Part shown: positions 1 through 28,991 of the stretch, in pieces
Layout: each line of letters begins with the position of its first letter
Numbering within the stretch: position 1 is the first letter of the stretch
Virus record (IMG/VR): IMGVR_UViG_3300011334_000366
Coordinates: 1 to 28,991 of that record
DNA from: a virus
Taxonomy: Duplodnaviria; Caudoviricetes
Direction: 5' to 3' (one strand)
Length of the DNA stretch: 28,991 bases
Notes under the pieces: model-generated
What the model saw: only the letters and a program-made list of their open reading frames with translations
The model's database searches: none
What the model was told of the DNA's origin: nothing
Made by a program: the position numbers and the translations under genes

Positions 1-24
1 AGGTCCTGATCCGTGGGGTTGTTC
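1..24 (+). mobile_element. Right half of an attC-like site (attC0), truncated by the window edge
   Basis: CCTG-ATCCGTGGG(9 nt)-GTTGTTC has the same L'-spacer-GTT geometry as the right arm of the complete site at 217-306. The left arm would lie outside the window. Confidence 0.5.
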
Positions 25-44
25 CCAAGGAAGTCTTGCACGAT

Positions 45-206
45 TTAACGCGCTTCGTCTTCGTGGTAGTTTTCCATGTCGCAAGAGAAGATGTCCACAT
101 ACCCAGTCTCCACGGTGCCACGGTGTCCTGCGTGGTATCCGCTGTTGTAGAGGCGCATCGCCATTCTCAGTAGTGCGCTTGGTTGGTCGTCTTGGGGGTC
201 ATTCAT
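45..206 (-). CDS. Small hypothetical protein (53 aa), possibly truncated by a premature stop
   Basis: Not in the ORF track; translated by hand as MNDPQDDQPSALLRMAMRLYNSGYHAGHRGTVETGYVDIFSCDMENYHEDEAR*. The frame stays open after the TAA (IVQDFLGNNPTDQD) into attC0. Confidence 0.55.
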   Translation of the reverse strand: MNDPQDDQPSALLRMAMRLYNSGYHAGHRGTVETGYVDIFSCDMENYHEDEAR

Positions 207-216
207 AATTCAAAGA

Positions 217-306
217 GGCTAACAATAAAAATGCAGGCAACCGCCGAAGGCAGTCTGCGAGTTGAATTACGCCATCGGCGGCGGTGTCTGATTTTTGACG
301 TTAGCC
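217..306 (+). mobile_element. Integron attC-like site (attC1)
   Basis: R'' GGCTAAC (217-223) and R' GTTAGCC (300-306). Arms AAAAAT-[G233]-CAGGCA-[A240]-CCGCCG pair with CGGCGG-TGTCTG-ATTTTT (one G:T), leaving two extrahelical bases 6 bp apart. Confidence 0.8.
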
Positions 307-509
307 GACTCGCGTTGCCAGACGGATACGGCTATTTCTTCCATCTCGCGGGCGGCATCTTCCGCCGTGATTGCTCCGTGGTGATACCATCGCGTATGCA
401 CAGCCTTGATGTCCCGCAGTGCTTGCTCTCGAATCTCCAACCGTCGGCTAACATCTGCGTGCAGCGAACGGCGGGCCTCTGGTTGCTCTGAGTTTGTCGT
501 GTTGTCCAT
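267..509 (-). CDS. Hypothetical cassette protein (80 aa)
   Basis: ATG lies in the loop of attC2 and the stop in the loop of attC1. It starts 5 nt after the RecT-like stop codon. Confidence 0.7.
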   Translation of the reverse strand: MDNTTNSEQPEARRSLHADVSRRLEIREQALRDIKAVHTRWYHHGAITAEDAAREMEEIAVSVWQRESANVKNQTPPPMA

Positions 510-551
510 AGTCTTTAGTGGTTCGCGCCGTCGCTGACGCAGGCGTGCGCT
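446..551 (+). mobile_element. Integron attC-like site (attC2) with a damaged R' end
   Basis: GGCTAAC-ATCTGCGT-[G461]-CAGCGA-[A468]-CGGCG pairs with CGCCG-TCGCTG-ACGCAG (526-542). GTG is found where GTT is expected. Confidence 0.75.
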
Positions 552-1477
552 CCGCCCGCGTTGTCGGCGTGGTATCTCACCTTGTCGGTAGGCTTCATGG
601 CTTCGAGTTGCGTCTTCATGGTTAGGACAGTGCGAAGCTCAATCTCCGTGCAATCGTCGGGATTGTTTCGCGCATCATCAAGAACGCCGTTGTCTAGTAG
701 CGCGCCGTTGATCGCCGTCCACTTCGTCTTGCTTGCGGTTAGCCATGTCTTCACGGCATCTAGCGCGGAGACTTCCGCCTCTTGAAATAATGATGGAGCC
801 TCATTTTGAATTACCACTTGCTGCGAAAGCTCAGCTTGTGGCGAGGCTCCATTCAACGCAGATGGCTGCGGAGATTGGAAAAGTTTTGATGCGCTGGCGG
901 ATGGCGTTACGTCGCGCATTGGCAGGTCTTGTGCCTCTTCCGCTGTCATCATACCCAACGTGATGTCTGGCGCGTAGAGACGGGCAAAGAACGCAGCAGC
1001 GCGGTATCTAAGCATCAGCTCAGGCATCGTGATCCACTTGCTGCCTGCCTTAGTGCTCCAGCCCTCGGCTTTCGCCATTTCTAGCGTGATCTTTGGACCT
1101 TCCAGCGTGGTGCCGTCTGGCTTGCTTTTAGTCCATGCGATACATGCGCGGTTAGGCTTGCCCTCATCTCCGCTCATGGCGAATTGCAGCGGCTCAAAGC
1201 GTCCGGCTGCATTGACCATCGCAATCAGGAACGTGGCGCGAAATGATGGTCGCCCGTGGATAATGTCGATGTTTTGCAAGACCATGAACGGGTCCGCGCC
1301 GAGTCGTTTGGCGATGTTGATGCCGATGGCACAGTTGGCAATGTTGCCCTGAAACTCTTTGGGAACGAGCGAGCTAGATGCAAACATCTTGGCTTGGCGC
1401 TGTAGCATTTCAAAAGCTGCACTTTCGCGCGCAATCTGGGAGTCTGTAATTTCGGTAGTGGTGATTTGTGTGCTCAT
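515..1477 (-). CDS. recT: RecT/Redbeta-like single-strand annealing recombinase
   Basis: Motifs SSLVPKEFQG, LGADPFMVLQNIDIIHGRP and KWITMPELMLRYRAAAFFARLYAPD. Start reassigned to ATG 1477 (MSTQITT), after an AC-rich leader and clear of the upstream gene. Confidence 0.8.
   Translation of the reverse strand: MSTQITTTEITDSQIARESAAFEMLQRQAKMFASSSLVPKEFQGNIANCAIGINIAKRLGADPFMVLQNIDIIHGRPSFRATFLIAMVNAAGRFEPLQFAMSGDEGKPNRACIAWTKSKPDGTTLEGPKITLEMAKAEGWSTKAGSKWITMPELMLRYRAAAFFARLYAPDITLGMMTAEEAQDLPMRDVTPSASASKLFQSPQPSALNGASPQAELSQQVVIQNEAPSLFQEAEVSALDAVKTWLTASKTKWTAINGALLDNGVLDDARNNPDDCTEIELRTVLTMKTQLEAMKPTDKVRYHADNAGGAHACVSDGANH
556..593 (+). mobile_element. Possible orphan right arm of an attC-like site (attC3 remnant)
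   Basis: CGGCGTGGTATCTCACCTTGTCGGTAGGC ends in a degenerate R' (GGTAGGC vs GTTAGGC). No matching left arm is visible; it abuts attC2. Confidence 0.35.
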
Positions 1478-1502
1478 TTTCGTTGTGTGTGTGTTGTTGT
1501 GT

Positions 1503-1847
1503 TTACTTCCCTGCCTTGATGTCTGCGCGGTTCTGAGCCGCTGTCGTTTTGTGCTCATACTGAGCGTCGATGTAGAGTTCCTGCGCCTGATCTTCGCATT
1601 CGTTCCACGCCGATCCTGTGACGATTTCAGTGATGTCTGTGCCGCCAGCAAAGATGCCAAGCACGTTGCCTTTCTTGTGCTCGAAAAACACGCCTGGAAC
1701 GCCGCGCATTGCGTCAAGACTGCTGCCATAGCTAATCTCTGGTGTGTTGCCTCCCAAATCCGTCACGTCAATAAGCGCGGCGATTGCGTTAGCCATAGCC
1801 AGCAGTTGCTCTGGCAGGTCGTTGATATTGGTTCCGTTGATTTTCAT
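1503..1847 (-). CDS. Hypothetical protein (114 aa)
   Basis: ATG at 1847 (MKINGTNIND) follows an AC-rich leader and a promoter-like sequence. Confidence 0.7.
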   Translation of the reverse strand: MKINGTNINDLPEQLLAMANAIAALIDVTDLGGNTPEISYGSSLDAMRGVPGVFFEHKKGNVLGIFAGGTDITEIVTGSAWNECEDQAQELYIDAQYEHKTTAAQNRADIKAGK

Positions 1848-1862
1848 AATGTTGTGTGTGTT

Positions 1863-1891
1863 ATTCTGTTTCAAATTTCTTATCCTGACAA
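1863..1891 (-). promoter_or_regulatory. Sigma70-like promoter
   Basis: Minus strand reads TTGTCA-17 nt-CAGAAT just upstream of ATG 1847. Confidence 0.5.
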
Positions 1892-1976
1892 TCCTGCCAG
1901 CCCTTGTTGTAGGCCGATCGGCGAATGTGATGAATGAGGCGATCCTCAATAATGCCCTGCCGCCAAATGAAGCAGG

Positions 1977-2006
1977 TAAAAGCGGCGGTCGCAAATAGCG
2001 AGCCGC
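1977..2006 (-). terminator. Possible intrinsic terminator after the RHH gene
   Basis: GC-rich hairpin GCGGCTCGC-TATTT-GCGACCGC followed by CGCTTTT. Confidence 0.35.
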
Positions 2007-2033
2007 AAAGAAGGCACAAGATATTTTCCATGC

Positions 2034-2231
2034 TCATTTTGCAGCTCCTTTCTTTGGAGCTTTGTGCTTAAGCAGCGCGGCCATGCGCTCTGATGGTTGG
2101 TTAAGAAGGGCTGGCAGCGCTTCGTGCAGGAGCTGTCCTGCCATGCTGCGACTCTGGAAAGCAGCGGTTTTCTGAATGCGCTCATACACTTCTGGGTGCG
2201 AGCTTAAATCAATGGTGATGCGTGTCTTCAT
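2034..2231 (-). CDS. Arc/MetJ-like ribbon-helix-helix DNA-binding protein
   Basis: MKTRITIDL (alternating beta strand), PEVYERIQKTAAFQ (helix), SRSMAGQLLHEAL (RS turn plus helix), and a basic tail. Confidence 0.7.
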   Translation of the reverse strand: MKTRITIDLSSHPEVYERIQKTAAFQSRSMAGQLLHEALPALLNQPSERMAALLKHKAPKKGAAK

Positions 2232-2232
2232 G

Positions 2233-2460
2233 TTAATTGTTCAAATATTGTTGCTGTGCGTCTTGGACCTCGTTGGTAGGTAGCTTAAGCCACTCGCCCT
2301 CGTCATCAGTGTATTCGATGATGGTTGGAATGTAGCTATTCGGCCCGTTATACTTGCGGACTTGGTTGGAAAACTTGTCTTGTGCAATAACTGCTGCCTT
2401 GAGTGAGCGATGATTGCTCACACTGCGACGGTTAAAGGTATCGTAGATGCGGTATTTCAT
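2233..2460 (-). CDS. Hypothetical early protein (75 aa)
   Basis: ATG at 2460 (MKYRIYDTFNRR) after an AC-rich leader; tightly packed against the RHH gene. Confidence 0.7.
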   Translation of the reverse strand: MKYRIYDTFNRRSVSNHRSLKAAVIAQDKFSNQVRKYNGPNSYIPTIIEYTDDEGEWLKLPTNEVQDAQQQYLNN

Positions 2461-2492
2461 ATTCGTGTTGTGTTTGGTTTCGACTACCCAGG

Positions 2493-2521
2493 ATAGAACC
2501 ACACGTCCTGACCATCGTCAA
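2493..2521 (-). promoter_or_regulatory. Putative early promoter
   Basis: TTGACG-17 nt-TTCTAT with an AT-rich upstream tract. The -35 match is good and the -10 match is weak. Confidence 0.45.
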
Positions 2522-2550
2522 ACACATTCTGCGCATTTTGTGCAAAATAA

Positions 2551-2865
2551 TCATAAATGCAAACAATTGGCAACTAGCTTACTGTTCTGTGTTTGCGTGA
2601 TGAACGACTTCACTTCTGCGATGGCATCAGCATCCTCGTGCTTCGACCATAAGTAATCGCTGCCCCATTGAGCTTTGCGGTCCTCATATTCTGCCCACAG
2701 GACAGCGAGCATTTTATCTCTCGCCGCCAGTTGTCGGGCGATGTCACTCTTAGCGTGCAGTGATTCAGATGTCATCGCGCAGACGTGGCGGATGTAGTGC
2801 TCCCCGAGGCTTTCGGAGTCTTGGGCCGGATACACAGAACCAGCGGCTGGAGAGGAACGGCTCAT
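2551..2865 (-). CDS. Hypothetical cassette protein (104 aa)
   Basis: ATG lies in the attC4 loop. The core HYIRHVCAMTSESLHAKSDIARQLAARD resembles a small phage hypothetical family (recalled, not searched). Confidence 0.7.
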   Translation of the reverse strand: MSRSSPAAGSVYPAQDSESLGEHYIRHVCAMTSESLHAKSDIARQLAARDKMLAVLWAEYEDRKAQWGSDYLWSKHEDADAIAEVKSFITQTQNSKLVANCLHL

Positions 2866-2919
2866 AGCGTTTTGTTGGTGTTTTCGAGGTCGAGCGTTCG
2901 CCGTCCCTCATCCTTACTG
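2585..2919 (+). mobile_element. Integron-like gene cassette inserted at the end of the amidase gene
   Basis: Starts at G^TTCTGTGT (2584-2592), the exact reverse complement of ACACAGAAC (2832-2840) at the attC4 R''. Ends at G^TTATAC (2919). Confidence 0.7.
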
Positions 2920-2925
2920 TTATAC
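2834..2925 (+). mobile_element. Integron attC-like site (attC4)
   Basis: ACAGAAC-CAGCGGCT-[G]-GAG-[A]-GGA-[A]-CGGC ... GCCG-TCC-CTC-ATCCTTACT(9 nt)-GTTATAC. Confidence 0.7.
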
Positions 2926-3495
2926 AGCGCCCTTAAAGCCACAAGCCTCGCGCAGTTTAACCATTGGAAAAGCTGGCCCTGGATCATTCTTTCGGTTAGG
3001 CGCGCAGTCTTCATGACCGATGATGTCATCGAGCTTGTAGTGAGCTACAAGCGCCTTTGCCACCTCTTCCAACGCTGCGATTTGCGCCGGTGGGTATGCT
3101 TCCCACTTTTGCACCGGCCCACCGTTTTTGTGCGCGGCCTTGACCAATGGTAGCTTGCTCCACCGTTTTGCCAGCGCTGCATTGTCACCGGCATTAGCCA
3201 GCTCGATGCCAATAGAGCAGGCGTTTAGACCATCAAAGCCTTTCCACTTGCTCTTGCCTGCGTGACCACACGTTCGGTTAAACGCACGGCATTGATACAC
3301 CTTGCCGTCTCGATCAATGACGATGTGAGCGCTCGCACCATTTGCCTCAAGTGAGCGCCAAAAATTGATGCTGCTGATTGCTGTCGCGCCAGATGTGAAA
3401 TGGATGACGAGAAACCGACGCACCGGCATTGGAGCACCGCCAGGAATCAGCTCGTAGTTTGCGCGGTTGAGGAAATGTTTATCAGTGATTGTCAT
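2920..3495 (-). CDS. N-acetylmuramoyl-L-alanine amidase (Amidase_2/AmpD-like endolysin)
   Basis: Zn-amidase motifs VIHFT, ASAHIVIDRDG, HAGKS, SIGIEL and GHED..PNRKNDPG. Start set at ATG 3495. Confidence 0.92.
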   Translation of the reverse strand: MTITDKHFLNRANYELIPGGAPMPVRRFLVIHFTSGATAISSINFWRSLEANGASAHIVIDRDGKVYQCRAFNRTCGHAGKSKWKGFDGLNACSIGIELANAGDNAALAKRWSKLPLVKAAHKNGGPVQKWEAYPPAQIAALEEVAKALVAHYKLDDIIGHEDCAPNRKNDPGPAFPMVKLREACGFKGAV

Positions 3496-3610
3496 TTTGA
3501 TTTTGCTCCTGTTCACGTTCCGCCGCCCTGTCGCAGCTTATAAATAGCGCAATAACGCCGAGCGCACCGACTGCAAGGAATGCGAATACAATGCCGAAAA
3601 AAGTCATCAT
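3482..3610 (-). CDS. Small membrane protein (42 aa), possibly lysis-associated
   Basis: MMTFFGIVFAFLAVGALGVIALFISC is a single hydrophobic segment; ATGA overlap with the upstream gene. Confidence 0.6.
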   Translation of the reverse strand: MMTFFGIVFAFLAVGALGVIALFISCDRAAEREQEQNQNDNH

Positions 3611-4368
3611 GGTCGGTCGTCGTCCAGCTTGTTGTGGTGTTGCGCGTCCATGAGAATATTCACACACGCGCCGATGTGGGCGAGATGCGACTGCCCGCTT
3701 TCCTTGTCGGTGTCTTCCCGCTCATGCCAAGCGGCTAAGTGGCGATGGATTGCAGAGATGTAAGTCGAGGCACACACGCGAGTCTTGCGCCAGTTCCAAG
3801 GTCCATACTTCTTGTTACCGAGTCCATGCACCCAAGCGACTGCGCGGAGAGCAACGGGAGGCAGCAGCCACATCGGCGCTTTAGTCTTGCCAATCTCGCC
3901 CTTCGGATCGGTGCCGATTGGAGCGACTGTTGATGCTGGCTCGCGATTGAGCAGGTCGCGGCATGCTTGGCCGATTGCCCCGCCCCATTGTGCCAACTCC
4001 TCAAGACTGCGGTCCGGCGTTGGCGGAACAAGCGCAGGCGTGCCGCTTGGCACCTCCTCAAAATGCACAGGAATCCCGCGCCATTCGGCAAGCGCGACCT
4101 CTGCCGATGCGCCTTTGCTTTGCTCCCATCCTGCCAGCGCGTAGAGCGCGTCAACGTGCATCACTGCGTCAATGTCACGACGCATTGCATCGCGTAAAAA
4201 CTCCGGCGTGACGATGCCGTCATCAGGATCAAAACCAAGATCACGATCCATGTCGGCGGGGCTAATCACATTCCAGTCGCGTTCCAGGTAGTCGCGCGCA
4301 GCGTCAAAGGCTGGAAAGTTGAACTCTGGATAGCCCGTCATCGGGCCAGCAATGTAGATCGAGCGCAT
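3607..4368 (-). CDS. Fusion of DUF4406 (nucleoside deoxyribosyltransferase-like) and DUF5664-type dATP/dGTP diphosphohydrolase domains
   Basis: N-terminus IYIAGPMTG..FNFPAF..GWEQSKGASAE; C-terminus GNKKYGPWNWRK..HLAAW..DKESGQSHLAH; Pro-rich linker between them. Confidence 0.82.
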   Translation of the reverse strand: MRSIYIAGPMTGYPEFNFPAFDAARDYLERDWNVISPADMDRDLGFDPDDGIVTPEFLRDAMRRDIDAVMHVDALYALAGWEQSKGASAEVALAEWRGIPVHFEEVPSGTPALVPPTPDRSLEELAQWGGAIGQACRDLLNREPASTVAPIGTDPKGEIGKTKAPMWLLPPVALRAVAWVHGLGNKKYGPWNWRKTRVCASTYISAIHRHLAAWHEREDTDKESGQSHLAHIGACVNILMDAQHHNKLDDDRP

Positions 4369-5351
4369 TAGTAAACCCTCCCGTTAATGATTTTGTGATT
4401 CGTGACCTCGTAGTTGCCATCGGCTTGAGTTTCCACCCAAACGAATCCATGATTCCAGCGATTAACGATGGCGTAATCAGGCGAGAGGTCGCAAAGGCAA
4501 CCAGTGCTCCAGCATGACGAGAGCTTTTTGTTAAGCCCTGTGCTTTCGGTGTGCTCGCTAGTGCGGTGCCAGTGCCCGCAAATCAACGACTCTTGCACAC
4601 GCATCCAAATGCCACGCGCAGGATTGACGGGTGACGACATGCCCTGTGGCAGTTCGTGTCCGTGGTAGATTGGCAGGTTGCCTAACCGAATGAGCGTCAG
4701 AGATGGGACAAGCTCAATCTGTAGCTCATCGAACTTGAGCAACACGGGAAGCTCAAAGTCAGACACGCCAAGAAGCACTGGCGCATTCTTAACCAAAAAC
4801 ATTTCCATGCGTGCCTCATGGTTGCCGATCTTGTAGAGGATTCGAGCCTTCGGAAACTGAGCGCGAAGGTGGAAAAGGAACTGGCGGATCGCGTCTAACT
4901 CGTCGGATAGCGAGCGGCGCGGGTCTTTATCGTGACGGCTTACTCCATAGAAATCGCCGATGTCGCCATTCAGAATAACCACATCCGGCTTCTTCTTTTT
5001 GCCGTGTGCGATGGCGGCAGCAACGGCAACCTCATCGTGATACGGAATGTGGATGTCTGATAGAATCAGCACCTTCAATGCACCGTCGAGAACGACTGGC
5101 TTGCGTGAGGTAGCCTGAGTTTTTGGCATAATGTTCTTCTGCCAGCCGAGCGGCTTGAATGCCGATTTATCGACAATATACTTTTTCTGCTTGGCTCCCG
5201 ATGCTCCCCGCGCAAGACGCACTGTGTTTCTCGCATTCTCTAGCGACGGAAACACCTTCGGATTTTCCTTGAACATCACACGTGCAAGCGTGCGGTTTTC
5301 CACGTCGGGAAAGCGTGCGATAAATTCTCTAGCGATTTCTGTCTTAGTCAT
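4368..5351 (-). CDS. Calcineurin-like metallophosphoesterase
   Basis: All five motifs are present: SDIH, GDIGD, GNHE, HGH, GHWH. Start set at ATG 5351 (MTKTEIAREF). Confidence 0.9.
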   Translation of the reverse strand: MTKTEIAREFIARFPDVENRTLARVMFKENPKVFPSLENARNTVRLARGASGAKQKKYIVDKSAFKPLGWQKNIMPKTQATSRKPVVLDGALKVLILSDIHIPYHDEVAVAAAIAHGKKKKPDVVILNGDIGDFYGVSRHDKDPRRSLSDELDAIRQFLFHLRAQFPKARILYKIGNHEARMEMFLVKNAPVLLGVSDFELPVLLKFDELQIELVPSLTLIRLGNLPIYHGHELPQGMSSPVNPARGIWMRVQESLICGHWHRTSEHTESTGLNKKLSSCWSTGCLCDLSPDYAIVNRWNHGFVWVETQADGNYEVTNHKIINGRVY

Positions 5352-5359
5352 GTGGTTTG

Positions 5360-5602
5360 TTAGCTGTCGGTTTTTCTGTATCCCTGCTTCCAGAGCGCGT
5401 GGCCCATGATGCGGCCCGCGTGTAAAACTTGCGCCTCGCTCCAATCGGGAGCAAGATGATGAAGAATTTCATGGCAGACAACCTCAAGGCGTTTCTTTCC
5501 CTTCAGCCGTGAGTCGATCTCAATCGTGCCATCGCTCCAGCAAAGCCCATGAGCGCCATGTTTGCCAAGTTTGCGCTCTGTTATGGTCGGCGGCTTCGGC
5601 AT
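5360..5602 (-). CDS. Small zincin-like metallopeptidase domain protein
   Basis: HEILH (HExxH) preceded by GLC..GTIEID. Start set at ATG 5602. Confidence 0.72.
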   Translation of the reverse strand: MPKPPTITERKLGKHGAHGLCWSDGTIEIDSRLKGKKRLEVVCHEILHHLAPDWSEAQVLHAGRIMGHALWKQGYRKTDS

Positions 5603-5610
5603 GGGTAGAA

Positions 5611-5859
5611 TCACTGTGCCCTGCCAATGGTTAGAGCGCGGGTAAATGCTGCCTGTGAATAAAGTTTCTCGCCTGTGGCTTTCCAACGTCCTTCAAGAAA
5701 CTGATACTCTGTGCCTTCAACGCTTGTCATCGAGGTCGGCGTGTAAAGTGCTGATGAGTTTAGTGAGGACTCTGCGCTCTTTGTCGAGAGCTTCGATTTG
5801 CAGGAGATTAGACTCAGTAGCGCCAATAGACAGATGGAGCATTTCACGATCAATTTCAT
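5611..5859 (-). CDS. Lipoprotein, candidate o-spanin (Rz1-like)
   Basis: Basic N-terminus, hydrophobic core and LISC lipobox; overlaps the upstream gene out of frame within the lysis region. Confidence 0.6.
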   Translation of the reverse strand: MKLIVKCSICLLALLSLISCKSKLSTKSAESSLNSSALYTPTSMTSVEGTEYQFLEGRWKATGEKLYSQAAFTRALTIGRAQ

Positions 5860-5941
5860 GCAGTCGTTGGAAAGGTTTTGATGCGTTCACCGCTAGCCAA
5901 ACTCTCAAGGCTAGCTTGATGAGTTCAACGATTCCGATCAT
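5717..5941 (-). CDS. Candidate i-spanin (Rz-like) or small membrane protein
   Basis: Hydrophobic N-terminus followed by a helical charged region; ATGA-coupled to the holin-like gene. Confidence 0.5.
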   Translation of the reverse strand: MIGIVELIKLALRVWLAVNASKPFQRLHEIDREMLHLSIGATESNLLQIEALDKERRVLTKLISTLHADLDDKR

Positions 5942-6114
5942 ACACCTGTCTTGTCACCGTCTTTAGCAGCCACTAGTCCAAGGCTAACTAACAAACCAAC
6001 AACCGTTGCCAGTTCGTCAGCGTATTGTGGTAGCCAAGTAGCCGTGATGATAGCAGCAATGCTAACAACACCAGCGAGAGTCGTTTTCCAGTTCTTGAGT
6101 AGGTAGGTTTTCAT
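5938..6114 (-). CDS. Holin-like membrane protein (58 aa)
   Basis: Not in the ORF track: MKTYLLKNWKTTLAGVVSIAAIITATWLPQYADELATVVGLLVSLGLVAAKDGDKTGV. Two TM segments; ATGA overlaps on both sides. Confidence 0.75.
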   Translation of the reverse strand: MKTYLLKNWKTTLAGVVSIAAIITATWLPQYADELATVVGLLVSLGLVAAKDGDKTGV

Positions 6115-6278
6115 TTGCGTAGATTACGGATTGCGGAGATACAGCCAAGGACACCTGCAAGAGTTCCGACTGCTAGAGATGAAAGTTTCAACCACATCTC
6201 CATGTCAGCGTGAGTCGCTAGTGAACTTAGAATAGCTAGGATGCTACCGACGAATGGAGTAAAGTGGTTGTCGTTCAT
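6111..6278 (-). CDS. Holin-like membrane protein (55 aa)
   Basis: Not in the ORF track: MNDNHFTPFVGSILAILSSLATHADMEMWLKLSSLAVGTLAGVLGCISAIRNLRK. Two hydrophobic segments and a basic C-tail. Confidence 0.7.
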   Translation of the reverse strand: MNDNHFTPFVGSILAILSSLATHADMEMWLKLSSLAVGTLAGVLGCISAIRNLRK

Positions 6279-6443
6279 TTAGTTAGATTCGCAAACAGAG
6301 TTATCGTCAGGGATAAGTTCTAGCACTTTCGCCTTCACGACTTCGCCAGTGGCTTCGATGACGATCATATTGCCAGTCTGAGCAGCAGCTCCAAAGGCTT
6401 CACAGAGCTTCAAGATTTCAGAGCGGATGTCGGATGGATTCAT
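6279..6443 (-). CDS. Hypothetical protein (54 aa)
   Basis: Not in the ORF track: MNPSDIRSEILKLCEAFGAAAQTGNMIVIEATGEVVKAKVLELIPDDNSVCESN. ATGA-coupled and fills the gap exactly. Confidence 0.65.
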   Translation of the reverse strand: MNPSDIRSEILKLCEAFGAAAQTGNMIVIEATGEVVKAKVLELIPDDNSVCESN

Positions 6444-6691
6444 GGCAGTTGCGCTTCGATTTGTGCGATGAGTGCCTGGCGTTCAGCGTAGGTCAAAGAA
6501 GCGGCAGCAGTTCCTATGCGAGCAACCTCTGCGTCGAATAGTGCTTTTACTTCACTGTTAATTATACCGTTCAGAATAACAGCAAGGTATTCAGATTCGG
6601 TATGGTTCTGCTTTGTTGATTCGTTGTAACGAGCCAGCATTCCATCAAGTGCATTTTGATATTCAGAGTCTAGTGTTAATGGGATATTCAT
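6440..6691 (-). CDS. Hypothetical protein (83 aa), possible tail fibre chaperone
   Basis: Helical acidic protein directly downstream of the tail fibre. Start set at ATG 6691. Confidence 0.6.
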   Translation of the reverse strand: MNIPLTLDSEYQNALDGMLARYNESTKQNHTESEYLAVILNGIINSEVKALFDAEVARIGTAAASLTYAERQALIAQIEAQLP

Positions 6692-6695
6692 GGTA

Positions 6696-7661
6696 TTAAG
6701 CGACAATAGTTAAAATTCCTGCGTTGCTGTAAACGTCACCAGAGGAAAGACCTGCTGACGATGTTGGGATGCCTGCAATATTGATCACCTTGCGAGCAGC
6801 TACGACGGTAAGCACCGTGTTGAGCGTTCCAATAGCTGTTCCGCTTGTGCCGTTGGTTCCGTAAACCCCAAGTCGAAGATCACCTCCAGTGCCTGTTCCA
6901 GTGCTTCTTGATCCTGCAATCGTGAGTGTATTGGTTGGACTGTTATTTGTGTCCGTTCCAACACGACCACCACCTGCTGCAAGTGTTTGGCTTATCCATC
7001 CAGAAGCTGCGGAAGCTCCAATCTGAAGAGATGCTGCGGCTGATCTAGAAAGAAAAGCATCGCACGCTCCACTGGCATTGGTTGTGCTGCCAAAAGCTAA
7101 GGAAGAAGATGAATTAATAGCTAATCCAAATCCTCCGCAATAAACTGAATTGCTGTAGGCTAAAAGAGTGCCAGTAATAATGCAATCGCCAGGCATTGTT
7201 ACTTTACCACTCGCAACGCTCCCAGTGCCGCCTTTGAGGATCAAATCTGCGCCTGTTCCAGTAGTGACATCGTGCGCTTTAATTGTTTGATTTGTCGCTG
7301 TCGTGGCATGGTTAGCGCCAAGCTGGAGAGATGCAGCAGCAGCACGGTAAAGCATAAGATCAGCGGTGCTACCAGCAGCAGTTGCACTACTTGACCAACT
7401 CAAGAAATATCCAGAGCGCATTTGTATTCCTGTATTAGAAAGTCCTAAGTGCAGGTAATCGCCAACATTGTCTGCAAGAACGAGCGAGGGATAAATGCCT
7501 GTGTTAATTTTTGAGAAATTATTAACCGTAGTTAAAAATGTTTGAGGGGCCGAGGCTGAAAAAGCAAGTGCACCCGTGAGAGTGCCGCCAGCGAGCGGGA
7601 GCTTTGTCGCGTCTGTTCCGCCACCAGCAGGGCCAAAGACTGAAGTGAATGAGTTGCTCAT
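6696..7661 (-). CDS. Short tail fibre / receptor-binding protein
   Basis: KLPLAGGTLTGAL fibre motif, G/S/T-rich beta repeats, and C-terminal IPTSSAGLSSGDVYSNAGILTIV tip-like motif. Confidence 0.75.
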   Translation of the reverse strand: MSNSFTSVFGPAGGGTDATKLPLAGGTLTGALAFSASAPQTFLTTVNNFSKINTGIYPSLVLADNVGDYLHLGLSNTGIQMRSGYFLSWSSSATAAGSTADLMLYRAAAASLQLGANHATTATNQTIKAHDVTTGTGADLILKGGTGSVASGKVTMPGDCIITGTLLAYSNSVYCGGFGLAINSSSSLAFGSTTNASGACDAFLSRSAAASLQIGASAASGWISQTLAAGGGRVGTDTNNSPTNTLTIAGSRSTGTGTGGDLRLGVYGTNGTSGTAIGTLNTVLTVVAARKVINIAGIPTSSAGLSSGDVYSNAGILTIVA

Positions 7662-7662
7662 A

Positions 7663-7923
7663 TTAGTTGTCAATCACGATGGACACGCCCGTGGTTCCTG
7701 TTGCGCTTTTGATGCTGATTTCTTTAGCGTTAGCCACGACGCTGATACCAACAGAGCCGCTAACTGGAATGGTGATCTCCTTGCTTGCGCCAGAGTCGCC
7801 AGCCATCTCAATAAGGAGCGTTCCAGATGTGCCGTTAAGGATGGAAACGCGAGCTGCGGGAATGTCCGCGAGAGCGACATAGCTAGCGGTTGCTGTTACA
7901 GATCGAAATTGTGAAGCGGCCAT
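7663..7923 (-). CDS. Small beta-rich virion or tail-associated protein
   Basis: 86 aa, beta-strand-like pattern, immediately upstream of the tail fibre. Confidence 0.6.
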   Translation of the reverse strand: MAASQFRSVTATASYVALADIPAARVSILNGTSGTLLIEMAGDSGASKEITIPVSGSVGISVVANAKEISIKSATGTTGVSIVIDN

Positions 7924-7946
7924 AAGTGCTACATGGTGGTATTAAT

Positions 7947-7973
7947 TATCAGATTTGCAACTCATTATTGAGA
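7947..7973. promoter_or_regulatory. Paired TCTCA-N4-TGAGA-type palindromes
   Basis: TATCA-gatt-TGCAA (7947-7960) and ACTCA-ttat-TGAGA (7960-7973) in an AT-rich intergenic gap. Confidence 0.55.
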
Positions 7974-8004
7974 GGGCTGGGTTTCTTTGCTGTGGATAGG
8001 GCGA

Positions 8005-11000
8005 TTACTCGCTCAGACGCTTTTGGATTTTGCGAGCTTCGCGCAACACGTTAGCGCCGACATCGACAGCGCCACCAGCAGGGCCAATGGCGGCAGACAT
8101 GCCAGCGCCTAAAGCCGTAGAAGATGAATCGAGCGCATCCATGAAATCGTCGGCATCGTCTGGATTGAAAAGCTCATCCATGTTCTTGCCGCCTTTAAGC
8201 AGGTCATTTGCAACTTTACTTGCAAGGTCATCGGCTGGAAACACGCGAAGGCCAAGCAATCCACGGCCTATCTTGTCAGCTAGTCGGCCAAACACAAACA
8301 GTCCATTGATGGGGCCGAGAGCAAGCGCAAGCGTCCACTGTTCACGACTGAGTTCGCGATCACGATCTTCATCGTCACCAAGCAGCGAGGCTATTACGAC
8401 CGCCATCACCTGCGACACGCCAGCTTGCACAAAATGAGCCACAAATGCCCGCTGAATATCCAGCGTCTTGTTCTTCGATTTGCCCGTTGCCAGCCTGCGA
8501 ATTGCCATCAGCTCAATTGCCAGCGCCTTCCGTTGGTCAGAGACAAACATCGACATCGACTTCATAAACGGATTGCCAGACCGTTCACTGAGCGACCGAG
8601 CGTAAACGTCGGAAGGTTGCGCTGAGGTAGCGATCATTTTCTCTACTCGTGCAATGGCTTTGGCATCAGCGATCTCTGGCGTCATTTGCGAATTGTCGCG
8701 CATGTATCCACGACGGTAGTAGTCAAACGAAATGGCAGCACCTAACGCCGTCCATCCGCCGTCAACCATACTCATCGGCATCATGCCCGCTTGCATGGCA
8801 ACGATGGCTTGCGAGCCTGTCATGCCTGCGCCCTGCATTGCCACGCGAGATTCAGCCGAGAATCCTGCTTCAATGCGGCGTCTAATGATGTCAGATGACC
8901 ACATTGCCGAGACTTCCTTGGCAAACGACTGCGGCTCTATAAATGCGCGAGCCATGCCCATCATGTAGTTATGAGCAGGCACGTCAGCAATCAGCGGATT
9001 TAACAGCGCCGGTGTCTGCTTAATGATAGGCGAAAGGCGGAAGGCCAAGCCTTTGTATGAGCGGTATTGCATGAACCAGCGCCAGACTCGCGAGATGTTT
9101 ACAAGCTCGCTGGCTGAGTTCGTGCCGTTTTTCTCAATTGTTTTGACGTCATCTTTTAGCCTTTGCAGATAGCCCTCACTTTTCTTTTGGCGAATAGCAA
9201 CTGCGGTGTCCTTGTCCAGCAAGATAGCCTTCATGTCGCGCATGAGTTCAGCGTGCGAAACCCAGTGCGATACATTTTCCCAATGCGCCAGGAACACGGC
9301 TAGCGCGTCCATCTCAACAAGTGAAGCCGTCGTGTTGACGCGAGCCTTTACAAAGCCAGCAGCAAGTCCACTGTTCATGTCAGAGCCATCAATATCCATA
9401 ATGTCTCCGCCCGTGCTCATATTGCGCCGATGGATTGGCGAATAGTTCTTAATGCGTGGGAGTGGTGCGTTAAAGAGCTTGCGGTAAATTGGATCAATCA
9501 TGCCAGCCGCATCTTGATAGCTGCCAGAAATCCAGCGGCCCAAAGCCTTAGCCTCTGGCGATAGGAATTCTTCAAGCTGTTTGAAGCTATCGGCATCCCA
9601 ACCGTCGCGCTCCATTTGTTTACGGCTAGCATCCTGCATCGACCAGAGCCACCATTGAATACCTTGCGTCTCGCTCATTGTGCGTTCAACCGGCGTGCCT
9701 GCGTTGACCACCTTTTCAATAGTCACCGTGCTCTTGCGTGCGTTTGCGGCAAACTCTTCAAGCGCTGCATCTACTTCGTATTGCTCAAGCCCTGCCGTCT
9801 CCGCGCTCATAGTGCCGTCATTGAGCTTTGTCAGCGTCTCAATATCGAGCTTCACCTCCTCTTTTTTCACTCGGCGCGTGGAGATTCCAGACTGCTTAAC
9901 CTTTTGCAATTCAGCAATACCGCGAGCGTGAGCAAATTTGCTGTCAGAGTTAAAGATGATCGAAAGCGCATCCTTTTTCTGAGCTTCAACCAGCCGCTTA
10001 ATGTCAGTCGAAAGGTTGGCCGCATTGATAATCTTTTCCGCAAAGTAATTCAGAATCTTAGAGTCTTCGCCAAAGATCAGTTCAAGCCGCTGGATTGTAG
10101 TCCATAGCGCCTCGCTCAACATTCCGCGCAGATTAAGCAGCGCACGCTTAAAGACGCCCTTGTTCAAGTTCGTGATGTTGTCGGCAACGTCAGGATTCAA
10201 CTCGTCACCGGCAAGGATAGACGATTGCGCCGATTGACGCATCTCGGTAAGCATTTCTTTGCGCGCTTCGTCAATGATCTTCTTGCCGAGCTTGCCAGCT
10301 TCGATGGTGTCATTAAGCCAGTTAAAAGCAGACTCGCGGGAAGCTGAGTCTTTGTCGCTATACATGTCAAACAAGCGAGCGATGCCAAGTTTCGTTAGCG
10401 CATCCTGCACCTCGTTGGCGTCTTCTGATTCCTCAGCCTTCTTCTCAAGCGCGGCCTGCCTGTCGGATTGCTCTTCGATGCCCAGCTTAATGAACTCGGC
10501 AGCGTAATCGACCTGCTCCGTAGCTGTGGAGATGATCTTTCCAGTGATGCGCCCGCTTGCGTCCTTCTGCGATTTGAAGCGCTTTAGAAGCTTGTCGGTA
10601 GCCTCGCCATACTGATCCTTGAGATGCTTCTCCAGCAACACCTGGCCGCGCTCAAGCTGCTTCTGCAGCACCTTCAACCGTGCCGACTCCGATGCCTTGC
10701 GAGCCAGCGCAACAAATCCGCCGATCTTTCCACGGATCTCCTGCGGGAACATGGCAATGATAGCTTCCAGGGTAATGAGATCGCGCACCAGCGATTCGCG
10801 CGGCGACCAGTCTTCTTTCTGCATTGCGTCTGTCTCGTTGCGCCATGCTTGCGCTTCTTTACGAGCTTGCTCAAACGCTGCTCTTTCAACAGCCTTGACC
10901 GCATCTTCAGCCTTAGCATAGCCAGCCTTTGCCGTGCGATGGGATTTAATGGATGACTCCAAAGCCGCCCACATTTCGGAGGCGTAATCAAAGCCGAGAT

Positions 11001-14000
11001 TGTTTGCCATCACGTCAGGCATAATGCCACCAGCCCTTGCGTAAAACTGAGGAGGCAACCATCCAGCATCGTCATACTGATCTTTAATGCCGCGCCCTTC
11101 ACGTTCAGCCGTAGCCTTCGACATGAGCTTCCCGTTGTCGTTGAGCATCCTTGCAATCAACGGGTCATCCTGAAGCGTGCCAACGCCTTCAGAATACGCC
11201 AGCAGCGTTTCAGTCGTGAGCTTATCCATACCCTCATGGGTAAGCTCAACCTCGCGTTGCGCCTGCCGCATAGCCTGCTCCTTGTCCAATGACTTCACCG
11301 TGCGCTTCTCGCTAATCGGCCTGATCTTATTGCCTTGCGGTGTCCAGCGCTCGTTACTCCACTTGTCAGCAAGCTTGGCAAACTGGCGAATTACGCGAGA
11401 TTTGACCTTAAGCGCGCCGACTGGGTTCTCTGCAAACTGCTTCTCTACTTGGTCGCTGAGTTCGTTTAGGTTGCGGACGGGTGAGATACTGAAGGATTGA
11501 CCTGCAAATTCTGGCGTTTCGCCATTTGCCCAACGTGTCAGCAATCCGTTTACTTTGCCCCATTTGCCGCCATTTAACTGCATTGATGAACGGTTTCTAG
11601 CATCGTCCTCAAGGTCAATATAAGCACCGTCAGCAGCCACAACAATAGATTTAAGCACAGACGCTTGAGCCGCCGTAATTTTAGCTCGACTGTGCATTGA
11701 AATCATGCCGCTTCTAGCATCAACACGAACAGCACCAAGGCGAAGAAAACCGACCATGCGTTCCCAATTCTCTTGGTAATCAGGCATATCCTGCCATTCA
11801 ATTTCGCGATGATCAACGCCTCGTTGATCCTTCATCCAATCGCGCCCACTGACAACCCTAAAAACCAAGTCTGGCCCTTGTTTAAAATCTCCAACATCAG
11901 CGCGCCCCGTAAAATCAAGCATCGTTCCATCTGGCAAAACGTAGCCAGCCTCATAAATTGAGCGCGTGATACCATGGCGTTTTTTAACTTCTGCAAAAAT
12001 GTCAGCGGCAGGCTTTCCGTTGATGGATGGAGCAACCTTATTTTCTGGCGTGATGCGCTCTTCTTCTGAGACGCGTGAGATGCTAAACCGAATGTCAGGC
12101 GTTGCCTCGTTAAACCGTTGAGATAGCGGGATGATGTTGCCTGCATCGTCATAGGTTATTGGGTCGGCGGATTTGATTTGGTCTGGCTTAAAGACAGCAT
12201 AATGATTTGATGGCCGATTATTTAGATTAACGGCATCATCTAAATTCTTGAACAAAACGCCAGTTTTTCCAGCACGTTGAGCTTTGAGAAGCTGATTTGT
12301 GATACCCTTATCAGTATCTCCATCACTCAATTCTTGTGGAGTTTTGCCTTTAGCATCAAACTCTAAAAAGTCACCCTTTAGATAAGTGGAAACTACTTTA
12401 GCAGATTCACGGCGTTTAAGAGCAGATTCATAATTGTCTAAGCTTTCAGCCTCTTGTATAGCAGCATCATAACCGTCCCAATCGCCACGCTTTTCAGCCA
12501 ATTCAGCTTTTTTAAGCGCATCTTTTACTGGGCCTTCTTCTGCTGCATAAACTGCATAAGCCTTTGCGGTCGCTTCGTCATCCGTAAAGAAAAAAGCAAT
12601 CTTTGCGCTCTTGGCGTCTGTGCTAGAACCTCCTCTTTTTTTATCAAAGATAGAAAACTCTGCACCAGTTCCGTGATAAAGCTTTGGAGAGTTATAACCA
12701 GCACTCATTGCCAATTGATCAACCAACCTCTGAGCCGTCTCAGTATCACCAGCCTTAGCAGCAGCGAGATACTCAGCGTCTTGCGCGGGCGAGATGGAGA
12801 AGGTCGGGACTGAATCCACCTTCTGCCCATTCTTCTCAAGAATCTTCACAAGGTTCTCGTCGAAGATGACATAGTTGCTCGTGCCATCACCTGCTGCGCG
12901 ACTGCCGCCATCGAGGTAACGGATGCCAGGGATACCGATGGATGCTAAATGTTCAGATGCTGCTTTTGCGATTTCTTCCGGCGTGGCCTTGCCTTGCAAT
13001 CCTTTAACCAGTTTGTAAAAGCCAGCGCCACTTCCATTAGCTTCCTCCAACTGCATTTCTATCGCTGCATCCATGTTAATAGGCGAGCGATTGAAGCCAA
13101 GCCTCACGGCTTCTCTTCGCTGCCTTTCCTCAAGCGCTAAAAGTTTCTCGCGTGTCGTTGTCGCAAGCGTAGCCATTAATTCCGAGGCAGCGTCTCTAAC
13201 CTTCTCGTTCTGCTCTGAAAGCGGCTTGTCCCAATCAAGGAACTCATCCTCGTCTGGCAGTAGCTCGACGGTGTAGAGATTGCCGCCCGTTTCTGTTTTA
13301 ATAAAATTGCCGTAATCTTTTTCTACTTGTCTGGCAAATAATACACTAGGAGTAGGAGGATCCTTGGACATCATGTCGCCATAAGTAGCGCCAAGAAATG
13401 CTTTCCTAACGCTGTCTCCCTGCGATCCGTATTGTGTATTACCCGCTACAGATTCAAGCCTTAACTGAAGCCTCGCTGCTTCATCGTTGTTCGGATAAAG
13501 CTCTGTTAGAGTTTTGCCGTTAAACCCTATGCGAAACTCTTTCTGTAATTTGCCTCTGTAATCATCAGCAACCTTAAAGCTCTTTGCAAAGTAAAGACCC
13601 CAGCCAAAAGCTTGCGCGCCTTCACCTGTGCCAATATTTGCCATGCGAAAGCGATCTATTTCATGCGGCGTGCCGTGGTAGACTTCAATGGAGAACGTAG
13701 TCGGGCCAACGAGTTGCGCCCCGTCTGGCATCTCGGTGACGTTGGATGTGTCAGCAGGTTGTGCGCGGCTTGTGCTAAACGCCATATTCCCAGCATCAAT
13801 CACCGCCTGCGTTTCCTCGTCGATGCCAAGCATTGCCCTGCCCTCATCAATAGCTTGCGACTCCATTTGCTTTACCTCGTCAATGCCGAGGACTTTATTG
13901 ATAAAAGTGTCGTATTCCTCACCGAGCTTGCCCTCGTCGCGAGCTTTGGTGATAGCGTCCACCGTGCCAAATACGCCCTTAAGGTAGGCGGTAAACGCCT

Positions 14001-16569
14001 TGATTGCAGCCAGAATGCTTTTCAGTGCGCTGGCCTCTTCTTGGGTATTAGCGCCCATGACAGATGCTTCGATGGCGCGAGAGATTGAGCCTGGCTTCAT
14101 GCCTGTGGCGCGGCCTTGTCGATCACGTCCAAGCACGTCACGAATGACCATCTCAGACACGGTTTCGCGCAGCATGGTTTCATTGCCTTGACCGTTCGCT
14201 AGCGTGCGCAGATTGGCGATGAATTGCGCCTCTTCGGCGTTCAGTGCCGTCACGCCTTCAAATGCTGGCAGCAATGCGCCCATCGCCCTGCGTGTCTCCT
14301 GATCTGAGAACGTGCCGTTTGTCATGCCGAGCCTCCAAGTCGATTCAAAGCTCTCATGCAGGAAAGTGATGACCTGCGGCTGGCCTTCAGACTGCGACTT
14401 GTAGAGATTCATCTGGCGGACAATCTCCTTTGCGCCATCAGCCACGCGCATCGGAAAGACCTCATTGGAGCCGTTGATGTGAGCAAAGACGCCCTGCGTG
14501 CCTGTCTTAATGCCAGCGACTTCCGCCTCTGCGCGGACGGTTTCGAGAGCTTGAGGGCCAAGCTGACGTTGGGAGAGGATAGCGCCGCCAGCATCGCGAC
14601 GAGTAGCCACAACTCCAACCGCTTCAATATTAGACGCTTGAACAGTCTCGCCCGTAAGCACGGTTTCGGCCTGCTTGCCCTGCTCGTAATAGCCATCAAT
14701 CACGCTCACCAGCGTATCGGCTTCCTCTTGGCTTCCGACTTGGCGAAGATCAACCGCAATACGGCGAGCGGCTTCGGCAGATTCCACGGGAATGATCGTT
14801 CCTTCGCCGGTCGTCACCTGCCAGCCCGTAGGCGTGCGCGTGACGCTTGCGGTATATTCTGGCGAGGTTGTTTGCAATCCCTCGGCGCTCACTTGCTCTT
14901 TTTGCAGTCCCCTCAGACGTTCAGCCGCTTGCATCCTCTGCTCTGCCGTTGCTTTGACCTGCGCCACATTATCACCCTTAGCGTTAATCTTTGCCCAATC
15001 GCCGCGCATCGCATCCTCCGCCTCGCTCCATTTACCAGCGTTTGCCAGCTCGCTGATTTTAGCGGCGGATTCAGGCGAATACTGAGCAGCAATCAGCATG
15101 TCAGTCGAGCGTGCCATTTGACGGCCTGCGCGGAAGTCTGACAACTGACCAGTCCCAGCGCCCACAATTGCGAGCGGAAGGATGGTTGAAATCAATTCTG
15201 GCATATTCTGCGCAAACTCACCAAGGAAGCCGTCCCAGTCAGAGCCTGGAATGTCGCTGTTTAACGCACTTGCAATGCTTTGAACTGCCATCGGAGTGAT
15301 GCCTTGCGCGAACTCTTCGCCGACTTCCGTTGCCGTGCCGATTGCCGCCCGTGTCGTAAACATAGAAAGCGCGCCCGTTGCGCTAAAGATTGGCTGAGTA
15401 AACGCACGTTTTAGATTTGGAAGCCTGCCAAATAGGAAGCGATCAGATGCAATTTCTGTAATTGCCTGAATTGGTGCAGAGATAGTAGCAATAGTGTTCG
15501 CGGCATCGCGTGACATCGTTGGATTACTCCGACGAATCTCGTTGTAAGTTGAACGCTGAAAGCTGCCAAGCGTAACAGCCGCGCCCACATAGGGAATAAA
15601 CGATCCGATTGTCATTGGGATGTTTTGAACGGCTCCGCTAATATTCATTCCAGCAAACTCAACGGCCTTTAGCTTTGCAAGATTTCCAATCGAAATTTCA
15701 CGGACATCATCGCGCAAATCCATGTAATCGCCAACTGCTGAAGATGCCGCCAAAACTTCGCCGCTTTGAGCATCTGTAAGAAATAGATTGTTCTTTGCCG
15801 ATGCCTCAATGTCAGACATGGCTACACCAAGAACCGAGCTTGCCGCTGAATCTAAATAACTGCCCAAAAAACGATCAAACTCTTTTGCTAACCTTTGAAC
15901 TGACGATGCGGCAGCAAAATCACTGCCAGCCGCTTGATTTGAAATTGCCTCAAGAACATAGGGGCGATCCTCTTTTGGCACCTTGATTAACTCGCTAGCC
16001 ATCGCGCCCCAGTTCATGCCATCTGGCGCGGTGTCGATATTGCGCGCCATGTCCGTCACGGTTTTAATTGTATTGCGATACGGCGCAACCTTTGCGGCCA
16101 TTTCGTCGTGAGCAGCGCGCGCAAGGCCGAGATAGTTAGTCATTCTGCCTGGAAGCATAGAGCCTGCATTTGCCGTCTCCACTTCGCGAAACTTGCCGAG
16201 CCACGATTCACCGCGAGCGGCAGCAATTCGGGATGCGTTTGCAATTTTGTCTTGCGCCTGATAATCGGCGGCAATCATTCCAAACATGTCGTTATCTGAA
16301 ACATTCGATGCCGCTTGATTCTTAAAGTAGCCACGAGCTATGCCATCCTTAATGCCTTGCCATTCTGGTGACGCAGGATTGACGTGACGATTCAAAGCAA
16401 CGCCAGCCCATCCAGCAACAGCGGAAGACGTGAGAAACGCCTCCTTATCCTCAACCGCTCCGCCAAATGTATTATCATCTAGCAACGCCTTAGCGCCCCC
16501 AAACTCTTGATCTAAAAACGCAGATCGTAAACGCTTGCTGCGTTCTTGTGAGATTTCTTCGGGTGTCAT
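8005..16569 (-). CDS. Giant internal virion/ejection protein (gp16 position); polyvalent protein with two ADP-ribosyltransferase-like modules
   Basis: 2854 aa, third of the ejection-protein trio. ART-like motifs YHGTPH..GWGLYFA and YHGTG..AFFFTDD..QIKSAD; an AGYVLPDG..DHREI module; a degenerate zincin-like LHESFE. Confidence 0.82.
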   Translation of the reverse strand: MTPEEISQERSKRLRSAFLDQEFGGAKALLDDNTFGGAVEDKEAFLTSSAVAGWAGVALNRHVNPASPEWQGIKDGIARGYFKNQAASNVSDNDMFGMIAADYQAQDKIANASRIAAARGESWLGKFREVETANAGSMLPGRMTNYLGLARAAHDEMAAKVAPYRNTIKTVTDMARNIDTAPDGMNWGAMASELIKVPKEDRPYVLEAISNQAAGSDFAAASSVQRLAKEFDRFLGSYLDSAASSVLGVAMSDIEASAKNNLFLTDAQSGEVLAASSAVGDYMDLRDDVREISIGNLAKLKAVEFAGMNISGAVQNIPMTIGSFIPYVGAAVTLGSFQRSTYNEIRRSNPTMSRDAANTIATISAPIQAITEIASDRFLFGRLPNLKRAFTQPIFSATGALSMFTTRAAIGTATEVGEEFAQGITPMAVQSIASALNSDIPGSDWDGFLGEFAQNMPELISTILPLAIVGAGTGQLSDFRAGRQMARSTDMLIAAQYSPESAAKISELANAGKWSEAEDAMRGDWAKINAKGDNVAQVKATAEQRMQAAERLRGLQKEQVSAEGLQTTSPEYTASVTRTPTGWQVTTGEGTIIPVESAEAARRIAVDLRQVGSQEEADTLVSVIDGYYEQGKQAETVLTGETVQASNIEAVGVVATRRDAGGAILSQRQLGPQALETVRAEAEVAGIKTGTQGVFAHINGSNEVFPMRVADGAKEIVRQMNLYKSQSEGQPQVITFLHESFESTWRLGMTNGTFSDQETRRAMGALLPAFEGVTALNAEEAQFIANLRTLANGQGNETMLRETVSEMVIRDVLGRDRQGRATGMKPGSISRAIEASVMGANTQEEASALKSILAAIKAFTAYLKGVFGTVDAITKARDEGKLGEEYDTFINKVLGIDEVKQMESQAIDEGRAMLGIDEETQAVIDAGNMAFSTSRAQPADTSNVTEMPDGAQLVGPTTFSIEVYHGTPHEIDRFRMANIGTGEGAQAFGWGLYFAKSFKVADDYRGKLQKEFRIGFNGKTLTELYPNNDEAARLQLRLESVAGNTQYGSQGDSVRKAFLGATYGDMMSKDPPTPSVLFARQVEKDYGNFIKTETGGNLYTVELLPDEDEFLDWDKPLSEQNEKVRDAASELMATLATTTREKLLALEERQRREAVRLGFNRSPINMDAAIEMQLEEANGSGAGFYKLVKGLQGKATPEEIAKAASEHLASIGIPGIRYLDGGSRAAGDGTSNYVIFDENLVKILEKNGQKVDSVPTFSISPAQDAEYLAAAKAGDTETAQRLVDQLAMSAGYNSPKLYHGTGAEFSIFDKKRGGSSTDAKSAKIAFFFTDDEATAKAYAVYAAEEGPVKDALKKAELAEKRGDWDGYDAAIQEAESLDNYESALKRRESAKVVSTYLKGDFLEFDAKGKTPQELSDGDTDKGITNQLLKAQRAGKTGVLFKNLDDAVNLNNRPSNHYAVFKPDQIKSADPITYDDAGNIIPLSQRFNEATPDIRFSISRVSEEERITPENKVAPSINGKPAADIFAEVKKRHGITRSIYEAGYVLPDGTMLDFTGRADVGDFKQGPDLVFRVVSGRDWMKDQRGVDHREIEWQDMPDYQENWERMVGFLRLGAVRVDARSGMISMHSRAKITAAQASVLKSIVVAADGAYIDLEDDARNRSSMQLNGGKWGKVNGLLTRWANGETPEFAGQSFSISPVRNLNELSDQVEKQFAENPVGALKVKSRVIRQFAKLADKWSNERWTPQGNKIRPISEKRTVKSLDKEQAMRQAQREVELTHEGMDKLTTETLLAYSEGVGTLQDDPLIARMLNDNGKLMSKATAEREGRGIKDQYDDAGWLPPQFYARAGGIMPDVMANNLGFDYASEMWAALESSIKSHRTAKAGYAKAEDAVKAVERAAFEQARKEAQAWRNETDAMQKEDWSPRESLVRDLITLEAIIAMFPQEIRGKIGGFVALARKASESARLKVLQKQLERGQVLLEKHLKDQYGEATDKLLKRFKSQKDASGRITGKIISTATEQVDYAAEFIKLGIEEQSDRQAALEKKAEESEDANEVQDALTKLGIARLFDMYSDKDSASRESAFNWLNDTIEAGKLGKKIIDEARKEMLTEMRQSAQSSILAGDELNPDVADNITNLNKGVFKRALLNLRGMLSEALWTTIQRLELIFGEDSKILNYFAEKIINAANLSTDIKRLVEAQKKDALSIIFNSDSKFAHARGIAELQKVKQSGISTRRVKKEEVKLDIETLTKLNDGTMSAETAGLEQYEVDAALEEFAANARKSTVTIEKVVNAGTPVERTMSETQGIQWWLWSMQDASRKQMERDGWDADSFKQLEEFLSPEAKALGRWISGSYQDAAGMIDPIYRKLFNAPLPRIKNYSPIHRRNMSTGGDIMDIDGSDMNSGLAAGFVKARVNTTASLVEMDALAVFLAHWENVSHWVSHAELMRDMKAILLDKDTAVAIRQKKSEGYLQRLKDDVKTIEKNGTNSASELVNISRVWRWFMQYRSYKGLAFRLSPIIKQTPALLNPLIADVPAHNYMMGMARAFIEPQSFAKEVSAMWSSDIIRRRIEAGFSAESRVAMQGAGMTGSQAIVAMQAGMMPMSMVDGGWTALGAAISFDYYRRGYMRDNSQMTPEIADAKAIARVEKMIATSAQPSDVYARSLSERSGNPFMKSMSMFVSDQRKALAIELMAIRRLATGKSKNKTLDIQRAFVAHFVQAGVSQVMAVVIASLLGDDEDRDRELSREQWTLALALGPINGLFVFGRLADKIGRGLLGLRVFPADDLASKVANDLLKGGKNMDELFNPDDADDFMDALDSSSTALGAGMSAAIGPAGGAVDVGANVLREARKIQKRLSE

Positions 16570-18104
16570 GGTTTCAATTCTTGGCGTGTCTGGTTAATTG
16601 GCGGAAGTAATGGAGACGGTTCAATATTAAACATGTCAAAGTAGTTTGCCACTTCGTCAGCTATGGGCATCGTTAGAACATTCTGTGAAGCTTTGCGCGC
16701 CTTTTCTGGCGTTGGATCAGTTCCAATTTGAGCACGAAAGAGCTTTTTCTTTTCAGTAGCTTCTGATTGTAACTTGCGAAACTCCGCCTCTTTCCCGATC
16801 TTGATTGCGCCATTTCTTTCAAGCAGCGCATCCATCTTAGGTTTGTAAAGTTTGGCAATGTAATCGTCATTGTCAGCAATTTCCATGCTTGCAATATTGC
16901 CCTTCTCTCCGCCTTTTTTTGCACCCCAAGCCATCGCGAGATCGGATGCCATGTAAGGAACAGCTTGTTTGTAAGCGTCAAGATCGGCGGAAATGCGAAG
17001 CATCTCTAATCGGTCAGGGTCTTTATCCATGTCATATTTGCCGATGCGAGATTCCAACTCTAAACGCTTGGATGCCGCCTGCGCTTCCGTGAATGGCGCA
17101 GGAACGCTTGCTGCTTCGCGCAATTCGACTTGCTTGGCATCTGATAAATTCCACTGAAACTTGAAGTCTTTTGGATTGCCGCCATTGACGACAAAATCAG
17201 CAAAGCCTGATACTTCGCGTTGCTGGAAATCACGGTGAACGCTTTCCGCGTAGTTCTCCACCTTCACCTTATCGTCTGGCGTAAGTTCGGGAAAAGCGCC
17301 CAATTTAATCTTGGCCTTAGCAATAACGGGATCAACGTCGGCAATCTGGCGAACGGTACCCATCGCTTCAATTCTTAGCGATTCGATTGAATACTCCTTT
17401 GCTTCTTGCGGCGTAATGACACCCTGCTTCTCGGCAGAAATAACAGCATCAGCCATGCCTACGCCGTCGTATCGCTCACGCGCCATTCTGATTTGAGATT
17501 GAAAACCTTCAGCTTGAAACTTCTTTTCAGAGCTGGCAACTTGCAATCGCATTGCTTCCTGCTCCTCTGGCGACGAGGGAATCGCTTGATTGTAGTCGTC
17601 CACTGCTTGCCGAGCAATTGAAAAGTTGCCAGTCTGTTGCGCAACGGTGAGTGCGTTCTGAACCGCAAGGCCAGCGTTTTTCCCAGTCTGCTTATATGCT
17701 TCCGACTGCACGCCAATCGTCCCGCGCATGCTCCAATCAGAAAACCGATTGTTAAGCTGCAACCGAGCCTCAGGAGTTAGTTCAAGCGCATTGAATTGCT
17801 GCTCTAAATCCGTCTGCATTTCCTGCCACTTGGGAAGCCACTGCTTTTCATCCTGGCCCTCTGGCGACTGCTGGAATGTAGCAAACTTCATTTGCTCCTT
17901 GTTCATCGTCATGCTGGCATTCGTGAGATTCGTCACGTCGTTTGCACGCTTTGACTTCTCCGCGATGTCCATTGCCACCTGCCCGACATTGCCCAGCGAC
18001 TTGCCTAGACTGGCATTCGTTACGGCTGGCAGGTTTGCGGTCTGCTGCGTTTGGTTGCCAGTGTTGAGCTGGCCTGGAGATTGGAGGATTGGGATTCGTG
18101 CCAT
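16566..18104 (-). CDS. Internal virion protein (gp15 position)
   Basis: MARIP N-terminus, helical Q/A-rich sequence, located between the small and giant ejection proteins. Confidence 0.7.
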   Translation of the reverse strand: MARIPILQSPGQLNTGNQTQQTANLPAVTNASLGKSLGNVGQVAMDIAEKSKRANDVTNLTNASMTMNKEQMKFATFQQSPEGQDEKQWLPKWQEMQTDLEQQFNALELTPEARLQLNNRFSDWSMRGTIGVQSEAYKQTGKNAGLAVQNALTVAQQTGNFSIARQAVDDYNQAIPSSPEEQEAMRLQVASSEKKFQAEGFQSQIRMARERYDGVGMADAVISAEKQGVITPQEAKEYSIESLRIEAMGTVRQIADVDPVIAKAKIKLGAFPELTPDDKVKVENYAESVHRDFQQREVSGFADFVVNGGNPKDFKFQWNLSDAKQVELREAASVPAPFTEAQAASKRLELESRIGKYDMDKDPDRLEMLRISADLDAYKQAVPYMASDLAMAWGAKKGGEKGNIASMEIADNDDYIAKLYKPKMDALLERNGAIKIGKEAEFRKLQSEATEKKKLFRAQIGTDPTPEKARKASQNVLTMPIADEVANYFDMFNIEPSPLLPPINQTRQELKP

Positions 18105-18105
18105 G

Positions 18106-18762
18106 TTAGTATCCTGCTGGACGCTGAGAAACGCTCTTTGGTTTATAACCTGCTGGCACTGTTGATCCGCCAGATGCGGCCTGCGGACGTGTCGAGAACG
18201 CTGAAGCTGCGCTTCCTACCGCCTGCCCTAACCCTGAAATGGCTGCGCCAACTGCATCTGATCGAATTTGCGCGGACTGCTGCGCGCCCATTGCTAACGT
18301 ATTAGACTGCTGAAAGCCGAGGTTGCGCTGTGATAGGTCGGCCATGCGCTGCTGATCGGCCAACTCTGTCTGCTGCTTTGCCCACGTATCGGCTTCAATA
18401 GCAAGGCTTGTTCCCGTGCCTAGCATTGCGCCAGACGACGACATGGATGCCAGCTGTTGAGCGCGCACGCGACGTTGCTCGACCACTGCGCGCCGCTGGT
18501 TTTCGCCTGCTTCGAGCGCTTGCCTTGATCGCTCTTGGCCGATGGCATCAGCTTGAGCCTTTGCGTTAAGCTCTGCTTGTTTGGCTGCGGTTTGGGCTGA
18601 TGCGTACGATACAGCACCAGCAGCCGCACTACCTAATAGTGACACAACTAAAAGAGTAGTTGTAGAAACAGGCTCATTGCAAGGTGGACGAGTGGCGCAG
18701 TAAATGCCCATCGGCCCGCCTTCGTGCAGCGGCAGATAATCTAGGTGTTCACGGTAATGCAT
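18106..18762 (-). CDS. Internal virion protein (gp14-like)
   Basis: Hydrophobic AAAGAVS segment, A/Q-rich coiled coil, and SSSGAMLGTGTSL motif. Start probably ATG 18762 (uncertain). Confidence 0.72.
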   Translation of the reverse strand: MHYREHLDYLPLHEGGPMGIYCATRPPCNEPVSTTTLLVVSLLGSAAAGAVSYASAQTAAKQAELNAKAQADAIGQERSRQALEAGENQRRAVVEQRRVRAQQLASMSSSGAMLGTGTSLAIEADTWAKQQTELADQQRMADLSQRNLGFQQSNTLAMGAQQSAQIRSDAVGAAISGLGQAVGSAASAFSTRPQAASGGSTVPAGYKPKSVSQRPAGY

Positions 18763-19162
18763 AAGTGACTTGTATTGATAATCTATCGGCAACATGCCAG
18801 CCATCTTTTTTAGCAAAACGCGCAAACTCAGGTCGGCAGAAATTACGCACTAGCTTATACTCTATTGGCTCGCCATTGCAATTTCTCAAATTTGAGAGGA
18901 ACGATTTAACCGTCCGCCAAAGCATCGCCCACGCGGCTTTGCTGTTTTTCAGCGACGAGTTTGGACGACTAATAAGATGGTCAATGAAGACAAATGGACA
19001 GTCAAAGACGAGGTAAACCCAGCACGTCATTAGCGGCCCCTTCTCATCTTCAACCAGAAACCCGTTCGGACTGAGCAACTGCGGAATCAGCACCATGTCG
19101 CGAGCTTTCGCCCAGGCTTCTACAGTCGGGAAATCGTCGGAAGTATAAGCGCGAATGTTCAT
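18749..19162 (-). CDS. GNAT-like protein at the T7 gp13 position
   Basis: MNIRAYTSDDFPTVEAW start and FAKKDGW end resemble acetyltransferases; lies between tail tube B and the gp14-like gene. Confidence 0.55.
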   Translation of the reverse strand: MNIRAYTSDDFPTVEAWAKARDMVLIPQLLSPNGFLVEDEKGPLMTCWVYLVFDCPFVFIDHLISRPNSSLKNSKAAWAMLWRTVKSFLSNLRNCNGEPIEYKLVRNFCRPEFARFAKKDGWHVADRLSIQVTYALP

Positions 19163-19163
19163 G

Positions 19164-22127
19164 CTAAATTCCAGCTCCACTTGTTCCATCGACCTCAATA
19201 TCAAGGATCATGCCAAGCACGTTAAATGGCACAGCATGACGCGAAACAATAGCAATGTCGCAGGCTTGGCCCCAGTCAAAGTTCAGCGTTTGTGAGAGCG
19301 TCTGCCCTGTGTTGTGGGAATAATCCTGCACCGCCTCATCTGGCGCAATTGGGAACTCATCAGTCTCCTGAATGATGCGCGTGTAATTTGTAAAGTCAGC
19401 GTCGGTGATCTTGCGCCACACGTTGCCGTAATATGATCGGAAGATGCGGAATGATGCGCGGGTAATGCGCCACTTCCTCATCTGCGAGGTGCCATCACGA
19501 AGCTGAATCTCAAAGCGATTCGGAATCAAATAGGCGGTGAAATGAAAGCCGATGTATTGAGTTTGTGCAAGGTTGGCAGTCAAACCCGTAAAGACCACGG
19601 TGCCGCTTCCGCCAGTGATTGCAGCAGTATAGGGCGACCCGTCCGACTGCGATGATGTGCCGCCGTAAATCACGTTTGCACCGGCAGCGGCGGCAAACTG
19701 AGGATTGGCAGCAGTAAGATTTGAGAAAGTCGTATTGCCTCCGCCAACAGTAACCGAGCTGTGAGACATCCAAGAATCCATGCATCGTGCATCCGTGCCC
19801 AGATTTGCCGAGGTCAGGGCGTTTCGCATCTCTTCGCCGTCGATGCTTTCCAATGACAGGGCATTGTAATTCATCAAGAATATCAATGAATCAGCCGCCG
19901 ATGATGACGAGTAAAGACTGCACATTGATTTGCACGCCAGCCGCGAACGGTGACGATGCCATGCGGTCACGTTGTTCTCGCGGTCATAAGTGAAGCCGCT
20001 CCATGTGCCATCAGCGTGAACCAGCCACACGATAGGGTCTGGAGACTGAGAATAGAACATCTGAGTGACGTTCGACCGGCAGATGACATGCTCCGCAAGC
20101 AGTGTCATTTCTGGCGCTGAATAGCCGTCTTTCTCGAAGACATACGCAAACTCACGCAGTCGGTTGTCACGGGTTAGCCAGAGCAAACCATCGCCTGAAA
20201 GCACAGGTTGAAACTTGCTCGACCCGTAGCGACTCCAACGACGCAAACGTGCGCTGGATGGAGTCAATGCCGAGTCTTGATCTCCACTGTCCATCGTCCA
20301 TTCCTCGCCAGATGTTCCAACGACGAGCGTGCGTTTGAAGCTGGAGATCCATTGAATCTCATTTGCCTGCGTTGCTGCTAGCGTTACATCCAGTCCCGAC
20401 GTGTCGAGTGTGCCGGTCAAGAACGTGTAAAAGTCGTCTGTCTGACTGCCCCAAATGCGTGTTGGTTCTGTCGCTGTGGACGCAAAGAAAAGGCGTGAGT
20501 CATGGAATGAAACGGTTTTAGGATAGCCGCGAACAGCAGAGAACGCGCCCTTGCGCCAGATCGGAAATGCTGTGCCGATGACTTCATTTGGAATTAGTGA
20601 ATCAACGGCGAGCTTTGGACTTCCCATAACTTGCAACGGTGAATCGCCGGATTGAATCAAGAATGGTATCTCTAAGCGACCATAAGCAGGCTCAATCGTT
20701 ACAGATCCTGATCCTGTGACGTTGGTCTTAATGCATACCCAGCGATACCATCCGCCGGTGTTTGGAGCGTCGGCGGTGTAACTGATAGTTCCCTCCTGCT
20801 GCGTTGTGCCAGTCACCCATTCTTTAATTGTGGTGAAGTTGATTCGATCAAGCGACTCTTGAAGCTGAAAGGTGCAACCATAAGGCGTAGCGGTAGAACT
20901 CCAACTCGTTCGCGCTAAATATGATCCTTGAATAAAGATAGCCGCGCTAGTTGTTGTGCCAATGGCGGCAAGAATAGGCTCAGTAACGACGCGCTTTGTC
21001 GATCCTGGTGAAAGTTGCCAAGTTGAACCGGCCTCAGTAGCATCAAAGGTGGCAGACGATGCAAGCAAACGGTAATTGGTAACGGTAATCAATGCCCACT
21101 GAGCGCCGAGTCCTGGGCGATTAGCTGACGATGCAGTGTGACCTGTGACACAAGCGTAATTGCTGCCAAAGTATTCCACAACGTCGCCCGCAACTTGAAC
21201 CGTGCCAACATTCCACGGCGGCAAGAAAACAGCCGCTGACCATGAGGCGTTTAGAACAATGCCAGCCGTTGACGGAGTGGCCGAGTTGTAAACATAGGTC
21301 TTGAGGTGATCAAGGTTAGTCTGGACATAAAAAACGCCAGTTCCTGCGGTGTAAGTAGCAGGCAGCGTGCTTGTGCCGTCTAGCTGAAATGTATTGGTTG
21401 CGACTGAGCTAATTGAAAAATAGCCGTTAGCGTTAGTCGCTCCACCGACTCCAAAGATATCAACAAAGTCGCCATTGCTTAACCCGTGAGCGTTGGCCGT
21501 GATTTGAATCTTGCCACCCACGATAGCGGCCCCTGTAATAGCTTGAGTAAATGGCATCGTGACAAGATTACCCTGCGAATAAACAGTGCTAGCATCCCAG
21601 TAAGCCGCATTATACAAAAGACGCATTGTTACCGCGTTGTCTGGCGGATCGAGCGCGGGCGCAAACTGGAAAGGCACATCGGTAAACGTCCAGCTAGTGT
21701 CAGTGACGCGCGTGATGATCTTGGGATGCTTTGTTGCAACCGTGAGATACATCAAGTCGTTGAGCTGGACGAAGTGCAGGTCTGCAATCTCAGCCTCAGT
21801 GTAAGTCGTCGTGAGCGTTGCTTTTAGCGTAAAAACGCCAGCAGAATACGACCAGACCTTAATAGAGTTTGTCTTGAATCCAAGAACAAAGCCAGAGCTT
21901 ACCGAGCGACGGAACGGAATCAGCCGCACGCATCCAGTCACATCGGCATTAGCTGCGCCAAAACGAGTGCCAGGACGTTTGAATGCGCCACCGTATGACC
22001 GCACCATAAAGTTCTCAAGCAGCCTGCAACCAGTCGCATACTTCTCTGAATCGGTGCGACCGTCCATGATCGGTGACATCTCGCCACCGTTGAAGACCGC
22101 CTTGATCGTTTGAAATTGTGAACTCAT
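19164..22127 (-). CDS. Tail tubular protein B / nozzle (gp12-like) with FCCH-like and CBM5/12-like inserts
   Basis: FNGGEMSP..GRTD, GGAFKRPGT, YPKTVSFHDSRLFFA and AWHRH motifs. Confidence 0.88.
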   Translation of the reverse strand: MSSQFQTIKAVFNGGEMSPIMDGRTDSEKYATGCRLLENFMVRSYGGAFKRPGTRFGAANADVTGCVRLIPFRRSVSSGFVLGFKTNSIKVWSYSAGVFTLKATLTTTYTEAEIADLHFVQLNDLMYLTVATKHPKIITRVTDTSWTFTDVPFQFAPALDPPDNAVTMRLLYNAAYWDASTVYSQGNLVTMPFTQAITGAAIVGGKIQITANAHGLSNGDFVDIFGVGGATNANGYFSISSVATNTFQLDGTSTLPATYTAGTGVFYVQTNLDHLKTYVYNSATPSTAGIVLNASWSAAVFLPPWNVGTVQVAGDVVEYFGSNYACVTGHTASSANRPGLGAQWALITVTNYRLLASSATFDATEAGSTWQLSPGSTKRVVTEPILAAIGTTTSAAIFIQGSYLARTSWSSTATPYGCTFQLQESLDRINFTTIKEWVTGTTQQEGTISYTADAPNTGGWYRWVCIKTNVTGSGSVTIEPAYGRLEIPFLIQSGDSPLQVMGSPKLAVDSLIPNEVIGTAFPIWRKGAFSAVRGYPKTVSFHDSRLFFASTATEPTRIWGSQTDDFYTFLTGTLDTSGLDVTLAATQANEIQWISSFKRTLVVGTSGEEWTMDSGDQDSALTPSSARLRRWSRYGSSKFQPVLSGDGLLWLTRDNRLREFAYVFEKDGYSAPEMTLLAEHVICRSNVTQMFYSQSPDPIVWLVHADGTWSGFTYDRENNVTAWHRHRSRLACKSMCSLYSSSSAADSLIFLMNYNALSLESIDGEEMRNALTSANLGTDARCMDSWMSHSSVTVGGGNTTFSNLTAANPQFAAAAGANVIYGGTSSQSDGSPYTAAITGGSGTVVFTGLTANLAQTQYIGFHFTAYLIPNRFEIQLRDGTSQMRKWRITRASFRIFRSYYGNVWRKITDADFTNYTRIIQETDEFPIAPDEAVQDYSHNTGQTLSQTLNFDWGQACDIAIVSRHAVPFNVLGMILDIEVDGTSGAGI

Positions 22128-22981
22128 AGTGAATAGCCTCCGCGCGAGAGGACGACTTGAGAGTCATCGAACGGAGTAATGCGCCTGCCCTTCCCTTCGT
22201 TGGCATCTCGCGCCTTCGCCGGTGGCGCTGCGGCCTTTGTAAAGAACTGATGCAGCTCAATTGCCCTGCCGCTACTTCCTGCGGTGTCAGACGCGATGTA
22301 GGATGCGAGCAAATAGCTGAACGCAGTCACGAAATCGGCTGGATATTTCGTGATGTCGGTGATGCGCTGGATGTATTTGAGATTGATCGTCTCGTCGTCG
22401 CAGAGGATCACTCCTTTTTCGAGCAGGAAATCAGAGCCGTCATCCTCGTTCTGTCCACCATCGGCGTTGATTGAGATGGGACGCAAGCAGTCTGTTGGCG
22501 GCGTGTGCTGGAAGTCGTAAGCAAACTGAGGAATGCCGACAACGCTGCCCGTTGCGCTTGTGTAAGTGCCCGCAAACACAGAGTCGTCTAGCGTGAAGTT
22601 GCTGGAGTTAATCACCGTTACATACCATTGACCATTGGCGGCTGTAACGCCTTGCACATCCTTCACATAAACACGATCACCTGTAGCGTAACCGTGCCCT
22701 GCGTGCGTGATCTTTATGAGGCCGCTTGAGTTGGTAACGGCAGTGCCTCCCGTGAGTGTGTGGTAAGTAACAGTCTGCCGCTTGCGAGCCGTCGCAAAGT
22801 TCCACGGGTGCGCTCGTAACGTCTCATCGAGCGCGGTATAAACAGGCACAGTTTCTTCAGGATTCCACCACTTACGAATGCTCGCAGCTTGCTGCGTGCT
22901 ATCAGTTTTTAGTGCTGTCAATGCACGTCCACCAAGGTGAGCGATTGCAAGGTTTGCGATCTCGGTTGCTGTTGCTGCCAT
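22124..22981 (-). CDS. Tail tubular protein A / adaptor (gp11-like) with FCCH-like insert
   Basis: EIANLAIAHLG, LRAHPWNFA, P.DCLR and FVTAFSYLLASYIA motifs. Start set at ATG 22981, downstream of the terminator. Confidence 0.88.
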   Translation of the reverse strand: MAATATEIANLAIAHLGGRALTALKTDSTQQAASIRKWWNPEETVPVYTALDETLRAHPWNFATARKRQTVTYHTLTGGTAVTNSSGLIKITHAGHGYATGDRVYVKDVQGVTAANGQWYVTVINSSNFTLDDSVFAGTYTSATGSVVGIPQFAYDFQHTPPTDCLRPISINADGGQNEDDGSDFLLEKGVILCDDETINLKYIQRITDITKYPADFVTAFSYLLASYIASDTAGSSGRAIELHQFFTKAAAPPAKARDANEGKGRRITPFDDSQVVLSRGGYSL

Positions 22982-22999
22982 AGTAGTGGGATGATACAC

Positions 23000-23033
23000 A
23001 AAAAGCGGAGCAATGCAACCGCACCGCTCCGCT
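23000..23033 (-). terminator. Rho-independent terminator
   Basis: AGCGGAGC-GGTGC-GGTT-GCATT-GCTCCGCT followed by TTTT. Confidence 0.75.
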
Positions 23034-23050
23034 CTTTGGTTAGTTTAGGA

Positions 23051-23524
23051 TCAATTGAAGTCCCAGTAAGCAACCGTGAAGTAAAGCACGGTGCTTGCAG
23101 TGACAGTGCTAGCAGATGCCAGCGTGACAATAACCTGGGTATTGTCGGTGGTAGCGGCGAAGGCCAAATCACCGGCAGTGCCAGCAACAGTCGATCCGAA
23201 TGTCACGGTGCTACCAGCAGAAAGGACGATGCCGTCTGCGTAAACGTCAGCATTGGCGGATGTGCCGATGTCGAGCGTCAGCGTGGTGCCAGGATCAACG
23301 CATGAAACGTAGCTATCGCCACGAGCCAAAACCGCACCTTTGGGAAGGTAGCAGAGGCTGAACGTGTCGCTGGTAGCTTCCGCGCCAGTGGTGATGTATG
23401 TCGCAAGAAGCGCTTTCAAAGTGCCTCCAGTGAGAGATGCTGGCGAACGGGTTGGGCGTTCGGAGCCATCAAGAAGCGCAGTGGCTTGATTGGTGAATAG
23501 AGTGGTGTTTACGAGTGCGGCCAT
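23051..23524 (-). CDS. Capsid cement/decoration-like protein
   Basis: A/T/S-rich beta protein with LPKGAV and TLTLDIG..YADG motifs, downstream of the capsid gene. Confidence 0.65.
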   Translation of the reverse strand: MAALVNTTLFTNQATALLDGSERPTRSPASLTGGTLKALLATYITTGAEATSDTFSLCYLPKGAVLARGDSYVSCVDPGTTLTLDIGTSANADVYADGIVLSAGSTVTFGSTVAGTAGDLAFAATTDNTQVIVTLASASTVTASTVLYFTVAYWDFN

Positions 23525-23561
23525 AATGGTATTTTATTGAGTGTTGAACTTTAGCGGGTAG

Positions 23562-23786
23562 TTAGATTGTCGGGATTGGATAAGCTGAAATTGCCGCTGC
23601 ATTGATTGCAGTAACAACATCAGTCACGGTAACGCCATTGGCGAGCTGACGAACAAAACGACGCAGTGCAACGACATTAGTGTCGCTAATCACAAGATCA
23701 TCATCTGTCGCGCCTTCAAGAGTGGCGGTTTCCATTGTATTGCGGCCAGGCTTAATGCTGACTTGGTAGGTGATGCGTTCGGCCAT
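23562..23786 (-). CDS. Small hypothetical (probably virion) protein
   Basis: 74-aa ORF filling the gap after the capsid gene, with a CCACT-ATG initiation context. Confidence 0.65.
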   Translation of the reverse strand: MAERITYQVSIKPGRNTMETATLEGATDDDLVISDTNVVALRRFVRQLANGVTVTDVVTAINAAAISAYPIPTI

Positions 23787-23800
23787 AGTGGTAGGTTTAG

Positions 23801-23829
23801 AAAAAGGCGGCTTTTACACCGCCCCTTTT
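23801..23829 (-). terminator. Rho-independent terminator after the major capsid gene
   Basis: GGCGG-TGTAAAAG-CCGCC followed by TTTTT. Confidence 0.75.
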
Positions 23830-23839
23830 AGCTTAGTGG

Positions 23840-24730
23840 TTATGGGGACTCGTCGCAATAGATACGAACAACCTTTTCATTCTCAGTGCGGACAGCACCG
23901 AGCATCATGGTCGAGCGGATCTGGAGGGCGTGGCGGCGGGTAGGCAGAATGTCCATCTGCACCTTGCGATCCGACATGGCAAACTTGATTGCGCTCTTGT
24001 GGAAGGCAAACACGGAGCGGATGTCGGTGCTGGTATTGCGTGCAAGGCGCTGTGAAGACAAAAACTTGAAGCCGAGGAAGGTATCAACCTGACCAGACAC
24101 AAGAGCCTTAACGCTGCTGTAGTCTTCGCTGGTGACTTCCGTAGTGCGGAGAAGGTCTTGCACCTGTTGAGCACCGCAAACAAGCATACGGTCAGCGTTT
24201 GGCACTTCAGCCAAGTCCATCAGGTATTTAGCCCGACGAAGTTTGCCGATGGTCAGACCGCTAGCTGCGCTCGTGCCGTTCTCAACGTAGGTCGAGGCGA
24301 GAGAGTAGTTAGTGTCGAACGCATCCGAGGTTGTGCCGTCTTCGCCGATGTAGCGAGTAGCGTCAAAGGCGCTGATGATCACGTCATCAATTGCGCGGTT
24401 GAATGCCATCGCGTGAGACTGGACTTCATCGCTCGTTGGGAGAACGATGCTGCCGAGGAAATGCTTGTCGAACTCGTCAAACACGGTAACTTTTTCTTTC
24501 GGACGCTGGGTGAGCCAGTATTTAGATCCGTCGAATTCGCCATCAGGAGTGTCGCCCTTGCGGACAAGAACATCCTGCGCTTCGGAGTCGTTGATAAGGT
24601 TAAACCATTTCTTTTTGCCGGTGAAATCGGCGCGAGTAACGGAATTGAGCAGGCGGGAATCCATCTGCTGGAGAGCCTGGGTGAAAGAGCGTTCAAACTC
24701 TGTTGGATAGAATGTGTCGATGGTAGCCAT
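23840..24730 (-). CDS. Major capsid protein
   Basis: LQQMDSRL, AFNRAIDDVII, TSEDYSSVKALVSGQVDTFLGFKF and GAVRTENEKVV motifs; follows the scaffold gene. Confidence 0.92.
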   Translation of the reverse strand: MATIDTFYPTEFERSFTQALQQMDSRLLNSVTRADFTGKKKWFNLINDSEAQDVLVRKGDTPDGEFDGSKYWLTQRPKEKVTVFDEFDKHFLGSIVLPTSDEVQSHAMAFNRAIDDVIISAFDATRYIGEDGTTSDAFDTNYSLASTYVENGTSAASGLTIGKLRRAKYLMDLAEVPNADRMLVCGAQQVQDLLRTTEVTSEDYSSVKALVSGQVDTFLGFKFLSSQRLARNTSTDIRSVFAFHKSAIKFAMSDRKVQMDILPTRRHALQIRSTMMLGAVRTENEKVVRIYCDESP

Positions 24731-24876
24731 GATATAGATGTGGTAAAATGAGGTGAGTTGAACTGTTCGGGATGAACAGTGTCGGAAGTCGTTGCTCCCA
24801 GTGCTCCTTGGTTGCCTTCAGTGAAGACCTCGTAGACCGGCCACCAGATTGTCCATCGCTGGGTCTGATGACTGAT

Positions 24877-24923
24877 ATTCTCACAAATGAGAATCAAAGC
24901 AAGAACTTTTCTCATTTTTGAGA
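24877..24923. promoter_or_regulatory. Paired TCTCA-N4-TGAGA palindromes upstream of the capsid gene
   Basis: ATTCTCA-caaa-TGAGAAT (24877-24894) and TCTCA-tttt-TGAGA (24910-24923). Confidence 0.7.
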
Positions 24924-24935
24924 TGCTTGCCAATG

Positions 24936-24967
24936 AAAAGGGCCAGGCCGATTAAGACCTGACCCTT
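24936..24967 (-). terminator. Rho-independent terminator after the scaffold gene
   Basis: AAGGGTCAGGTC-TTAATC-GGCCTGGCCCTT followed by TT. Confidence 0.6.
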
Positions 24968-25028
24968 GCTCATGCTGAGGACGCTAGAGCTAGCGTGAAA
25001 ACGCCGACACAACGCGGCACCTCAAATT

Positions 25029-25853
25029 CTAGGAAGTAGCGGCAGAAAACAACCGCTGTATCTGCGACAGTGCAGCGGATTGTTTCTCCACGCCATTCTT
25101 TCCTTGATAATCGTCGCCCTTGCGGATGCGGTCGGCCTGCTCTTGATAGGTAGCCGAAGCATTGTCGCCGCTGATAAGACCTGAATCTTCACGCAGGAAC
25201 TTATCAATTGCCAGTGATGCGCGGATAAACTCAGGATCGGATGCCAGCTTGCTGCTTTTGATGTCGATGCCGACTGCCAGAGCGCCACGGGCTGCACGCT
25301 GCCAGTTGTTCGGAGCATATGCGCCCCATTCGGTATTCATGCCGTCAATTACGCCTTGAACCTGCTGCGCTTCCATCTCTGCGGACTTGGCAATGATGCC
25401 GCCCATGTTCTCGTTGTTAAGGTCAATCAGCTTGTGCAGCGCTTCAGGTGGGATGCCATACTCTGCCGCAATTGTTGCCGCTTTGTTGGCAGTGTCTGAG
25501 TTCCAGATTACGCCTTCTGGCAGGTTGTCGGGAGCTTTTAGTCCATAATCCTCTGGCTTCTCAGGAGCGCCGGTGATCTTCCGCACCTCTGATCTGTAAG
25601 CAGCGATCTGTTCAGGCGTTGCTTTCTCGCCTGGCTTCTTGATCTCGCGCTTTTCCGAGAATGCCTTTTCAAGCGACTGATAAGATGCGCCGAGTTGGTC
25701 AACCTTCGGCTCGCCCTTAGCCTCATCCCAGAACTTAGCTGGAATGTAATCAGGCCGAGTGATTGCCGATGGCTGAATATCGGGAGTTACCGGCGTTGGT
25801 GTAAGCTGCGTATCGAGCGCAGTCGTTTCGGTGGTCGTTGTTGTGGTGTCCAT
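25029..25853 (-). CDS. Capsid scaffolding/assembly protein
   Basis: RPDYIPAKFWD..LGASYQSLEK, APEKPEDY and EWG motifs; lies between portal and capsid. Start set at ATG 25853. Confidence 0.8.
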   Translation of the reverse strand: MDTTTTTTETTALDTQLTPTPVTPDIQPSAITRPDYIPAKFWDEAKGEPKVDQLGASYQSLEKAFSEKREIKKPGEKATPEQIAAYRSEVRKITGAPEKPEDYGLKAPDNLPEGVIWNSDTANKAATIAAEYGIPPEALHKLIDLNNENMGGIIAKSAEMEAQQVQGVIDGMNTEWGAYAPNNWQRAARGALAVGIDIKSSKLASDPEFIRASLAIDKFLREDSGLISGDNASATYQEQADRIRKGDDYQGKNGVEKQSAALSQIQRLFSAATS

Positions 25854-25858
25854 GATGT

Positions 25859-26212
25859 TTATTTGACGTTGATTTCTTTCCACTCGTTGAACTCACTTGG
25901 CCCGTAGGTATTCACGAACCGCATCTGGAATTGCTGCGGATTCTCGTAGTAGTTACCGAATCCGCTGATGCCCCAGCGCGAAGGAGTAGGCGCTTGAACT
26001 GGCAAGGATTCCTTGTCGGTTGGTTCCTCGGTTAGTTCCTCATGCACCGGCTCAGTGATGATTACTTTCAGGTTAGGATTTGCCGCGATGTCTCGGATTT
26101 GTCCCAAGATGCGCCCGCTGATTTTGTCAGATGCGCGGATGGTGTCATCGACAATGCGTCCGATGATTTCGTCATCGCGCATCACCTCGTTATTTTCTGT
26201 GATGTTGATCAT
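25859..26212 (-). CDS. Hypothetical protein (117 aa)
   Basis: Start set at ATG 26212 (MINITENNEV); tightly packed in the head operon. Confidence 0.65.
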   Translation of the reverse strand: MINITENNEVMRDDEIIGRIVDDTIRASDKISGRILGQIRDIAANPNLKVIITEPVHEELTEEPTDKESLPVQAPTPSRWGISGFGNYYENPQQFQMRFVNTYGPSEFNEWKEINVK

Positions 26213-26216
26213 GTTG

Positions 26217-26504
26217 TTATAGTTGTTCTGTTGGTTTTTCTGGTTTCTCATCGTAACGAGAAAGGTATGTGTCGAGCAGCCACCTGACATGCGCCTTGCT
26301 GCCGTCTGCTAGACCTGCTTTGATTGCATCAGCGCCGCTGGACTGCGTGAAGACGGTAGCGAACACGCCGCCGCACGTTTGATTCATCCACCTAAAGACG
26401 AGTTGAAAGTCCTCGTTATGAAACAGTCGAAGAACCGCGCCGGTGAGCGACGGCTTTTCATCTTCCCGCAGTGGAGCCAACAGTTGTGTTATGGTTGTTT
26501 CCAT
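26217..26504 (-). CDS. Bbp19-like small head-module protein
   Basis: LF..EDFQLVFRWM...DGSKAHVRWL pattern; directly after the portal gene. Confidence 0.6.
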   Translation of the reverse strand: METTITQLLAPLREDEKPSLTGAVLRLFHNEDFQLVFRWMNQTCGGVFATVFTQSSGADAIKAGLADGSKAHVRWLLDTYLSRYDEKPEKPTEQL

Positions 26505-26511
26505 TTGAAAT

Positions 26512-28206
26512 CTACATCATCGCCTGGGCAACTTCCTTGGCTTTATCCACGCCGCCAATGTCCTTCACGGCGCCAGCCGCCTGCTGCATCATCGCCATCT
26601 GTTGCTGCGCCTGCATCGCTTGAGCACGGCCTTGGCGGATTGCATCGACCTCTTCTTGTGGGCGAAGGAAGGAAGGATCGACACCGGCGAGCCTTGAACT
26701 CTCGCGGATGAACCATGACGGGTTGACCTCATCGACAATCTCAGGGAACACTTGAGCAAGTGACGCGATCTTCTGCACCATCGTATCATCAGCACGAAGC
26801 GACATGCCACGCAGAGCAAGCGCCAGCCGATTTGTCGTCGTGATGACTGGATTAGGCACTTGGATGAGATTTGGCCCGATCTGCTGCACGGACTCGGGAG
26901 GTGGAGTAGGTAGCATTCCATTCTCGGCCCATGACTCAAACAGGCGAATCATCATCGGCTGGATTGTGTCGGTGGTATCGCGATCAAACGCAGGGCTGAT
27001 GGCATCCAGCTTCTCACCGGCGAGCTGATTGGCCTCAAATGCCGTCATCTCGCGGTTGTTCGCAGCGTTCATCGAGAACATCTGAAACATGTCTAGATGG
27101 CAGCGACGGCGAATCATGTCCTGACGCATTTTGACTCGCTCCATTGCCATTGACCAATCACCGCTCACGTTGAGAGGATAGATGGAATCAGCGTTCAAGC
27201 CTGCGCCATAGTAGTTCATGGCGCGTGCAGATGTCTTGAGCGTGCCTTCAAACGTATCTGGCACCATCATCGGAGGAAACACCGTCTTCTCGGCGTAAAC
27301 ATCCATCATCTTCTGCATGAAGTTAAGCTGACGACTCTCTGGCAGGATCGAGAACCCTGGCCCGTAGCCCCACATGTCACCGACATCCAGCGCATCCCAC
27401 TTCAAAAAGCGGCCGACATGGAAAGGGAACGAATCGAAACCGCTTTCCTGAACGATCTTCTGACTATCCTTTTCGACGTATGCAGAGACGAACGCCTTTT
27501 TCTTGCCTGCCGCCATTCCCATGTCGTTTCCGCGCTCTTTTACAGGCCGAGGCTCGACGATGTGGATAAAGGTAAACTTCTTTTCCGAGCCGTTGTCGAA
27601 CGCTTCCCTGACTGCAACAGGCAATTCATCGCGGCCAAACTTGCCTTCTGCCTGTCGCGCAGTCATCTCAAACTCACGCATGACGCAGTTCGCCGCACCG
27701 TTGTGATCGGTATCGAAGACGTAGCTGCCAATCTTGATCTTCTCGAAGCGTGTCTGATTGTCTGGCGTTACCTGCGAGAACAAGCAAGATGTCCCGAAGC
27801 CCCAAAGATCAAAGAGCGACTCATGCCGTTCAGCGTAGAAATTGGAGTTAGCGATGTATTCCGACGCGAGCATCGAGCACTCACGAAGCCAGTTCTTGAC
27901 GGCATCGTTGTTCCTAAACGCAAGGATCGGCGTGAACTCCATCCACGGCTGCGTTTTGTCGGTCGTCCAGCTCATGTAGCCAGCAACCGCACGCTCGATG
28001 GCATCCATGCCGGTAATGTCGTATAAACGCGCATCACGCTGATTCGCAGGCGTGTAATCTTTTTGAGTGATCCCAGCCTTTCGCGTAAAAATATGCTCTG
28101 CAATCTCCTGCCAGGCGGTGTCCCAGATTGCACGCGAGTCTCTTAGCGCATTGTAACGCTTGAGCCATCCTGCCGTGCGGTCGCTGCCCTCAATGTGTTG
28201 GCTCAT
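26512..28206 (-). CDS. Portal (head-tail connector) protein
   Basis: WQEIAEHI, DLWGFGT, WGYGPG, MTAFE and Q-rich C-terminus, typical of podoviral portals. Confidence 0.93.
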   Translation of the reverse strand: MSQHIEGSDRTAGWLKRYNALRDSRAIWDTAWQEIAEHIFTRKAGITQKDYTPANQRDARLYDITGMDAIERAVAGYMSWTTDKTQPWMEFTPILAFRNNDAVKNWLRECSMLASEYIANSNFYAERHESLFDLWGFGTSCLFSQVTPDNQTRFEKIKIGSYVFDTDHNGAANCVMREFEMTARQAEGKFGRDELPVAVREAFDNGSEKKFTFIHIVEPRPVKERGNDMGMAAGKKKAFVSAYVEKDSQKIVQESGFDSFPFHVGRFLKWDALDVGDMWGYGPGFSILPESRQLNFMQKMMDVYAEKTVFPPMMVPDTFEGTLKTSARAMNYYGAGLNADSIYPLNVSGDWSMAMERVKMRQDMIRRRCHLDMFQMFSMNAANNREMTAFEANQLAGEKLDAISPAFDRDTTDTIQPMMIRLFESWAENGMLPTPPPESVQQIGPNLIQVPNPVITTTNRLALALRGMSLRADDTMVQKIASLAQVFPEIVDEVNPSWFIRESSRLAGVDPSFLRPQEEVDAIRQGRAQAMQAQQQMAMMQQAAGAVKDIGGVDKAKEVAQAMM

Positions 28207-28209
28207 AGG

Positions 28210-28518
28210 TTAAAATCCAAATGCTGCGCCGCCCAGAATTGATTTATAATTATTACCGCCGCCGCCTTTACCACCTACGCCATATTGCTTTGGATTGACG
28301 GTATTGACCATCACGCCACCTTGCACGTCGCCACCTCCGAGAGGGCCTGCTGCGCCTAGTGCAGTCTTGGGTGCAAGCGGATTGACTGGATCAATTGTTT
28401 TACGCAGACCCATGCGATTGCTGGCAGCGGAGTATGCCTGCTCACCCTGCGCAGAATCAGCACGCACAGGCGCAGCCATCGGTGGTGGTGGTGGTGGAGC
28501 CTTAGCCTTGCCGCCCAT
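28210..28518 (-). CDS. Small Pro/Gly-rich virion protein upstream of the portal (gp7.3-like position)
   Basis: MGGKAKAPPPPPP start, strong SD AAAGGAGG, and GLRKTI and KSILG motifs. Confidence 0.7.
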   Translation of the reverse strand: MGGKAKAPPPPPPMAAPVRADSAQGEQAYSAASNRMGLRKTIDPVNPLAPKTALGAAGPLGGGDVQGGVMVNTVNPKQYGVGGKGGGGNNYKSILGGAAFGF

Positions 28519-28537
28519 GGATGCCTCCTTTGTGGTT

Positions 28538-28569
28538 TCTCATAATTGATAATCATATCAAAAGTGAGA
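28538..28569. promoter_or_regulatory. Paired TCTCA-N4-TGAGA-type palindromes upstream of the portal block
   Basis: TCTCA-taat-TGATA (28538-28551) and TATCA-aaag-TGAGA (28556-28569). Confidence 0.65.
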
Positions 28570-28584
28570 AAGCGCAAGGCAAAA

Positions 28585-28926
28585 TTACAAGCCTGCCCTA
28601 ATTCTGAGGCGCTGATAGTCGAGCCAATGGATGCGACCTTCGTTTTCTCGGCAGAAACCTAGCCATTTGCGGTCAGTCGGATTCGGGTCGAGTCTCATCA
28701 GCTCGGTCAGATTGCCCACTGCTAGCGTTACAAAGTAAGCTCGGTCGTATCTGGAATCACCAAACTCTCGGCAAACTTCGTGAGCGATGATGAACGACTC
28801 ACTGTTGCTGTAGATGTAGCCAGAATGTAACGCATCGGTGATGAGTTCCTCAAAGCACATGCCAAGATCGGCTGCAATCTCTCGCGCGTAATCCGCCGGT
28901 GATGCCTTAGTTAGTGTCTTGAACAT
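28585..28926 (-). CDS. Hypothetical protein (113 aa)
   Basis: Co-oriented ORF upstream of the portal block; no motif recognised with confidence. Confidence 0.65.
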   Translation of the reverse strand: MFKTLTKASPADYAREIAADLGMCFEELITDALHSGYIYSNSESFIIAHEVCREFGDSRYDRAYFVTLAVGNLTELMRLDPNPTDRKWLGFCRENEGRIHWLDYQRLRIRAGL

Positions 28927-28990
28927 CGCTGCGTCTGCGCGTTGAGGTTGATTGTCCTGGCCCTGAGTGAATCAATCCAAGCCGGGCAGC
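28907..28990 (-). CDS. C-terminal fragment of an upstream gene (terminase large subunit suggested by position only)
   Basis: Open frame from the window edge: AARLGLIHSGPGQSTSTRRRSDVQDTN*. Identity is inferred only from gene order. Confidence 0.3.
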   Translation of the reverse strand, partial: AARLGLIHSGPGQSTSTRRRSDVQDTN

Positions 28991-28991
28991 T

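Follow-up and report, generated by a model that had tools for sequence, protein, structure and literature searches.

Introduction

Integrons are known as bacterial devices in which the integrase IntI cuts an attC site's folded bottom strand at G^TT, and this recognition of the bottom strand places the cassette genes downstream of the integron promoter. We know of no settled account of how the cassettes themselves originate.

Clusters of attC sites without intI (CALINs) have been described in phages. The sections of Qi et al. (2023, PMC9892861) on which we draw give 17 of them in 10,705 genomes, and IntI1 recombined five of the six phage attC sites tested, P12002L_attC1 being one of the six and without verified recombination. 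The same sections assign a typical orientation to the sites of TJE1 and PH101 and describe those of P12002L as 'divergent'. According to the parts of Loot et al. (bioRxiv 10.1101/2022.09.11.507474) used here, IntI also inserts single cassettes at short GWT sites outside integrons, and the choice of bottom strand sets cassette orientation. ORF-11 of attI1, as outlined in the relevant section of PMC8876359, is a frame that runs across the crossover; the incoming cassette supplies its stop, and translation of the next gene is coupled to it.

Here we analysed attC sites on a 28,991-bp viral contig, the whole of which is called the window below; its completeness is 76% by the record's own estimate. 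As read from the sequence, the array on this contig is small, partly decayed, reversed and frame-keeping, and it bears residue-exact marks of past shuffling.

Results

attC sites on the phage contig

The contig belongs to a tailed phage whose virion genes (head, tail, head-tail adaptor and internal virion protein) are T7-like, and it also carries genes for an amidase endolysin and a RecT-like single-strand annealing protein. Every phage gene is on the minus strand of the window. The RecT-like gene (515-1474, minus strand; phrog_561, E 1e-73) is a core phage gene located upstream of the array, and 80 viral loci are related to the window by RecT. Riverine metagenomes were among the runs that contained 0.94-0.95 of the first 1.5 kb (contigs of X2 and X6 were examined). 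A promoter scan found five candidates against 2.3 expected, with no clear signal, no Rfam family matched positions 1-4000, and positions 200-620 had no match in GenBank phages. Elsewhere on the contig, 8005-16569 within the virion gene block encodes a 2,854-aa polyvalent-type protein with ART-PolyVal domains. At 3607-4368, a DUF4406 (nucleoside deoxyribosyltransferase-like) domain is fused to a dATP/dGTP diphosphohydrolase domain; this fusion adjoins a metallophosphoesterase gene and may point to base modification.

A structural scan of the window gave only two hits, at 217-306 (score 17.0) and 446-551 (score 15.0), and the same cut-off gave none in 361,787 bases of resampled control DNA (40 loci, one strand). 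Both are imperfect palindromes with, on the plus strand, an unpaired G, six paired bases and an unpaired A, and they have the R''/L''/L'/R' layout with two extrahelical bases 6 bp apart that the original prediction described. Read on the minus strand, the two extrahelical bases are C and T and belong to the bottom strand's 3' arm; in aadA7, G and T are extrahelical at the same places, as listed in a primer table (PMC9892861). The initial GGCTAAC, previously taken for RYYYAAC, is RRYYAAC and thus one base off; the palindromes themselves are as described.

The sites were then scored with a covariance model of our own, trained on 31 bottom-strand sites from other viral and bacterial contigs, from which the window and the closest homologue of attC1 had been left out. 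With this model, whose E-values are rough, the site at 217-306 (attC1) scored 53 bits (E 7e-11) and that at 446-551 (attC2) 33.9 bits (E 2e-6), in support of the prediction. The model also found a third, previously overlooked attC-like site on the same strand at 2834-2925 (29.8 bits, E 2e-5), and the next-best hit in the window reached 13.6 bits. attC1 is intact on the minus strand, where the recombining bottom strand is the coding strand, with R'' at 217-223, R' at 300-306 and a predicted crossover at 300/301. Both AAC/GTT cores are fully present in attC1 and also occur in the third site. attC2, likewise on the minus strand, is composite and ends in a damaged R', GTGCGCT (545-551) instead of GTTRRRY, with GTG in place of the GTT core. 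Bottom-strand folding was expected of both predicted sites and was borne out for attC1 (z -4.89); attC2 reached only -1.72, and the third site, at 0.0, folded no better than shuffles. Positions 221-306 of attC1 are 84% identical to a site in another viral locus (L201) with different genes on both sides.

On these sequence features the sites at 217-306 and 446-551 are real integron-type sites, and attC1 looks to be the sole site of this genome apparently fit to recombine. The arrangement consists of two adjacent sites in the same orientation, as in a CALIN, and a third 2.3 kb away. An array of four sites had been proposed; what is present in that region is two sites plus a remnant, and the notion of integron-type attC sites bounding mobile cassettes stands.

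Polarity and reading frame of the cassettes

Cassette A (245 bp, 301-545) begins with bases that complement its own R'' over 10 bp: as predicted, GTTAGCCGAC (300-309) is the exact complement of 443-452, and each sequence occurs once in the window. Its 80-aa gene (267-509, minus strand) starts in the attC2 loop and stops in the attC1 loop. The attC2 loop contains both the RecT stop (515) and this start (509), six bases past the stop, and the crossover AAC of the attC1 R' is an in-frame Asn codon of the 80-aa protein. The protein matched no Pfam or PHROG family and had no relatives in viral contigs or GenBank phages; when metagenomes were scanned with P0003, the match was limited to the attC-derived N-terminus. 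The damaged R' of attC2 has probably frozen cassette A.

Cassette B (2585-2919) is a single cassette beginning G^TTCTGTGT (2584-2592), which is the exact complement of 2832-2840 over 9 bp. Its 104-aa gene (2551-2865, minus strand) starts in the hairpin loop, and here too the crossover AAC is an in-frame Asn codon. The R' of the third site (2919-2925) includes the stop codon of the endolysin gene, and cassette B with its own attC (2584-2925) sits between this stop and the early genes. On the minus strand, the seven bases that follow both cassette B crossovers are identical (CAGTAAG).

The gene belonging to attC1 (1-206, minus strand) starts 10 nt beyond R'' and has homologues of 79-87 aa. Pfam, PHROGs and the ESM Atlas assigned no function to the cassette proteins and gave weak matches only (phrog_34533 for 2551-2865 and Ead/Ea22-like records for 48-206). 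In seven viral loci that encode distant relatives of the 45-206 protein, the covariance model found no attC.

The hairpins contain the gene stops and most of the starts, the gene of attC1 starting just outside its hairpin. This polarity, with cassette genes on the attC bottom strand and opposite to host cassettes, had been overlooked. In the usual layout a complete top-strand gene ends at or before R''; the genes found here are on the bottom strand and read through R'. The CALIN-like reading was right in that no integrase is in view, and not in implying an ordinary CALIN layout.

We compared cassettes bounded by sites of the same attC family, which were gathered by pattern scans and model searches in viral and bacterial contigs; some of the viral sites had served to train the covariance model used in this collection. 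A cassette was defined as the interval separating two neighbouring sites that lie no more than 1,600 nt from each other, and its orientation was assigned by the longest ORF, which is a crude rule. L296 and L297, from the same genome as L295, were left out together with several smaller bacterial loci, and L224, which has a Klebsiella title, was counted among the bacterial loci. The longest ORF was on the bottom strand in 39 of the 44 viral cassettes, which came from 12 loci, among them the window's own. It was on the top strand in 77 of the 98 bacterial cassettes (12 loci), compared with 5 of the 44 viral ones (Fisher p 2e-14). The L224 contig, whose title names an uncultured Klebsiella, has eight sites of the Verrucomicrobiota-like family in one array and is possibly mis-binned.

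Frames were counted after sites near locus ends had been excluded (58 viral and 105 bacterial sites kept). The frame that reads the crossover as Asn stopped inside the site at all 58 viral sites versus 67/105 bacterial sites, and an ATG frame of at least 45 codons opened in or just after the site at 49/58 versus 28/105. The Asn frame was the longest upstream frame at 44/58 viral and 58/105 bacterial sites (p 0.011), and genes ended at R'' at 78/105 bacterial versus 22/58 viral sites. Reversed viral genes that enter the next site did so in the Asn frame in 24 of 25 cases; among the other reversed viral genes, 11 stop before the next site and 3 use a TAA in R'. Bacterial cassettes called reversed and running into the next site also used the Asn frame (14/15). 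Because bacterial sites favour this frame too, the frame bias is partly a by-product of the attC sequence.

The start of a cassette matched its own R'' better than that of its neighbour in 41 of the 44 viral cassettes and worse in one, as would be expected of composite sites made from circles. The corresponding numbers for the 98 bacterial cassettes were 74 better and 3 worse. G412, the closest complete relative of the phage, and G416 carry reversed sites at other places.

Exchange at the crossover

Relatives had been predicted to differ exactly at G^TT. They do so at the protein level, and at the DNA level in other viral arrays and in one short contig. P0075 and P0076 belong to the 90% cluster of the 80-aa protein. 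Both have the same attC-encoded N-terminus and body as the window protein, and their tails change after the Asn, to ESAN-EH and ESAN-DPSSATRLGEGQK versus ESAN-VKNQTPPPMA in the window. The tails of P0002-P0005 likewise diverge. For the cassette B protein, 55 relatives were compared, two entries identical to the window having been left out. An Asn follows the conserved TQ in 40 of them, with 31 distinct tails after it, and most are extended at the N-terminus by a stretch whose last residues are GS or CS, the R'' codons. For the window's own cassettes, the sequence evidence of shuffling comes from protein comparison.

At the DNA level, two homologous pairs among the other viral arrays end their similarity exactly at the crossover. 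An X11 contig that carries a variant form of attC1 agrees with the window over 268-302 and departs from it at 303. In an X16 relative, the same R'' comes after the 45-206 gene but is joined to a different arm. Circular or excised junctions were looked for and were absent from the contigs of 8 runs. A joint of 67 to 1336, with a 20-letter side, was considered as an excision product and set aside as belonging to another organism.

Borders of the array

The array had been thought to continue past the left edge of the contig, with positions 1-24 as the right arm of a further site. The model gave no hit there, as an arm the stretch ranked 2584 of 57,892 positions (scored although cut by the contig end), and 1-24 was rejected as an attC arm, lying within a reading frame that is continuous in three homologues and four other assemblies. 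The three homologues are 83-89% identical to the 45-206 protein and extend through 1-24. The stop at 45-47 was likewise rejected as the true gene end: four other assemblies (contigs of X1, X2, X11 and X16) have a C at position 47, so that the stop is lost and the gene continues leftward. At positions 1-2 and at the 45-47 stop, the window departs from X1, X2 and X11, which are other assemblies of the same phage, and the deviating bases are probably errors in this contig or a rare variant of it. Continuation of the array to the left is still likely, because the gene belonging to attC1 runs off the contig.

On the other side, 556-593 had been taken for a weaker right arm. It also gave no model hit, ranked 10 of 57,892 as an arm, below several unrelated positions, and is at best a remnant. 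It lies in a 48-bp foreign stretch on the minus strand (546-593) that replaces the normal C-terminus of RecT; relatives lose their match at 593, 594 or 600 (five contigs and L002). In the 8 relatives read, RecT is directly followed by another gene. Across the 80 RecT loci the covariance model gave hits in 5 and none at the RecT/array junction, and a pattern scan of viral contigs for an intact parent of the 556-593 arm returned a single match, inside an unrelated coding region. The foreign stretch may be what is left of a third attC, its right arm and loop, with the core mutated.

The RecT-side border (593/594) is 6 nt off the nearest predicted crossover and was therefore not made by IntI. To judge from the fusion of 546-593 to attC2 without a proper core, ordinary deletion or annealing has also shaped the locus.

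Integrase and host

As noted in the original prediction, no integrase is in view: the window has no PF00589 match. attI and Pc were not seen in the window either, and the left flank is missing, so that the locus does not amount to a complete integron. A tyrosine recombinase was absent from all 5 relatives that are 90-100% complete. Among five array-bearing viral records, the three near-complete genomes had no PF00589 match, and the other two (L244 and G002) do have such a gene. L244 encodes a true IntI (318.7 bits, cut-off 265) beside reversed cassettes and a phage morphogenesis gene; at 557-2450 of this locus (G005), IntI lies directly downstream of the reversed cassette genes and in the same direction, followed by the virion morphogenesis gene. 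The first cassette gene of L244 crosses a likely attI with an in-frame Asn. The IntI-like gene of G002 (229.9 bits, under the TIGR02249 cut-off) comes after an attC site. In G002, 51141-59557 and 173-1412 hold sixteen model hits, and the IntI-like gene would follow the last site if the record is circularly permuted.

Among 121 genomes from the phylum to which G007 belongs (its locus L230 carries the title Verrucomicrobiae), 26 had large arrays of the same attC family. An IntI over the TIGR02249 cut-off was found beside such sites in 3 of the 5 Verrucomicrobia-titled genomes tested. RecT matches in this phylum occurred in 5 of 401 genomes and were only 34-44% identical. As the window and its relatives show no recombinase and this attC family lies beside IntI in Verrucomicrobia, a host IntI acting in trans is likely the enzyme. 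Judged solely by attC type, the host is probably a member of the Verrucomicrobiota.

Discussion

The array is best explained, in our opinion, by reversed integron-type cassettes that are excised, presumably as circles, and inserted at G^TT by a host IntI acting in trans, a reading that we consider probable. In the order of the mRNA, each cassette begins with the crossover C; next come the arm and loop that finish the upstream protein, then the start and the second arm, and last the gene body as far as the next AA. The attC arm and loop supply a short tail and a stop to whichever gene is upstream, the loop or the bases just after it supply the cassette's own start, and the cassette gene runs to the crossover, usually without a stop of its own. 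With the crossover AAC read as Asn in the shared frame, a swap would alter the last few residues only. Swaps would keep the genes coupled within the phage early operon; at a junction of the attC2 type, stop and start would stay close and translation would be coupled. A reversed cassette would face the promoter backwards in a host integron and be aligned with the early operon in the phage.

The same cassettes might instead be served by an intI and attI of the phage's own, located just beyond the left edge of the contig. That side is where they would be expected, on a contig that is 76% complete; L244 has exactly such a layout, and G002 has its IntI-like gene, at 229.9 bits under the cut-off, after an attC site. 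We regard this as unlikely, given that none of the five near-complete relatives encodes a tyrosine recombinase and that another gene comes directly after RecT in the 8 relatives read. It is quite improbable that the sites are integron-derived and exchange is now carried out by RecT-like annealing on similar attC arms as short homologies. The RecT gene is next door, and neither the border at 593/594 nor that at 545-551 is a clean G^TT crossover, but arm annealing would spread the breakpoints over the arm's length, whereas those observed coincide with a single codon across 40 proteins, which have 31 different tails. Moreover, cassette ends match their own R'' by 41 to 1.

Could the array be passive debris of a host integron, picked up once, in which the bottom-strand frames are shadows of host genes? 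The attC family is indeed common in host arrays (26/121 genomes), and the longer frame is on the bottom strand in 21 of the 98 bacterial cassettes too. This explanation is largely refuted, and we hold it to be most improbable: the bottom-strand proteins form conserved families encoded in the same direction as all phage genes, and a search of 401 genomes of G007's phylum, run without a positive control, turned up no member of the cassette B family. Chance hairpins or terminators between genes would account for attC2 and the third site folding little or no better than shuffles. Yet the model scores (53, 34 and 30 bits), the zero control hits, the exact complementarity of the ends and the protein-coding arms leave this a negligible probability, and for attC1 it is refuted.

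A further, tentative suggestion, which we think may well be wrong, is that phages hold their own pool of back-to-front, single-frame cassettes, made from ordinary phage genes by placing an attC in front and copying R'' from the last codons of the gene. Unrelated genes share one attC type; in the cassette B family, many N-termini are attC-derived, and 10 short forms apparently lack such N-termini. The complementarity of cassette ends extends past the 7-bp box by 2-3 bases in 43 viral cassettes (positions 5-7: 0.88, 0.74, 0.60 versus 0.23, 0.40, 0.35), and is weaker but present in the 98 bacterial cassettes. The shared attC type, the varied N-termini and short forms and the extended complementarity would fit such a creation of cassettes from phage genes. 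The short relatives of the form 'M-[IT]-Y-P ... T-Q-x-stop' were not accepted as native genes; they may be cassettes with a stop in R'. If this reading is true, such families would provide before-and-after pairs for the origin of cassettes, and gene families with and without attC arms could make that origin testable.

Under the preferred reading, in which a host IntI acts on reversed cassettes, accessory genes are likely swapped by a borrowed host integrase with their reading frames kept. Reversed, frame-sharing cassettes would be silent in a host array, but a phage operon would express them; this points to a gene pool on the phage side for which the host's own integrase is used. It would also explain a common oddity of small phage proteins, namely variable N- and C-terminal tails around a conserved core. 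With one intact site, two bounded cassettes and residue-exact swaps, the locus would offer a compact test system.

The phage CALINs in the sections of Qi et al. used here (PMC9892861) resemble the window as attC clusters in phages without intI. The window differs in that all of its sites are reversed and the crossover falls on a codon read in frame. By the primer table and the GenBank record, the genes of TJE1 are on the published top strand and forward; at 77-293 of this phage (L312, NC_019930) the cassettes are forward, yet orf1 also ends inside its attC. For P12002L_attC1 (L313, NC_028924, 30010-30060), the bottom strand is on the coding strand of the methyltransferase genes, that is, reversed. 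A reversed site is thus already contained in a published phage CALIN, and the sections in question carry no comment on its polarity or frame. It counts against our reading that, of the six phage sites tested there, this reversed one is the site for which recombination was not verified.

Cassettes of Verrucomicrobiota chromosomes share with those of the phage the R and L boxes, the two extrahelical bases 6 bp apart and the composite R boxes. IntI lies beside those arrays. Their genes are mostly on the top strand and end at R'', whereas in the phage the genes are on the bottom strand with the attC in front. Cassette B stands singly at a GTT overlapping the stop of the endolysin gene and in this resembles a SALIN/attG insertion; in the parts of Loot et al. 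used here SALINs are a matter of bacterial chromosomes, and phage genomes and reversed genes are not treated. In open-licence full-text literature, searched by listings and abstract openings, we found no paper on reversed or frame-keeping phage cassettes, and the parts of PMC11551772, PMC8352920 and PMC5371416 that were consulted hold nothing on phage cassettes. The nearest precedent for a frame across the crossover, on the relevant section of PMC8876359, is ORF-11. ORF-11 is a short leader peptide in attI on the top strand, whereas in the phage whole proteins are read across every attC crossover on the bottom strand. Phage CALINs are known, and what is apparently new, in the literature searched, is that their cassettes can be reversed and frame-keeping.

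Follow-up and report, generated by a model that had tools for sequence, protein, structure and literature searches.

Probable integron-type cassettes with genes on the opposite strand and attC sites inside reading frames in an uncultured podovirus-like phage

Integrons are treated as bacterial devices in which the choice of strand places promoterless genes under one promoter, and in the classical geometry the 5′ end of the array bears intI, encoded by the bottom strand. In phages, attC sites, CALINs and integrons were described by Qi et al. 2023, where IntI1 recombined five of six tested sites and complete integrons were bacterial ones that temperate phages had captured (PMC9892861). Antisense polarity, frame lock and loop starts are not reported in the part of that paper considered here, and our literature searches found no description of an inverted, translated cassette layout. 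Phage TJE1 has two tested sites sense to its genes, and P12002L has two sites, one sense and one antisense. A second comparison is offered by the PeSL of T4-type phages, which the available part of their description presents as promoter-plus-terminator elements behind modular shuffling and the formation of small circles (PMC2839356).

The window analysed here, the whole 28,991 nt of IMGVR_UViG_3300011334_000366 (1-28,991), derives from an uncultured podovirus-like phage of the Caudoviricetes. With our own gene caller, 37 of 37 genes across the contig lie on the minus strand, and the unpaired bases of the attC-type sites lie on the left arm, in agreement with the initial annotation, which had sites reading on the plus strand and genes on the minus strand. 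The L-box signatures (TGCAG/CTGA and TGGAG/CTCA) resemble those of bacterial sites, and the likeness to Verrucomicrobiota/Planctomycetota-type attC extends to arm motifs, bulge side, AAC/GTT cores and complementary cassette ends. At least two attC sites lie within 3 kb of one another without intI, the arrangement of a CALIN; no intI with attI was found beside the array, and a PF00589 search of this record, which is 76% complete, gave no match and hence no integrase. attC without integrase and methyltransferase cargo are also features of the phages of Qi et al. 2023 (PMC9892861). As in PeSL, in so far as the available part of that source describes them, repeated structured elements lie between small variable phage genes, but attC anatomy, a position inside reading frames and joints at a fixed triplet set the present sites apart (PMC2839356).

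We consider it likely that these are integron-type cassettes that carry their genes on the other strand from bacterial cassettes and are recombined by an integron integrase. At 43 of 49 bacterial sites the genes are on the top strand, and they usually stop short of the site, whereas the bottom-strand genes here read in frame through the crossover and obtain tail, stop and often start from the site. Because of this opposite strand, the attC hairpins fall inside reading frames: one protein takes its tail and stop from a site, and the next protein likely takes its start from that same site.

The intact site attC1 (217-306, plus strand; R″ 217-223, R′ 300-306) has its crossover at G300^T301 and contains the tail and stop (267-269) of an 80-aa gene. 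attC2 (446-551, plus; R″ 446-452) is damaged: its right core reads GTG (545-547), so that the G^TT crossover core previously assigned to it fails, and its loop contains the RecT stop (515-517) and ATG 509. The loop of attC3 (2834-2925, plus; R″ 2834-2840, R′ 2919-2925) holds ATG 2865 and an A/C-rich leader (A+C 0.85, G 0.10). Both start codons and both stops (267-269 and 515-517) thus lie within loops, as had been proposed, and the peptides ARRSLHADVSR, NVKNQTPPPMA and MSRSSPAAGSV are encoded by the arms. AAC (R″) and GTT (R′) cores flank an imperfect palindrome at attC1 and attC3. Our own detector scored attC1 and attC2 at 14.5 each, and none of 40 shuffles of positions 1-6000 gave any score of at least 14; it missed attC3 on the plus strand, scoring 12.5 on the minus strand, with a mismatch in the L box. 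The plus polarity of attC3 is accordingly a prediction from the family signature, a 9-nt R-box complementarity and an empty allele. Extrahelical bases occur on one arm, by the detector at attC1 and attC2 and by eye and family signature only at attC3. Fold z-scores against shuffles were -4.8/-4.0 for attC1, -1.5/-0.6 for attC2 and -0.1/+0.5 for attC3; only attC1 folds better than its shuffles. Hairpins at gene boundaries that hold stops, leaders and starts could be read as RNA elements, either terminators or signals for translation, with a mere resemblance to attC. This is most improbable given the AAC/GTT cores with one-sided bulges, the arm motifs common to bacterial integron arrays and the DNA junctions at the cores, and an Rfam search of 1-4000 gave no match.

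Two cassettes can be delimited. Cassette A (301-545, plus, 245 nt) comprises a gene body and attC2, and cassette B (2585-2919, plus, 335 nt) a 257-nt body between two R-box triplets and attC3. Each is a TT-to-G unit with complementary ends, over 10 nt between the 5′ end of A and the R″ flank of attC2 and over 9 nt between the 5′ end of B and its own R″; presence and absence as a unit is documented for cassette B. The usual layout, a complete top-strand ORF, is replaced by bottom-strand ORFs that stop in the neighbouring site. The 80-aa ORF of cassette A (267-509, minus) takes residues 1-20 from attC2 and 70-80 from attC1, and the 104-aa ORF of cassette B (2551-2865, minus) takes residues 1-9 from attC3 and 94-104 from a worn site. 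The latter has a weak phrog_34533 match and no Atlas match at 0.9; for the cargo, Pfam gave no significant match and Atlas reached 0.89 at best, with unnamed clusters. The worn attC-type site (2493-2590, plus), the target of cassette B (G2584^T2585), was not scored by the detector and persists in empty alleles; in its loop the 104-aa stop overlaps the ATG of a 40-aa frame (ATGA). Ordinary phage genes fill 594-2490 and separate the cassettes by about 2 kb, so the region is not one continuous array. Among these are four small genes (1503-2460, minus) that are not cassettes, have no attC between them by the detector and form syntenic blocks in a related phage, G005. On the other side of cassette B, the TAA stop (2920-2922) of an amidase endolysin (2920-3495, minus) overlaps the crossover from outside, and the amidase therefore borrows no tail.

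The initial annotation held that the C-terminal tail of each protein comes from its neighbour, and the homologue junctions bear this out. In the 104-aa family (eight homologues at seven distinct loci, L002/L003 and L309/L310 being near-duplicates), identity over the seven loci is 70-98% in the 40 nt that lead up to the AAC and 15-55% past it. Both proteins diverge at this Asn codon and continue into different arm-coded tails. For the 80-aa protein no viral locus was found, and its junction test therefore consists of eight protein homologues without DNA, four of which end in PN followed by a different tail. In G005 a copy of attC1 (87%), placed between two different genes, carries the same tail on another gene.

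The junctions also bear on a rival reading, in which integron-derived sites now act as PeSL-like homology linkers and RecT-type annealing swaps genes through related arms, with no integrase needed. We regard this as unlikely, though several observations suit it. A site may differ between loci in both of its flanks, and the start-bearing site itself is exchanged among homologues: gene-attC linkage is kept in L004/L309 and L389/L413 and broken between the window and L001, L002 and L311 and in five other pairs. Hybrid joints fall within loops or arms (L005; L329 and L330, which share 22 nt of arm), the attC1 copy of G005 has lost both cores, and a recT gene adjoins. A contig of run X9 skips exactly the 335 nt of cassette B and one of run X13, from another study, also has the empty site, which supports mobility of this cassette; both represent related phages, with 13 and 21 differences over the amidase flank (likeness floor 88). 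Since a 9-nt direct repeat borders the empty allele, its joint is not assignable to G^TT, an observation that suits annealing. No joint removing cassette A was seen in the contigs of four of 20 runs. Against annealing, unrelated sites are only 37-70% alike in the 30 nt next to the junction, and even so the bodies terminate at the triplet; cassette ends show R-box complementarity, and the same arrays occur in IntI-coding phages.

The layout extends beyond this locus. In a comparison by a single motif, 33 of 37 viral sites lay antisense to genes whereas 43 of 49 in bacteria were sense (Fisher p 2e-13), and a further viral set was antisense throughout (19/19), so that the inverted orientation first noted in the window recurs among phage attC-like sites. 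Long-loop viral sites form a counter-case, with 12 of 25 sense, eight of these from one contig. When the site was masked, the Asn frame was the one used by 44 of the 45 genes that cross the AAC, and this frame contained a stop at 74 of 80 antisense viral sites compared with 6 of 43 sense bacterial ones. Among the antisense cargo are phage-type methyltransferases and DUF1643. The alternative that ordinary host cassettes or stray attC were gained passively, gene overlap being read-through after chance fusion, would suit the classical sense cassettes of the published phage TJE1 and an accidental-looking RecT tail, but it is already contradicted by the strand, frame and stop counts, and with such phage-type cargo we consider it very improbable.

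The proposal that each cassette carries its own start is borne out in part. Loop starts fit 22 of 59 surveyed genes, and loop ATGs agree with the blind frame in 6/6 long sites and 9/9 array sites. In short motif-A sites loop starts are at chance level (3/11, 3.7 expected), and the start-bearing site is itself swapped. A loop start everywhere was rejected (11/38 against 8.6 by chance, short sites, loose definition). In the window, the 80-aa gene has a possible alternative start outside the hairpin, TTG 440-438, where four of eight homologues have Met.

IntI above the TIGR02249 cut-off was found in 3 of 36 virus records (G008, G019 and G027), where it lies downstream of antisense arrays of nine, eight and two sites and in the same direction; these arrays share the bacterial geometry, intI being a bottom-strand gene at their 5′ end. 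Eight of ten nearly complete records searched lack an integrase, as the annealing reading would have it. The GenBank phage Rctr41k (IntI 383 bits) was considered and rejected: its one site in 12.6 kb scores 18.5 sense and 15.5 antisense and therefore lends no support.

The sequences show that the gene body ends at the crossover AAC, read as Asn, that a tail of 5-30 residues and a stop come from the next site, and that long sites contain an ATG in frame together with an A/C-rich leader. The G^TT core is likely cut and rejoined by an integrase of the host or a co-infecting phage. Bottom-strand phage transcription presumably runs towards the intI position of phages having one, so that whichever body is placed before whichever site would terminate properly and pass ribosomes on to the gene that follows; translational coupling of this kind would fit the ATGA overlaps and the stop-start gaps of 1-5 nt between genes. 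A second route may swap the start-bearing site, through top-strand recombination at R″ or RecT-type annealing of related arms. For classical sites, top-strand recombination is 1000-10000 times rarer, according to the part of the source considered (PMC5027507). That start-bearing sites swap despite this rarity counts against the main explanation.

A broader version, which we hold tentatively at slightly below an even chance, is a phage-run integron: a frame-locked bottom-strand cassette pool in which attC are exchangeable translation modules swapped at both R boxes by an IntI that some lineages encode themselves and the others borrow. If true, it would be a site-specific engine of mosaicism that rebuilds protein ends, and a candidate route of cassette making. 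With a large phage pool of opposite polarity, a constant frame over the crossover and stop and start signals within the site, part of phage mosaicism would have a named mechanism. Such a pool would account for why many small phage proteins vary at their low-complexity ends, and would make testable the use of host integrases by virulent phages and how genes gain or change attC.

The RecT-like ssDNA annealing protein (515-1477, minus; phrog_561, E 1e-73) bears a 25-aa site-coded tail where relatives have a short one. Most of it is supplied by a remnant arm and part-loop of another attC (552-593, plus) fused to attC2; the fused form had 0 matches in viral contigs, and an intact look-alike lies in L522 among the fetched loci. 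Relatives diverge at 594 (C-termini of 30 of 80 inspected). That RecT crosses the crossover of attC2 was rejected as stated, as RecT departs from its homologues about 49 nt before the core, at a second worn site (587-593). The tail looks accidental, a deletion having fused RecT to the worn site, and the RecT-neighbourhood loci L012-L091 gave just two doubtful detector scores.

Three of the six sites in the contig are degenerate, and the cassette system is partly worn in this phage. The right arm of a further attC-type site (1-24, plus; R′ GTT 18-20), truncated by the contig end, has the spacing of attC1; neither it nor the worn site at 2493-2590 was in the initial annotation. A 53-aa ORF (45-206, minus), without match in PHROG and Pfam searches, begins 11 nt outside attC1, an exception to the loop-start rule and to the earlier description. 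Its frame reads the AAC of the 1-24 arm as Asn, and in contigs of runs X9, X11 and X14 the stop at 45-47 is missing and the ORF is longer.

The three principal attC-type sites have the + strand as their top strand, judged from unpaired bases and L-box signatures, and all 37 called genes of the window lie on the minus strand. attC1 (217-306, +) is intact, has a fold well beyond that of shuffles (z -4.8) and scores 14.5 with a structural detector. attC2 (446-551, +) reaches the same score with a right core of GTG and a fold not beyond shuffles (z -1.5), while attC3 (2834-2925, +) also folds no better than shuffles (z -0.1) and, because of one L-box mismatch, was missed on the + strand and scored 12.5 on the minus strand. 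In 40 shuffles of 1-6000 the detector found no match scoring 14 or more. Three worn or partial attC-type sites lie at 1-24, 552-593 and 2493-2590. Every start, stop and arm-coded peptide that the initial annotation listed is present in the window; its G^TT crossover is intact in attC1 and altered in the GTG right core of attC2. The stop of a 53-aa ORF (window 45-47) is missing in contigs of three sequencing runs (A47C), and its frame then enters the 1-24 site as Asn.

Each gene had been proposed to cross the crossover, AAC on the gene strand, and to borrow its C terminus from the neighbouring site. A search with the 104-aa protein (2551-2865, minus) gave 41 loci (11 viral, 30 metagenomic), including 8 close homologues; with two near-duplicates set aside, the family comprised seven distinct sequences, the window included. 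Similarity ends at the AAC as predicted, with 70-98% identity in the 40 nt before it and 15-55% after, and each close homologue carries a different site and tail beyond that position, one with AAA instead of AAC. For the 80-aa protein (267-509, minus) the prediction stands in part: four of eight homologues read PN followed by a different tail and two stop at about that point, but two have other tails. In the related phage G005, whose structural genes are 83-85% identical to the window's, a copy of attC1 (87%, both cores worn) is flanked by two other genes, and the gene that runs into it terminates with the tail seen in the window, KNQTPPPMA. The tail thus belongs to the site, and the neighbouring site supplies it, as claimed. 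Sites antisense to the gene recur at 8 of 33 distant 104-aa homologue loci. Around distant homologues in L322, L325, L329, L330, L332-L334 and L336, dense antisense arrays have another attC arm type, which suggests a layout spanning host groups.

Cassette A (301-545) and cassette B (2585-2919) each have a 5′ end complementary to their own R″ flank, over 10 and 9 nt; against the sites in place, the match spans 7 and 3 nt. Complementary ends are expected of units passed through a circle, and the match fits cassettes that were once in circle form. In contigs from 4 of 20 runs, one contig of run X9 skips exactly 335 nt (2577 to 2913; nine letters fit either side), and cassette B is also absent from one contig of run X13, from a different study. 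Since the sequence next to the joint differs between the window and both contigs, these represent empty alleles of related phages rather than proof of excision in this genome. The missing piece comprises the gene body and attC3, in agreement with + polarity.

A first arm motif matched 88 viral-contig loci and, in 4 of 64 parts, 129 bacterial-genome loci; requiring AAC and GTT left 37 viral sites (35 loci) and 49 bacterial sites (42 loci). All strand and frame counts come from a simple custom gene caller, not Prodigal. The survey of orientation bore out the inverted reading, with 33 of 37 viral sites antisense to the gene versus 43 of 49 bacterial sites sense (by locus, 32/35 and 36/42), although shared ancestry of the sites makes small p values overstate independence. 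A second motif was antisense at 19 of 19 viral sites (19 loci out of 120, with 45 of the 64 parts covered). Long-loop viral sites were mixed (13/25 antisense), eight of the 12 sense sites coming from one contig. When the site was masked ahead of gene calling, genes crossing the AAC read it as Asn in 44 of 45 cases, and 13 more stopped there. With the incoming gene ignored, the Asn frame contains a stop in 74 of 80 antisense viral sites versus 6 of 43 sense bacterial sites, and the other two frames of the viral sites in 27 and 33 of 80. ATGA occurs in the loops of 41/80 and 5/43 of these sites, respectively, and in L002 and L005, of the 104-aa family, the stop overlaps the next ATG within the loop. 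By these sequence comparisons the layout is real, exceeds chance and is general among phages. Bacterial matches to the first motif are mostly titled Verrucomicrobiota or Planctomycetota, a hint as to where the hosts may belong. Viral-collection contigs L118 and L532-L534 carry sense arrays and may be host integron DNA.

The proposal that each cassette carries its own start holds for some site classes only. An in-frame upstream ATG lies inside the site region in all seven distinct 104-aa loci, the sole outside alternative (GTG) is absent in L002, and the first internal ATG falls within the conserved domain; the loop start is therefore likely for this family. The leader of ATG 2865 is A/C-rich, resembling RecT's (0.85 vs 0.95). 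The case is weaker for ATG 509: its leader reaches 0.65, a TTG lies beyond the hairpin, and four of eight homologues carry Met at the TTG position. With sites masked before calling, 22 of 59 outgoing genes are compatible with a loop start: 6/6 and 9/9 for long and array sites with an open ATG, 4/5 for the second motif and 3/11 in short first-motif sites, where 3.7 are expected by chance. Heads are also exchanged. L001 and L004 share a 257-nt body at 98% identity and only 37% of the preceding 30 nt of arm, one body of the 104-aa family occurs with four arm types, and in a broader comparison of pairs, five with a common R″-side flank have sites only 56-72% alike. The site is retained between L004 and L309 while its surroundings differ, the pattern of classical cassettes.

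No tyrosine recombinase was found in the window record, which is about 76% complete; 8 of 36 virus records have one, as do 2 of the 10 that are nearly complete. Three virus records exceed the integron-integrase (IntI) cut-off (272, 290 and 275 versus 265), and all 19 sites detected in them are antisense. There intI follows the array on the strand of the genes, beginning in G019 some 35 nt past the last cassette's core. Classical intI holds the same position relative to attC; in these arrays, the place of intI is classical and only the cargo is flipped. These full-length genes (L339, L340 and L341, in G027, G008 and G019) lie inside a co-directional early operon adjoining the arrays, and L472 about 9975-10010, between the last G019 cassette and intI, is a possible attI. 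Of five bacterial genomes carrying sense arrays, two encode an IntI above the cut-off. In GenBank phage Rctr41k, a gene annotated as xerD (L548:4680-5678) encodes an IntI (383 bits), and a single ambiguous attC lies 2.7 kb downstream of it.

The sequences directly show the polarity, the junctions, the frame lock, the built-in stops and an empty allele. In the mechanism we propose, IntI would recombine the sites at G^TT, transcription would follow the bottom strand, and stop and start within a loop would be coupled. Head exchange requires a second route, which could be a top-strand IntI cut at R″, described in PMC5027507 as 1000-10000 times rarer for classical sites, or RecT annealing of related arms. 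Were replication to proceed in the direction of transcription, the lagging-strand template would be the strand that recombines, an arrangement reported to favour folding and excision (PMC5371416). Unlike the window sites, TJE1 phage sites are sense to their genes (PMC9892861); antisense cases may occur among the 17 CALINs of that paper. The literature searched, which included PMC9892861, PMC2839356, PMC8946536 and PMC8352920 and few subscription titles, contained no description of an inverted, translated layout. We regard it as a new integron cassette variant, with recombination and translation predicted.

The window, an entire virus record of 28,991 nt, also has podovirus-like head, portal and tail genes beside those for an amidase and a RecT-like protein. 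Relatives of RecT end soon after residue 295 and are followed by an exonuclease; window-related contigs have a loose end at 594, where the window RecT is joined to a remnant site that has an intact look-alike in L522. An assembly error is excluded by an X9 contig that runs across this joint. RecT and the cassette region, fused in the window, lie some 6 kb apart in G005, with genes for the exonuclease, a 734-aa protein, an SSB-like protein and others between them, indicating a large deletion or rearrangement in the window phage. Elsewhere, window 3607-4368 fuses nucleoside 2-deoxyribosyltransferase-like and dATP/dGTP pyrophosphohydrolase-like domains, and a 2854-aa protein amid the virion genes (8005-16569) has only faint PHROG matches. 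Most window genes have A/C-rich, G-poor leaders (mean G 0.16 vs 0.28 at other ATGs).

Follow-up and report, generated by a model that had tools for sequence, protein, structure and literature searches.

attC sites in phages without an integron integrase gene (intI) are already published, and IntI1 recombined five of the six phage attCs tested according to the sections of Qi et al. 2023 (PMC9892861) on which we draw. Those sections and the locus reported here have attC-bounded phage cassettes without intI in common. They differ in that the sections of Qi et al. 2023 (PMC9892861) considered require at least two attCs, present no empty and filled alleles and suggest illegitimate or homologous capture, and describe neither bottom-strand genes nor plain versions of the cargo. 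A second body of work, in the portion of the SALIN/attG study used here (bioRxiv 10.1101/2022.09.11.507474), characterizes attG hotspots by GWT at positions -1 to +2 plus CRGM at +6 to +9; our locus shares with the elements of that portion the single cassette, the lack of an integrase nearby and the G^WT crossover. The first making of integron cassettes is listed as an open gap in the part of a further source consulted (PMC12901181). Phage cassettes, SALINs and attG sites are therefore in print, and reversed genes partly so; our literature search, with the subscription literature mostly outside its reach, found no paper on bottom-strand phage cassette genes, natural attG allele series, or plain/cassette gene pairs.

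Below, we describe the end of a phage endolysin gene that is a reused docking site, at which cassettes carrying small genes are probably inserted by an IntI supplied in trans.

The Phage Record and Its Likely Host

The window (the whole stretch of DNA analyzed, 28,991 nucleotides) is a 29-kb linear virus record, 76% complete, whose minus strand encodes podophage-type portal, capsid, tail and internal-virion proteins together with an amidase and a RecT-like protein (table 1). Of 401 Verrucomicrobiales genomes, 11 contain relatives of the amidase at 50-74% identity, from which we deduce that the host probably belongs to this order, with the provision that these matches could be prophages or binned virus contigs. 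An Rfam search of the window returned zero matches. Elsewhere in the record, a 2854-aa virion-type protein harbors an ART-PolyVal ADP-ribosyltransferase domain (8005-16569), and a DUF4406 (deoxyribosyltransferase-like) domain is fused to a dATP/dGTP diphosphohydrolase domain (3607-4368) in a gene adjoined by a metallophosphoesterase; this fusion gene was unmatched in the loci of the four close relatives presented below.

Table 1. Coordinates of the features at and around the docking site in the window.
Feature	Position	Strand	Basis or remarks
attC array (separate) where the RecT-like gene ends; same polarity, toward the contig end	217..551	+	Sites score 12 and 13 of 13
104-aa cargo ORF, function unknown	2551..2865	- (attC bottom strand)	phrog_34533, E 1e-6; 31 homologues
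Docking site, left half: L-box-like 7-mer 2572-2578 (AAC end in L024), then 5-bp spacer	2559..2584	+	Conserved in all alleles (alignment)
G^TT junction on the left, containing the R' of the cassette itself (complementary to R'')	2584..2590	+	Sequence match and allele comparison
Gene body delimited by the R boxes, 255 nt (85 codons)	2585..2839	-	Same length in L011, L012, L014, L015
Gene cassette, 335 bp: gene body and own attC	2585..2919	+ (top strand)	Exact-end absence in L024, L025; replaced in L001, L026; 335-nt skip in X11, X12
attC site	2834..2925	+	R'' 2834-2840; extra-helical bases 2849, 2853, 2857; R' 2919-2925 supplied by target
Docking site, right half: amidase stop and CAGC at +6 to +9 (2925-2928)	2920..2928	+	Allele comparison; bioRxiv motif
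N-acetylmuramoyl-L-alanine amidase (endolysin), intact	2920..3495	-	Pfam Amidase_2, E 4e-28; PHROG lysis families

A Mobile Cassette with an Allele Series at One Position

An earlier note on the window had proposed that a solo attC cassette was inserted precisely at the endolysin stop codon. The borders on which that proposal was built are as described: GTTCTGTGT (2584-2592) is the exact complement of ACACAGAAC (2832-2840), each in a single copy in the window (a rough composition estimate gives 0.0014 for the chance of such a 9-bp complement within 550 nt), GTTATAC at 2919-2925 includes the amidase stop (2920-2922), and the unit of the integron cassette type thus delimited measures 335 bp and leaves the amidase intact. 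Scans with the amidase retrieved 10 viral and 31 metagenome loci, possibly not independent samples, of which four were close (92-95%). The empty site that had been predicted is present in two of these, L024 and L025, with breakpoints exactly where they were expected. At the same G^TT, L001 bears a different, unrelated cassette of 345 bp, and L026 bears two unrelated cassettes in tandem (345 and 788 bp). When viral-contig DNA was scanned with the two site flanks, the contig of L001 was the sole match.

The expected empty form also appeared as an exact 335-nt skip in contigs of X11 and X12 (two of the eight runs examined), which belong to one study that is possibly the source of the window DNA. 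These contigs differ from the window at 18 of 233 letters and hence represent a sibling strain rather than a product of excision. The circle junction that had been predicted was unseen in the contigs of the eight runs (of 20 listed), a material unable to prove its absence. Gain or loss as a unit exactly at G^TT is therefore found across five alleles (the window, L001, L024, L025, and L026) plus the two run contigs, and the 335-bp unit is real and mobile. Three filled alleles with four different cassettes at one G^TT indicate that the docking site is reused and not a one-off; accordingly, the term solo holds for the single cassette of the window and fails for the site, which has received at least four different cassettes. 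Regarding the SALIN definition, the window locus has a single attC, with the other array 2.0 kb off, and L026 has two cassettes at the same site. A more distant locus, L028 (74% amidase), is also empty-like, which suggests that the empty state is ancestral; it keeps the left half of the site and lacks CAGC.

A gain or loss of the 335 bp by microhomology or slippage between 9-bp copies of CTTACTGTT, aided by the RecT-like protein and with no site-specific enzyme, seems to us highly improbable. The direct repeat is real, its copies lying at positions 2578 and 2913 only in the window, the joint of the sibling is compatible with any position within it, and a RecT-like gene is located 1 kb off. Nevertheless, the cassettes of L001 and L026 sit at the same base with only GTT common to their two junctions, which largely refutes slippage for insertion, and each insert possesses its own attC fold and matching R boxes; the repeat could explain the loss in the sibling but not the gains. 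The shorter CTTACT preceding both GTT junctions, pointed out in the earlier note, is a genuine duplication in the window and is dispensable for insertion, since all four close relatives have CTTCCT on the left and differing, unrelated attC spacers; CTTACT as an obligatory target duplication is thereby ruled out. The attC spacer of the window equals the left flank of the target, and the near-identical attC of L123 has a different spacer.

The docking site is indeed a second locus, about 2.0 kb from the separate array with attC sites at 217-306 and 446-551. This RecT-side array ends in GTG and not GTT (446-551), the RecT-like ORF reads into the attC, and a contig of run X13 continues the attC of 446-551 with different letters. 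Variation is also found beyond the docking site, where a promoter-side block with the first small genes (2233-2560) varies against L001, L024, L025, and L026, and in L024 and L025 short genes are split by a recurring GC-rich repeat that is not attC-like, constituting a second kind of variable region.

The attC Hairpin

The R'' and R' boxes are complementary in the circular form over the 9 bp mentioned above, with the conserved AAC/GTT; the R box is open in the free fold of the integrated form and closed in the circularized cassette, for which the folds reach -15.9 kcal/mol on the bottom strand and -14.3 kcal/mol on the top strand (with no shuffle control). A two-bulge attC score gave no separation from background, as 19 of 150 random AAC anchors attained its value of 6.5. 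If extra-helical bases are placed at the three positions 16, 20, and 24 from R'', 12 of the 13 pairs in the stem are of Watson-Crick type, and only three of the 896 AAC anchors on both strands of the window score 11 or above, these being the attC under study and the two array sites. This three-bulge pattern was added after inspection of the 2834-2925 site and is the same as that described for VCR2 and attCoxa2 in the part of the literature consulted (PMC5027507). The opposite strand scores 7 in this test, and the positions of the extra-helical bases identify the + strand as the top strand, which places the cargo gene on the bottom strand.

Compared with VCR2 and attCoxa2, as far as the excerpt used describes them (PMC5027507), the site of the window has in common the R''/R' boxes, spacers of 5-6 nt and bulges at 16/20/24 opposite the bottom-strand AAC, and differs in a first bulge that is C instead of G on the bottom strand, in one L-box mismatch and in being protein-coding. 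The attCs of L001 and of the first L026 cassette reach 13/13, with C and T bulges on the bottom strand. R'' and R' vary together in six of eight parsed members of the attC family of the window, and RNAalifold yielded zero compensatory pairs in seven family members chosen by a shared motif. The alignment of mixed attCs was poor, and the exact 21-nt attC arm used as query gave zero matches.

A Likely attG-Type Hotspot, or Possibly an attI-Like Platform

The empty site displays two attG motifs, GTT matching GWT and CAGC at +6 to +9 matching CRGM; the comparison covers these two, and the second accompanies 43 of 2018 GWT sites in the window. In the portion of the attG study considered (bioRxiv 10.1101/2022.09.11.507474), where a left-hand motif is also mentioned, the right-hand CRGM at +6 to +9 is the common element, and CAGC is the form occurring in the ybhO hotspot. 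CAGC is found at this position in the window and in all four close relatives. TAAC is the ending of 11 of the 51 amidase loci whose stop is visible; four of these are the close relatives with CAGC, and the other seven (four distinct sequences) lack CAGC and gave zero attC matches there. As this sets one clade against the rest, the link between CAGC and insertion is only suggestive. The other array of the window lacks the CRGM motif at its G^TG end. Taken at the level of motifs, the docking site likely acts as an attG-type hotspot (GTT and CAGC), possibly en route to an attI.

The left half of the site could alternatively mark a vestigial or captured attI, whose platform lost or never had intI and which is recognized through that half, the CAGC match being due to chance. 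We judge this unlikely. It would account for the conservation of the left half in all alleles and in L028, for the 7-mer box and 5-bp spacer preceding GTT (with the AAC end in L024; the 7-mer may act as an L box), and for the persistence of this half after insertion, including before the two tandem cassettes of L026. However, the site bears little likeness to the putative attI of host integrons or of the phages G006 and L012, and neither intI nor a remnant of it lies beside the site in the window record (76% complete). The conserved half also overlaps a promoter-like element, a possible cause of its conservation (a weak signal, 2 found vs 1.2 expected), and L028 retains the left half without CAGC and is empty. 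The attG-type reading also has its differences from the published cases, since in the portion of that study used (bioRxiv 10.1101/2022.09.11.507474) attG hotspots were mapped experimentally in E. coli, whereas the phage site is natural and was read from sequence; moreover, unlike the SALIN/attG elements described there (bioRxiv 10.1101/2022.09.11.507474), it is empty or filled by several cassettes, is fused to a stop codon and receives bottom-strand genes.

Possible Sources of the Integrase

A search for tyrosine recombinases (PF00589) gave zero matches both in the record of the window (76% complete) and in that of its closest relative, G001 (55% complete), and none flanks the site; intI beside the site, the mark of a complete integron, is likewise absent from both records, and the integrase can thus only be inferred. 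Evidence for a candidate enzyme comes from two directions. On the bacterial side, the attC arm of L001/L015 matched 58 genome loci, 16 of which were labelled Verrucomicrobiota; in 19 arm-matching loci examined, five tyrosine recombinases were scanned, and four were true IntI (TIGR02249 over the cut-off). Chromosomal integrons of Verrucomicrobiaceae (L073, L110, L117, and L118) share related attC arms and bulge patterns with the window and have a true IntI on their side; in contrast to the bottom-strand gene of the window cassette, their cassette genes lie on the top strand (14 of 17). The attC motif of the window occurs in one of 401 genomes of the host order, in a phage-like context, which leaves the action of a host enzyme on this attC a presumption.

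On the phage side, three of the ten phage records searched encode a tyrosine recombinase (G005, G006, and G007). The protein of G006 is a true IntI (TIGR02249, 352 bits vs a cut-off of 265), and the attC of this phage is the closest to that of the window (88% identical). In G006 (39,247 nt, CheckV 100%), the gene (L137:1195-2229) lies directly downstream of reversed cassettes, has a near-identical match in G007 and is accompanied by helicase, methylase and capsid genes; the best GenBank phage matches are below 44% identity. An IntI acting in trans, from the host or from a co-infecting phage, would fit these observations.

The hairpins might instead be served by a simpler, Xer-like recombinase, which we consider very unlikely. 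G005, a phage that shares the attC family of the window, does encode a non-IntI tyrosine recombinase about 9 kb from its cassette, but the bulge pattern is that of the classical attC, a true IntI is encoded beside the cassette run in the phage whose attC is closest, and the host loci with related arms adjoin true IntI.

In two phages, cassette runs end in a shared attI-like stretch (L137:1141-1195 and L012:3870-3925), followed by intI in G006 and by an unrelated 674-aa ORF in L012. This stretch encodes the tail found on the proteins P0006 and P0059, and the cargo gene therefore probably once sat at the attI-like site of L137/L012.

Cargo Gene and Reading Frame

Integron cassettes usually, though not obligatorily, carry a top-strand gene upstream of the attC, whereas the ORF of the window occupies the bottom strand and begins within the attC, with its ATG (2863-2865) in the variable loop; it reads through both R boxes, and the target site provides its final 10 residues and stop codon. 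Each of the three cassettes that adjoin the left half of the docking site finishes with one and the same tail, encoded by the site. An automatic survey placed the longest ORF on the bottom strand for 21 of 25 phage cassettes vs 3 of 17 host cassettes, counts that come from a set including three further sites without partner box and some mis-assigned rows (e.g., window 446 and L001). AAC was in frame in 16 of the 17 read-through ORFs of that survey, a bias for part of which TAA avoidance accounts.

Functional assignment of the cargo gave a Pfam ydhR match below the cut-off and zero ESM Atlas matches at 0.9 or above. GenBank phages match only the N-terminal half, at 37-55% identity, among the 15 of 31 records listed, and the distant relatives of this half are ordinary phage genes. 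On the host side, the gene was found neither in the 401 Verrucomicrobiales genomes nor in a GTDB scan. Together, the ordinary phage relatives and the lack of the gene in these bacterial genomes favor a phage origin, and the cargo is phage-type DNA, likely an accessory gene. Another cassette gene, of 247 aa in L026 (1188-1931), matches phrog_12600 (unknown function) and has a PPCQ motif. This motif is presumably reminiscent of cytosine methyltransferases.

These features can be arranged in a putative sequence of events. An IntI from the host, probably a member of the Verrucomicrobiales, or from a co-infecting phage would act in trans, and the folded bottom strand of a circular cassette would recombine with the double-stranded site, cut between A and C of AAC. 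On the coding strand this cut would fall just after TAA, which would spare the amidase and, with it, lysis. Since the bottom strand encodes the phage genes, transcription arriving from the lysis genes would read a cassette only if it is reversed. With a start codon from the attC loop and a tail and stop from the following site, all in one common frame, cassettes would be translatable wherever they are inserted.

Cassette and Plain Forms of the Cargo Gene

Homologues of the cargo had been expected to be flanked by attC-like arms, which is true of the close ones in other phages and not of a plain form that also exists. The gene was found at 86-89% in five viral loci (four distinct), and the body between the R boxes is 255 nt in all four, with some R boxes decayed and a poorly scoring upstream hairpin in L012. 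Identity between gene bodies is 85-98%, but over the 45 nt of attC adjoining R'' it is only 31-47% in nine of ten pairs (98% in the remaining pair, L014/L015). Conversely, L123 has an attC 88% identical to that of the window in front of an unrelated gene (21% identity), and all nine viral loci with the leader motif of the window run on into other sequences. Both ends were readable in 46 of the 61 proteins collected (two being those of the window itself): 34 are extended and show 12 leader prefixes and 29 distinct tails, with Asn at the R' position in 33, and 12 are plain forms starting at their own Met. The contrast between body and attC identities, the arrangement in L123 and the varied prefixes and tails indicate that gene body and attC body vary independently and switch at R''. 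Top-strand recombination may be the cause of this switching; IntI performs it at a low rate, as stated in the part of the source consulted (PMC5027507).

In related podophages, the loci L055-L062 have an 81-aa plain version flanked by genes of the head region, start and stop codons overlapping, and the attC search returned zero matches in these eight loci. The plain gene is optional there, as five other loci join the neighboring genes directly and one holds another small insert. Eight plain proteins (P0013-P0020, available as protein sequences only) are 85 aa, the length encoded by the 255-nt cassette body. A tree built from 41 cores, of which 22 were cassette-type, 12 plain and 7 distant and partial, was for the most part unresolved, needed three changes and gave no direction between plain and cassette forms. 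From these sequences, genesis of the cassette from a plain gene, domestication of a cassette, or recombination between the two forms are all possible. A strong attC (13/13; G009:C1:16921-17008) was observed in a complete phage bearing the plain gene form, and plain genes and cassettes therefore coexist in one genome.

A broader scheme, which we put forward tentatively as a possibility, would make phages a cassette factory, in which ordinary genes gain R boxes at their first and last codons, attC bodies are swapped at R'' by top-strand recombination, whatever the gene, and docking occurs at a stop-fused attG that turns into a proto-attI. Under such a scheme, the attC would replace the native start and stop of the gene, and the plain and cassette forms of the cargo would be a snapshot of cassette genesis before and after.

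Implications

Two properties give this locus its interest. The site is natural, comes with a series of alleles and has a short motif that can be tested, attG hotspots having been defined in E. coli assays, and its cargo is one gene in plain and cassette form with borders matching to the codon. If the proposed route is true, lytic-type phages would rely on integron enzymes borrowed from elsewhere to try out accessory genes where these do no harm, and new cassettes may originate from phage genes.
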